A stretch of DNA of 63,605 nucleotides, counting the filler, from Olpidium bornovanus S191 (Eukaryota; Fungi; Olpidiomycota), in NCBI GenBank assembly GCA_017911155.1. It is 30 parts of 30 records of this genome, joined end to end, with 100 filler letters (N's around TTAATTAATTAA, not from the genome) between each part and the next. Parts side by side here need not be neighbours in the genome. Positions count along the whole stretch, not along the records: positions 14,490 to 21,350 come from JAEFCI010003911.1; 29 more parts are not named here. One strand, 5' to 3'. The translations under genes and the position numbers were made by a program. Position 1 is the first letter of the stretch. Each line of letters opens with the position of its first letter. Below, piece by piece: positions 1 to 63,605 of this stretch. The notes beneath the pieces are model-generated. The model saw only the letters and a list, made by a program, of their open reading frames with translations, ran no database searches and was not told the DNA's origin.

Positions 1-583
1 CATGCTTCATTCCGGTCCCAAAATGGTGGTGGGAAAAAAAACAGAGACGCGCGCGACACTTCGTTTGCTAGAATAAATATTACAATTGTTACTATTATAA
101 ATATTATAATTGCTTTCAATTACACAGTATCCCTTGTTGTTGCGAACTGGGTTTCCCTGGACACGCACACCCGCACACCCGCACGCACACACACACCCAC
201 ACGCACACTTGCTTCCCAATGGGCAGAGCTGTGCGAGGAGAGTTAAGGGGCATTCTGCAGGGTTTTGGCGGTGTCCCGTCGCCGCGTGACTTACCAATCC
301 GGCTTAGGAACAGCGAAAAAAAAAAACCAAAAAAAGGTGCAAGGAAAGAGAAACGAAACGAGAGAAAAGAAATGAGAGAAAAAAATATTTCCCGCAAAAG
401 GGAGCATCGTTTCGACAAGCCATTTGCATTTCTCCGTCTTTTTTTTTTTTTTTTTTTTCTTTCCCAGGCAAAAAAACAAACCACCTTTTCTCGTTTTACA
501 CGCACTCTACAATTTTTCTACGCCTCGCTCCGTCCAGCACGCAGCAGATGTTGTGCGATAAAAAGTTACGCACGCGGTATTAT

Positions 584-2340
584 CTAGTATTGCCCGTTGA
601 ATCCGGTGAAACCGCAGAGGAGGAATATATGGTAGTAAGGCTTCTTGTGAACCTGGATGTCTCGCAAAAGGGGGGGGGGGGGGGGGGGGAAGAAAAAGTC
701 CGCAGGCAGTTAGGCCAATCGTCTTCTAACCCCCCCCCCCCCAGTTTTGGATAGCAACGAAAGTCACAGTCTCACCAGTGAACACCAGTTCCAGCAGGAG
801 CTGCAGGAGGGACGAGGGAACAGATCAGCGTTTCACTCGCGGCCTTCGCCTCAGTAACAAAGCCCGCCCTCGGCAACCCACGTTAATCGACCATCGATGC
901 AGCTCCCGGCGTCGAAGCTGTTGTCTGCCCTGTAGGTCGGGGCCAGCGAACAAAAACAGATAATAAGCTTTTCGACAGTCGGAAAATCTGGAAATGACAC
1001 CCTTGATTTCTCTACCAAGAAAACCTTGCCCCACCCCTCCCTTTAGCACAAACACCCTTTTTTGCACAAAAACTGTACGCACCCGGATCCGTCGAAGGCA
1101 TAGCGGAAAAAGTCGGCCAAGATGCTCTTCCGCGCACATTCAGGCGACCGGTACTGCGCGTCAACAAGGGCCCGACACGCCGGGTTCTCGTAAATCTCGT
1201 CCAAACGCTCTATGATATTGCAGAGAGGGCCGAGGATGTACTGGACCTGCGTGTACTTGTCGATAAACATCAGAGCTGGCACGAGAAGGCACAGTCCCCA
1301 GGTTAGGCCCGCGTTACGAGGGAGAGCGAAGTCGCGCATATCCCCCGCCGTTGCGGAATGGATTTGCCGTACCATTTGGTACATTGCTGTCGCCGAGCTG
1401 CGATTTTCATTGAAAAACGAAATCGTCAGCAAGTCGCGAAACTGCACAACATCGAAGGTGCCCGGCGGGTCGACACTGCCGCGATGCCAAAAATTCCTCA
1501 CATGTATGACCGAGCTTCCGACCCAGTGCCCCGTTTTCTGCTGGACTCGGTGAAGGATGTTGTGCATGGCCCGCGACACTTTCGGACAGCTCTGCACACG
1601 GTTGATACCTTGCCCGGTGTCTCGCAATCGGTACTGGGAGAGGTCACAGTACGTCCAGAGAGTAATCAAACCACATATTAAACACAAGAAACATACCCCA
1701 TTCGGGTTAAGCAGATCAGCATCGGCGAACGCCCATAACATGAACATCTGTCGGATTACGGAATTGTCAGAAAGCGCAAACGGCACAGACGCACTTCAAC
1801 GAGACAAGGAACCTGAGCCTACGTCATGCAGAATCTCTCTCCAGAGATAAAGTGACTGCTGGCAATCTGTTTCCGGGGACCACTCCGGAATTGAGCAAAT
1901 GTTCTTGTTGCCAGCCAAACGCAATAACAGATGTTTTGGAAGAACGCTGCAAGTGACTCACAGTAAAACTGCGTCTCGTGCGAGTGCCTAAAGAATCGGA
2001 GCGTACGATTGGATCAGAGCTGCACATTTTAGGCATGCATCGCAGGGTCGTTGTGAGCCTGATGTAAGGGCAGAGGGGCACCCGCTCCAAAACACTCACG
2101 ACAACCGTGCGCCCCCTCGCCCGACCTGGATCGCCAGCGAAAAGCCGTCCTCGAACTTAGTCGGGTGGAAGTTCTGAGTTAGGTAACGCAGCATCCGGTC
2201 ACAGGGGTCGCTAAATGAACCGGAAGTTAAAACAGAGAGGTGGAAAAAGAGAAGAAAGAGAAGAAAAAAGAACAGAAAGATATACCGAAGAGGTCGGCGT
2301 CTTCAGCATATAATACTTAGAACATCATACCGGACCGGAC
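584..2340 (-). CDS. ScaA-like / fungal IQ-motif protein family, C-terminal part (multi-exon, 5'-truncated)
   Basis: Manual splicing on the minus strand gives in-phase GT-AG exons: ...GARLS..QSLYLWREILHD..YRLRDTGQGINRVQSCPKVSRAMHNILHRVQQKTGHWVGSSVIH | LGDSNVPN (1397-1373) | ALMFIDKYTQV...FFRYAFDGSG (1275-1083) | ADNSFDAGSCIDGRL (929-882) | TSCWNWCSL (800-776) | VHKKPYYHIFLLCGFTGFNGQY* (652-584). The motifs GSSVIHLGDxNVPNALMFIDKY and GSCIDGRLTSxWNWCS are recalled from the ScaA-like family. Gene structure is well supported; the family name is less certain. Confidence 0.65.
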
Positions 2341-2343
2341 ATG

Positions 2344-2443
2344 NNNNNNNNNNNNNNNNNNNNNNNNNNNNNNNNNNNNNNNNNNNNTTAATTAATTAAN
2401 NNNNNNNNNNNNNNNNNNNNNNNNNNNNNNNNNNNNNNNNNNN
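2344..2443. other. Artificial contig linker (44 N + TTAATTAATTAA + 44 N), first of 29
   Basis: Identical 100-nt spacer starts at 2344, 4336, 6665, 8610, 10368, 12504, 14390, 21351, 24409, 26008, 27916, 31052, 34625, 35972, 37162, 38438, 39613, 42147, 43538, 45000, 46517, 47722, 49082, 51288, 53583, 56262, 59352, 60660, 62208. The palindromic 12-mer places TAA stops in all six frames. Confidence 0.99.
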
Positions 2444-4335
2444 AAAGAGCTGGTGAAGAGCTCCGGATGTCTGGGCACCAGCTTCAACGGAACCGCCGAA
2501 CCGACGGAGGCAGTTTTTCCGGGAAAGCAGCACGACAAGGGCTTGCCCCGCATCGAAAGCGGTTCCCTCCCGAAGCTGGACCCAGTCGACGACGCGCTGC
2601 GGCTGGACGACGTAGGCGGCGGCTGCGCCGAACCGTCCTGGAAGCGCGACGGCCCATTTCATGATCTTCCGGACATAGTGGAAGCGCAGGTGGAATCCGT
2701 CGGAGACATCCTGGAAAACCTCCTGATGTACGCGATGAAATTCACGCAGGTCGGATCGGTGCGGTTTTCCGTGTCGTGCACGCAGCGAGTCGGCGATGTC
2801 TGCACCATACATGTGACTGTCAAGGTCCGCGCCAGGCAGCTTTATTTTTTTTTTTTTTTTTTTTGCACCTGAATTCCCGCTGATAACTCTCAAATCGCGT
2901 AGGACTCGTGCGATCGGTTTTCCGAAGACGAATTAAACAATATTTTCAAGTCCGTTCTTATTTTTTTTTCCAACGATTTACGCGAATTTGCCTGACGACG
3001 CACCTGGTTTCACTTGATGGCAGCCCGTTCGCTGAAAGCGACCGTTCAACAATCGGGAGGTTGCACGGCGGCACGTAAGCACTAATACCTGGTGATTGCG
3101 CACAATAACGGCGGCAGGAAGAAAATTTAAGCCCGTACTTGACTGCCGCGAACTTTTCGTTCCTACAAGCGGATTATGCCTGGCCATCGTCAAGAAGCTC
3201 GTTGAATTCATGGGCGGTACCATACAAGCGACGTCGCAAGCCGGCAGCGGTACCAGCGTCGCGGTTGACCTTCCAGTGCAACTTTGCGAAGCGGACGATA
3301 GTGACGTGCCATCGTCTGTCAACTACACGAGGTGCAAGCAACTGTGCCTTCCGGATGAATGCCTGTCGCGGCAGAGCTCGTCGAGCCAAGCCGCGAAATC
3401 GCAACGCGCTCCGCAAGCGGGCGACGGCGACGCGCAGCAATCGGCCGCCAACGTAGACATCCGGCGCCAGTCGTCCCTTCTTTCGATCGAGTGCTTGTCG
3501 TGGGACAGCTCGTCCAGCCCAGCCGCCAAACCGCTGCATTGTGGGGATCCGATTGTCCGGCGGCGGAAATCCTCGCAGTCTTCCCTGTGCGCGGGGCCGC
3601 GGTCTCTGCGGCATTCATCTGTCTCTCCGTCCAACACGCGGCTGTCGAGCGAGCTTTCCACTGGCGCCTCGGTCGGGTCGGTGACTCCTCCGCGAGCTGC
3701 TCCTAACGGAACGACTGCGACGATGACGACGGCTCCGCAAGCGCCCGCCGAGCCCGGAGTGAGCCAAGAAACGTCGGCAAGCTCGCCCGGGTTTCTGCCG
3801 CCAGACGCGCGCGCCGCTTTCTTATGGCCGGCGACGGGAAGCCCGCCGGCGGCCGTTAAGAGCACGCAGGTGATTGACTTTATTCCACGTCCCCCCCTTC
3901 CTGCGCTCCCCGCTCGTCGAGCGTTTTGGCTTTTCACATTCGGGGCGCGCGCGGAAACGACCTGAGACCAAACTCCCAAGACTTTTTCACAGGAGAATCC
4001 CGGGGCCGGTCCGAGGACGACGGCGGCGGCGAGCTCTTCGCCCGCGAGCCAGCCTCGCGTTCTCGTCGTGGACGACAACCAGATAATTCAGCGCCTCCAG
4101 TGCAAACAATTAAGAAAAATCGGGTACCTGGGTACGGTCCCCCCGCGTTCTCAAACACCGAACAGGTGGAACCCAGCGTTGGGAAGAGGGGGCCGTCCCG
4201 ATGCGACTTACCCGCCCTTTCCGCACACGATCGCAGTCGACGTCGCCGACAACGGGGCGCAAGCCATTGAGTTGGTCCAAACTGCGCGCGGGGGCGGCCG
4301 CCTTTATGATGCTATCCTTATGGACCTGAACATGC
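2444..4335 (+). CDS. Hybrid sensor histidine kinase-like protein (HATPase_c + receiver domain), partial, with degenerate ATP-binding boxes
   Basis: In-phase exons about 2444-2824, 2903-2949, 3024-3074, 3170-3869, 3992-~4133, ~4238-4335: ILENLLMYAMKFTQVGSVRFSV..VK | DSCDRFSEDELNNIFN | PFAESDRSTIGRLHGGT | GLCLAIVKKLVEFMGGTIQATSQAGSGTSVAVDLP. Receiver: RVLVVDDNQIIQRLQCKQLRKIGY | VDVADNGAQAIELV...YDAILMDLNM. Confidence 0.9.
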
Positions 4336-4442
4336 NNNNNNNNNNNNNNNNNNNNNNNNNNNNNNNNNNNNNNNNNNNNTTAATTAATTAANNNNNNNNN
4401 NNNNNNNNNNNNNNNNNNNNNNNNNNNNNNNNNNNCATGACG

Positions 4443-4650
4443 GCAGCATTTCTAATTACAATCTGTAAGTTTCAAACAAAAATACTCTGTATGAGGCGAG
4501 AGGAGGAATGCCGGCTGGGTGCGGCTGTACGTTATCTACTCCAGTGACAGCATTTCTAATTACGGTCTCTACGTTTCAAAAAAAAATACTCTGTGTGAGG
4601 CGATAGGAAGAATGCCGGCCGGGTGCGGATGTACGTTAAATACTCCAGTG
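4443..4650. repeat. Tandem duplication, 2 x 104 bp, overlapping the stop codon of the adjacent secreted protein
   Basis: 4443-4546 and 4547-4650 align without gaps: cagcatttctaattac...aatactctgt.tgaggcga.agga.gaatgccggc.gggtgcgg.tgtacgtta..tactccagtg. Confidence 0.85.
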
Positions 4651-6018
4651 GTACTTGTTTCTCACCCACTTGCAAAAGTGGGTTTCTCCGTCCGCTGAAT
4701 TTTGGCAGCCGGCGGCCCGATCATGCACAAAGGGAAACGTCGTGCTCGTCGCCCTGGAATGCTCCATGTTTTCGCTCGCAGGTGCGGCGGAGGAAATCCG
4801 CGAGTCCGCAGGGCGGGCGGTGGCAGTAGCAGATGGAGACGTCGAGAGGGCAGCATCAGCCGCCGCTTCCGCCGCCAACCGCGTCCAATCTATCATAGCC
4901 TCCGCCTTCAAACGGTTGTAGCAGCGTGCGGCACAAATCCTAAAGGCTTCCTGCGGAAAGTCGAAGGAGTGCGACGGCGCGACGTCTGTTAAATCTTGGA
5001 GGAAGTCCCAATATATGGCATCATAACTGCACGGGCCGGAACAGAAGGGATCCCGGAAGTGGTCTTCTGGTACGGAAAATCTTGGGGACCCGCCGAAGTC
5101 AAACCGTTCCAGATTGCGCAGCGCAAAAGGCTCGGACTCGGCCGCCGGGAGGATCGCCTCCAACTCTGTTTTTGCGGCAGACTTCGTCAAACGGCTGTGG
5201 CGACGGTCGAAGCAAATCTTGTACGGATCCCACGCCGAGTCCATGCGGCCCGTTTCGGCGTTCTCTCGAACCTCAAAAAATTTGTAGCGCGGGTAGAGGA
5301 CCTCGAAGCCGCACGGGCTGGAGCAGAGGAACTCGTCGTTGGCTTCGTTGTTCTGCGGTGCAAAAGAGCCGGTGGCCTCGCGGAAGTCGGAGTAGCAGAG
5401 GCGGCCGGTGTCAGGGTTTTTGGAGCAAGTGGCAGCAACTTGTTTGATAACGTAGGCATTGAAGGACTTGCCAACGCCGGTGAGGTCGCAGTGCTTGGAG
5501 AGCTCGCCAAGAACGAAAACGTGGTAGGCGTGGCATTTGCCGCTACAGTACTTGTTGAAGTCCTCCTCGTCGTCAGCTGCGCCAGCTAGGACCCCAAAGT
5601 CGGAGCAGTCCTCGATGAATGACGCTTCGAGTATTGCAACCGTCGCCTGGCACTCTTCGATGTTGTCGTCGGTTAAAAAGCGGATCGGGGTGGGGCCTGG
5701 GGCGTACTCGTAGAAGCCACCAGGGACGTCAGAACCTGGACAGCCGTCATCAGAGCAGGGCTGTTCGAGAAGTCCCATCATTTCGCTCGACTCCCCGCGC
5801 GTGTCCGCGGCCGGGGAGTGGAACTGGGCGTGGCCGCCGACCGGCTTTGCGGCATCGCCGCCTAATCCCGCGACGCGACCATCTGATTCCGCGGCCGGCG
5901 CAGGCTTCTGGCGCACCAGGTCGCTGCCGGACGTCGGGACAGGCGCGGCGGCGACGGTTGACCGGTAGGACGCGAGACCGGCAAAGGCGAAGGCCGCCAC
6001 GACAAGAGCGGGCTTCAT
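4636..6018 (-). CDS. Orphan cysteine-rich secreted protein (about 460 aa), apparently intronless
   Basis: ATG at 6018 gives a signal-peptide-like start MKPALVVAAFAFAGLASYRSTVAAAPVPT. Long open frame to TAA at 4636, about 18 Cys, repeated C-S-x-x-C motifs. Confidence 0.75.
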   Translation of the reverse strand: MKPALVVAAFAFAGLASYRSTVAAAPVPTSGSDLVRQKPAPAAESDGRVAGLGGDAAKPVGGHAQFHSPAADTRGESSEMMGLLEQPCSDDGCPGSDVPGGFYEYAPGPTPIRFLTDDNIEECQATVAILEASFIEDCSDFGVLAGAADDEEDFNKYCSGKCHAYHVFVLGELSKHCDLTGVGKSFNAYVIKQVAATCSKNPDTGRLCYSDFREATGSFAPQNNEANDEFLCSSPCGFEVLYPRYKFFEVRENAETGRMDSAWDPYKICFDRRHSRLTKSAAKTELEAILPAAESEPFALRNLERFDFGGSPRFSVPEDHFRDPFCSGPCSYDAIYWDFLQDLTDVAPSHSFDFPQEAFRICAARCYNRLKAEAMIDWTRLAAEAAADAALSTSPSATATARPADSRISSAAPASENMEHSRATSTTFPFVHDRAAGCQNSADGETHFCKWVRNKYHWSI

Positions 6019-9000
6019 CGTTGTGACGCCCGAACCGGGCCCATTAGATTGGCGAAACCGGCAGGAGCGCGTCTTTATCGACAGGGCTGGCCCCATCGCC
6101 CACCGCGGCACGCGGACATCCTCGGAAGGTGGGGGGGGGAGGAGCTCGCGAGGGGGGCGGGGCGGGTGGAAAAGGGGGGCTGAAGAAGAGAAAAAAAGGG
6201 GAAATCTTGCCCTCGGCAAATGCCCGCGTTTAACCATAATCGGGGTCGCATGACCCGGCCGCCCTCTCACGAGGGGGCGAAAGGGGGGGGGGGGGGGGGG
6301 GAAACGCGGGGGGGGGGGGGGGGGGAAGCGCGGGGGGGGGGGGGGGGGGGAAGAACGGGAGGGGGGGAAGCCGGGCGGGGAGAGCGTTTGCTCTCGGAAT
6401 ACAAACGATCGGCGAAACTGCAGCAGATGCCAGGGGAGATCTATACCGGGGACTGCCAACTTCGGGAGAGTTTAGGTTTCGGGATTGCGAGCCGACTTTT
6501 TTTGGGGGGTTTCTTGCCCACCGTCGAACGTCATCCGACTGGTACATGAGAACATCAACCGGGACCGGCACGCCCTGCCAGCGTTCCGCGACCGTGAACG
6601 CGGGAGAATCAGGAGTGACTTCCTTAACTAGCCACATTGGAATTGCACGGGACTCAGCTGGCGGNNNNNNNNNNNNNNNNNNNNNNNNNNNNNNNNNNNN
6701 NNNNNNNNTTAATTAATTAANNNNNNNNNNNNNNNNNNNNNNNNNNNNNNNNNNNNNNNNNNNNACCCGGCCAGGAGTATACTTCCAGCAGAGTAATCCG
6801 CTGGTCCCTAAATCCGAATTTATACAGGACGAAGCCGAGAAGTTATTTCCCGGGTACCGGACGATCAAACCGTATCTTCGCATGACGAAGCTGACGTGAA
6901 CTGCGCCATTGAAGCGGCCCAAACCGCATTCCTTTCGTGAAGTTTAAGAAAGCTCCGCCGGAACGTCGCCGCCGGTTGTCAGCAGGTACACAAACAGTCG
7001 GCAAAACATCATCGTCTTTTGCATCTCTCCTTTTATTTGTTTTTGCTCGGCGTCGTGCACGATGAACGCGAAGTTTGCCGGAGAGCGGGACAGTTAAAAA
7101 TTCTGCCGCGGGGGGTGGCGCCGCCTTTCGCTTTTTGCGCAATTGCAAAAAAAAAAAAAAAAAAAAAAAAAAAACATAGCGCCGAATTGTCGTTAGTTTT
7201 TGCACCCAGGGCAACGGAATATCATTCCGTTGCCCGACGGCGGAAGGGACCGGGCACATCCTGCAACAGAGGAGCTGAGGATTAGCCGCGCTAATGGGGC
7301 AAAACTTGGGGTGGGGGTGGAGGGGGAGGATCCAAATCCAATGTTTCTCCCACCTTTTGGCGCGAAGAGAGAGGCTGAACCTTTCGGAGTTGACAGGTGA
7401 CGGATGCTCGGATTTGTTCTCCTTCCCCCTTTTCCCCCATCGCCGTCCCTTCCAACGAATTTACAAAGGCGGCCCCGTGCGGCCCCCATAATATGCGCGC
7501 ACCCCATGTTTTGCAGATGACAACGACCGACTCTTCCGGTAAGCTTGACCTTCAGTTCAGTTCGACGCGGTTTTTGTTCGATTTGGCCGGGCAAGGAGGA
7601 GGGAGGAGAGGGCAAAATCAGGTCTTGGGCTCGAGAGCAAGTTGGGATTCGACGGGAAACGCTTGCAAAAAAAAAAAAAAAAAAAATTTGCGGGAACTGG
7701 GATGACGCCTCTCAACGGGGCGCGTCGGGGGCACACCCCCTGCAAGGGGCGGCTGATAAGAAACAGAACGAAATTTTCCTTTTTCCGGCCACTTTGCCGG
7801 GCGCATGGTACACAAACGCTGGAGAACAGCAGGGATATGACCCTGGAATCCAATCGTTCCTTTTTATGCCATCTTAGCATATGCCACCGTGGAGCACAAG
7901 GATACTGGCATTCGAGCAGACAGCCAATAAAAGAAACCCCGCTGTCAAGGAGCGTAACAGCATGACTGCCGGAGGTCCGTGTCGCCGTTGAGCAGGTGCT
8001 TTGCATCTTCAAGTGTTACCGGCACATGTTTTCCTCGCTCCCCTTCTCCTTCTGAAACATCGAGATGTGACGGCGAAATTGTAGAGTACGCTGCACATAC
8101 GTAAATTCCTCCATCGGGTCCGCGTGACCCGTACGACAGGGTGAGAAAAGTTGCAGACTGAGGAAGGGGTTATGGAGCATGCCGTCCTCGGCCCGGCCCA
8201 TTGAGGATGACTGGGATGCCGCGGTTCAAACCTGCGGGAGACGCTAGATCCAGCCGAAAATCTGTAGCTGCCGGGGCTCGAGTTGAACCGCAGATCACCA
8301 GGGGGGGGCGAAACTTCTGCATGTAATGCAGAGATTTTTCAGATAGACGACAAGATTGTGGGCCACGCAAAAGGAGGAGCACCCTGTCGTGGGGAGTGCG
8401 GCGGCAAGCAGGGTGCTTAACCACCCCGGCCTGACCGCACGCCCGCAAGGGTTTTCCCCGTTTCCCGCAATTGCGTTTAACCCCCCCCTTCCCTCCTCCT
8501 CCTCCGCATTGGACGGAGAGATCACGCCGGGACCTCGAGTCACGTGACGCGCGGAATGCACGCGGAGGTGGTGGGGGGGGTGTTGGGGGAACAAACGCAC
8601 CCGACATGCNNNNNNNNNNNNNNNNNNNNNNNNNNNNNNNNNNNNNNNNNNNNTTAATTAATTAANNNNNNNNNNNNNNNNNNNNNNNNNNNNNNNNNNN
8701 NNNNNNNNNCATGAACCTGGAATTGCGGTCATAAAGTTCGCAGGCGGCCGTCGCAAACGAACCACGCAAAACTTGAGCCAGGGAAAGAAGCCATCGGGCC
8801 GGGTGGCGTACGCGAAAAGGGAAATACTCACTGGCGGCAGAGGCCGCACGGGGAAACTAGAGACTCCACGTCGGTGGAGACGCTGTAGGGCGAAATGCAA
8901 AACGAAAAAAAAAACATTTGTATTTAAACTGGAGGACGGCAGAACACATCGAACCAAGAGACCAAACTGCTTACGCAATGGCGAGGAATGACCGCTCGCC

Positions 9001-10487
9001 CTCGGACTTGTGATAGCGTTAAGAACTGCGTTTGAGTTGGCGTCCGGAAGGAAAGACAACGAAAACTCAATAAAAGATGTAAATCTTCCCTACCACAGCC
9101 TTTACGAAAGCCGTGCGCTCGGCGCAGATTGTCCCGCCTGGTATAATGGGTTTTGTCAGCTTCACGCAAGCAAACAGCAGGCCTGCGCATCAAGCCGATC
9201 ACGCTGAACTCCGCACCATATGACGCGTTCTCCACGTTGCAGCCTGGCGCACGGCACACGTACCCGAGAAAGGGAGCGGAAGCGAAACGGTTTTTGAGTC
9301 GCCGGGCGCGCGGATCCCACCGGACGCACGGTTCGCAAAAAGAACTTTCAAACCGACCGGAGTATGTCTTGCCACTTACTCCGAGTAAGGCGGCTCCAAC
9401 GTGGAACTTCGAGTATGGCGCATACGACGTCTTGCGTGCTAGTTAAAGATACGTTCGCAGACGTCGTCGGATAAAACACACCTACTCGCTTGGAAGGTGC
9501 CTCGCACCGGCGAGGCCTAACAGCTGCTGTGCGTGCGCCTTCTCGTTGGGAAGGTAGCACCCTTCACGCAAAACGCTCATGCATACGAAAAGTTTCGCCG
9601 AACGAGGGCTGAAACACTGACAACACCCTGCCGCAGAGTGCAGCGACCATAATCGCAAGTCGATTCAACGGCTTTGGCCGCCGCCAAAGACCGAGCGGCA
9701 TCCTGCGCTCGTGACCCCTCCCGGCTGCAAGAAGACCGACTTCTCAAACTTCTTTCCATTTACGCGCGCACTTCACACCTTCCAACGACGCGTCAAGGAG
9801 AGCGCCCAGTTCCTGTTGGTTTAGTTCCCTCGGCGGCGCCATCGCCTCAAAGTTTTGAAGTTTGAAGTTTCTCTTGTCGTCCCCTTGGCGTTCGCCGTGA
9901 TGGGGAAGGCTTTCTTTCTCTGCAGACAGGCTGGTTTCGTTTTGTGTCCGCTCCCCGGCCGAGCCTTCAGGGGGAAGGCAGGGCACTGCAAGGCCGGTGG
10001 AAAGGACTCCCTGCCCGTGCCGCCGTGCCGTCGCGGGAGACTCCCGACCCAAAAGCCGCACACTCTGCTGCATACGCAGAGCGTCGGCACGTTGTGCGCC
10101 GCGGAATCGCGGGATCACCTCCTCCTTACGCTTTTCGGGTACGACGCCTCCTCACGCTACCCCCTCCCTAGTGTTTGCTAGTCAAACGCCCTCGTCGCAA
10201 AACAACAGATCCCTGTCCGTCTCCGACGCTGCGCGCTTTCGGCGAACAGTCGATGTATTCGTAGCCGCGGTAGCCGGCGAAAGCGCAATATGCGGCTATC
10301 GCAGGTTGGTGAAACGTGTGCACGAGTTTGGTTTTGTACAGGAGAGCCTTCCTGGGGCGCGCCCATGNNNNNNNNNNNNNNNNNNNNNNNNNNNNNNNNN
10401 NNNNNNNNNNNTTAATTAATTAANNNNNNNNNNNNNNNNNNNNNNNNNNNNNNNNNNNNNNNNNNNNAAAAAAAATTTTTTCTCCCC

Positions 10488-10547
<60 letters not shown>

Positions 10548-10685
10548 AAAACAGAGCCACGACGCGTTTCGCACCTGTCCGTTTTTTTTTCGAGAATCCA
10601 AATCTCGAAATACGCAAGTGCCTTGTTAACACCCTAACGGATAGCGGCAAAACGCCTCAGTAGTCCGAACAGAGTAATGACCTAC

Positions 10686-11510
10686 CCTTATGTTTCCTAT
10701 GCCACCTGCAATAAGCTCGTCCGTGTCTTCGGCAAATTCCAAGCTGAGGACCGGGTAAGCAAGCGGGCTTTCCGCCCCGAGCTCGAGCATTTGTCTGCCC
10801 CCCCCGCCCTTCTTTCCCGTTTATCCTACCTCAGGACGGGCTTGCCGCTCCCGACAGACGAGAGCTCTTCCATGTTCGCGTCAAGGACCATTAGCGACAG
10901 CTGCATCGTCGCCACGATGAAGACGTTGTGCTTTTTGACGTAGATCCATTTGGAAACGCCCTGGACGACGCTGGGCCCGGCCGCCGCCGCCGCCCTGGGC
11001 CGCGCCGGGGAGTCGCCCGCGGCGTGGCTCTGGGTCACGGTGATGTTGAGCTTTTTGACGCGGGTCGCCCCGCGCCAGATGTGCACGTTGTGGGTGTCGA
11101 GGGATACGACCGTGTTGAGGCTCGGGCGGCTTGGGTGCGGCACGAACATGGCCGATTTGAGCGTCGGCCGCGCGTGCGGGAGCGTGCGGACCAGCTGGAA
11201 GCCGTAGGGTATCGTGATCGGCAGCACCGTCCCCCGCGACCGCTTTCCCTGTTCCCCCGCGTCGCCCGCCGGGGCCGCCGGCGCCTCTCGCGACGCCGGC
11301 GACGGCGGCTGCTCGCCGCCCTCCTCCGATCCCTCCTCGTCGCTTTCCCCGACGACCGTCCGCCCCTCAGACGCTTCCGGCGCCGCATTCAAAACTTCGT
11401 GCACAACACCCGCCGCCTCCGCCGCGTTCCGCCCAAAGCTTCTCGAGCTCAGTATGTCCCTGATCGCGGCCTTTGCCGTCCGCCATGGCTGGATGGGCGG
11501 CGCTGAGTCA
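10686..11510 (-). CDS. WD40-repeat protein, WDR97/WDR87-like, N-terminal part
   Basis: ITIPYGFQLVRTLPHARPTLKSAMFV...VSLDTHNVHIWRG...VSKWIYVKKHNVFIVATMQLSLMVLDANMEELSSVGSGKPVL (to 10830) splices in phase to SLEFAEDTDELIAGGIGNIR (10743-10686). Resembles WDR97-like proteins of flagellated fungi as recalled; start codon not fixed. Confidence 0.6.
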
Positions 11511-12616
11511 ACGGCCGACTGCGGGTTGCGAGGGCGGAACATATCTCACCCCTCCCCTTTCCCCGTTTTTTCTTTCCCAAAACGAAGTCCGAGCGTTCGC
11601 TCAAGCGACCACCGTTTCCTTTCAAACGCAAAAAAAGAATAAACCGATATCAGCTTCTCTTGACCAACGTCCCGGTGACACTGCGGAAGGTTTTTTTTTT
11701 TTTTTTTTTTTGCCTTGTAGCGTTTCGGCCAAGAGCAACTTTCGGATCAGTTTCTTTGCCTGCGAAACGGAGTGTCGGGCAATCGCGACCGCGAAACGAG
11801 GCGTCTCAGACCTCGGCGGACAAGTGCGACCGGTTGTCCCGTGGACGGTGCGGAGCCTCGAGGCAGCCAAGGAAACGTGCTATCCCCTGCGGGTGCGGTT
11901 TCCATGGAGATTCCCCCTACCCCCCACCCTCCCCACTCCTGAAGGCGACGCGAATAAAATTTTCCGGCCAAAACTAAAAATAAAAATAAACTCCATAGAA
12001 ACCTTCCCCCTTCTCCCCGTCAAATGAAACTATGATATCACGCATTTGGCCCCCTCCGTTACACTCGATACCTCCCGGGTTTACCGTCCATTGAAACGAT
12101 GATACCTCCCGGTTGCGGCAGTCCGGCTGCTACTCCGAACGCAAATAGCTGGATGCAAAGGAAAACATCATCCTGAGAAATAAATGCTGGAGTTTGCAGT
12201 ATTAGTTCACTGTCGAGGTAACTCTATATAGGCAATGACTTCGTGTCTAGATGTTTTAATCGTTGTGCCATATACACCAATACACCACAAGCAACAGTGA
12301 CAAGCAGGTCTATTGTCGCCACCTAAAGGATACCGGCAATTGCAATAAGCGTCAGTCAACCGGACATCCGAAAACAAGCCGAATTTTCTGCCGTTGCAAC
12401 CTACAATTTCAGCATCCTGTCCTTGCCCCCGCTCGCTACCTTGTCACCTCCTGGGCTCCAGTCAACGCTGTACACCTGAGAGTTACAGCATAACCTCAGC
12501 ATGNNNNNNNNNNNNNNNNNNNNNNNNNNNNNNNNNNNNNNNNNNNNTTAATTAATTAANNNNNNNNNNNNNNNNNNNNNNNNNNNNNNNNNNNNNNNNN
12601 NNNAAAAAGAAAAAAA

Positions 12617-12675
<59 letters not shown>

Positions 12676-12736
12676 GGGGAGTGTTTGTCGCCGGGGAGAG
12701 ATGAATTTGAGATGATGATGGTGCCGTCATATCTTC

Positions 12737-12793
12737 TTCCTCTCTCTGTCTCTCTCTGTCTCTCTCTGTCTCTCTCTCTCTTTCTCTCTCTCT
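12737..12793. repeat. (CT)n-rich microsatellite
   Basis: tctctctgtctctctctgtctctctctgtctctctctctc... seen directly. Confidence 0.85.
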
Positions 12794-13019
12794 CGCCTCC
12801 CGCCGCTATCTCAGCAGCAACAGCAGCAACAACAACACGCGCAGGAAACCTGGGGGGAGGGGGGGGGGGGGGGGGGGCACGGACGGAAGTCGCCCGTTTT
12901 TGTCTCGTGGCGCGTTGCCGGCGTCGGTCGGAGAACGCGGGCTGCCTTCCCGTTGTTCCTAATAAGCGTTCGGCGGCCGCTTTCCGCCTCGCTCCCCCTC
13001 TACCTCACGGGCAAAACAG

Positions 13020-14389
13020 TCTCTGGGCATATCCAACGCCGCGTTCGGCGTGCTCCTCTCTTCCCTCTCGCTCACCACGACGGTTATCCTGCTCGTGAGC
13101 GGGGTTTTCGTCTCCCGAATCGGCGTCACGACCTCCGCCCTCCTCATCTGCGCTGTTACGGTTGTCGGCGAGGTCGTGCTTGCGTCGGCGAGGTGAGCGG
13201 CGGCCCTTTACCGGCATCCGAAAGTCGTTGCCGCGGAAATGACCACCCAGACCCGATGTAAGTCATACGCGCGTTTCGCATCCAGCAAAACGGGGACATT
13301 TCTCGGCATGATAACTGGCATCGTGGTGTACAGGTAGGTCCGTCCTCACGTTGCGAATGTTGCAACGACTGTCACGCTCTGCCGTTGGCGGTTTTCTTTT
13401 TTATTTTTATTTTTTTATTTTTCTTTTATGTTTTTATTTTTTCTTTTTTTATTTTTTTAGTTTTTTTTTACTTTTTTTTATTTTTTTATTTTTTTATTTT
13501 TTTATTTTTTTCATTTTTTATTTTTTTATTTTTTTATTTTTTTATATTTTTATATTTATTTTTATGTTTATTTTTTTTTTCTTTTTTTCTTTATTTTTTT
13601 TGTTTTTTTATTTTTTTATTTTTTTATTTTTTTATTTTTTTATTTTTTTTAATTTTTTTAATTTTTTTAATTTTTTTAATTTTTTTTATGTTTTTATTTT
13701 TTTTATTTTTTTATTTTTGTTTTATTTTTTTTTATTTTTTTATTTTTTTATTTTTTTTTTATTTTTTTTATGATGTATCGTATGGTTATGTATTTATTTG
13801 TTCATGTTTTCAAAGCATGGGATCTGCCCTCGTACCGATCTTGCAGGAGGTGATTATAGTTGACAGGTTCCATGGCAAATACTTTTCGACGGCGATTGGC
13901 CTGCTGTTGGCCGCATCCAAAGCGGTGGACTTTCTGGGTATGTCATCCAAAACCTGCGATGCTTTCCACGTATCGCTCGCCGGCCTTATGGGAATAAACA
14001 CGCTCCTTTGCCCGTCTGTTCGTTTATCAGTCTCGCTCCCCACGTTCGCCTTACAACGTTTTCAGCCTCCGGCGCGGCAGTTATGATCGTCGAGGCGGCT
14101 GGCGGGCGAGTGGACGCCGCGTTCTGGACCGCGACGGTGATCTGCGCAGGGTCGTGCGTGGCCGTCGCGGCGTACGCCATCGCCGTCCGGCGGTCTCCGG
14201 GCGGCTCTCCCCGTCCCGCATACTTCCTCCCGCAGCGTGTCAGTTCATGCAGCCACCGCCCTGGCATACCGGACATCCCGCTCGCCGCGCCCGCCAGCCG
14301 CCTGGCCGCCGGAGTGCGCTCCGTCCTTCGCTTCCCGGACGCGTTCTGGCTCTACATTCGTCTTTCTTTCTCGTTTGGGAGCTTCTGGC
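13020..14389 (+). CDS. Major facilitator superfamily transporter, MFSD1-like (partial)
   Basis: In-phase hydrophobic exons: SLGISNAAFGVLLSSLSLTTTVILLVSGVFVSRIGVTTSALLICAVTVVGEVVLASA | SKTGTFLGMITGIVVY | SMGSALVPILQEVIIVDRFHGKYFSTAIGLLLAASKAVDFL | ASGAAVMIVEAAGGRVDAAFWTATVICAGSCVAVAAYAIA..FPDAFWLYIRLSFSFGSFW. Typical MFS helix pattern. Confidence 0.75.
13390..13770. repeat. Intronic low-complexity (T5-8A)n tract, about 380 bp
   Basis: Almost pure T/A with a recurring TTTTTTTA unit, inside the intron 13334-13815 (GT..AG). Confidence 0.9.
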
Positions 14390-14489
14390 NNNNNNNNNNN
14401 NNNNNNNNNNNNNNNNNNNNNNNNNNNNNNNNNTTAATTAATTAANNNNNNNNNNNNNNNNNNNNNNNNNNNNNNNNNNNNNNNNNNNN

Positions 14490-16672
14490 GCGACAACGGC
14501 GCCGGCGCCCTTGGTGACAGCGTCGCCGGCGGCCTTGGCTACAGCGTCGTTGCCAGCCTTGGTGACAATGTCGTCGGCGCCCTTGGTGACAACGTCGCCG
14601 GCTCCTTTGGCGACAACAGCGCCGGCGCCCTTGGTGACAGCGTCGTCGGCGCCCCTTGTGACGACGTCGTCGGCGCCCTTGGTGACAACGTTGTCGGCGC
14701 CCTTGGTGACAACATTGTCGGCGGTCTTGGTGACCACGTCGTTGCCGGTCTTGGTGACCACGTCGTTGCCGGCCTTGGTGACCACGTCGTCGGCGCCCTT
14801 TGTGACAACGTCATCGGCGCCCTTGGTGACAACGTTGCCGGCTCCCTTGGCGACAACCGCGCCGGCGCCCTTGGTGACAGCGTCGTCGGCGCCCTTTGTG
14901 ACGACGTCGTCGGCGCCCTTGGTGACAACGTTGTCGGCGCCCTTGGTGACAACGTTGTCGGCGCCCTTGGTGACAACATCGTCGGCGGTCTTGGTGACCA
15001 CGTCGTTGCCGGTCTTGGTGACCACGTCGTCGCCGGCCTTGGTGACCACGTCGTCGGCGCCCTTTGTGACAACGTCTTCGGCGCCCTTGGTGACAGCGTC
15101 GTCGGCGCCCTTTGTGACAGCGTCGTCGGCGCCCTTTGTGACAACGTCGTCGGCGCTTTTTGTGACAACGGCGTCGGCGCCCTTTGTGACAACGTCGTCG
15201 GCGCCCTTTGTGACAACGTCGTCGGCGCCCTTGGTGACAACGTCGTCGGCGGTCTTGGTGACAGCGTCGTTGCCGGCCTTGGTGACGACGTCGTCGGCGC
15301 CCTTTGTGACGACGTCGTCGGCGCCCTTTGTGACGACGTCGTCGGCGCCCTTTGTGACGACGTCGTCGGCGCCCCTTGTGACGACGTCGTCGGCGCCCTT
15401 TGTGACGACGTCGTCGGCTCCCTTGGCGACAACCGCGCCGGCGCCCTTGGTGACAGCGTCGTCGGCGCCCTTGGTGACGACGTCGTCGGCGCCCTTGGTG
15501 ACAACGTCGTCGGCGGTCTTGGTGACAGCGTCGTCGGCGGTCTTGGTGACAGCGTCGTTGCCGGCCTTGGTGACGACGTCGTCGGCGCCCTTGGTGACGA
15601 CGTCGTCGGCGCCTTTTGTGACGACGTCGTCGGCGCCCTTGGCGACGACGTCGTCGGCGCCCTTTGTGACAACGTCGTCGGCGCCCTTGGTGACAACGTC
15701 GTCGGCGCCCTTGGTGACAACGTCGTTGCCGGCCTTGGTGACGACGTCACCGGCGCCCTTGGTGACAGCGTCGTCGGCGCCCTTGGTGACAGCGTCGTCG
15801 GCGCCCTTGGTGACGACGTCGTCGGCGCCCTTGGTGACGACGTCGTCGGCGCCCTTGGTGACGACGTCGTCGGCGCCCTTGGTGACGACGTCTTCGGCGC
15901 CCTTGGTGACGACGTCTTCGGCGCCCTTGGTGACAACGTCGTCGGCGCCCTTGGTGACAACGTCGTCGGCGGTCTTGGTGACAGCATCGTTGCCGGCCTT
16001 TGTGACGACGTCGTCGGCGCCCTTTGTGACGACGTCGTCGGCGCCCTTTGTGACAACGTCGCCGGCTCCCTTGGCGACAACCGCGCCGGCGCCATTGGTG
16101 ACAGCGTCGTCGGCGCCCTTTGTGACAACGTCGTCGGCGCCCTTTGTGACAACGTTGTCGGCGCCCTTGGTGACAACATCGTCGGCGGTCTTGGTGACCA
16201 CGTCGTTGCCGGTCTTGGTGACCACGTCGTTGCCGGCCTTGGTGACCACGTCGTCGGCGGCCTTGGTGACCACGTCATCGGCGCCCTTTGTGACAACGTC
16301 GTCGGCGCCCTTTGTGACAGCGTCGTCGGCGCCCTTTGTGACAACGTCGTCGGCGCCCTTTGTGACAACGTCGTCGGCGCCCTTTGTGACAACGTCGTCG
16401 GCGCCCTTGGTGACAACGCCGTCGGCGCCCTTGGTGACAACGCCGTCGGCGCCCTTGGTGACAACGTCGTTGCCGGCCTTGGTGACGACGTCGTCGGCGC
16501 CCTTGGTGACAACGTCGGCGGCGCCCTTGGTGACCACGTCGTCGGCGCCCTTGATGACAACGTCGCCGGCTCCCTTGGCGACAACGGCGCCGGCGCCCTT
16601 GGTGACAATGTCGTCGGCGGCTTTGGTGACAACGTCGCCGGCGACCTTGGTGACAACGTCGTCGGCGCCCTT
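14490..16672. repeat. Coding minisatellite, 24-bp unit, about 91 copies
   Basis: Plus-strand unit gtcgtcggcgcccttggtgacaac with variants; 2183 nt / 24 = about 91 units. Confidence 0.97.
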
Positions 16673-17071
16673 GGCGGCAGTGTCACCGGCCGCCTTGGCA
16701 ACCACCAATGTTGAGCCTTTCACAGCGCCGACGGTGTCGACGGCTCTCCTGGCGGCGGCCGCGGCCGCGCCCTTGGCGATGTAAGTCCTCGCGAGGGCCA
16801 CGGAGGCGAAGTTGTGCGACGACCTTACCCCGACGTACTTGACCGTGGTGCGGGCCGTTGCGTATGTGGCGGGCCCGACGAGGCCCACCAGCCCGGCGTT
16901 GAGAAAGCGCTTCTGGTGCCCGGCGTGCGAAACCGGCGGCGCCGCTTCTTCAGAGGAGGCGGCGGCGGCCGGCGGGAATCCTACGGGCGCCGCGCGGCCG
17001 GCGGCGGCGGCGAGCGCCAGCACCGCGGCGAGGACGAGCGCGGATGAGGGTTGGCGGCACGTGATCATCAT
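14490..17071 (-). CDS. Secreted octapeptide-repeat protein (consensus KGADDVVT x about 91), 3'-truncated
   Basis: ATG at 17071; signal peptide MMITCRQPSSALVLAAVLALAAAAGRA-APV; dibasic HQKR; about 80-aa unique region; then a 24-bp tandem array from ~16672 to the contig edge with no stop. Confidence 0.85.
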
Positions 17072-17131
17072 GAATGGGAAGCGAGGGTGAGGTGGGGCCT
17101 CTGCGGCGGCGGCCTATCCAGGGGCGTGCGG

Positions 17132-17445
17132 GAAGGGTGGAAATTAGACGGAAACGGACGGGCAGGCGAGGGTCGGAGCGAGCGGAGGGGAGCGTGGAGG
17201 GGGAAGTGCGTGAAGGGTGGAAATTAGACGGAAACGGACGGGCAGGCGAGGGTCGGAGCGGGGCGGAGGGGAGCGTGGAGGGGGAAGTGCGTGAAGGGTA
17301 GAAATTAGACGGAAATGGACGGGCAGGCGAGGGTCGGAGCGCGGAGGGAGCGTGGAGGGGGAAGTGCGTGAAGGGTGGAAATTAGACGGAAATGGACGGG
17401 CAGGCGAGGGTCGGAGCGGGCGGAGGGGAGCGTGGAGGGGGAAGG
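17132..17445. repeat. Tandem repeat, 4 x 77-81 bp, purine/G-rich, immediately upstream of the octapeptide-repeat gene
   Basis: aaattagacggaaa(c/t)ggacgggcaggcgagggtcggagcg...ggagggg agcgtggagggggaagtgcgtgaagggt recurs at about 17141, 17221, 17302 and 17379. Confidence 0.93.
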
Positions 17446-18694
17446 GCAAAAGGTTAAAGCAGTCGCTTTGCTAGCTTCTTTGATTCTCTATTTCTCTCTC
17501 CCTCTCTCTCTCTCTCTCTTTCGCTCTTTCTCGCTCTCTGCCGTTTCCTTGACGTGCGGGCCCCCGCGGGGCCCTCCTCCCGCGGAGGATGGTTCCTTAT
17601 AGGCGAAGCAATGTGAGAGAGACACATAGTGTGAGAGATTGAGAGCGAGAGAATGAGAGAGAGAGAAAGAGCGCGCTGAATGGAGAGAAAGCGAAAGACC
17701 ATCGGGGGAGCCACACTCAGGGACGCGAGTGGCCCACGAGGGCGGCCGCGGGGGAAGGTGGGGTGGGTGTTGGGGAGGGTCGGTTCAGCTGGGGGTTTCG
17801 GGTGAGCTGCACGGGCGCGGAGGGAGTGGGGCGGGCCGGCCGGGGGGTCGGGGAAAAACGCGGTTGGGGGGGAACGCGTGGGGGGGGGGGGGGGGGGGCG
17901 GGGGGGGGGGGGGGGGGCGGGGGGACCCCGGTCAGTCAGGGGGAGGAGCCCCTTGAAGGGGACCGGCAACCAGGCCGGGAGAAGGAAAAAGGATCAGTGC
18001 GCAGACGCAGGCCTCGAAGCGAAACGGGAAGCAGGGTCGAGTGGGAAAAAAACAACTCTTTCGTGGGCGTTTTGCAGAGGAACTGTCCTTGCTCCGTTTA
18101 CTACTCCTAAAGCATTTTTACGGCGACGACTTTCCCGCGGATTTTTTCCGGGAGGGGAAGGGGGGGCTACGAAAAGGGGTGGGATGTCCTTCCGGCCGCG
18201 CGAGTGCTCACATCCTGTCGCGACGGTCTGCGCGGCTTTTTGATCGCAGGTCATCGAGGTATGGTACATTCCGTTCACTTTTTCGTTCACTTTTTCTGCC
18301 GACTTCGGCCCCCCACGATCCAACCCACTTGTTATAATCTTCTGTCCTTTCGTCTCAACGAAGGGGAGGGGAGGGGGGGGGGGTTACCTTCCAGCAGAGA
18401 CTTTGCTTTCCGCGCAGAACCGGCCGGCTTCCCCGCGGAACCCCGGGGTTTTTTTTTTTTTTTTTTTTTGGTTGCCTTTGTCACTCGTCAAAGTAGACGG
18501 CGCACCGGCGGTCCTTCGTATTCTAAACGGACGCGCGCTGTCGGGGCGTCAGGTCTGCCGCCGACGCAGCGCGCAAGCGTCGGTCCCGCGCCGCCGTACC
18601 CCCGTTCGATTTTACGACCGGACGAGTGCGCCGCCGCACCGACCCGAAAACCTGTGACGTGCTGGTCCGGCTTGGAGCGCGCCGCCCGCTCGAG

Positions 18695-18701
18695 TATAAA
18701 A
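18695..18701 (+). promoter_or_regulatory. Possible TATA box (TATAAAA)
   Basis: Isolated TATAAAAG in very GC-rich sequence, followed by a pyrimidine-rich stretch. No ATG-initiated gene could be confirmed downstream. Confidence 0.3.
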
Positions 18702-19729
18702 GGGGTCTCCTCGGGGTCGGGGCCCGATCGACGGCCCCCTCCCAATCCCGCGCTCTCCCTTGGGCCGTCGCTTCAGTTCGCAATCCCCTTCTCCCCCCTC
18801 CTCACCCCAACGAATAAAGCGAAGAGGCATTCTCCGACGCGGCCGTCGGGGTTTCGCCGAAGAAAGTTTGAGCGCGGCTCCGCCCCGTCGGCCTCGCCAC
18901 TTCTTCCCGCTTTCTTTCGTTGTTCCGCTCGCCGTCGGACCGGGGGCCGTCGCGTTCGCGGCCGCCGGCGCGCGGACCCGCGCGCCGACCCAGGAGGTAA
19001 AGTTTGACGCGTTCCCGCCCAGAGCTCTTCCCTCGAACCCAAAACTCGCTCCTGTCCCGGGGAGGTGGGGTTGCGGGCGCCGCCGCTCGGAAACTCGAAA
19101 CGGCGTTTTCGTTTTCGCGGACCCCGCGCGGGCTCCGCCGACCCCTCGGCTTGTTCGGCGCGCGGGACCCCGCCTCCCCTCGGAAAACGCGCCGCCCGGA
19201 GGCCGCGCGGGACCGGGCGGTTTGAGGGGGAGGGGGAAAAAAGAAAAATCCAAAATAAAAGGAAAAAGAAAAAAATCCGTCGCGATTTCTTTCTCCATTT
19301 GCGCAAGTACGCCGCAACCAACCAGGACCACAAACAGGGGTGGTTACGGGAACGGACACCATAAGGGCCGTCAGCGACGGCCCCTCTGCTAAAGAATCCG
19401 GAGCATTGGTGGCGCGGACCGCCCGTCGGCGGCACGGCCACTGTCGGAGCCACGCTCGTAACAGTCGTCTCGGTCCCGCGTAAGACTTGCCGGGGACCGC
19501 CGTCGAAGCGTCTGCGTTTGAAGTGCCGAAATCTCGTCTCACGACAGCAGTCCTTCGATTGTGGCAATTTTTTCCCGGGTGTTTCGATTTATCTTGCAGA
19601 CCGATGCGTCTGATGCAGGCATTAGTGCCGGCCTTCACGACTTGGTGCTTGATGGTCGCAATTACTTTATTGTTTACGCTTCCCGCGCATCAACCGGCTG
19701 AACGAACTGAACGAACTCAAATTTGCACC

Positions 19730-21090
19730 CCAGGAAGAGGAGGCTCATACCAACGGTCTGGGCATGCGATTACTTCCGCCCGTACCTGCTCGGTTACCTG
19801 TTCACCGTCGAAACCAAATCACCAGCTGCTCCAATGGATGTTATCGGCACAAAAAAACAAAGCCGTGTTGGTTGTGGGCGCTTTGAATTGGAGAGTCCAT
19901 CATAGCGCCCGCCCCGGTGGGCTGGACGGCTTGCCTGGGAGGGGGGAAAAATCCCCTCTCGGGGAGTGAATCGCGCTTCACCCTCACCCGACCACAACAA
20001 GAAAAAATCAAACCTCCGTCTTTGTTTCCGCCGCTAAGGCCTTGCCACTTCTTGCATCGGCAATACTACTGGCAAGGAATGACGCGTACCGCCAAATGCG
20101 ACGCAGGCAGCTGTGATGCCGGTCAACGTAACGAAATTCGTACACACCGTCCCCCAGGATTCTTCTTCCCACCCGACATTCCCCCAGCCTGGTTGCATAC
20201 CATTTCACTAGATTGGACCATCGGCCGTCCACTGTCGCGAAACTTTGACGCCATTTTTGTTGTCGTCGATCTCCATAGCAAGCGGGCTCACTTCATTCCT
20301 TGTCGATCAACTGACTCAGGCACCAACACTACCCAGCTCGACCACATTTTTCGCCTGCACGGACTGCCGTCTACCATCATCAGCAATCGTGATCGCCCAT
20401 TGTTAGCATTTTTCGGAGGTCGCGTCTCTTCATGACATCCGGTGCAACCTCTCCTTTGCGTTTTGCCCACAAATTCATGGACAGACAGAGCGCAGGAACC
20501 GGACTCTCGTGGAAGTCTCCCGGTCATACATCTCATATCAAGACAACTGGACATGCCTTATTTCCACTTCTAGTTTGTTCTCAATAATCAGCGTCAAGCT
20601 GTCACTGGCGAAGTTCCAGTTCCTTTTTCTGAAAGGACCTCGGCGACCATCCACCCAGCGCACTTGTGCGCCCGCCGATCCTTGCAAAACTGCCACTACC
20701 CATGCCGCGCCCCTCGCGGACAATCCTCTCAGGGAAACACACTCTTCGTCTGGACAGGGCCACCCAACGGACTGATGATCGCGAAAATGTCACACCGAGT
20801 TTCTTCATAGGAGACCTTGTTCTTCACACTGCGCAATTCTTCCCCCCTCGGTCAATTCCGCAAGGACCTCCAAACTTTACTCCTTTCCAAACCACTTCTT
20901 TGATCTCATTGGAGCTACACCTCTTTCTGCCTTGTCCTTTTACTGTAGTCAAGCTCCTCCTCCTCGCCTCATCCTAAATATTTCCTCAGTCCTGTACTCG
21001 TACACCGAATGAACACAACACGAAACCTGCCCCCCTTCGCTGCGCACGCTTCGAACAGAATTCACCCGTCATTAATAGTTCACATCTTTT
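19730..21090 (+). mobile_element. Degenerate Ty3/Gypsy LTR retrotransposon pol fragment (RNase H + integrase)
   Basis: VWACDYFRPYLLGYLFTVET (RT-RNase H). CDAGQRNEIRTHRPPG..LHTISLDWTIGRPLSRNFDAIFVVVDLHSKRAHFIPC..IFRLHGLPSTIISNRD, then CPQIHGQTER (integrase core). Several frameshifts. Confidence 0.9.
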
Positions 21091-21152
21091 CCTTCGTCGC
21101 CCTTCCTCGGCGTGTCTCCGTTCTTCTAAAGTTAAAAAATAGTTTTTTTTTC

Positions 21153-21340
21153 GGCGTCCATTGCCAGTAGTGCAACGGCAAGGACACCTGTGGCCCCCAA
21201 TGCGATCATAGACCGCTTAGAAGGGACCGAATGCCAAAAATAAGTTTAATATCATTATGTCCCCCGGAGGGGACGATTCAGATATTAAGCTGAATAGAAC
21301 AGATACTACACTTGATCTAAGCCAATAGGCCTGAGAGGAT
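21153..21340 (-). ncRNA. U2: U2 spliceosomal snRNA
   Basis: Reverse complement reads ATCCTCTCAGGCCTATTGGCTTAGATCAAGTGTAGTATCTGTTCTATTCAGCTTAATATCTGAAT. It has the GUAGUA branch-point pairing sequence, stem IIa ATTCAG/CTGAAT, stem IIb GTCCCC/GGGGAC, Sm site ATTTTTG and stem-loop IV TTGCC-GTTGCACTACT-GGCAA. About 188 nt. Confidence 0.96.
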
Positions 21341-21629
21341 TGGGGAAAAANNNNNNNNNNNNNNNNNNNNNNNNNNNNNNNNNNNNNNNNNNNNTTAATT
21401 AATTAANNNNNNNNNNNNNNNNNNNNNNNNNNNNNNNNNNNNNNNNNNNNCATGGACACGTACGGTACCGTTGCCCTTCCAGACTAGAAATCTAAAATGC
21501 GAATTGTCTGTTGGACGCCCACGCCTTTCACGCCTCTTATCCCCCCTCCAGCGCCACACCTCCCGTTCATTTCTTTTTTCTTTTCTCTCTCCCGCTCTCT
21601 CTCTTTTTTGTGCAGTCGTTCTACCGAGA

Positions 21630-23955
21630 TCAGGCGACATCCGATGCTATTACTTTCCTCTTCGCCCTCTCCTTCTCGCTCAGCACGGTTCCTGGCCGCG
21701 CGCCACACCACAGAATTTGGTACTCTCGGTGCTTGGTCAGCGTTGCCCGGGGGATGACGAACGACGCCGGGAGGCTCCTGGGTGTCCGGGAGGTCCGGCT
21801 CCGGTTCATGTCTTGCTGGGGTTCGGCGGGAGGCGCCGACGAACGTGCCCAGGCGGGAAGGTGTCTGCCAGGGTCGAATGCTACCAGGTAGGTGCCGCTT
21901 TCGTCGCAGGGGTCCACGTGAACACCTACGATCGTCCAGCTGTGGCCTGGCAACGGCAGGTAGAGTTTTGAGGACCTCAGCCGGGTGACTCGCCTCGTCG
22001 CCCGCCCTGGTGAACGTTGGACGGCGATGAATCACTGCAAACCTGGCGGAAAGCTCACCTTGGTATTGAACGTACAACGGCGGCAGCCCTGTGCGCTTCA
22101 CTGACGAAGATCCACTGTCCGCGCTGCGGTCAACACCGGATTCTGATAACTCGCCCCGGAAGTACCGGACTGCCCACGAAATCAACCGGTCTACCGCATT
22201 GCGACGGTCGCCTGGTTTGTTCCCAAAGTCGGTAATATTTACAGGGACGTAACGCGACGAGAAGGTCGCGTACAGCTCTGCGGGCGCATTCCCGGGTTCG
22301 GTGGTGACACGTCAACTGTCGTCAACTAGCCATCGACATCAAGGACGGGGGCCGTGGAAATGACGCACAACAAAGACAAACCTGTCGGACCGATCCACTT
22401 GCGCGTCCTGACCAGCTTGTTATTCAGCTGCCTGGCGCCCGCGAGATCAAACCCTGACACATCCAAACCATCCGGACATCCCGACGTCACATATTTGCCA
22501 TGGCATAAGCTGATCGAGACAAATGGCCGGAACCGGCGGGAAGCCCCCCACATACCGCCAACCCATGCCTCCTCTATCCACTCCTGTAATTTCGGAACGC
22601 CGGGCAGCTCCCCCGGACCTGTCGCTCCCCTCGGCATATCCGGCATCGCGGATACCTGCTGCGCGAACTCCTGCGTTACCGCCGAGTGCCGGTGCAGAAG
22701 ACTCGCCCATCGCGAACTTATTGCCGCCAGGCAGGAAATGAGCATCTGCGCATTGCGGTATCCGCATCCCCATCCCTTGTCCCCCAGGTCGGAGGCGCAG
22801 TGCAGCGTTGCCGAGTGAGAGAGGTATGTGATGCCTCTCCGCGGCTCGCTCTGCAGCTGTGCGGCGACGAATTTAGTGTCGAGGGTACGTTGCGGGCGAG
22901 AACCTTCCGAGTCCTCGATAATTCCAGCGAGGATGTCCAGCAACTGCGTTGAACAACGCCGGGGTGATGCCGAGGGTCGGTGTGGATATGATTCGGCCTG
23001 ATTAGGCGAATCTCGGGCTTCCTGCAAATTTTTTTTCGGCAATTCCTCTTGGAACGTGCCCAGGATGGCCCGTCCCTTGTCGGACTTCATGCTGAGCTGA
23101 CTGCGGCGTTGTTCGTCGTAACCGGCCTCTCCGGAGTCCGCCCCGGACCCTAAACAAGTCCGCTGTGACCGCCGACAACATTTAGCGCTCCCCGCCACCG
23201 TCGCGTACGGAAAGCTTCTTTACTACCACCTCCTTACACTCAGCTGATGGAGCTCCCTCCGCTCACATCGGTGTGCGGACCGCGTCGAATCCGCGAGAGC
23301 CTGTTCCACGGTCCCAAAGTGCGAAGCCTAGTCAGCATGACCGGCCTTGGCAGTCGACGGTCCGGGCGGAAGCGGGCGACCCGCACCTGGGCGGCGCGGC
23401 AGATCTCGTGTTCCTCCCGCAAACCGTCGTCAACTGCGATGCACCTCGGCCGGCGTCAGCCTCTCCGTGGCCACACGGGGACCGCACGACCGCTTTGATA
23501 CCGTAAAACCGCAGGCGAAACAAAAAACACGCACCCAGGTGCCCGCAGACCGGACACCCGCGCCGCCGCGCGCGTCCGTCACCCCGGCACGGCGCGCTGC
23601 CGCGCCCTCCTCCCGCGCCTTCCCCGCCGCCGCCGGCTTCGCCACGGGAGGAGGCGCCCGCGCCGCCGAAACCCGCGCGCGAGGATTCGGCGGGGCCCGC
23701 GCCGGCGAAGTGCTCGCCCACGTGGTCTTTCAGCCGGCGCGCAGGGACGGGCACGCCGCAGACGCCGCAGAGATCCCAAGGCCCGGCCGCGCCGTCGTGG
23801 TCCCCGCCGCGCCGCTCTGCCGCGGCCGGAGCGGCCTGCGGCGCTTTCCCGATGAAGGCGCGGCCGCCTCTCTCAGCTTCGGCGAAGTGGCCTTCCGCGT
23901 GCGCCTGCAGCTCATCGGCGTCTGCGGTCACGAAAGCGCACAGCGGACAATCCAT
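21630..23955 (-). CDS. ZUP1: Zinc finger-containing ubiquitin peptidase (ZUP1/ZUFSP/Mug105, peptidase C78)
   Basis: N-terminal C2H2-like fingers (MDCPLCAF..QAHAEGHF; CGVCG..KDHVGEH). Catalytic DKGWGCGYRNAQMLIS; GFDLAGARQLNNKLVRTRKWIGPT; PPLYVQYQG | HSWTIVG (His); AFDP (Asp); stop at 21630. Confidence 0.92.
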
Positions 23956-24314
23956 GGTGTTTCCTGCAAAGTATAAAAGAAAAATTGCGGTTTCCCCGGG
24001 AGGTTTCGACACGCAGGTGGGCGGAAACGGCGTTGTTGCAGCCACGCAACCCGCCGGAAACTTTTTTTTTTTTGGTTTTTGCCGCCCATGTGAAGGCACG
24101 GTTGAGCCCGACGCGTTTCGCAGCCGGGCGACGAAGCCGAGTCATGGCGCGGTCGTCCTGTTACGGTAGAGAATTGCCCTTATCGTAAAATCTGCCGGAT
24201 GTGCAGCACAGGCCTTTAGAGAGACGCGGGCGGACCAAACGACACCGGCTCGCGGCGCGTGCTTGTTACTATCCGATCGGCCCGCGCCGAGCGACGAAAT
24301 GATTCCATACGGTA

Positions 24315-24363
<49 letters not shown>

Positions 24364-24508
24364 CCCAAAAAAAACCCCCCCCCCCCTCCCCCCCCTCCCC
24401 CCCCCGCGNNNNNNNNNNNNNNNNNNNNNNNNNNNNNNNNNNNNNNNNNNNNTTAATTAATTAANNNNNNNNNNNNNNNNNNNNNNNNNNNNNNNNNNNN
24501 NNNNNNNN

Positions 24509-24617
<109 letters not shown>

Positions 24618-24792
24618 AAAGAAAAAAAAAAAAAAAAAAGGAAAGGAAAAAAAAAAAAAAAAAAGGGAAAGGAGAAAAAAGATAATTCGTTAGCGTGGTT
24701 TCCGGAACGAAAAAAAAAATACGTTAGCGTGGTTTCCGGAACCCAAAGTTAGAATCAGCTGGTGGGCGAGGCGGGTCACTGTCGTTCCTCAC

Positions 24793-25425
24793 CTTCGGAG
24801 TCCTGGACCCCAGGCCAAGACCATAAGGTTGAAACAGCCGTTTCCTGCGATCAACGCGACAAACCCGCCGGGGCGGCTACAGGGTAAAGAACGGCCCTCG
24901 GTGAGGAAGCACCAGCACTGGGACGAGAGCGGCAGGGCGGCGCCCGTCCCGGGCGCTTTTCTTGCGCAACCTCGGTTCACTCGAAAGAGAGGGGGAACTC
25001 GGGGGGGGGGGGACAAAAAGCTTACCGTCGTCGATGAGGTTCCTGGTGTACCGGCACCGATCGAAGTGCGCGTAGTCGAACCAGTCTTGCTCGCTGCTTT
25101 CGTACGCGGCCATGATCGCCCGGACGCGTTCTACGTCGACGTGTTCGGAATCCAGGCCCCTGTCGCCGAGCTCCTCGTGGAGCAGGCGGACGAGGTGGTC
25201 GAGGTCGCGCGGCACGGGGACCGGCGACGGGGCTCCGCGGCGCGAGCCCCGCGGATCCTGCGCCCCGGCAGCCGACGGCGCCGTCTCGCCCTCGTTCTCG
25301 GCGGGCTCGGCGGGCTCGGCCGCCCGCCGCCGCCGCTGCAGCCGGGCCTTGTCGAACTGATCGTGCGGGGCGGCGAGAGCATCCCCGCGCAGCGCGGCGG
25401 CATGGGCAGGCAACGCCTTGGGCAT
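24793..25425 (-). CDS. CDO1: Cysteine dioxygenase type 1, 5' part
   Basis: Exon 25425-25026: ...LDHLVRLLHEELGDRGLDSEHVDVERVRAIMAAYESSEQDWFDYAHFDRCRYTRNLIDD. Exon 24844-24793: GNGCFNLMVLAWGPG. Matches the CDO YTRNL.D.GNG.FNLM.L.W motif. Confidence 0.93.
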
Positions 25426-25505
25426 GCTTGGGGGAAGGGGGGTCAGGCGGCGGTGTTTGGCCGGGGTTTGCGCGGCAACGCCCGGTGCGGGCGGAGGTTA
25501 GTAGC

Positions 25506-25543
<38 letters not shown>

Positions 25544-25579
25544 TTCTTTCAGTTTCTCTCTCTCTCTCTCTCTCTCTCT
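25506..25579. repeat. (CT)n microsatellite upstream of CDO1
   Basis: ctctctctct... seen directly. Confidence 0.9.
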
Positions 25580-25878
25580 GCGGGCGTGGGGGTTTTTTTC
25601 GTGCCGCGCGCCGTGTGCCTTGTTTTTTACGGGGGTGGCCGGGGGTGGCGAGAGAGGGAGAAAAAGAAAAAGAGTGAAATAGAGAGAGAGAGAGCGAAAG
25701 AAAGAGTGAAAGAAAGAGAGAAAGAGAGAGAGTGTGTGTGAGAAATTGAATGTGAGAAAGTGCGGGAGTGTGAGCGTGCGCGAGACAAAGAGAGCGCCAG
25801 AGCAAAAAAAAAAGAAGAGAAACAAGAAAAAGTTCCTCTCTTCCGCTCCCGCCCCAAAAAAACTCCAGGAAAAAAAGG

Positions 25879-25918
<40 letters not shown>

Positions 25919-25923
25919 GCCAA

Positions 25924-25962
<39 letters not shown>

Positions 25963-26304
25963 CCCACCCCCCCCCCCCCCCCCCCCCCCCCCCCCGCCCC
26001 CCCCCGCNNNNNNNNNNNNNNNNNNNNNNNNNNNNNNNNNNNNNNNNNNNNTTAATTAATTAANNNNNNNNNNNNNNNNNNNNNNNNNNNNNNNNNNNNN
26101 NNNNNNNGATGTTTTCGCGTGTTTGGGAATGATATAGTGACGAGACGCGGGGTAAGCGCGAGGGCGGCCGGTGGAGTGCTCGGGAGAGGATGGGTTGGCC
26201 GCGCTTGTGTATGTAAAACAACCACATGTGACTGATTTGTCCGAAAAAGGGGAGAAAAGGAAGAGAGGCAGGAAAGCGCGCGCGGCGTGCGGAGAAAACG
26301 ACGG

Positions 26305-26520
26305 GACAGAGAAGGAGAGACAGAGAGAGAAAGAGAGAAAAAGAGAGAGAGACAGCGAGAGAGAGAGAGAAGAGAGGGAGAGAGAGAAGAGAGGGAGAAA
26401 GACAGAGAGAGAGATAGATAGAGAGAGAGAGAGCGAGAGAGAGAGAAAGAGAGAACGGGAGAGGAAGAGAAAGAAGATGGAGAGAGGGAAGAAAGAGAGA
26501 GCAGAGAGAGAGAGAGAGAC
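26305..26520. repeat. (GA)n-rich low-complexity tract
   Basis: About 215 bp of almost pure purine GA repeats. Confidence 0.9.
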
Positions 26521-26602
26521 GAGAGGAGATTTCCCTCCCCCTCCCCGCCCCCCCCTCTCTCTCAGCCGGAGGAAATAAATAAAAAGGCTTCCGCCTCCCC
26601 CT

Positions 26603-27724
26603 TCAGTTGTTGCGCTGGCGCTTGGTGCCTCCGCCTCCTCCGCGGGCGTCTTCGCCAGCGTTGTCGCCGGGGGGCGCGGGTGCCGGCGCGCCCTTGCGCT
26701 TCCGCGGCCTGGCGTTGTCGTGGGTCTTGCAGTGGCGCACCATGTTGCTGTCGACGGAAAACGGCCTCTCACACTTGGGGCAGCTGTACGGCTTCTCGCC
26801 GGTGTGGACGCGCAGGTGCGCGACGCGCGCCGACGGCCGGCTGAAGCGCTTGGGGCACACCGGGCACTGGTACTTCTTTTCCATCGGCGTGCCGGCCGGC
26901 TTTTTGGGAGCCACGGCCCCGCCGTCGGCGGAGGAGGCGAAGGAGGAGGAGGTGGTGGTGGAGGCCGTCGCCGCCGCAGGCGCCGCCGCCGCCTGGCCGC
27001 TGACCTTCGCGGGCTGTTTCGCCTTCTTCCTCTTGCGCGCGTCGGGAGGAGCGTCGCCGCCTCCGAGCGCCGTCGAAGCCATCGCCGGGGACTTCCAACC
27101 GGCGGCGACAAACTTCGGGGCCGCCGCCGCCGTCGTCGTTGTCGTCGTCTTCGCCTCCGGATTCGCGGCGTCCGGGACGTCGACCGGAGAGCGGGGTTTA
27201 GCGGAGGTGACGGCTGATTCCTTGGAGCTCCTCCTCCTGGGGGCCGGGGAAGGCCGGAGGCGGCACCCTTGCTGCTGGTCGCCGCCGTCGCAGCCGCCGC
27301 CGTTGCTCCCCGCGCCGAAGCGCGCTTTTTCCCGGCTCCGCAGAGCCGTCGCTGCCGCCGCATCCTCCGCCTCCTCGCCGTCCGCACAGAACGGCAACCG
27401 GGACCCTGTCCCGCCTTCGGCACCCGTCCTGCCGAAAGCGGCCGCGTACGCCCGGCACATGTCTTCCAGCGAAAGCCCGAAGGTCTGCTGCTCCAGGAAG
27501 TTGATCTCCTCGGGACTGGCGTGGTAGTCGAGGTCATCGGAGCCCGCATCGCCGTCGTAGCCATCGTCGATGTCGGAAAGGAGATGCCGGAGGCTCCTTT
27601 CCCCCGCCCCCCACCCGCCGCCGAAGAAGCCCGGACTGGGAGAAGAGAACCGGCCGGCGCGCGTTCCGTCGCAGAACGCGGCGGCGGCCTGCTGCTTGCG
27701 CGCCAAAGGAGCCGCCGTCTGCAC
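26603..27724 (-). CDS. C2H2 zinc-finger transcription factor (two fingers)
   Basis: YQCPVCPKRFSRPSARVAHLRVHTGEKPYSCPKCERPFSVDSNMVRHCKTH with the canonical TGEKPY linker; basic NLS-like RKRKKAK. Start codon uncertain. Confidence 0.88.
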   Translation of the reverse strand: MQTAAPLARKQQAAAAFCDGTRAGRFSSPSPGFFGGGWGAGERSLRHLLSDIDDGYDGDAGSDDLDYHASPEEINFLEQQTFGLSLEDMCRAYAAAFGRTGAEGGTGSRLPFCADGEEAEDAAAATALRSREKARFGAGSNGGGCDGGDQQQGCRLRPSPAPRRRSSKESAVTSAKPRSPVDVPDAANPEAKTTTTTTAAAAPKFVAAGWKSPAMASTALGGGDAPPDARKRKKAKQPAKVSGQAAAAPAAATASTTTSSSFASSADGGAVAPKKPAGTPMEKKYQCPVCPKRFSRPSARVAHLRVHTGEKPYSCPKCERPFSVDSNMVRHCKTHDNARPRKRKGAPAPAPPGDNAGEDARGGGGGTKRQRNN

Positions 27725-29636
27725 GTTCTTGCGCGGTCATTAGTTCCGCGGGGAAGCGTGCGGGGGGAAGGGGGGGCGGGGCGCGTCAGCTTCACGTCGG
27801 GGCCGCGCGGGGGCGCGGGGGGGAAGACGTTTGATGTCCCCGGCTTTTTTCCCGGCGAAGCGCGGAAAAAAGCGAAAACGAAAACGAAAAAAAAAAAAAA
27901 AAAAAACAAAAAAAANNNNNNNNNNNNNNNNNNNNNNNNNNNNNNNNNNNNNNNNNNNNTTAATTAATTAANNNNNNNNNNNNNNNNNNNNNNNNNNNNN
28001 NNNNNNNNNNNNNNNCGTGACCGGCCCGAATCCGCTCCTGTCTTCCTTAAAGGTCGCGTCGCGACTCCAGACGAACTGCTTTGTTGCCGGGTTCCAGAAT
28101 TTCCAGCACTTTCGTCCATAACCCATAAAGACCATGCGGATTCCTCTTGGGGCGAGCTTCCCCTTCCGCCTTTCCTTCGGGACATGGACGTAAGCAGTAC
28201 AGCCGAAGACTCTCATGTGTTTTGTCGACGGCTTGGTCCCCGACCATGCTTCCAGCGGTGATATCCCAATCGCGCTATGTGTAGACCTGTTATACGCGTG
28301 GACTGCACATGCCAAAGCCTCCGCCCAGAAACGTTCTGATGCGCCATGATGCAGCAATAGACACTGCGTCCGGCCCAGCAAGGTCCTATTGAGGCGTTCA
28401 GCCGAAGGTGGCCGTGACTCCTTTTCTGACGAGCGATCCGAGCGACAGGAGGTTGACCTTCATGCCCGGGACCACGAGCACATTCTTGATGGTCCTCCTT
28501 TCTGCGTCATGACGAGCTTTCCCTCCGTCAGCGCCTTCCTCACGGATCCATCGCCCAGCGTGACTTGCTTCTCACAAGGAGTCACGTCTTCCAGACTTTC
28601 CTCAGTTCCTGTCAAGTGGAACGTGCAGCCGCTATCAAGGAGCAAAGGCCTGTTCGTGTCGCTCCCTCCGACCGTCGAGAGTAGCGCTACCCCGGCCTTC
28701 TTCTCCTTAATGCTATCCCCGCGTTGCTCCTTGCTCTTCGGGCAGTCCCGCTTGTAGTGCCCGACCTCCTGGCATCCGTAACAGCGAGGGCTGCCGACTT
28801 TCTTCTTCTTGTCGGCGGGCTTCTGCTGAATACCGCGTGTCACAGGAAGGGCGTTTCCCGCGAGCACCGTCGGTGCGGCAGTCTCCCGGCGTCTCCTCAC
28901 GTCAGCCTCACGCAATACCGCGATGGTATTTGCCAAGGACGTGGTCAACCATTTTCCGGGTTGCTCGTCCTTCCGCGTGTTGCCCTCCAGCGTGTCCACC
29001 GTGACCCTGATAAAGTGCAGGCTTCCCATAAGCACGACGTCCCTGGTCTCCTGTTCCCAGTCCAGGACGTTGGCTTCGCCTTTGTCCCGCAGTCGTTGGA
29101 CTTGGTCCTTGACACGTAGACAAAACCTATCGAAGGTTTCCTCCTCCCCCATGGTGAGCCCGTACAGCTCCTTCTTTAGGTCGAGCCTAGCACTCGAGGC
29201 CGTGTTCTCGAAGTGCTTACACAACGCGGGCCCAAGCGTCCGTGACGTTTCTACCTCGTCGAGGAGGTGCCGATAGAGGTCGCTTACGTGAAGTACAATC
29301 TCTCCAAGCGCTTCTCCGTCGGCTTGCAGCCATTCCCGCGACTCGGCCGTGTCGGTCGCCCTCGGGCGCGCCACCGCTCCGGAGACGATAAGCCAGAGGC
29401 GCCTTCTTTGGAGAACGGCGCGCATGCAGACCTTCCACGACCTCCAATTGTCCTCTTCGAGCTGCGCAATTGTTAAACGCGCTCCCCGCGTCCCCGACAC
29501 TCCCTCCATTTCCCCGTCCAGCCGCCGACGTCTCCAGGCGTCAGCAGCCCCCCCGCACCTTCCTGCGGGCGCCCGGGGATGGGATAAGTCGATTGCGAGG
29601 TGCTTCTTTGCTTTGGACAGCGGATACGCCCGCGTT

Positions 29637-29648
29637 GGGCTCATAACC
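29637..29648 (-). promoter_or_regulatory. Primer-binding site complementary to the tRNAiMet anticodon arm (GGTTATGAGCCC)
   Basis: Directly follows the LTR terminal CA. Complement of GGGCTCATAACC in initiator tRNA, the half-tRNA priming mode known for copia and Ty5. Confidence 0.9.
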
Positions 29649-29775
29649 TGTTGGCGGTAGCAACGCTTTTGTTTATTATTGCACAGGCGGTTTGGCGTTT
29701 GGGGTTTTCTACGTATGGTGGTCACTTGCAGTCATGTGTTTGCTACTATCTGTGGGATGCGGTCGTGCTCCAACA
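29649..29775 (-). mobile_element. 5' LTR, 127 bp (TGTTGG...CCAACA)
   Basis: Perfect 6-bp terminal inverted repeat, internal AATAAA, abuts the PBS. 5' flank CGAGA is the predicted target-site duplication. Confidence 0.75.
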
Positions 29776-30207
29776 TCTCGCGGAGCGGCCCCCACCAAAA
29801 ACCCCCAAAACTTAACACCACTGTATGCGAGATATATGCATAAGCAATTCCTTTGCAAATGCTGATTATTGTTGTTGCAAATGAGTTTTTACACAAACAT
29901 TTTAGTTTATATCTTGAATTATACTTTATATACTAATGTAATAAGCATTTACAAAAACACCAAAAACATGATAAGTCACATTTTTGGAGCTCGATCCGGC
30001 GGAGACTAGGAGTTTACGGCTGGAGGGTAAAAGAAAAACGGGCCCCCGGAGCCGACCGCCGCGGACGGAGAAGGGGCCCGGCAAAAGGCGAGAAGCGCGA
30101 ACTTGACGGTCTACAGAGAGAACGCGAAAGAGCAAAAAGCGCTCGCGGAACCGACCTACCGCGGAACGAGAAGAGGTGAGGTAAACTCGGGAAGCTTTGT
30201 CCCAACT

Positions 30208-30292
30208 GGAGCGCGATCTTGGCCGGAACGCGATCTCGGCCGGAGCGCGATCTTGGCCGGAACGCGATCTCGGCCGGAGCGCGATCTTGGCC
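30208..30292. repeat. Tandem repeat, 5 x 17 bp, two alternating variants
   Basis: ggagcgcgatcttggcc / ggaacgcgatctcggcc alternate A-B-A-B-A. Confidence 0.93.
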
Positions 30293-30895
30293 GAAGAACG
30301 CAAAAGTGACCGCGACGCCCGGAGGAACACACCAAGCACGGAGCTATGTACGTGGTCCGCTTGAGGTTGCCGCACGTGGTCTGCCCGACGGGCAAGCACG
30401 CAGAGGCTTCTGGGCAACACAGTTGTCGCCTTTGGTCGAGAGACAGGGAGAGGCGGTCGGATGGAGCTTGCTCTAACCGCGGCTTCTGCACGGTTATTCG
30501 CAGGTTTTTTTTTGACACCCCAATATTTGGCAGCTGCCTCTCTTCAAGCGCTGTGCGTGCCGTTTCACCCGTTTCAACGACAACAATTCGAAAGCCACGG
30601 AATCGTGGATGGATCGACGGAGACGAGTCGGGCCCCTCCCTTAAAAAAACCGACCTTAAAAGGGTTCTTCTGGGGTAAAAAAAAGCAAAGTAAACAAGTC
30701 TTCCAAGTTTAGAACTTGCCGCCGAACCCGTCTTTGGTTTAGATAATCGCAGATCTGCGGCCTCGACGGTCACGTAATTGGGGCTTTGTGCGCCCCGTTT
30801 GCGACGAAGCTCTGAAGGCGTGCTACCAAGATGGAAATGGTGCGAGTCCTCGCGAGGTCTTAGTTATAATTATAATTATTATTTGTATTACTAAT

Positions 30896-30940
30896 CTGTC
30901 ATTACATTCACCATTAATTTAATGGTGAATGTAATGACAG
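30896..30940. repeat. Perfect inverted repeat, 21-bp arms, 3-nt loop
   Basis: ctgtcattacattcaccatta-att-taatggtgaatgtaatgacag. Confidence 0.95.
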
Positions 30941-30976
30941 CATAATTGGTCTCGCCGGGTCCTTGAAACTCTTCGG

Positions 30977-31035
30977 TTTTACTGTAATTAGTGGATCTAT
31001 AATTAGATCCGCTAGATCCACTAATTACAGTAAAA
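30977..31035. repeat. Perfect inverted repeat, 23-bp arms, 13-nt loop
   Basis: ttttactgtaattagtggatcta-taattagatccgc-tagatccactaattacagtaaaa. Confidence 0.95.
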
Positions 31036-31646
31036 GGTATTGGAATCATGCNNNNNNNNNNNNNNNNNNNNNNNNNNNNNNNNNNNNNNNNNNNNTTAAT
31101 TAATTAANNNNNNNNNNNNNNNNNNNNNNNNNNNNNNNNNNNNNNNNNNNNCAAGATGACCAGCCAGTGGCGAAGCCCAATTCAGGCATTATTTGCGGCG
31201 GACACGAAAGACTTCGGAAACTTTTTTTTCCCGTTTTTTGCAAGTGGAGGTGGGCTGTTCCCGGAAAGCTAGTCGCTGATTCAAAAATTATCTAGAGGGC
31301 CAAATCAAACAAACGGATCTCTGGAACGTGACTCTGTGTCTAATTGGAAATCGTTCGAAAGTAAAGGCGCGTTGGGCTCGTCACAATTGAAGACGTCCTC
31401 TTTGTTATGCCGGATGTCCTCTACAGAACAATAAGGTTACTTGAAATCCTATAAAATTTTGCGGATGCGGGTACCACTGCCATCGACTTCGCTAAACAAC
31501 CCGTGTCTCTGTCCGCACTGTTGTCCGTGTAAAAGGCACTACGGAGATCCCTGTTCTCAGTTATTCCGGGCCTAGCAATCTCTCCCCGGAAGAGCAAAAG
31601 ATCGGATTGATTTGTTTCCCAGCCTATATTCGATCCAGGCCCGCCC

Positions 31647-32111
31647 CTATTCGTTCAAACCACACATCACGATGGAAACTCGGAAAATCACAAAGATGTG
31701 ACGTTCGTGTTTGTCAGCACGAAAGATAATTCGGCAGCAATACGAGGGATTACCGTCATTCGCTTCACGGACGCATTTGCACGCACGTCGGCTAAGAGAA
31801 TTTTCCCCTCCTCCCGTTACCGAACAACGCTTTTCGGCGACCAGCAAAGACCACCGTGCAGTCTGCTGGGCCTGGGCGTCAATGAAAACATTGCGTGGCC
31901 GCCATTGCAGGAACATAGCGTCGGTGGCCGCAGTCGCCTCCACAGCTTCACCGCCATCCTTGTTGGCCACACTGCGGATTGGCCGCCCGATGTCGTGCAC
32001 TTTCCACGCGACGCTTGTGTCCCCACGGGGGAGGGGGCCGAACAGCCTGCGGTCTATAAAATGACAAAGCGAGACCGCCGCAAACACGAGGCCGTGCGGC
32101 GTCTCGCTCAT
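31647..32111 (-). CDS. Possible hypothetical protein, 5' part
   Basis: ATG-initiated 154-aa ORF with protein-like composition, about 190 bp downstream of the SRP72 stop. No motif recognised. Confidence 0.25.
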   Translation of the reverse strand: MSETPHGLVFAAVSLCHFIDRRLFGPLPRGDTSVAWKVHDIGRPIRSVANKDGGEAVEATAATDAMFLQWRPRNVFIDAQAQQTARWSLLVAEKRCSVTGGGENSLSRRACKCVREANDGNPSYCCRIIFRADKHERHIFVIFRVSIVMCGLNE

Positions 32112-32302
32112 GGTTTTTCGGCTGCGCGAATTCGCGCATACAGCATCAAAGCACGTTCAAACACTGAAGTGAAACACCCCTGACTCTTCGCGAACAGTCC
32201 ACTAGAAAGCGGAGAGTGACCACGCTCCGCTTTTTGCGCCATCCTCGTGAAGCTCAAGTTGCATCCGTATTACTCGGGAAAAATTTTCAGTTGGGAATCG
32301 CT

Positions 32303-34624
32303 CTACCTCCGCCCTTTACCCTTCTTCTTATTCTTCCCGCCGCCGCCGCCGCCGCCGCCGCTTCCGGCCGCACCACCGCCCCGGCTCTTGGTAACCTCCG
32401 CCGCGTCTGACGCAACATCCGATTTCGCCGAGACTTGCTCGCTGACGGGAGCGGGCGCAGGTTTGCTGGTGCGCAACAGCAATATAACTGCCGCGTCAGA
32501 AACCGGTTCCTGCCCGCAGAAACGAAGGGCGCAAAAAACGTCTCCTCGCGCGAGCTGAGGCAGTCCGTACGACGGAGACTTACCTCTTCATCCCGTGAAT
32601 GTTCGCGCTACCGGTCGACCCGACTCCTCCACCGCCAACCGCCGCGCCCTGCGGCCCCTTCAGAGCAACGTTCGCTCGGCCCTTGCCCTTCTTGCGCGCC
32701 GAAGTACGCAGGTCTTTGCGCAGCCAACGTTCCGGGTCGGGTAGGACGTTAGGATCGTAGTTCTTCGGTAGGAGGGGCTTGCGCGCTTTCTTTTTTTTTT
32801 TCTTAAGTTCCACGGCGCTAAACAAAAAAAGTTATAAAAAGGGTAGAAAGAGAGAGAGAGAAAGAAAGAAAGAAAAATTTAACAACGCCGTGGAGGTTCT
32901 GACCAATGTCAATGAGACCCACTTACTTTCCTCCGTCCGCTGCCGCTTTTCTCAAGTAGTACTTCTTCGCACCTGGGACGATGGACTCGAGAGAAGCGAC
33001 GTCCATCCCTGCGTCGGCCATGTCCAACGGAAGATCTGGAAGACCGCGGGCGTACTCGTTGGCCTTTGCGACGTCGAACGCGGCGATAGCCACGACGAGG
33101 CCGGCGAGCGCCTGGACGTCCGAGGGATCGTTGCGGAGGACGCGCTCGTAGTCCGAAACGGCCTCTCTCGTCCGGCCGGAAGCTAGCTTGATCTTCGCTA
33201 ACTCGCGCGTCAACGAGGCGGGAGTCTTTCGATCGCAAGGAGTCCGGACAGGTAGCATCAGTCGACATTTTTTACGCCCGTAACACGCCGTAAGTCAATT
33301 TATTAGGACGACGTACGTCCGCTTCCCCCGCTTCCTCGGCTGCGCGTTTGAGTGCACCGACGACCTCTTCCTTCCTGCCGAGCTGTTCGAGTAGCCAGAT
33401 GCGCAGTCGAACGGCCGCTCTGCTCGTCAGCTTGGCGCCTTCCAGCACCTGAAGGGACTGATCATACAAGCCCTGGGCAACTAGAAGCTGAACGCGCGCG
33501 AAACATATGGCAACGGAGCCCGGCCTCATTCTCGCCAATTCCGCCAGTTCCTCGAGAGCCTTTCCCGGCTGCTTCTGGAAAAGAGCGCACGACGCCAGTA
33601 CCAGGTTTGCCGCCTCCGAGTCCGGGAATTGCTCGGAAAGCCTGTTCGCAAGAGAACGAGCCTCGGATACCTAGCGGTGCAATGGTCTATGTTGGTGTCG
33701 GCGCAGCTTCTTGCGCCGCGTGCCGCCACCGTCTTCTCCAAAAAAGCGTGCCTTCGCACCTTTTTCATCTTAAGATACAGCGAGGCCAAATTCGCTGCCA
33801 TTGTCGCTCGCTGAGACCGGAGGAGTCGATGTTGCAGCTTTTCTGCATTGGCCGCCCGGAGCTTCTTTGCCGAGTCGAAAAGGTCTTTGCATCCGTAGCA
33901 TGCCACGAGGTTGTTGGACGCCACTGCACTTATTGCCTCATCCGCGTTCCTGACCGAAATCCATGAGCCCGCCAATCACCCGGTGACGGATATCGGCCAT
34001 GCCGCCGAATCCACGTACCTAGAACTAATCACCTCCTGATACGTCTTGGCAAAATCAGAGTCCAACCCGCGCATCTGCGCAATATAGCTCTTCTGAACGA
34101 GGATCGGAGCGAGTTCCTGTTCTTTCTCCTCAGATGTAAAGTGATCCACGGAAAGGTTCGAGCAAACGACTGTGGTTGGAGGTCAACGTTGCATTAGCAT
34201 CCCACTTCGAAAACGGTCCTAATCGGTTTGACTGAGAACTGCATGTACATTGCGCTCGATCAAGGTGTTTCTCCGCATTTACTAGGTCGTCTCGGGCTAG
34301 CGCCTCGCAAGCGGCATTGTAAAGCTGTTCGTGAGTCTCCAGCTTGGACTTCGGCAGCGCCTTCAATGTCCAAGCGGCATAATCGAGGTATGCTGGTCAG
34401 AACAGGACCACACAAAAAGATACAATCGGTGTAAGGCTGCTGCTGCACCTACCTCGATGGGCACGCTGCGTTTGGACATCGCGGCAGCGGCGCGGACCGC
34501 GGCGAAGTTCGTCATAATATCGTCGTGCAATGGATCGGACTACGGATGTTTGTTAGACAGACTACCTAGCAAAATTTGCGCAGCCACAAATTTTGTCCTA
34601 CACACGGTCCTCAAAGACTTCATG
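32303..34624 (-). CDS. SRP72: Signal recognition particle subunit SRP72 (5'-truncated, multi-exon)
   Basis: TPR region ETHEQLYNAACEALARDDLVNAEKHLDRAQ. SRP-RNA-binding motif KKKKKKARKPLLPKNYDPNVLPDPERWLRKDLRT. Last exon ends GKNKKKGKGRR* at 32303. Confidence 0.93.
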
Positions 34625-37600
34625 NNNNNNNNNNNNNNNNNNNNNNNNNNNNNNNNNNNNNNNNNNNNTTAATTAATTAANNNNNNNNNNNNNNNNNNNN
34701 NNNNNNNNNNNNNNNNNNNNNNNNCCCACCCGTTCAACATCCTGAACGTGCTAGCACTACGGTCCAATCCCTTTGTGATCATCAGCGTGTGTTTGGTTTT
34801 GGTAGCTTACGACGCGGGCGGGCGAGATTCCTCTACCGATCTCGCCTGCAGCTCCTCATCAACCATGGCAGATCGAGGTTTGACTCCTCGCCTGTTGAAT
34901 GCGGCAGTCCGCGTGGCCATGGTTCGACATCTACGCCGTCGTGCGAGGTTTTTGCTTGCTCGTGGATGGGAAGCTCGGTGGGGCGGTGTTGTTGTCCAGT
35001 TCAACAACGCCTTTTGTATACATCCAGTGTGAGTGCGATGGGAACGCACCAAGCTAGTTCAACCGTCTACCCTCGGGTAATTAGGTTCGCCTACGTCGCC
35101 TGCGGCGACGCGGCGAACCGTCAAAGGGCGTGCTCACTCAACCCTTACCGCTTAACCTTAACCGTTCAACGCTGACCGACCAACCCTGGCCAACCCTGGC
35201 CGCAGTGCGGTTCAGAAAGTTTCCCGTTGTCAGGAAAACCAGTTCAGGAGTTGGACGGCGTTCTCCCCCAGTAGCACGTTAACGGTGGCGTGACCGTAGA
35301 GCACACCATACGGCTCACAACGATTATCGCCGCAACCAAAAGAAAAAAAAAAGAAAAAAAAAAAAAAGAGAGAGAGACAGAGAGAGAGAGAGGAAAGGCG
35401 GGGGAACCCGTCGCGCGGTTCTCGACCGGCGGCGCGCCGTCCGCGTTGTCACGGGGAAGGGGGCCGGGCTCCCGGCCGACGTAAAGAAAAAAACCCCCCG
35501 AAACCTCCCGAGGTCCGGCGCGCGGACGCCCACGACGACAACTTTTCTGCATTCGAGCGGCACCGCGGAACGCCTACGCCCTCCGGGACGCAACCCGCGG
35601 CGAGGTAGGAGCCTGTTCTTGAGCAAGCCGGCTGACGGCCGTGGTGCGGGTGACAAAAGGCATGGGGCCCCGAAATATCTGCCGAGGTTATCGGGAACTG
35701 GTACAACGCCCACCGGCCTCGCCAAGGAAGCCGCTGCTGCTCACGCCGCGGACGACGAAGAACAGGTTCTCGAAGAAGAGCCGAGTGTTTTCTGAACCCT
35801 TTGCCGTTGGCAAGGGGCAATGGCCATTGCTCTCCAAGTGGAAGACACGGCTCATGAATAGTCAGATAACGAGCCAGCCCTGGTTCAGCAAAATGGAAAT
35901 GTGGCAGAGGAGGCAGAGGTGTAACGGTCGGTTAGGACCGCTTATAGGGTAGCTTATTTGAGTCTCGTGCCNNNNNNNNNNNNNNNNNNNNNNNNNNNNN
36001 NNNNNNNNNNNNNNNTTAATTAATTAANNNNNNNNNNNNNNNNNNNNNNNNNNNNNNNNNNNNNNNNNNNNCAACCGCAAACACCCCCCCCTCCCCCGGC
36101 TCAGCCGCTCCTGGCGGAACCTGAAGAACGCCGGCCTTTGCTGGAGAACGCAGACGGTTTTTCGGGGTACGGAGGAGCTCTGCTCTGCCGGGGCTGTATT
36201 TTCCGCCGCCTTTTGTTTACTCTACATGTGCGGGAAGGGGAAGCTACGGTCCAGGGGCGGAGAGTGCGCAGTGCCCCTTTACTATGCCTCCCCCTTTCCA
36301 ACAGAACCGGCCCCCCCCCGGCGCACGATTAAGAAGCAGGCGCCCGCTCGGCAATGCCGAGGATTCCCTCCGCCGCCGCTTCGCGCAGCAGCTTGCGTCC
36401 GCCACCCCCGCTGCCAACTGACCTCTCTCCGCACACAACGCACTAGTCGGTTTCCGCTCCCCGTTTGCACGAAAAGTTTGCCCGCACCCGCGCGCAGATC
36501 GCCGGCGCCCATGCGGGGCTTCGCCGGCGTGCGGCCAACGTGCGGCGGAAACCCACGCGCCTGTTTCTCCCGTGTGGATGACAAATGGCCACTGTCATTG
36601 GGCACAGGCTAGTGGGCGACTTGGCGGCCAATCTGCTCGCCATGGACTACATGCTGTCCTGCGCAGTGGGCTGCGGGGGGGGGCCACGACGTGCGCCCGT
36701 CGGTCTGAAGATGCACTCGGCAGCGATACTAGCAGTATACACGCCAGAGTACGCGACGGAGCGGCAGTGAGAGGCCAGGGCTCCTCTGCAATTAGGTAAC
36801 CGGCAAATGATGAACGAACAAGGCGGCAATTGCCGGAGGCGACGCCGGACGCTGAATTGTTTTGCGTCACTTCGAATTGCGCGTCGGTACGGCGTTTGCG
36901 CTCTTTCTTTTTTTTTCCGACTCGGATGGAAGGACCGGCTTCCACAAATTTCACGGGAGATGGTGCGAGACCCCCCCTGTGACATTCCATGCGGCAGTAC
37001 AAGCCTGCCGCCTACATGCCTACGAAATTCTTGCCCCTGCCTGACAAACACGCGCGCGGCGGGACACTTCCCACAGCAAACGAAGATCCTCCTCGGATTT
37101 GCGCTTTTTTCTAAGCCGAAACAAGCGCTCTCTCTCGTTTCTACTCCGGTCCTTCTCCTCCNNNNNNNNNNNNNNNNNNNNNNNNNNNNNNNNNNNNNNN
37201 NNNNNTTAATTAATTAANNNNNNNNNNNNNNNNNNNNNNNNNNNNNNNNNNNNNNNNNNNNCATGTGATTTTACAAAGGCGGGGACGGGACGACCGAGCG
37301 TTATGCGCACTCGTAGAAAACCCGCGCGCGACTCCAGCGGGAACGACGCCAAGATCTCGGCCCGACTTCATCCCGTAAAAACCGAAAGCGGTTCGAATTG
37401 CTCCTTGCCACACGCCGCTTTATTATGTTGTCAGGTAGGCACCCAGCTTAAAACTGCCCCTGACACTAGTTCGACTCACCCTGCGTTACCTGCGACACGT
37501 TTCAACAACTATAGGCGCCTTTAACAGCACCAGTACACCACCCTCGCCTGCCCGTTGCAGACTCTACTTGGTTCGAACCGCGTGACTGATTAGTACCGGT

Positions 37601-37810
37601 CCACAACCAGGATAAACAAGTGTCATTTTTTTTCTTGTTTTTAAGCGCGACCTAGATTTTGGAAAACGCCCGCGGAAACAGCTATCCAAAAAAAACACGG
37701 AAACGGTTCGAAGTAAACTCAGCAAAAGGAATTTGGTCTGCAACGTCCGCGCCACGTTCGTCGTGGTCGCCCCGACATACCCTACTGTTTTCTTATCTTC
37801 GAATTTTTTT

Positions 37811-38437
37811 TTATTTTTCCTGGCTCGAGTTCAGGAACTCCCAAGCCTGGGGCATCCACCCCGCCGTCAGGGCGGCCGCAACGACACACAGCGCCGCCAC
37901 AAACAATGCAAGGTGCGCGGCCGAGCGCCGCGCAGCGCTCGCAGGCGAAAAGATCGGCTTCGCCACTTCGTCCCAATTTTGCTGCCACGAGACCGTTCGA
38001 AAATCCTCTGCGCCCCTGCGGAGCGCAGTGAGTTTCCGCGTTTCCGTGGGGAAGCCTCCCAGAAGTTCCTGGTCGGATTTTTTTTTTTTTTTCCGGCCAG
38101 ACAAGTCCGCGGACAGGCGACACGATGAGCACGGAGACGGCCGAAAAGGCGGGAGAGGTGGCGGCGGCACCCCGCCCGCCACTTCCAGCACACCCCGAGC
38201 GACGACGTAAGATACCCACGACAAAACATTCTGCAAGGTCGGCGCTGCTCCCGAAAACCATTCCGTTTTTTCCGTGCTGAACGAGCTCGTGGAGACTGAG
38301 GAATTTCGAAAAAATAATCAGAGTCGGACACAAAGTAACCACCTTTGTCAGAAGACACTGCGAAGGCCGGCGCCCACGCCCCCGACGCTCACCATTCGAA
38401 TTTGACGGCGCATACGGGCAACCCGCACCCCAACATG
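37811..38437 (-). CDS. ALG1: Chitobiosyldiphosphodolichol beta-1,4-mannosyltransferase, 3' end
   Basis: In-phase exons 38437-38393 MLGCGLPVCAVKFE | 38295-38220 CLHELVQHGKNGMVFGSSADLAECFV | 38068-37811 ELLGGFP..SWQQNWDEVAKPIF.. Matches ALG1 DMFGCxLPVCAxxFxCLxELVxHxxNG. Confidence 0.9.
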
Positions 38438-39152
38438 NNNNNNNNNNNNNNNNNNNNNNNNNNNNNNNNNNNNNNNNNNNNTTAATTAATTAANNNNNNN
38501 NNNNNNNNNNNNNNNNNNNNNNNNNNNNNNNNNNNNNCATGACTCCATCCTGTGTAGTGCCGTCTCCCCCAGCCCTTCTCGCGAAATAAGCTTCCGCGAC
38601 GCCACACTTTTTCGATCTCGTTCCTCCTCATTCCGGGTTTCCGTCGGGCTTGCACCTTTCGCGAAATTAAGCTTCGTGGCGCTGCACTTCCTCGTCCTTT
38701 CCCCCCTCCCCCCGAGTTTCCGTGCGGTTTGCCTCGCCCCTTCCCGGATCCTCTTCGTCAGAACAGCCCACTCGTCTTTGCCCTCGCCCCTGTTGCGTTG
38801 ATCTAACTTCCCTCCCGGCCGCGGTAAGCTCATTCCGTCTCTCCTTCTCCCGTTCGGCCCCAGCAGCCCAGTCCTTCGTCTCCTAATCTCCCCTCATCTT
38901 TCAGTTTGTCACGTTGCGTTAAGCTCCGCGCCTGCCGACCCCCATGCCGGCGACTCTCACTTCTGAGCAGAGAAAGACGTTCGACAATTGGTTTAAAGAG
39001 CGCTACTCCCGTCAATCATCTGCCCTCGGCGCGGGTTCCCAGTCCCTGTCCGGGTCAAATCGGGACAAACTGGTCGCCAACCGCCACCGCATGGTCGACT
39101 TCCTGAAATTCTTGTGGTGCTTCCGAAACGCGGGCTCGCTTGACCAAACACA

Positions 39153-39310
39153 CGTTGAATATTTCCATCATCCGCTATTTGTACTATATCTATTAGTCCC
39201 CTACACGTTAGCCTTCCTTCCTCTTCCTCTCCTTCTTTTCCTTCCCCACACCAACGAAGAATAAAACGCGTTACCGGCGAAACATAACTCTCTCGAACAG
39301 GTTATGAGCC
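39153..39310 (+). mobile_element. Second Copia-type LTR end plus half-tRNAiMet PBS
   Basis: ...CTCTCGAACA followed by GGTTATGAGCC (39300-39310), with AATAAA about 40 nt upstream. The left LTR edge (cGTTGAAT at 39153) is inferred, not proven. Confidence 0.55.
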
Positions 39311-39712
39311 TAACGGGACGCCCCGCCCCCTCCCGTTGACGCGTTTCCGAACGTCCCCACAGCGCCCGCCCGCACGCCATCGCCTTTGAGATCGCCTCTG
39401 CGGCCTGTGCCCTGCGTTCGCCGCTGCCTCCGCCATCCCCGCAGCTCCGCGGCCGCCGAAGCACTGATCGCCTCTGCCCTGCTCTGCCGCCCCTGGTTTT
39501 CACCAAGCCGCAGCCGCACGCCGTCAGCCCTTAGCTGCCGCCGCCGCCGCCGTCACCCCCGCTCACCGCCGCTTTCCGGTAGCCGCTGCACCATCGCAGC
39601 CGCTTTCTGGCCNNNNNNNNNNNNNNNNNNNNNNNNNNNNNNNNNNNNNNNNNNNNTTAATTAATTAANNNNNNNNNNNNNNNNNNNNNNNNNNNNNNNN
39701 NNNNNNNNNNNN

Positions 39713-41130
39713 ACATGCCCGGAAGGTGAGTCCTGCGGATGGGGTGGTGGGTCTTAGTCAAACGTGGTGGAATCACCACCCGTGTTGGCGTACACGACTT
39801 GAAAATCTCCGCAGCGGGCAATTGTTCCCCCCTCCCCGCTATCCCACACCACTTTACCCGATCTTGCCGACTCCTATCCCTTCCAGGTGATTTCCGCGAG
39901 CAACGTAAAGCTGCGGTACACAGTGGACAAAAAAAGAAACCGTTTGGTACGAATCCTTCCGGATTCGGCGGGAAACCGACTCGGACGTACAGGTTTCCCG
40001 TCAATCTCCGCGCCTCCGCGTACCCAGGCCAAACCGGGCGGAGGTACCACTGGCAGTTTGTTCATCCCCACGAGGCCGCCGGGGCCGCCGTCGGCGCAAG
40101 ATGAGGCGGAAAAAACAATCGAACAAAAAAAAACGGTTTAGACGGCGGAATTTTTTCCACAAACCCTAGGGAACCTGACAGTAATCTCCCAGGAAAGGAA
40201 AGCGTCATACTCACGCGCCTTGAAATTGTTCGGACAGTCTATCCACCTTGCCAACCGGGGATGCCCGCAAAGGATGTAGTAACCGTCCAATATCTGAATC
40301 TCCTTACCTGCGGTGAGGTTGTTGTCGACGTGGCGTCGCATTCCCTGGCCACGGTTTTTTGACCGGAAATTCACAAAAACGCCGGCACTTTTTTTACCTC
40401 CGTACGCGACGCGTAGTCCCTTCAGATGCTGCCCGACCTGAAAAAAAAAAAAAAAGATCGTGAAGCCGCGCCCTCCGCCGTTTAGCCAAGCGGAAAAGGC
40501 ACGGGGAGGGGAACGAGACAAAGCTATATGCACCTCGGGTAGCTGGAGGGAGAGGGGGAAGGGGGGGGAAGCGGGGTCTCGCAACGCGCACCTTCCCAAC
40601 CTGCCAGCAGCCCGCGTGCACGCCGCGGCCGATGTACAGCGCCCGCCCGTCGGCCTCCCTTCCGGCAAGGAGCGCATCGGTCGGTATTGGATCGCCTGGG
40701 GTGTGGTATCTCTGTCGCGAAAGCGCATGGGGCGCGGGGACCCAACGAGGGTTCAGCTCAGACGGGCCGGCCCGGTGGTTCCGTCAGGCGCGTGGAAGAG
40801 CATTTTACGCCTGCTGGCGCGAGCGGTCGGCACGGCGGAGCGCTTGTGGGACGGCGCTCGTCCACTGCACAGAGCCGTCATCCTCTCGAAACCTTACCCA
40901 GGCAAGCGTCTGGTCCGTGTCCACGAAACCCATGGCCGTCCGCAATGCAACCAAAGCGAGCAACGAAGGGGTCAATCGAAAGATAGGAAAAAAAAATAAA
41001 ATAAAATAAAAAGGGCACGACTAGGGACGACCCCTCCCCCCCACTGCTACTGTTGCGCCGTCCCCCGACGCCCGGCAAACGGCAACCCCGTGAGAAGGCG
41101 GCGGACTGTATTCAAAGTGCGGTGTCGCCA
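39713..41130 (-). CDS. DM9/DUF3421-repeat protein (at least two repeats, 3'-truncated)
   Basis: Spliced: PIPTDALLAGREADGRALYIGRGVHAGCWQVGK | VGQHLKGLRVAYG | GKEIQILDGYYILCG.. then WVRGGAEIDGKP | LYVARGNHLEGIGVGKI | GTHLPGM. DM9 consensus is GxExDGxxLYxxRxxHxGxxxxGKxxxxxxxxxxxYGGxE. The 5' end is approximate. Confidence 0.82.
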
Positions 41131-42000
41131 TCTGGCCCAGGCCTTTATAGTTTGAATCTTCTAACGACTGCGCAGAGGGACCATTGAGGGGTGGTGCGCG
41201 CAGTGCAGCGTACCTTCCCATTCCTCCACCTTTATTTCCTATACGCCTCCTCACTACGCGCACCATAACGCCCATGATCGCTGTTGAATCTATGAAATCT
41301 ACCTCTCATCGCTTCTGGTCTTGAAATCCTGGACATTTTCTCGTTTCCACGCGTCTCTTTTGCGCATGCCAATCTGGCCGTTGCGACAGAGCTTCCTCCA
41401 TATCGACGACGGGCGTCAGCTGTTATTCAATCTCCGTGCACCCTCGCTTGGCGCAGCCCTTACTAGAGGGAGGTCGACGGCTGCAAGACGAGCGCGACGG
41501 CGTACACTTCCTCCATCGTACGGCTTCTTCGATGGGCGTCAACGTTTGCCGTATTGGATTATTACTTGGTGCCGGGCGGGTCGAGGCTTCCGTCAAATTC
41601 AGGCGAAAGCTTGTACACGCCTATGCCTCAGTCATCCTCCCTAGAGAGTGACGGCATCGACGCAAGAACGTGCGGAAGCTCGAAGTAATACGAAGAAAGG
41701 TGGAACTCGACCTGGGCCAGCAAAAGCACGGAAGGCGGCGTGGACAGGCCGCGGCTGTACCACGGAGCACGGCACGGGATGCGCAAAGAGCACGAAACAC
41801 AAGCCGGTGACCTGAATCCCTCGGCAGTGACCAAGAACTGGAAAAAATTCCCTGGGTGCGGTTTGTCAAGCAGCATTCCAGAACCTGGTGGGGTCCTCTC
41901 GCAGTGTCCAGGAAGTTTGGCGCACCGGAGACCACCTCAAACTGCATAAAGTGCAGAATTTCGGGAAAATTAAGCCACGAAATGGGAACCAAAGCCTGCT

Positions 42001-42082
42001 CTATTTCTTCCCCTTCGCTTGCTGGGACTTCAGAACCCTCTTGACAATCTTCTGCTCTTCGATCAGAAAAGCACGGACAATC
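42001..42082 (-). CDS. RPL34: 60S ribosomal protein L34 (eL34), last exon
   Basis: cag | G ATT GTC.. = RIVRAFLIEEQKIVKRVLKSQQAKGKK*, the diagnostic RAFLIEEQKIV motif. Confidence 0.93.
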
Positions 42083-42246
42083 CTGGAGGTCCCGCCGTTA
42101 TCGACAGAAAGTCTGCAAAGATACATCCCCAACCAAAGGGCGCATGNNNNNNNNNNNNNNNNNNNNNNNNNNNNNNNNNNNNNNNNNNNNTTAATTAATT
42201 AANNNNNNNNNNNNNNNNNNNNNNNNNNNNNNNNNNNNNNNNNNNN

Positions 42247-42297
<51 letters not shown>

Positions 42298-42593
42298 CGC
42301 GGGAGGACGCGGCGGCGGGCGGCGACCTTCACCGGGCGGGAGACCCAGGGAAGCAACACTTCACCTTCCCCCCTTCCGAAGGAAGCAAACGGCACCTGCG
42401 CGCACGGCTCGCGCGCCCGCCTCTGCACAAGCCTGCCGGGGAAGGGAGCTGGGAGAGGGGGCGAGGGAGCAACGTTCGGGACGAGCGAGGAGAGGAACGC
42501 TTTCCGCCCGCAAGACGCCGCCCGCTCGCCGAGTTGCCGGTTTTCCCTGCAACCGCCGCGTGTTGAAAGAGGCTGGCGCGCGCCAGCGGAACA

Positions 42594-43537
42594 ATGCGAC
42601 CGGAGGAGCCCGGCGCCATGACGGACACGGACGTCGCCCACCGAACGAGGTCATGCAACGGAGGGGAGGGCGGGATTGATAAGGAAGCTCTGTCGCCGGC
42701 CTCTTCCGCGTCCTCGTCCTCGGAGACCAGGCCCCGCCTTGAAATGGACACGAAGGACGACGACACGAAGGGAATCGCGAAGCCCGGCGCCGGCGACAGG
42801 GGCGCAGGAGATTTGCAGGGTGCCACCACCGCCCCAACGTCCAGTTCCAAGGTTGACCGTGGGAAGGTGAGGTTTAGCAGGTTGTGGAGGCAGCGACGAC
42901 GGTCTGTTGCTTGTCCATCAAGAAGCTCCGCTGTAGGCTGTATCTTATCAGCCTGCTCATGTCGGCTGGCTTCCGCATTTTCGAGACTCTCCCCCACCGT
43001 CCTGAACAAAACGCGCTGGCCGTCGCACTCTTGGCGAATCACAAAGCGATAACTAAGGGCATAACGCTGCCGCTTTCCCGACTTTCCCGTCTAGATTTGT
43101 CCGTTTCTTCTCCGCGTTTTTGCGCAGTATGGCGCTCACCACAGGTAAGGACTAGTAATACTTTGAGTCGTAAGGAAATGCCTCTCGGGAGTTTATGCGT
43201 AGTTTAAACCTGGTTTTGACTGCGAAAACCTCGTATTATATAGGCCGGAAGACTTCATGCCCCGCAACCTGCCGGTCAAACAGGAGATCGACATATACAC
43301 ATGGTAGGTGCTTATGACTGCGATAAAACTCTAGTATTGTCTGCCACATGAACCGCAGTTGTTGGATGGTACATTGCCGCCGTAAATGCAACAATTTTGC
43401 GGCGGTCTGAAACGCCTCATGTTCTTAAACAGGAAGGACGCCACTATGCGGGAAATCGGCAACCTCATCAAGTCCAGCTCGGAAACGGCAGCGTCCGTGC
43501 CGTTTGTTAGGATGTCATTTCGACTGATTTTCCGGAA
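42594..43537 (+). CDS. SAP18: Histone deacetylase complex subunit SAP18 (3'-truncated)
   Basis: In-phase exons 42594-42866 (..KVDRGK) | 43095-43144 ICPFLLRVFAQYGAHH | 43244-43303 RPEDFMPRNLPVKQEIDIYT | 43433- WKDATMREIGNLIK..MSFRLIF. Confidence 0.92.
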
Positions 43538-43639
43538 NNNNNNNNNNNNNNNNNNNNNNNNNNNNNNNNNNNNNNNNNNNNTTAATTAATTAANNNNNNN
43601 NNNNNNNNNNNNNNNNNNNNNNNNNNNNNNNNNNNNNCC

Positions 43640-43760
43640 ACTCTTACCGTCAGGCCGGCTGGATTGAAAAGCTCCAATTATTCAATATGTCTATCATATA
43701 CCTCCCGGGCAAACAAGACACCGTGGCAGACAACCTCTCGCGGCGCCCCGATCGCATGCC
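43640..43760 (+). mobile_element. Ty3/Gypsy RT-RNase H C-terminal relic
   Basis: RQAGWIEKLQLFNMSIIYLPGKQDTVADNLSRRPD resembles RQARWxExLxxFxxxIxYxPGKxNxVADALSRRPD. Confidence 0.8.
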
Positions 43761-44691
43761 ATCCCGAAGTTATAACCTCTGCTAAGTTATAGTTGGGGCC
43801 CTCCACCGGTCCTAATAACTTAGCAGAGGTGCGACTGTGCTTGGTCCAACGGAAAAAGTCACAACACTTCCGAGAATTTGGGATAGCCGGCCGCAAACCT
43901 CGCCAACATGCAATAAGCCATCGTGGCCTTCCAACGAGAAAGGCCGTAACCTCCGGAAAAATCGCCATTGCGGTCTCCAGCCGAGAAAGGCCTCGCCCTC
44001 TGTGAAACTCCGGCCTGCGGCCTAGAGCCCTGTAACGTATCCACGTGTTCCCTTTTTCCCCCCCTTGTATCCACGTCCCCTCGGCCTTCCAGCTCCGCCC
44101 CACTAACCAGAACCAAAATAAAGAACGGAACCGCCTTTGCCGCATCACCCACCTTTCCTTCACGACAATAGAAAGCACCCAGAGTCCATTTAGCCGATGG
44201 CACCGCAGAACATTGTATCAGTTCTAGGAAGCCAAGTTGTACTCTGGACAGGTCAGGCCAAGTGGTCCTTCGCAGGTTACGGTCAAGTCCCTTGGTCAAA
44301 GGAGTTCGTAAAGTGCGGAGTATTATATTCGAGTTGGTTACGTGTACAGCGCGTATGTTAAGTACAGACCAGGCGGGAGGGGATGGCGCTATTCATGCGG
44401 CAACGCGCGTCGTACGTCGTGCGCCACTGTGTTATGCATTAGCGACGTCTGCGCGTGCCCTGACGGCCGCCCGCGCCGGTCCTGCCGGCCGCCCGCGCAG
44501 GTCCTGCCGGGTGCCCGCGCGTGCTTCGTCATGTTCTCCTCTCCTCCTGGGGGAGTGCAGCGCGGGTCGTCGCGTGTTCTGTGCCTATAGTCGCTGGTTG
44601 GTCAGCTCCGTCTTGCTTGCCTCCGCGCGGGGTCGTTGGCGGAGTGCGCTGGCGGGCGGTTGACACGCGGGAACTCGGGGGAGCTCGAAAA

Positions 44692-44722
<31 letters not shown>

Positions 44723-44743
44723 CGGGGGGAGGGGGGGGGGGGG

Positions 44744-44774
<31 letters not shown>

Positions 44775-46616
44775 CTCGGAGAATTATGGCCAGGGTTTGG
44801 TTCCGGTTATGCGGAGACCCCCTTTGGCTGGTGGCGTCCCCGAGCGAGACCCAAGGCGCGCGCATCACACAAGTGGTCCATGGGTCCAAGCGTCATAATT
44901 TCCGCATTCCCTGCATTCCCTGCGGGACTACAATACAAGGGAGAAAAACGTAATGCAGGGTGTGCAAGTGAATCAAGAAGAAATGGGAGAATAGCTGGAN
45001 NNNNNNNNNNNNNNNNNNNNNNNNNNNNNNNNNNNNNNNNNNNTTAATTAATTAANNNNNNNNNNNNNNNNNNNNNNNNNNNNNNNNNNNNNNNNNNNNC
45101 CATGAAGGCTACGGAGTGGAACAGCGAATCTTTAATATTTTATTTTCCTTAGCGCGAGTGATATCTGTAGGTATTTGCATCTACACTACTAAATCTTGGA
45201 CGTCGACTGCTTCCGCCATACTTATGAGAACCAAACACCGGATAATTTTCGAGGCACACCAAAACTTCATTCCCCTCTCGGATCAAATGCCGCGGGGTTG
45301 TGTTGCATCCCACAACCTTGGCAAGAAGAACAGGGGACAGCTTCGGAAGTTGGTTCTGTGGGCGGGAAAAAAAAAAAAAAAAAGAAAGAGATTTTGGCCC
45401 GGTTTTGGCAGCATTCGATTCTCTCGGAAATCTTGACCGGTCTGGCTCTCGGTCGCGGCTACGTTACGCCGTAAAACCGCGGTTTTATCCCGCTGACCAT
45501 CACCTCCGATTGTTGGGATATGGCGGCTGGTGTGTGAACAAGACGTGGAAGGCTGGAGAATGTGAAATGCGCTGAACAAGTTGTAGGCTACAGATAAGTG
45601 AATTGAATGTGTGTGTGGGCGCGTGTTCTTCTGGTGTTCGCCCCGTCGTCACGCAGCCGGCCAAACAAAGCAGCAGCAGCAGCAGCCCGACAGGGTCGCG
45701 CCACCCTCGGCGGGAACCAGACGGCGCTCTCGCAGGCGCGCTGCTTCCGCGCTAACGGGCGGAACACAGACGTTTGGGCATGGGGAATACGCGCAGTCTG
45801 TTGACTAGAATTAGGAATTTTGTGGCAGGATTTGTACCTGCAATCTTGTATTCTTCAATCAACGACTGCAGTGGTCACGCTCTCGGCAAGCCGTTCGCAC
45901 ATAACGAAGCTAGAAGTGCTTTCCTTGCGCGCAAGCCGAAGTACGGCCATTCCAACCGGATAACTTGGAGCAATTGCCCCGGCAGCGCCGCCAGCTGCGG
46001 ATTGTCAGGCGACAAGCAAGGCCACGCTTTTGACTCCATCGCCTCTGGCAAGTGTGCTGGGAGGTCGGCGCTCGCTGCTACCAATTGCCACTAGCTCTCG
46101 CCGAGCTCATTTGTTATGCCGACCGCAATGTGTGACCAGCCATCAGCGACGCCACCTCTTTCAAACGGATGCGAAGAAATTGGAACCCACGGTCACATCG
46201 CAACATCCATTCAGAGGGTGGGCGTCCGTAAAAATTCCCTCCAGAAGCCGACCGAGCCCGGTCGCGGTCAGGAGCTAATGCCAAAGAAGCCCGGACCACA
46301 GAGTTCCCGGCAGTGCGAGCAAGGCTGACGCGGCGACGGCAGAGATAGTGAACGTATCGCTGCGAACAAGATGAGCACAAGCGGAGCGGCGAAATCTGCT
46401 GTATGTAAAATAAAAGTGTGGGGGTGTCTTTGTGCGGACGACAGATGGGTGGGCTGCGGGGGGGGGGGGGGGGGGGGGGGGGGGTTACCAAAAGGGGGGG
46501 CGGGGCCCCCCCCCCCNNNNNNNNNNNNNNNNNNNNNNNNNNNNNNNNNNNNNNNNNNNNTTAATTAATTAANNNNNNNNNNNNNNNNNNNNNNNNNNNN
46601 NNNNNNNNNNNNNNNN

Positions 46617-46994
46617 CATGATGGTGACGATTGCCCTTCTCCAAAACACCATAAACGCGTCCGGGGCCAGTCGGTTTGTCATCGACGGCTTCCCGCGGAC
46701 GATCGACCAGGGGCTGGAGTTTGAGGAGCAGGTCTGCCCGAGTCGCGCTGTCATTTACTTCGAGTGTCCGGAGGAGGCGATGCTTCGGCTGGTGCTGAAA
46801 CGCGGCGAGTCGTCAGGCCGCTTGGCCGATAATGCCGAGCCCGTCCGCAAAAGGTTTAAGTTTTTTTTGCCGAGGTCTCAACGTCGGTCGTCGACCATTA
46901 CGTCAGGGAGAACAAGGTAATCACCATCAGCTGCTTTGGCACCCCAGAAGAGATCCACCAGGAGATAAAAGGGACCGTCGCGCAAATTGTATAG
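46617..46994 (+). CDS. UMP-CMP kinase / adenylate kinase family domain, C-terminal half, apparent frameshift at a T8 run
   Basis: RFVIDGFPRTIDQGLEFEEQVCP..VIYFECPEEAMLRLVLKRGESSGRLADNAEPVRKRF. After the T8 run at 46861-46868 another frame continues FAEVSTSVVDHYVRENKVITISCFGTPEEIHQEIKGTVAQIV*. Confidence 0.85.
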
Positions 46995-49559
46995 AAACTG
47001 TGCACGGGACGGCCCGCGTGAAATAACATGTGTTAAAAGGCAAAAAATCCCGCAGCGCCCCGTAACCCCGCTCGGGATGTCAGCTCGAGGTCCGCGAGAG
47101 GTCACAGCCCGCGTTTGTCTGGCAAAGAATCAAAGAGAAATCAGCTCCCTCCGACCATCCTCAAAACAATGCGTGTAGGCCGCGGTTATGGAGCTGGGCG
47201 GAGCGCCGCGCGGCATGCCCTTTCCCCGCTTCCGTACCTGGGGCGCGGCGTCTGCTCCCCTCCATCGTACGCACGAGCCAGCTCCTGCGCGAACGCCGGC
47301 AGAGGAGGTCTGGCCCGTGGCAAACGCCGGGTCCAGCTGCGCCTCCCCGGTGATAAATCGTCTCCGCGGCAGCTCGGCGGCGAAAAGTCCCGGCCGGTAA
47401 AGGGGAGCCGGGGAAATTGCACGACGAGATTAGCGTCTCGCGCACCGCTTTCCCACGAGCGGCCTTCCGCCGCGGCTATCTCGTTCCGCCGCGCCCGGGT
47501 GCCCGGCCGGGATAAGTAAGCTTGCGAGACGCGGTTTTGCAGTCCCGGGCGGAATCTGCACGCTGTGCGCCGAGGGCGCAGGCGGACGCAAGAAACAGCG
47601 GTTCGGCGCCGCGCGTACAAAATCAGTTATCCAATGAGTTTGTTTTGCCGTAGGATGAATGGCTAATTCACGACCGTGATCTTTTTCCTTGGAGATCAGA
47701 TGTTACCAATGCAAAGGCATGNNNNNNNNNNNNNNNNNNNNNNNNNNNNNNNNNNNNNNNNNNNNTTAATTAATTAANNNNNNNNNNNNNNNNNNNNNNN
47801 NNNNNNNNNNNNNNNNNNNNNAAAAAAAAAAAAAAAAAAAGCAAAAAAGGAGACAAGTCTCTAGTTGGTTTGTGAGCGGAGGTACGCCACGGTTTCTCCT
47901 TTCAGTCGTTTTTGAACAGGGACGCTGACTTTGCACCCTCCCTTTGTTTGCTGACTTTGTACCCTCCTCTGTCGCTCCGTCCGCGTCACGCCCGCTTCAG
48001 TCCTGTCGTGAGGGCGCTCGAGCGATTTGACGCGTCTGCGTCGCCCAACCGAACTCTCCGCCGCTTCCCGCGAACCAGAAACCGGTTGCGCCTTCTCCCT
48101 TCCCCCCCCTCGTTGGCCCCGATCAATCCCCGCCGAGGAATGTGGCCGACACCGCGCGCGTCACCGCTGCAGGCTGCTAACGTGCCGTGAACTCGGCGCG
48201 CGTGCGCGCCAGCCGCTCAAGGGGCTCGCGGCAAAGAGCCAGCCACTGTATCGACGACATCCTCACCGGCCGCGTCAGCCCCCGTCGGATCAGCAGCCAC
48301 TGGGTGGTCAACATCGTCGTACTGCATATTGTCTTCAACGAAGACGGACGGCAGCAGCCCTGCCAATGCCGCCGACGCGCCACTCTCCCGAGTTATTTGA
48401 CTCGTCCCCACACTACCCCGCCCCGTTAGGCCCACCAAATGACACCTCACTCACCCTTCCAGACCGGGAGCGCCTTTGCGGGGCTGCTGACAGTCGTCGG
48501 CCGTTTCCGTTGATATAACAGGCAGTGGTGGGTGTCCCGCCGGAGGCAACTGTCCGCGGCCGTCGCCGGTGCGGTGATCGCTCAACCTCATACTGCCGAC
48601 GCCCTTCGTCGACCGGCACACCGAAGCGGGAGTTTCCGCCTCCCCGTCGCCGCGCCCTGCGCTCTCACATGCCCAAGTCTTCTCTCCTCCGATCGCGCCG
48701 TCGAAGCCGACGGAGGCCCTAGCCTTTGACGAATCCTCGGCGGGTGACAGTCGGGGTTTACCTCTCTGACAAGCGACGACGAACCGGACGTTGAGTAGGC
48801 CGCTCGGGTTCCTTTGGTGTGCGCCGTTGAATATGATCTGCGTCTATTCTCCGGCCGGTCTTGTTTTTTATACGCACAACGAAGGTAAAATAGTAACTAC
48901 CCTAATCCACGCCCACCTAACCCTTCCGGTGCCACCGCCGATGCACCCTCGTTTAACCAAGGTCACGCTCGACGCGTCCATCGACACTCTTCGCCGTTGC
49001 GCCCATAACTGCCCACGTTGACGCTGCAAAGCTCTCTGGCCATCCTGACTGCACAACGGTCTGGTGGCACAAAAAGGCATGNNNNNNNNNNNNNNNNNNN
49101 NNNNNNNNNNNNNNNNNNNNNNNNNTTAATTAATTAANNNNNNNNNNNNNNNNNNNNNNNNNNNNNNNNNNNNNNNNNNNNCGCATCGCGCAGATTAACA
49201 ATACACTTGTTACACCATTCCTGGGATGGGCAAAGGCTCATATATGCCATCAGCGCTGTGCCGTCACGATCAGATTCGCTGCTGTCGTCCTCGTAGTCAT
49301 GGCCTTTTCCCACATTTGCGCTCCCCTTGTCGTGCTCCTGCGTTTGTCTCCCATCTTTCTCCTTCTTCCGCCTCCGGTGGCATTCGGCCGAGATGTGTCC
49401 CTGCTTCCCGCAGTTGTGGGGTTGCGTGTTTGTACGTTTCCTGTTTCTTCTCTGCTTCCCCAGCTCGGGTTTCCGCCTCCGATGCGGCGATTCTTTTAAG
49501 GTCCTTTCTTTTTGCCAGAGAACATGGCGCCACCTTCATCCTCCGTTGCTTCGAGCCTG

Positions 49560-50123
49560 CGGCGGCGGGCGTTGGCATCTCGTAGGATCAAGACGGATTC
49601 TCCAAGTGAGGGCGTGACCCACTCTTTGGTGTAACTATCGCGACGAGTTCTGCTTTCAAAAGCGTCGATTGTAGTTTGGAATAAATGTATGCATCCCAAT
49701 CGAGATCACGTCCCAGGTTTCACGACGTCCCAGGTTTCACGCTCCCACGCAAAGAACAAAGTGGTCGAGAGTCTCGGTGGGATCCATTTTTGATGCGTAC
49801 AGGAGGCCTTAAGGTGGAATCTCGCCCCGCTGCCGACGTCCTCGAAGTGGGCCCGGAGCGCTTCCCATGCTTCCTGGGCAGACCCGGAGTCCAGCCCATT
49901 TAAGACGTGTTTATAGAGGTCAGATACGTGTAGGTTTATCTCGCCATATGCCTCTCCGTCACGACGGTCCCAGTCAAGTTGCGCGCTGCCAAGCGTTGTG
50001 GGGCGTGGCTCGTGGCTCCCGTTCACTGACGATGATCCACTTGCCTCCCCGCATGAGGACTGCCTTCATGTTCGCTTTCCATGAAATCCAGTTGTTTTCA
50101 AGGGCTGAGGTGGAGTCCTCCAT
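49560..50123 (-). pseudogene. Degenerate Ty1/Copia gag related to the element at 28016-29775
   Basis: MEDSTSALENNWISWKANMKAVLMRGGKWIIVS / DWDRRDGEAYGEINLHVSDLYKHVL..EAWEALRAHFEDVGSGARFHLK aligns with EDNWRSWKVCMRAVLQRRRLWLIVS / DGEALGEIVLHVSDLYRHLL..HFENTASSARLDLK. Frameshifted. Confidence 0.85.
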
Positions 50124-50212
50124 GCGCGCAAGCGGTGGGGTTAAGTGAGCGCTCGAAGGCTGAGGTAAAGTCCTCCATGCGCGCCAGCGGGGGGGTTAAG
50201 TGAGCGCTCGAA
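50103..50212. repeat. Tandem duplication, 2 x 55 bp, spanning the gag ATG
   Basis: ggctgaggt..agtcctccatgcgcgc.agcgg.ggggttaagtgagcgctcgaa at 50103-50157 and 50158-50212. Confidence 0.9.
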
Positions 50213-51895
50213 GGGTGCTTTGGTTTTGGAGAGACAGGCAGAAGGATGGCACTTGCCGGCAGTCTGCAGCCCGATCAGGTTATGACGCACCCTATTGCAG
50301 ATATATATGAGACTCAAATATGCACCCAAGTTTGAGCAGAATATAGTGCAGAGCTAAAGACCACCGGAGCCCAGAGCCAGTCCCTTCCCGCTAATTGACA
50401 AAGACCGGGTGATAACGCGCGAACGCCGCCATGGTCGCATGACCATAAAAGAAAGGAAAGAAGGAATGGGGAGGATGGGGAGGGGTGGAGGCCAAGGACG
50501 GCCATGGTCAGCCCCGTCCCGCTAGCTTCAAAAGGACCCCAACGAAAAATCCCAACGCCACTTAGGTCCGGTCAGCCCTCGCTGAGATCCAACAGTTGAG
50601 GGAGGGTGGCGGCGGAAGGTGGCGTTGTGCCGGGTCTGCCCGGTTCTGCCCTACTTCCGCCGTTCCATGCATCAACGCTGCCTTGGAAGGAAGGACGGAG
50701 GGAAGAAAAGAAGGGAGGAAAGGGGGAAGCTTTTTTTTGCGGCCGCCGTAACGAAGAGGTGGCGGCGGTGGATGTGTGGCGGCCGACCGGCTCCCGCCGC
50801 CCTTTCTTCCTTCCATTTTTCCTTGCGTTCCTTGCATCCCGCGCGGCCTTTATTCTTCTCTTTCTTTTTCGTTTTGTGTTCCGGCGGCGTTGTGCCGGGT
50901 CCGGCCTATAGGAGAATATTGGCGTTTGGCGCGCGGCGGCTGACCGGCTGACCTTTTCCATTTTTCTTTAATTTTTTTTTTTTTTTTTTTTTTCTTGAAC
51001 CGCAACGCAACACACATTTTTTTTAATTTTTTTTTTTTTTTTTCTTGAACCGCAACGCAACACACAACACAAACGTCGCCCCACCCCCCGACGCAGGCAT
51101 CAGGAAGAAAGGAAGGAGAATCAGCCGCTAAAAATTAGAATCAACATAAACTAATTTACGCTACGGCATGAAGGAAGATTTGGCACACGACCAGCGCGTG
51201 GGCCGCTCCATTTTCTCATTTCGGGGAAGATCTGACGCGCGACCAGCGCATCGGCCGCTCCGTTTAGTCAGTTCGGGCTAATTGCCGNNNNNNNNNNNNN
51301 NNNNNNNNNNNNNNNNNNNNNNNNNNNNNNNTTAATTAATTAANNNNNNNNNNNNNNNNNNNNNNNNNNNNNNNNNNNNNNNNNNNNAATGAAAGGACAG
51401 GGGAAGCGCCGGGGATGAGAAAAACCGACGACGTACAGCTATACAGATCTGTCCTCAAAACAACGTTAAATAGAGAAATAAAAGGCGGAAGGAGAGGAGG
51501 GGAACATGGCTAGTTGGTGTGTGTGTGTGTTTGTGATTATGTGTGTGCGCGCGGGAGGAGGGAAAACATGTTGCATCAACCAGACGAAATGAAAAAAAAG
51601 GAAAATTAACGCGCGAAGCCATAAAAAAAGCAAAAACAGGATGATGGTATATATTTGGCGGTGAACGCGGCCGAAGAGTGTAAGGTTTCCGGGAGAAAGG
51701 AAGGGCTGGGAAAAAAAAACAATCCCAAATCCCCGGAAACAAGCGAGTCCCCCTGGAAATGGCCAACCGCGAGTCGTCAACTACCTTCGCGCCTATTGCC
51801 GGGCGTGGTCGGAGGGTCGCACCGGGCGACTCGCCGCATTTCTTTTGCCGAGCGTCGAAGATGGGGGGGGGAAGGTTGTTGCGCGCAACAGACAG

Positions 51896-52742
51896 TCACG
51901 ACGAGGCGGCGGCGGTCGGCAGTGAGTACGGCGGCGGCGGGAGGTCTGTAGCTTCGAGCTCGACGTCGGCCCGAGGGACCTCGACGACTTCCATTTCCTC
52001 CCCGTCCGTGACTTGTATGACGACGCGCTGCGAAAAAGGCGGATATTTAGGGAAAAAATCAAACGGTTTAACAGATTTTTAAATGATTTCGGCGATGCGG
52101 CCTGATCTCTATCCCTGATCTCGCAGAAACGGAATCTCTTTTTCTCCCAGAGCCCTCGGCGGGACTGACTGACCCATGGGATATTCGGATGCAGCCACGT
52201 GCCGCGGCATTCCTTTGCCTGCTTGAGCGTCCACTCTATGCCGACCAGATTGTCCGTGCTGTTGAACTCTTCGATCAGCCCACTGATTTCCTTGTGTATC
52301 AATCCTTGGCGTCTCTGGTACTGCAAAGAATAAAAAAAATGGTTTTTTTTTAGAAAAAACGCGCGAAGCATGAGCGGCCCATAGCTTTCGTCGGTTTCGC
52401 GGGCATTTTTGCCGATAACGATCCCGCTTCTCGCGTACGTTCCTTCCTCCCACCCCCTCACCCTCTCTCCCCCTCCTCACTCACCTGCACGCCGAAAAGG
52501 AGGAAAACGCCCGCCAGCGCCGCCAGCGCGCTGGCCAGGAACGCCAGGAACCACGGCGCCGGCACGGACGACTGGGTCTTCGCCTCTAGCACGGCGGCCT
52601 CGACCAAGACGACCGCGATGATGACGAGCGAGAGGAACGCCACCGTCCGCAGCTGCGCCGCCCGGCTCAGGGCGTGGGACTGGCGCGCCGCCGCGTTGAG
52701 AGCCCGCATCCGCGTCGCAAAGACCGGCGGGCTCATCTCCAT
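51896..52742 (-). CDS. Hypothetical two-TM membrane protein with C-terminal PPPY motif
   Basis: Exon 1 has two hydrophobic helices (TVAFLSLVIIAVVLVEAAVL; WFLAFLASALAALAGVFLLFG). Middle exon(s) ..HKEISGLIEEFNSTDNLVGIEW.. Last exon RVVIQVTDGEE..DLPPPPYSLPTAAASS*. Exon chain partly inferred. Confidence 0.55.
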
Positions 52743-53422
52743 TTTTTTTTTCCGATACAAAAAAAAAACCACTTTTTATCTCCCGACCCTAACTCAACCC
52801 GCGTCCCCCCCCCACCCCCCACACTCATCCCGCCAACGCCAACCGCAACCCTGTGACCCCTAAACAACCCCACAAACCGAGAGACACCCACCCTGAGTTC
52901 AAGTTCGGGACGGTATTGATCCTGAGGGTTGTGCGTGTGCGTGCGTGCGCGCGCGTGTGTGTGAGTTTCGGCGGCTGACGTCACGGACCACACGGGAGGG
53001 GGTGAGGACTGGGGGGGCAACGGCCGGCCACACGCACCGGAAACTTTGGCGGCCTGAGCAGCGGGTTGTAGGTGAGCGTGACTGTTGCCATCCGCCTTTT
53101 TCGCCCCCCCCCCTCCTCCCACCCACCCCCTGCTCCCTCCCCCCGCGCTTGTCTTCGAGCGTCGCAAAACGAGGGCCCCCCGGAGAGAAGAGACGCAGAG
53201 CGCGCCCTAGACCGGTGGGGGCGGGCGGGGGGATCGCGGGCGCGGGGAGGAGCCCGGGTGACGGCAGTTGCGCGAGACGGGAGCGGAGGAACGGGGCGGG
53301 GGGAGGTGGGCGGGCGAGAGAGGAGAGATAGGGAGCGGGGGAAGGGGAAAACGGGTTAGGCAAAAACGGTTGGGGAAAAGGGAACGCGCCGCCCCGCGCG
53401 GGTTTTTGTCAAATTCTGTTCC

Positions 53423-53457
<35 letters not shown>

Positions 53458-53507
53458 GACAGACGGAAAGCAGCGGCGAGTCGGTCAAGGCGATTCACGC
53501 CGAGGGC

Positions 53508-53582
<75 letters not shown>
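53508..53582. repeat. (GA)n microsatellite at contig end
   Basis: More than 30 GA units ending at the linker. Confidence 0.92.
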
Positions 53583-54731
53583 NNNNNNNNNNNNNNNNNN
53601 NNNNNNNNNNNNNNNNNNNNNNNNNNTTAATTAATTAANNNNNNNNNNNNNNNNNNNNNNNNNNNNNNNNNNNNNNNNNNNNCATGCCATCCTCAAAACC
53701 CCACACGGGGGATCGTGCAAGGCATCAAAGCCAAGGGCAAACCGTGAGCGTTGTTAGCAAAAAAAAAAAAAAACCGGCGAGCGACCAACGGGATTTGCGC
53801 AGAACAGCCGACGTGGGGTTTTCCAAAGCGCAGTTGCTCCGGAAATTACGCACCAGGAATTTTTTTTCGAATTTCTCGGTTCGCGCTTATGTCGACAGGA
53901 CCACGCGGGGAACAGGACGTCCCCCCGATGTTGTTAAATTTGTTCAGGTGGGTGGGTTTTTTTTTTACCAATTATTTTCCAATCACGGGCAATCGTGGTT
54001 TTCAGCACCCTACGCGCGTTGCCGTTCTTCTGATAAGTTTCTTGGTGCCCTGTTACTGCAATGTCTGGACAAAGTTAGGCAGCACTCGGACACATCCGTA
54101 AAATTATATGCACTACTGTACGATCGTGCAAAATCACAGCCAAGAGAACAGGCTTGGCAGAATCAGTGAGAACCGGATACGCTGCTTTTTGAGCCTGACT
54201 CTAGTTTGATGGTGTGGAAAGACATAGAGGGTGAACTGAATGAAAACGTCAAGGTGCTCGTATATCATGCTCATCCAGACACCACAAGCCAAGGCAGGGA
54301 CTGGACACGTCAAATATCCTGGGTTAGCTCACTGTGGTGCTGGCCTACAAGGCCAACTCTCAGTTAGTCACGTTGAGAGTGAGAGAGAGAGAGAGGAGAG
54401 AGAGCGCAGAGAGAGAGCGGAGAGAGGGCGGAAAGAGAGATACCCGCCGTGGGTGTGCGTGTGCGTGTGCGGGGGTGGTTGGGGAGCGACATCGGGGCAG
54501 AGGCGAGACGGAGCTCCCCCGGCGGGACGGACAGCGCCTCCCCCACGCTTCAACCGGGCGGGGGGAAGGGAGGGGGGGGGGGGGGGGGGCCAAACGCGCG
54601 GCCAAAAAAGAAAAAAAAAAAAAAAGCGCTTTTCCTTCTGACGGCGCCCGTCACCCGGCCGGAGCGCAGAGCCGAGAGAAAGAGAGTGGGAGAAAGAGAG
54701 AAAGAGAGAGCGGAGAGATTACCGGACAGCG

Positions 54732-56029
54732 ATGGCCGGGCGCGGGACGCCGACGCCACTCCACCCTCTCCTGCCGGACCGGGACAAACCCGCGGGCGGC
54801 GCGCCGGCGCCGGCGCCGGCGCCGCCGAAGAGCCGGCTCGACCGGAAAACGCCGTCCCTTCCTCCGGCGGCAGCGCCGCCGGGCGGATCGCCCGCCTGGT
54901 CGGGCGAGCGCACGGGCTCGCCCGGAGAAACCAGCAGGTCGGTCATCCTGCACACCGTGATCAAGGAGGACACTCTCGAAGGCATCGCGCTGCGGTACGG
55001 GATCGAGGTACGGCCGCCCCCCCCCCCCCCCCCACACACATACCCAAGGTGGCGGGCGGGCGGGCGGGTGACGAGGAGCGGTGCTTTTTCCTGTGTGTAT
55101 GGGGGAGGGGGCGGGGGAAGGGGCTTCCACGACGTCGGCCATCGGGGCCTCCTCCTGATCGGCCTCTTCCCTTCCCCCTACCGGGCCCTCTCCTTTCGCA
55201 GGTCTCGGCGCTGCGGTCCGTGAACGGCCTGTGGCCGCACGAGTCCGTTCGCTCGGCCGGACGGAAGCACCTGTACGTCCCCGTCGGCCTCTGCGCGCAC
55301 CTCTGCGGGGCCGATGCGCTGGACGCGGGCGGCGGGAACCTCGGGGGCGCGGCGGTCGTCTGCAACAGGTCGCTGGCCTCGCCGCCGGCGGCGGAGCCGC
55401 TGTTTCGGGACCCGCAGCGGCCGTACGGGTCCGTCGCGGAGGCCGGCATCGCGCTGTACGAGGAGCTGGACTCGCGGGAGCGCATGGCCGCGCCGCCGTT
55501 CCGCAGGGCCTCGCCGCGCCGGCCGGGGGGCGAGGGCCCGGCGTTCTGGTCGCCGGCGTCGTCCGCGGCGCCGTCGCAGCGCAGCTCGTTCGACCAGGAC
55601 AATGACGGCGGCGGCTGGACGGCGGCGTCCGGGAAGTCCTCCCCGGCGACGCTGCGGACGCCGCCGCCGGCCTCCGCTTTGCTGGCGGCGGACGCGGCCG
55701 TCTTTGTCCCGGTGCAGGTCGTGCCGCAGCGGCAGCTGTCTTACTTCCCGGGCAGGTCCGCGAAGTCCCAGACCCCGCCGCCGACGACGCCGCCGCCGCC
55801 GCCGGCACGAGAGCCGCAGCAGCCGCTGCCGCCGCAGTCCCGGCGCCAGTCGCCGGCGGCCGTTGCAACCGGGCAGCGCCCGGCGTGGGCCCTTTTGTCG
55901 AGGGTGGCTTCGGCCGTCTCCCGCCGGAAAAGCGAGGGCTTTGCCGCCGTCTCCCGCAAGAAAGGCGAGGGCTCCGCGGCGGCCGTCCAAGACGGCACGG
56001 TCGAGTTGCAAGTAATGAGCGGCCCGTAG
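54732..56029 (+). CDS. LysM domain-containing protein without signal peptide (about 367 aa)
   Basis: join(54732-55007, 55202-56029): HTVIKEDTLEGIALRYGIE | VSALRSVNGLWPHESVRSAGRKHLYVP, a LysM motif. The rest is Pro/Ser/Ala-rich. Confidence 0.85.
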
Positions 56030-56361
56030 CATTGCCGCTTCTTCCTCACATACCGTCTGCCCCTTGTTCACCTCCCTCTTGTATTAAGTTTTGGTTTCGG
56101 CCCCGGCGCAACCATAGGGCGCCTCCCGTTCCTCTCATCCCGCTCCCCTCTCCCCCGCTTACCCCCCGCGCGAATCCAGCGCGTCATAATCAACAGCATC
56201 GAGCATTTCTACTCCACGTTTTGTACCTGTACACGCCTTGCGGCCATTGGTAATTTCCATGNNNNNNNNNNNNNNNNNNNNNNNNNNNNNNNNNNNNNNN
56301 NNNNNTTAATTAATTAANNNNNNNNNNNNNNNNNNNNNNNNNNNNNNNNNNNNNNNNNNNN

Positions 56362-56408
<47 letters not shown>

Positions 56409-56439
56409 GGCCCCCCCCCCCCCCCTACCCTGCGTCCCG

Positions 56440-58017
56440 ATGCCCCCTGAGGAGCGGCGCGAAGCGGGCGCCGGCCGCGCCGGCGCGGAAGGCGCCCTTT
56501 GGGCGCGGATACGGGCCGCCTTCCCCGCCCCGCCCCTGCCGGCGGAGGAGGGGACCGCCGCCGCCGCCGCCGCCGCCGGCGAGGCTTTGGCGGCTGCCGG
56601 GCGGGGAGGGCGGCGGGCGAAAATGCTGCGGAAGCAGCAGCTGAACCCGGCGGCGCCGCGGACGAACACCACTCCGTTTCGCGAGGCGGAGAGGTTCTAC
56701 AGGCGCGCGGACCGGGCCGGTGTCCTCCGCGCCGCGATGGACCCTCGCTGCTCGCTCTCGAGGGCCGCCCACGGCGCCCGCAGGGCGAAACTCGCCTGCG
56801 CGCTGGACGGCGAGATTTTCGCCGGTCGAGGAGCGGAGGACGGGGAGGAGGGCGAGGAGGAGGGGGAGGAGGACGACGAGGAGGAGGACGACGAGGAGGA
56901 GGAGGAGGAGCGGGAAAAAACCGCGGGTCTTCCCTCCAAGGAGGAGGAGGACGACGACGGCGGCGGCGGCGGCGGCGGCAACGGGCGAGCCGGGAAGAAA
57001 GGCCCGGCGAGGCAAAGAACGGGGAGGAGGAGGAGGAGGAGGAGGACGGCGGCCTACGTCCTGCCCGCGGTGCCGGGACTCGTCCTCATACCGGGCGCGC
57101 TGTCTCCGCGAGCCCAGCGGGACCTCGTGCGGGCGTGCGTGAGGGAGTACGCGCGCGACCCGAACCTCACCAACCTTCACGACCACTATGACATGCCGCC
57201 GGAAGGGCTTTGGGCCCTGGTAGAGCGACAGGTCGCGCTGGACGGCGGCGGCGGCGGGGGCGGCGGCGGCGGCACCGGGACCGACGCGGGCGACAGTCCC
57301 GCTTCGTGGGTCAAGCTGAAGTACAAAGCCGACGGCGGCGCGCCGCCGGCGCCGCCGCAGCCCTCAAAGAGGACCCTCTCCAGCCCCACGGGGCCCGACC
57401 CGGCGGACCATTTCTTGGCGGAAAAGCCCGACCCGCCCGCCTCGCCGACCGTACCGCAGCTCGCCCCCGCCGCCCTTTTCCGCAGGCTGCGGTGGGTGAC
57501 GCTGGGCTACCAGTACCACTGGTCGTCGAAGACCTACCGGTTCGACCGTCGCTGCCCTTTCCCCCCGCTCGCCGGCGCCCTCGCCCGCGCCGTCGCGCGC
57601 GCCGCGGAGGGCGTCGCCGGGAACAGCTACCCGGGCTCGGCCTTCCGGCCCGAGGCCGGCGTCGTGAACTTCTACCAGCCCCGCGACGCGCTACTGGCCC
57701 ACGTCGACAGGTCCGAGGTCAACGTCGACGCCCCGCTGGTGTCGCTGTCGCTCGGCCTGTCGTGCGTGTTCCTCGTCGGCACCGCGTCCAGGGAGGACCG
57801 CCCCTCGGCGATCCTGCTGCGCTCGGGCGACATCCTAGTCATGTCCGGCCCGTCTCGCAAGTGCTTTCACGGCGTCCCGCGCGTCCTCGAGGGCTCGCTC
57901 CCAAGTTATCTGCGGCCGGACTCCGCGGACGCGCGGAGCGAAGACTCGGGGTGGGATCTGGTCGGCGCGTACATGGAACAGTCACGCATCAACCTCAACA
58001 TCAGGCAAGTTTTTTGA
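56440..58017 (+). CDS. ALKBH1: AlkB-family 2-oxoglutarate/Fe(II) dioxygenase, ALKBH1/abh1-like, intronless
   Basis: PGLVLIPGALS..Q; LRWVTLGYQYHW; EAGVVNFYQPRDALLAHVDRSE (HxD); PLVSLSLG..FL.G; LLRSGDILVMSGPSRKCFHGVPRV (H); RINLNIRQVF*. Confidence 0.95.
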   Translation: MPPEERREAGAGRAGAEGALWARIRAAFPAPPLPAEEGTAAAAAAAGEALAAAGRGGRRAKMLRKQQLNPAAPRTNTTPFREAERFYRRADRAGVLRAAMDPRCSLSRAAHGARRAKLACALDGEIFAGRGAEDGEEGEEEGEEDDEEEDDEEEEEEREKTAGLPSKEEEDDDGGGGGGGNGRAGKKGPARQRTGRRRRRRRTAAYVLPAVPGLVLIPGALSPRAQRDLVRACVREYARDPNLTNLHDHYDMPPEGLWALVERQVALDGGGGGGGGGGTGTDAGDSPASWVKLKYKADGGAPPAPPQPSKRTLSSPTGPDPADHFLAEKPDPPASPTVPQLAPAALFRRLRWVTLGYQYHWSSKTYRFDRRCPFPPLAGALARAVARAAEGVAGNSYPGSAFRPEAGVVNFYQPRDALLAHVDRSEVNVDAPLVSLSLGLSCVFLVGTASREDRPSAILLRSGDILVMSGPSRKCFHGVPRVLEGSLPSYLRPDSADARSEDSGWDLVGAYMEQSRINLNIRQVF

Positions 58018-58424
58018 GAAAATAAATGGCCCCGTCCTCTCTTTGAAGAGGCACGCGAGGTTTAAAAAGGAAACCGTGGGCGCGGGGGTGGGATGGCGTA
58101 TATATTCTTCGATAATCTTTGTTACGCGAGTGGCCATTGCCGCCCGCCACCCGCTGCGGCCCCTGCCGCGAGACATGGGGATCCTCTTCAATTCTCTACC
58201 ACCACAACAGCATTTATTTTAGAACCAGGCGTCCAAAAGGCCTTCGCCACCATTTCCCAAGACCGTGTAATTAAAACAGGATGCACATCGCAGGAACAAG
58301 GTCTCTCAAGCGCTTCGTGGAGTTTACTTGTGTGTGTTCGCTTCTCTTTGGGTCGCAGGGGGGGAGTTACTCTGACCCCGGGCGTTCAGTTTGGGTTCAT
58401 GCACGATATTTTGCGGCCCTCTTT

Positions 58425-59351
58425 CTACAACCTGAAGTTGTACCTGCAGTCCTGCAGCGCTTTCTCGATCGCGTGGAGTGTCTTGTCGATGTGGCCGCGT
58501 GAGGGATCGGTGACGCTGATGCCCATGTGCCTGCAGGGACAGGGGGGGGGGGAAAGAGGCTTTGGCGTGCGAATAACGGCAGCGGGAACAAAAACAAATT
58601 TGCCGCCAACCACTCACCCGACCCTAAAGTACTTGGCTGCGCAGTCGAGGTGCAGGCCGCCGGCCACGACCACGCCGTTGGAGGCTATCTTGGGCAGCAG
58701 GTCCGTGCCGACCACGGTGTCGCCGTAATACACGGCCGTCAGGCTGTTCGACGCCTTTTCCCGCGAGACCGGCAGCATCTTGAGGCCCCAGCGCTCGAAC
58801 GCGTCCTTCAGCCGGTTCGACGCCGCAACGTGTTCCGCGAACCGGTGGTCCATACCCTGCGCCACGATCTGGCGCAGGGAGACCAGCAGCGCGTACACCA
58901 GCTGCACCGCTGGCGTCGCGAAGTAGCAGGCCTTGCGGGCCTCGTAGCTCTGCATGACTGGGAAAACGGCGATCGCAAAAAAACAAAAAAAAATAAGAGA
59001 GATCAACGCCAAGCCGGGTTAAAAACCGATCGACAGGGCGACCTCGGGTCGGCCCTGGGTCGACCCTCCCGGAGGTGGGGGAGTGTCACTCAACTGGGCA
59101 GCCACCGCGGCCACCCGGCGTAATAGTTCGCGACGGGAGCCCTGCGTTTCTTGAACGTGTCGACCGCCCGCTGGCTCGCCACGAGGACGCACAAGCCGGG
59201 AGGGCATCCGAGGCCCTTCTGGCTGCCGGTCATGACCACGTCGACGCCCCAGTCGTCCATCCTGAGCTCCTCGCTGGCGACCGAACACACGCCGTCCACG
59301 GCGATCAGCGTCGCCGGGCTGACCTCTTTCACGACCGCGCAGATCTCCTTC
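58425..59351 (-). CDS. AGX1: Alanine-glyoxylate aminotransferase (class V PLP enzyme), 3' part
   Basis: LIAVDGVCSVASEELRMDDWGVDVVMTGSQKGLGCPPGL (PLP lysine in SQK) | YFATPAVQLVYAL..VAGGLH..KYFRVG | HMGISV..HIDK. Exons 59351-59095, 58957-58618, 58530-58425. Confidence 0.93.
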
Positions 59352-59451
59352 NNNNNNNNNNNNNNNNNNNNNNNNNNNNNNNNNNNNNNNNNNNNTTAAT
59401 TAATTAANNNNNNNNNNNNNNNNNNNNNNNNNNNNNNNNNNNNNNNNNNNN

Positions 59452-59779
59452 GCAGATTTGGGGCAACAAGGTCGAGAAGAGCCGGCCGGAAGTGCACACG
59501 CGCCGGGGCAGCGTTTACCTCCGCTCGACGTCCTGCCCCTCCGTCGTAACCGAAAGCGTAGAGGAGCACATGTACGACTCGCGGTGCGCCGCTCAACGTG
59601 TCAGCCTCTGCACGCCCACCTCCGCCGTCGTAATCGGCATCCGGGGCGCCCACCTGGTTTTTACCCCCGTCACCGAGCTCCAGGCCGAAACGGACCACAA
59701 GAACCGCAAAGCGCTCTCCCAGTGGTGGATGGACCTCACGAAGCTTATCCGGCTTCTGGTGAAGTACGAAGAAATATAA
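59452..59779 (+). CDS. pfk: ATP-dependent 6-phosphofructokinase, C-terminal end
   Basis: SAVVIGIRGAHLVFTPVTELQAETDHKNRKALSQWWMDLTKLIRLLVKY matches the eukaryotic PFK C-terminus. Confidence 0.88.
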
Positions 59780-60759
59780 GTGGTCGGATTGCGTGTGTTT
59801 CTGCTGCTGCCGAAAATGGTTTCCACGGTGAGGAACCGCCGTTTTTCGCCCAGAATCCGCCCGATTTTCCGAAAATCCCGCTTGTTTTTTTGTTTGTTAT
59901 TTTTGGTTATTTTTTTTTTGTGCCGCAGTTAGAAAGCGACGGCGATGTCACGGACGTGGATTCGGCTAGAAAGTATAGAGCACTGACAGTTTCCACTTCA
60001 TTTTCTTCGACCTCCCTTTCTCTCCTTTCCGAAAACCTTTTTTTTTTCGGGGCCCCCTCTCGGAAACTTTTTCTCGTGTCTCAGGTTCGCTTCTTGGAAC
60101 ACGAGAGGTGTAAAAAAAAAAAAAAAAAAAAAAAAGGAAAGAAAGAAACGAAACTGTATAGAAAAAAAAGTAAAGTAAAAAGTGAAATATCAGCGGTATA
60201 CGGAGACCACAGCGACCATGACGACTACGGGCTCGGCGATCTTGTGTATTACGAGTAACGTAGAAAGCCGAAGTCGAAACCGGCTCGAGAAGGCAGGCGT
60301 ATTCGGGCCAACCCGGCGGTTCATTGCCTCCTCACTAAATGAACCACGGAACAGAACGGGCCACGCTCGTTACGTCAGAGGGAGAGCTTCGCGCGCCGGC
60401 GTCCCGGTGGCGGCGCTCGTCGGTAACGGGGGCTCGGAACCCCCGGGCGAAGGGGGGGGGGAGGGGGGGGTGGGGGAACGGCGCGGGGCATTTTGAAAAA
60501 AACGCCGCGCGGGGGGGGGAGCCGGAAAAAAAAAAAAAAAATGAAAAAGCTGGTTTTTTTTTTTTTTTTTCTCCCTTGTGATTCCCGAACCGTTAGTGTT
60601 AGGAGTTTCTTTTCCGCTTGTCGCTGTGGCGTCAAGCCCCGTGATTGTAGCGTCACGCCNNNNNNNNNNNNNNNNNNNNNNNNNNNNNNNNNNNNNNNNN
60701 NNNTTAATTAATTAANNNNNNNNNNNNNNNNNNNNNNNNNNNNNNNNNNNNNNNNNNNN

Positions 60760-61934
60760 CATGTCGGCCAGCTCCAGCAGCTGGACGAGCTGGGGCTGCC
60801 ACCTGAGCGCCCAGCCGCAGCGATTATCCCCCCGCAGGAGTTGCGCGAGGAAGGCCGGCACGTCGTTCGCCACGCTCCGGAGGAAGCTGACGTCGTCGAG
60901 CGGCGGGCGGGGTCCGCCAGCTAGCACGGCCGGGACGCGACCTCGGTAACCGCGGGGCACGAGGCGCGCGACGGATCCGCGGATCTGTTCGCGGATCCGC
61001 CGGCGCTGGGCCGGGCCTGCCGCGCGAAGGAGCGGGGCGTCGACGTCGACGACCCGCGCGGCGGGGGCGGGGGCGGGCGCGTAGCGGTTGCCAGCGGCTT
61101 TGGCCGCGTAGCTTCCGGGCAAAAAGTGCTCCAGGGCGATGTCGAACAGCCCCTCGAAAAGCTTCCCTCCGAGGGACGCGGGCTTCTTTTCCGGTTGCCG
61201 GGTCGCAGGCTGTGCGCTGTCGCTGAAGGAATCGGCCGCCGTGACCATGGCCCAATTCACTGCCTTGAGGAAATCGTAGAAGAGGTTCCACGCTGCGGAG
61301 TAGAGCTGCGCCGTGCGTTCCGGCAACGGTTCGTCGTTGCGGCAGACGTTACCGCCGGCAGGCGCGCCGCGTGCGGTCCGAGGGGCCCTGGAAGAGGACA
61401 CGAATGATCAGCGATCCCGAACGTCGAAAAACCGGGTACGCTCGGACGGGGCGCCGTCGCGAAAATAGAAGAAAGGAATTTATCCCGGGCCCCCCCGCGA
61501 ACTCACGCTTTCAACTTCGGGTCGTAAACCGGGGGCGCGGGACCGGCCCCGTAAGCCTGCGGCGGCGCGACAGGTCGCAGGTCGCTGCCGTCGACCGGAC
61601 CGGCGGGGTCGCCGTGGCCGACCGGGCCAGCGGGGTCGCCGTGGCCGACCGGACCGGGGGGATCGACGTGGTCGACCGGGCCCGCGCGGTCGACTTCAAA
61701 GTAGACCTGGCCGGACGCCGTGCGGCCGCCTCCGCCGGCCTCGGCCGGCGTCTGCGCGGCGACGAGGGCGTCCTCCGGCTCGGCGGCGGGGGTGCTCGGC
61801 GGCGGGAGGGGACCGCCGCCCGCGCCGGCCGGGACCGCGCCGGCGACGGCGAGGGCGGCGGCGGCGGCGGCTGCGAGCGAGAGGAGGAGGGCGGCGGCCG
61901 GCTGCGGCGAGCGGCGGTGGCGGGAAATGCGCAT
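60760..61934 (-). CDS. Orphan secreted protein with short GPV(G/D)H(G/V)DP(A/P) repeats (3'-truncated)
   Basis: ATG 61934; signal MRISRHRRSPQPAAALLLSLAAAAAAALAVAGA-VP. Exon 1 (61934-61507) splices in phase to exon 2 (61387 to contig edge). Confidence 0.7.
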
Positions 61935-62145
61935 GGCTGCTGGAGGGGGCCCCCGGGGCGAGAGGGAGGAAGGGGAGGAGGGGAGGGGAGGGGCGGGGCG
62001 CAACCGGGGGGCGGGGGGCGGGGGAAGGGTCCCCCTTTAGGGAACAGGAAGGAAGGATGGAAGGAAGGAAGGGGGAGGGAGTGCACGGGAAGGGAAGAGG
62101 GGGAGGAGGAACATAAAACAAAAAACAAAAAACGCAAAGCAAAAC

Positions 62146-62187
<42 letters not shown>

Positions 62188-62307
62188 AAAACCCCGGGGG
62201 GGAAAGGNNNNNNNNNNNNNNNNNNNNNNNNNNNNNNNNNNNNNNNNNNNNTTAATTAATTAANNNNNNNNNNNNNNNNNNNNNNNNNNNNNNNNNNNNN
62301 NNNNNNN

Positions 62308-63605
62308 GAAGATTCGCTCCGCGTCAGCACGACTCAACGCCTTTTACCCGCCCAGACTTACACGCGCAGGGGCTTCCGTGCGAAAAAAAAAAGAAATAAA
62401 AACGTACACTAGCGGGTTCGCCCCCATGCGCGCTGTTTCCCGGTACGGTCTCGGGCCTGCGCACCGGGATGTTGATGGCCCTGACCACCTGCACGACAAG
62501 CCGGCACTTCCCGTCCATTGCGGCCTTTGCGGCGTCCTGCGCGCCGGCACCCTCAGCCGCCGCCCGGGGCTGCCGCTTTCTCTCGGGCCGCAGCGGCCTG
62601 CGCACCCGGAACAGTTCGGCCAGGAAGTTCTCCTGAGGTTGCGCCGGCTGGAGCTTTTCTTCCCTCACGAACTCCTCCACGTAGCGCGGGCGCTCCAGCG
62701 AACCCCGCTTCAGCAACATGTGTGCCCGGAGGCGGCGAACAAACGTCGTCAGTCGCCCGCTGGAGTGACTGTCGGCCCGGGACGCCAGGAATTGCGAGAG
62801 TTCCTTCGGAAACCCGTCAACGTGGGGGATGAGAAAAAATGGGCATTTATTATTAACTCAAAGCCGCACAAGGCCGAGCACGACGCCGAGCGCCGCCTGG
62901 CAGGTCCCGGGGCCGTCTCGTTCACCTTCTCGTGCGACTGCACGACGTCAAACGCGTCCGCGCAGATCTCGGAATCCAGCAGCGGCACCGGCCGCCGCAC
63001 GACCAGCTGCTGCTCGCTCCGCAGCCGCAGCAGTTCGGCGCGCTGGCTGTTCCCGGCCGGCCGATGATGCGCGTCGGGGGGAATCTGATCGAGCGACCTG
63101 CCGATCCTGAAGACCGACTTCGAGCCCACCGCGTCGGCGTACGCCTCCATCTGTGAGCGCAGCTGCAGCAGGCCGGCATTGCGGCGGTCGTTCGGGTCCA
63201 GTCTCACAGACGATATCCACGTCTTTATTTTTGGAAGATGCGAGGGAGGGGGCGACCGTCGAGTGTCAGAGAAACAGTGAGAAATGAGAAACGGGTGCGA
63301 GTATGGCGGTGCAACCCCCACCTCCCTCCACCGAGGCAAAAACTAAAGTTGCAACCGAGCAGCCCGACCGACGCTGAACGTCAAAAAGGGGCCCTCCCCC
63401 CTACCAACAGTCGGCGCATGTTAAGCATCCCGGCGTTCGTGAGGTTCAGCGGGTCGGAGGCGGCCCTCGGGCCCGCGTTTCCCGCATGGGCTTCGCGATC
63501 GTCGTGACTCCCAGACACCGGCCCGGGCACGAGCGGCTCGCCGTCGTCGCCAACGCCCCACGCCACTCGGACCCGCAGTTGGCCCTCGACCCTCCGGACG
63601 ACGGC
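62308..63605 (-). CDS. CC2D2A: Coiled-coil and C2 domain protein 2A (MKS6), ciliary transition-zone protein, internal fragment
   Basis: KTWISSVRLDPNDRRNAGLL..FRI..NSQRAELLRLR..PVPLLDSEI, then ENFLAELFRVRRPLRPERK..KCRLVVQVVRAINIPVR. Matches the CC2D2A region preceding the second C2 domain. Confidence 0.85.

Follow-up and report, generated by a model that had tools for sequence, protein, structure and literature searches.

The window analysed here is a stretch of 63,605 nucleotides (filler included) from Olpidium bornovanus S191 (GCA_017911155.1), in which 30 parts of 30 records of this genome are joined end to end. The part from JAEFCI010003911.1 (14490 to 21350) begins with a single tandem array at 14492-16674, with a period of 24 bp, 91.0 copies, 88% matches, 0% indels and a score of 2980 in TRF. 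Read on the minus strand, the region 14490..17071 translates into 860 codons without a stop, starting with an ATG at 17071. This open reading frame (ORF) leaves the piece at 14490, so the coding sequence is complete at its 5' end, cut at its 3' end by the contig edge, and the C-terminus of the protein is missing. The octapeptide array itself covers residues 134-860 (14492..16672, minus strand) with 90 full units and a partial one, as delimited by TRF and unit tables. Three degenerate octapeptides, AVDTVGAV, KGSTLVVA and KAAGDTAA, form the array edge (residues 110-133; 16673..16744, minus strand). The original prediction of about 91 tandem octapeptides is thereby refined to 90-91 clean units with three degenerate ones upstream, and its description of more than 720 residues of strictly 8-periodic repeats devoid of aromatic residues and Cys, running off the contig, holds for 727 residues. 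Both the array and the ORF are real. The neighbouring sequence contains a U2 snRNA (136 bits) and a decayed gypsy-like pol, which point to a eukaryotic nuclear context; a scan of the piece for bacterial promoters and terminators is uninformative for a eukaryote.

The consensus unit KGADDVVT, encoded by AAG GGC GCC GAC GAC GTT GTC ACC, has C- or G-ending codons at seven of its eight positions and occurs in 33 exact copies; the array comprises 29 unit variant types in all. Among the 90 full octapeptides the Val at position 7 is invariant and the Lys at position 1 is present in 88. In the degenerate unit KGSTLVVA the K, the G and both V residues are retained, three of them through codons that carry silent changes. 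The 727-residue repeat region consists mostly of Val (22.8%), Asp (19.1%), Ala (16.6%), Gly (12.9%), Thr (12.7%), Lys (12.1%) and Asn (2.5%), contains no F, W, Y, C, H, M, P, Q or L and a single Ser (0.1%), and has a pI of 4.3 with a net charge of about -52. Along the array a weak higher-order periodicity spans 10-11 units, and the repeat sequence shows no alternation of odd and even units (16-residue period).

The part of the ORF that precedes the array has a very different character. It starts with MMITCRQPSSALVLAAVLALAAAAGRAAP..., which reads as an n-region containing Arg, a hydrophobic stretch of about 15 residues and small residues before a likely cleavage site. Residues 1-28 (16988..17071, minus strand; read from the translation as MMITCRQPSS, ALVLAAVLALAAAAG and RA/AP, the stroke marking the likely cleavage site) are thus signal-peptide-like by sequence, as had been proposed, and contain a 14-residue window with a KD value of 2.71, the highest among 29 ATG-initiated open stretches of non-repeat DNA. 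The KR dipeptide that the original prediction placed near residues 54-55 is present there exactly once (16907..16912, minus strand). It may be a Kex2-type dibasic site ending a short pro-region, a suggestion drawn from the sequence; statistically this single copy is not remarkable, and an RR pair occurs at residues 108-109 as well. Residues 56-109 (16745..16906, minus strand) make up the expected short, unique hydrophobic and basic region before the repeats. This stretch has no Pfam, NCBIfam or homologue match and is modelled by AF2 with pLDDT below 50 and one low-confidence helix. Taken together, residues 29-133 have a pI of 10.4.

Since four of the six frames stay open across the array, the array alone is no proof of frame. 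Measured against the array consensus, pN/pS is lowest in the minus frame (0.55, compared with 0.85-2.5 in the others). This low value is owed to a few variants copied many times, because the distinct codon variants are distributed between synonymous and nonsynonymous changes as 8:23, which is the neutral expectation. As pN/pS in the array does not tell the minus frame and its antisense partner apart, the unique flank was used to choose the frame. Over codons 1-95 of the minus frame, the three codon positions have GC fractions of 0.71/0.61/0.87 (chi2 p 2e-4) and all other frames are closed; the corresponding GC1/2/3 values for the unique part are 0.69/0.62/0.84. Just upstream of the ATG the periodicity is gone (0.75/0.66/0.62, p 0.16). 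The minus-strand frame is therefore most likely the coding one, as originally claimed, although it is not the sole open frame, and the gene is probably real.

Two other readings of this DNA have to be weighed against that conclusion. The array could be a non-coding, GC-rich minisatellite, with the minus-strand ORF, its Met and its hydrophobic start as by-products of composition. Such an origin would accommodate the four open frames and the neutral 8:23 ratio, and composition alone would produce an open stretch of 133 codons with P ~0.12; Ala/Leu/Val runs are also frequent in translations of GC-rich DNA, and neither a homologue nor a called gene is on record. Yet the significant third-position GC excess begins at the ATG and is missing upstream, this ATG lies 15 codons past the upstream stop and is followed by the best hydrophobic stretch of the piece, and the 91 units show no indels and a consensus rich in C/G-ending codons. 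We consider a minisatellite origin improbable. More improbable still is that the plus strand encodes a mucin-like (LVTTSSAP)n protein, which would enter from beyond the contig edge and end at 16784 with a hydrophobic tail (...STALLAAAAAAPLAM, then a stop), comparable to GPI-anchored or cyst-coat mucins. The ORF at 14511-16784 is indeed open and composed of T, S, A, P, V and L, and mucin-like cyst proteins with octapeptides occur in oomycetes (Car90 of Phytophthora infestans). The variability by codon position in this frame (0.82/0.41/0.94) looks canonical because its third codon positions are shared with the minus frame. However, plus-strand pN/pS is 1.12, the consensus would use TTG for Leu (one of nine Leu codons in the unique N-terminal part) and ACA for Thr, and the hydrophobic tail is only about 13 residues long. 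Furthermore, the coding-type GC3 signal runs 95 codons past the plus-strand stop in the minus frame only, and a complete Met plus signal-peptide start on the opposite strand would have to be a coincidence.

The claim that this protein is an orphan agrees with all our searches for homologues. A word-index homology search with residues 1-135 returned no match among candidates of 149-472 and 473-1505 aa, and the matches to the whole protein in this search (P0001 and P0002) were dismissed as chance repeat matches. HMMER, run against 1.84 billion representatives, produced 755 matches, and the 21 examined among the 150 listed are unrelated period-8 repeat proteins (with units such as TDPVYTPG, TSDVVQQV, EGEVLPEG and KAPEEVVT) rather than homologues. 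In each HMMER match listed, the best-matching stretch begins at query residue 78 or later, and a self match is absent. No related loci were found in metagenomes. Prokaryotic genomes contributed one tblastn-confirmed match, L001 from a Planctomycetaceae MAG, with motif-level similarity only; L001 is an RTX protein (HemolysinCabind E 1.7e-92). A PDB sequence search with two blocks and one profile gave designed repeat proteins and chance matches, the ESM Atlas gave a low recognition score and no usable look-alike, and NCBIfam gave sub-threshold noise. Neither the exact product nor a called gene is on record, and no paper turned up in a literature search on the octapeptide string.

With the full-length protein, Pfam reported only Fibrinogen_BP, LbR_Ice_bind and Cornifin at E<=1. 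Streptococcal fibrinogen-binding repeats (PF08017) score 90.5 bits on the whole protein, but on 192-aa blocks they drop to 25-28 bits, below the cutoff of 50; in this eukaryotic gene context we read the score as a match of periodicity. LbR_Ice_bind (PF21300) reaches 51.4 bits (cutoff 30) on the whole protein, whereas two 192-aa blocks yield 27 bits and nothing. Its score accumulates over many units that share the period, like the clearly spurious one of Fibrinogen_BP. That Fibrinogen_BP is equally "significant" demonstrates that period-matched Pfam scores can be artefacts.

Structure prediction provides suggestive but fragile support for a fold. In a single-sequence AF2 run on residues 56-261, one of five models was confident (pLDDT 72, pTM 0.64, repeats at or above 90) and the other four had pLDDT values of 32-50; with a 9-row pseudo-MSA all five models were of low confidence (pLDDT 45). 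Nine of the ten models over the two runs are thus of low confidence, and with perfect repeats AF2 is known to predict solenoids too readily. The confident model assigns to each octapeptide one 5-residue strand (DVVTK) and a 3-residue turn (GAD), with DSSP running the strands through the turns. When this model was compared with 48,161 chains by VIA-align, the top match was 3ult_B (Z 13.6, 114 of 114 residues aligned, rmsd 8.2 A), and the significant matches that followed were exclusively beta-helices (CsgA, RsaA, MpAFP). Foldseek rows were also all beta-helices, none of them significant. The composition of the repeats, with beta-branched Val and Thr, Gly, Asp and Asn at turn positions and no Pro, fits beta structure. 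A long, flat beta-roll is the predicted shape of the repeat array, though the prediction is weak. This model, the match to 3ULT and the LbR_Ice_bind score lend some support to the beta-solenoid of the original prediction but not to its rung of eight residues. One octapeptide provides one strand and a turn, and the fold of 3ULT has two strands per coil, so that a rung would be 16 residues. If the array folds, one coil therefore most likely comprises two octapeptides instead of one.

Alternatively, the protein may be real and secreted while its repeats form a disordered, highly acidic spacer or polyanion that serves as a hydrated coat, cation sponge or flexible stalk. Apart from the nine low-confidence models and the ESM Atlas result, the net charge, the low pI and the restriction to seven common residue types without aromatics are what such a spacer would look like, and the examined HMMER matches are heterogeneous period-8 sequences, several of them Pro/Glu-rich and probably disordered. 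Nevertheless, 23% Val and 13% Thr without Pro are atypical of disordered repeats, the unit length is strictly constant around an invariant Val, and the one confident model is a beta-roll for which VIA-align and Foldseek return beta-helices only. We regard disorder as unlikely, yet as the strongest competitor of a folded array.

The beta-roll reading invites comparison with known repeat proteins. The confident model finds its closest structural counterpart in the ice-binding beta-roll of Lolium perenne (3ULT; PF21300). Grass IRI beta-rolls are secreted and built from half-coil repeats of 7-8 residues, with a conserved inward Val and Gly, Asn or Asp at the turns, and the LbR_Ice_bind family is not known outside pooid grasses. 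No pairwise or profile similarity is detectable between the sequence of 3ULT and the octapeptide protein, whose units, unlike those of grass IRI, are strictly 8 residues long, Lys/Asp-rich (net -1 per unit) and more than 90 in number; 3ULT has about 16 half-coils. The proposed resemblance to RTX beta-rolls (PF00353) survives at the level of the motif, as both share a G-x-(D/N)-D-hydrophobic-x pattern and one short strand per repeat, but not as membership: HemolysinCabind is unreported by Pfam at E<=1, the period is 8 and not 9, and each unit carries one Gly where the RTX nonapeptides (GGxGxDxUx) have three or four. In addition, the octapeptide gene is eukaryotic and has a predicted N-terminal signal peptide. 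The alignment of TKAGNDVVT with TGVGNDIVF from L001 contains gaps and is weak, with E 3e-4 when this one pair is compared.

A link to the octapeptide periodicity of ice-nucleation proteins did not withstand examination. These proteins are built from 16-residue coils with TxT, SLT and YGS motifs, and those of fungal Mortierellaceae (INpros) have a signal peptide and are secreted (PMC12978214). In overall architecture the present protein resembles InaZ and the INpros, in which 50-100 tandem units, forming a long beta-solenoid, come after a flexible N-terminal region. However, the array lacks Tyr, Leu, the three motifs and any 16-residue alternation, contains one Ser, and the ice-nucleation repeat is unreported by Pfam at E<=1. 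Among oomycete proteins, Car90 of P. infestans is a mucin-like cyst-germination protein with TTYAPTEE octapeptides, and Car-type repeats are Thr/Pro-rich, O-glycosylated mucin domains. Secretion, which is predicted for the present protein, about 100 acidic octapeptides and a proposed surface or adhesive role are common to both, whereas KGADDVVT has one Thr, no Pro and 23% Val, and no search detected sequence similarity. With no Pro, 0.1% Ser and 12.7% Thr, the minus-frame product is not a Ser/Thr/Pro mucin; only the disfavoured plus frame is mucin-like. Kex2-processed repeat proteins of fungi (KEPs), in which KR or RR sites separate the repeat units, were also rejected: no dibasic pair occurs within any of the 90 units, and both KR and RR precede the array.

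Tentatively, and at somewhat less than an even chance, we favour a real minus-strand nuclear gene for a secreted acidic octapeptide protein that forms a two-sheet beta-roll with a structural or adhesive role. The gene, 5'-complete and 3'-truncated here, would be transcribed from the minus strand in the nucleus of a GC-rich eukaryote. The protein would begin with a signal peptide, possibly followed by a short pro-peptide processed at KR, and continue with a basic unique segment of about 55 residues and an array of 90 or more acidic octapeptides whose end is open. This array would most likely fold as an extended two-sheet beta-roll, in which each octapeptide contributes one short strand around V-V-T and one Gly/Ala/Asp turn, and the invariant second Val probably points into the core. 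With two octapeptides per coil of about 16 residues, at least 45 coils at about 4.8 A each would amount to a rod more than 20 nm long, with Lys, Asp, Val and Thr arranged in regular ladders on its surfaces. Outside the cell such a rod would probably serve as a fibre or stalk with a structural or adhesive role, with divalent cations possibly stabilising the Asp-rich turns; the adhesin, effector, Ca2+-binding and ice-binding roles envisaged originally are likewise conceivable. A more speculative and doubtful extension makes KGADDVVT a new class of eukaryotic secreted beta-roll of independent origin, with the shortest strictly regular half-coil and a surface-templating function. Its flat Val/Thr and Lys/Asp faces, over more than 20 nm, might then organise a cation-dependent cell-surface lattice or bind ice or mineral.

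If the protein is expressed and folded, it would represent a new and very regular building block for long eukaryotic beta-rolls, with an origin independent of bacterial RTX, InaZ and grass antifreeze repeats. Beta-roll proteins attract interest as adhesins and surface fibres, as surfaces that order ice or ions, and as scaffolds for biomaterials. If disordered or unexpressed, the octapeptide protein is yet another ORF of low complexity, lineage-specific and located at the end of a contig. Either way, the locus calls for caution with GC-rich minisatellite-like arrays, in which several frames stay open and period-matched Pfam scores (Fibrinogen_BP, Cornifin) are meaningless. A second tandem repeat, of 81 bp x 4 (17126..17444; TRF, 94% matches, score 573), lies 55 bp upstream of the start codon and is possibly a promoter or 5'UTR element.

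Within the contig piece analyzed (window 14490–21350), Tandem Repeats Finder reported a single array at 14492–16674 with a period of 24 bp and 91.0 copies (88% matches, no indels, score 2980). On the minus strand, an open reading frame runs through this array for 860 codons without a stop (14490–17071). The predicted product starts with MMITCRQPSSALVLAAVLALAAAAGRAAPVGFPP..., in which a short, Arg-containing n-region leads into some 15 hydrophobic residues and then into small residues where cleavage is plausible. A KR dipeptide (residues 54–55), a unique stretch (residues 56–109) and three degenerate octapeptides (residues 110–133) follow; residues 29–133 taken together have a pI of 10.4. From residue 134 up to the contig edge we counted 90 complete octapeptides and one partial one. 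Thirty-three units read exactly KGADDVVT, and 28 further unit types carry small or conservative changes (G/A/T/S, D/N/G/E/A, V/A/I, T/A/I, K/R/N); the second Val never varies, and 88 of the 90 units retain Lys. The repeat region consists mainly of V (22.8%), D (19.1%), A (16.6%), G (12.9%), T (12.7%), K (12.1%) and N (2.5%), is devoid of F, W, Y, C, H, M, P, Q and L, and has a net charge of about −52 and a pI of 4.3. The original prediction of an octapeptide array protein was correct in its description, since array, reading frame, signal-peptide-like start, KR and composition were all found. Odd and even units show no alternation (identity 0.849 vs 0.848), and the higher-order period is weak, at 10–11 units. 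Unit-to-unit identity peaks at lags of 10–11, 21, 30, 40–41, 50–51 and 61 units (14492–16672, minus). The higher-order repeat spans about 250 bp and is irregular (AGN-TGN-TAD-ADN-ADD-ADDA-AGAVVA-AGD...); these lag peaks indicate block duplications within the array.

The same DNA could also be a non-coding minisatellite or a mucin-like gene on the plus strand. In line with a minisatellite, the 24-bp unit is stop-free in four of six frames (minus KGADDVVT and RAPTTLSP, plus GDNVVGAL and VTTSSAPL), composition alone gives a probability of about 0.12 for a 133-codon open stretch, and the distinct variants (8 synonymous vs 23 non-synonymous) match the neutral expectation. The KGADDVVT frame has variabilities of 0.41/0.82/0.94 at its three codon positions and, at 0.55, the lowest pN/pS against the consensus among the six frames; this low ratio is driven by a few silent variants in many copies (ACA ×26, GTC ×22, GTG ×11). 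The antisense ORF (14511–16784, plus) would give mucin-like (LVTTSSAP)n repeats and, at the C-terminus, a short hydrophobic tail rich in Ala. Because third codon positions are common to both frames, the array is unable to tell minus KGADDVVT from plus VTTSSAPL, and GC-rich repeat arrays can thus mimic two different genes. Unlike the array, the unique flank can separate the strands. From the ATG to the plus-ORF stop (95 codons), GC at codon positions 1/2/3 of the minus frame is 0.71/0.61/0.87 (chi-square p 2e-4), whereas the 96 codons upstream of the ATG give 0.75/0.66/0.62 in the same frame (p 0.16). This significant third-position GC in the minus frame past the plus-ORF stop makes a plus-strand gene very improbable, and the product is not mucin-like in the supported minus frame. 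The onset of the excess at the ATG also argues against a non-coding minisatellite, as do zero indels in 91 units, which fits a frame constraint; we consider this explanation improbable. The ATG lies 15 codons after an in-frame stop, and the 14-residue window behind it is the most hydrophobic among 29 ATG-initiated open stretches in non-repeat DNA. Judged from sequence, the minus-strand ORF is a good candidate and probably a gene.

A word-index search of 5.8 billion proteins with the whole protein returned only two chance repeat matches, and with residues 1–135 nothing at candidate lengths of 473–1505 or 149–472 aa. A HMMER search of 1.84 billion representatives yielded 755 matches at E ≤ 1e-3. 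The 21 inspected of the 150 listed are all proteins with unrelated 8-residue repeats that match via periodicity (for example TDPVYTPG, TSDVVQQV, EGEVLPEG, KAPEEVVT, GAGNVITS, GDDLVTLG). Among these best 150 of 755, there is no self match and no best-matching stretch begins before query residue 78; N-terminal-only matches weaker than about E 1e-9 might rank below these 150, a gap that the searches with residues 1–135 close partly. No related locus was found in the metagenome contigs searched. In prokaryotic genomes, the one tblastn-confirmed match is a Planctomycetaceae MAG protein, RTX by Pfam (HemolysinCabind, E 1.7e-92), with weak, gapped similarity at the motif level (TKAGNDVVT vs TGVGNDIVF). 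This locus (L001:5001–8795, JBGSVD010000264.1), the only prokaryotic one linked to the query by tblastn, encodes a very long RTX-type protein with 16 HemolysinCabind matched stretches and a super-repeat of about 115 residues containing TGxGNDVIxGG motifs. The octapeptide string was not found in the literature searched, and none of the called genes on record encodes this product. The proposed orphan status of the predicted protein stands, for sequence libraries that cover eukaryotic genomes thinly.

For the whole protein, Pfam reported Fibrinogen_BP (90.5 bits), LbR_Ice_bind, the ice-binding beta-roll profile (51.4 bits, cutoff 30), and Cornifin; for the N-terminus it reported no family. These scores build up across many period-matched units. 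On 192-aa blocks, Fibrinogen_BP goes down to 25–28 bits (cutoff 50) and LbR_Ice_bind to 27 bits (Asn-richer block) or nothing (first block). We read Fibrinogen_BP, below cutoff on single blocks, and Cornifin as artefacts, and the LbR_Ice_bind match as apparent pattern resemblance, not homology; the defining sequence test of the IRI domain is passed only formally. Neither RTX nor ice-nucleation repeats were reported by Pfam at E ≤ 1.

Given 24 repeats and a pseudo-alignment built from nine blocks of this one protein, AlphaFold2 produced a pLDDT of 45, yet one short strand per repeat. A second run (residues 56–261, single sequence) gave one model with pLDDT 72, pTM 0.64 and repeats of at least 90, and four with pLDDT 32–50. 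The confident model repeats a 5-residue strand (DVVTK) and a 3-residue turn (GAD); by DSSP some strands continue through turns, as would be expected for in-register parallel stacking. AlphaFold2 is known to favor solenoids for perfect repeats. Foldseek returned no significant match for the model, every row being a beta-helix. VIA-align (48,161 chains) placed 3ULT, the Lolium perenne ice-binding beta-roll, first (Z 13.6, 114/114 residues, rmsd 8.2 Å), followed at Z 11–12 by generic beta-helices (curli CsgA, RsaA, Ca2+-dependent MpAFP, trimeric autotransporter heads). The LbR_Ice_bind profile and the one confident model both indicate the same small two-sheet beta-roll, a fold prediction that is fragile. 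Known beta-rolls have 14–15 (3ULT) or 18 (RTX) residues per coil. For InaZ, 16 residues per coil are reported (PMC12978214). From these lengths, the strand/turn pattern and the 3ULT match, we infer that one coil would comprise two octapeptides and that the invariant second Val would face the core. The single 8-residue rung of the original prediction was judged too short to close a coil. Its beta-solenoid draws some support from the confident model, the top rank of 3ULT and the whole-protein LbR_Ice_bind score, and is weakened by the nine low-confidence models.

We tentatively propose, at slightly less than an even chance, that the protein would be secreted and that its acidic array would fold into a long and flat beta-roll rod, serving as an extracellular fibre or stalk with a structural or adhesive role; divalent cations may be bound at its Asp-rich turns. 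In the main rival reading, which seems less likely, the protein is likewise secreted but its repeat region is a disordered polyanion: the low pLDDT of the first run and of four of the five second-run models and the strong net charge speak for it, whereas the confident beta-roll model and the beta-roll and beta-helices of the structure searches speak against it. The repeat protein resembles the grass IRI and RTX beta-rolls in pattern and predicted fold, and its overall architecture is like that of InaZ-type ice nucleators, among them the secreted fungal proteins described recently (PMC12978214). Tested for RTX and InaZ membership, the repeat protein fails the defining sequence test of each. It is filed as a new sequence among tandem-repeat secreted beta-solenoid candidates; no named family fits. 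Ice binding or nucleation and Ca2+ dependence are possible. Kex2 processing is likewise possible; the single KR is statistically unremarkable, RR is present too (residues 108–109), and the protein does not qualify as a Kex2-processed repeat protein. What emerges is a clean orphan whose repeat is unusually regular, known here as a 3'-cut sequence, and whose fold prediction is fragile; the earlier interpretation is partly supported, for orphan status and, less firmly, a beta-type fold, and not supported for the 8-residue rung.

The piece is nuclear eukaryotic DNA, as a full-length U2 spliceosomal snRNA gene establishes (21145–21342, minus; Rfam RF00004, 136 bits, model positions 1–192 of 192); GC is 55–70% over most of it. 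A decayed Ty3/gypsy-like pol remnant (19561–20435, plus) still shows pieces of RNase H followed by integrase, namely RT_RNaseH (19561–19701, 19723–19905) and then Integrase_H2C2 and rve (within 19917–20435), all on the plus strand, below Pfam cutoffs and broken up by stops and a frameshift. A TATAAAAGG motif (~18693–18703, plus) lies within DNA of 69% GC and is not followed by a convincing ORF. Simple repeats comprise a (TC)n microsatellite (17485–17539), a run of about 45 G (17880–17924) and one of about 24 T (18447–18470). Four tandem copies of an 81-bp unit (17126–17444, 94% matches), rich in C when read on the minus strand, end 55 bp upstream of the start codon of the repeat protein and may serve as a promoter or 5'UTR element.
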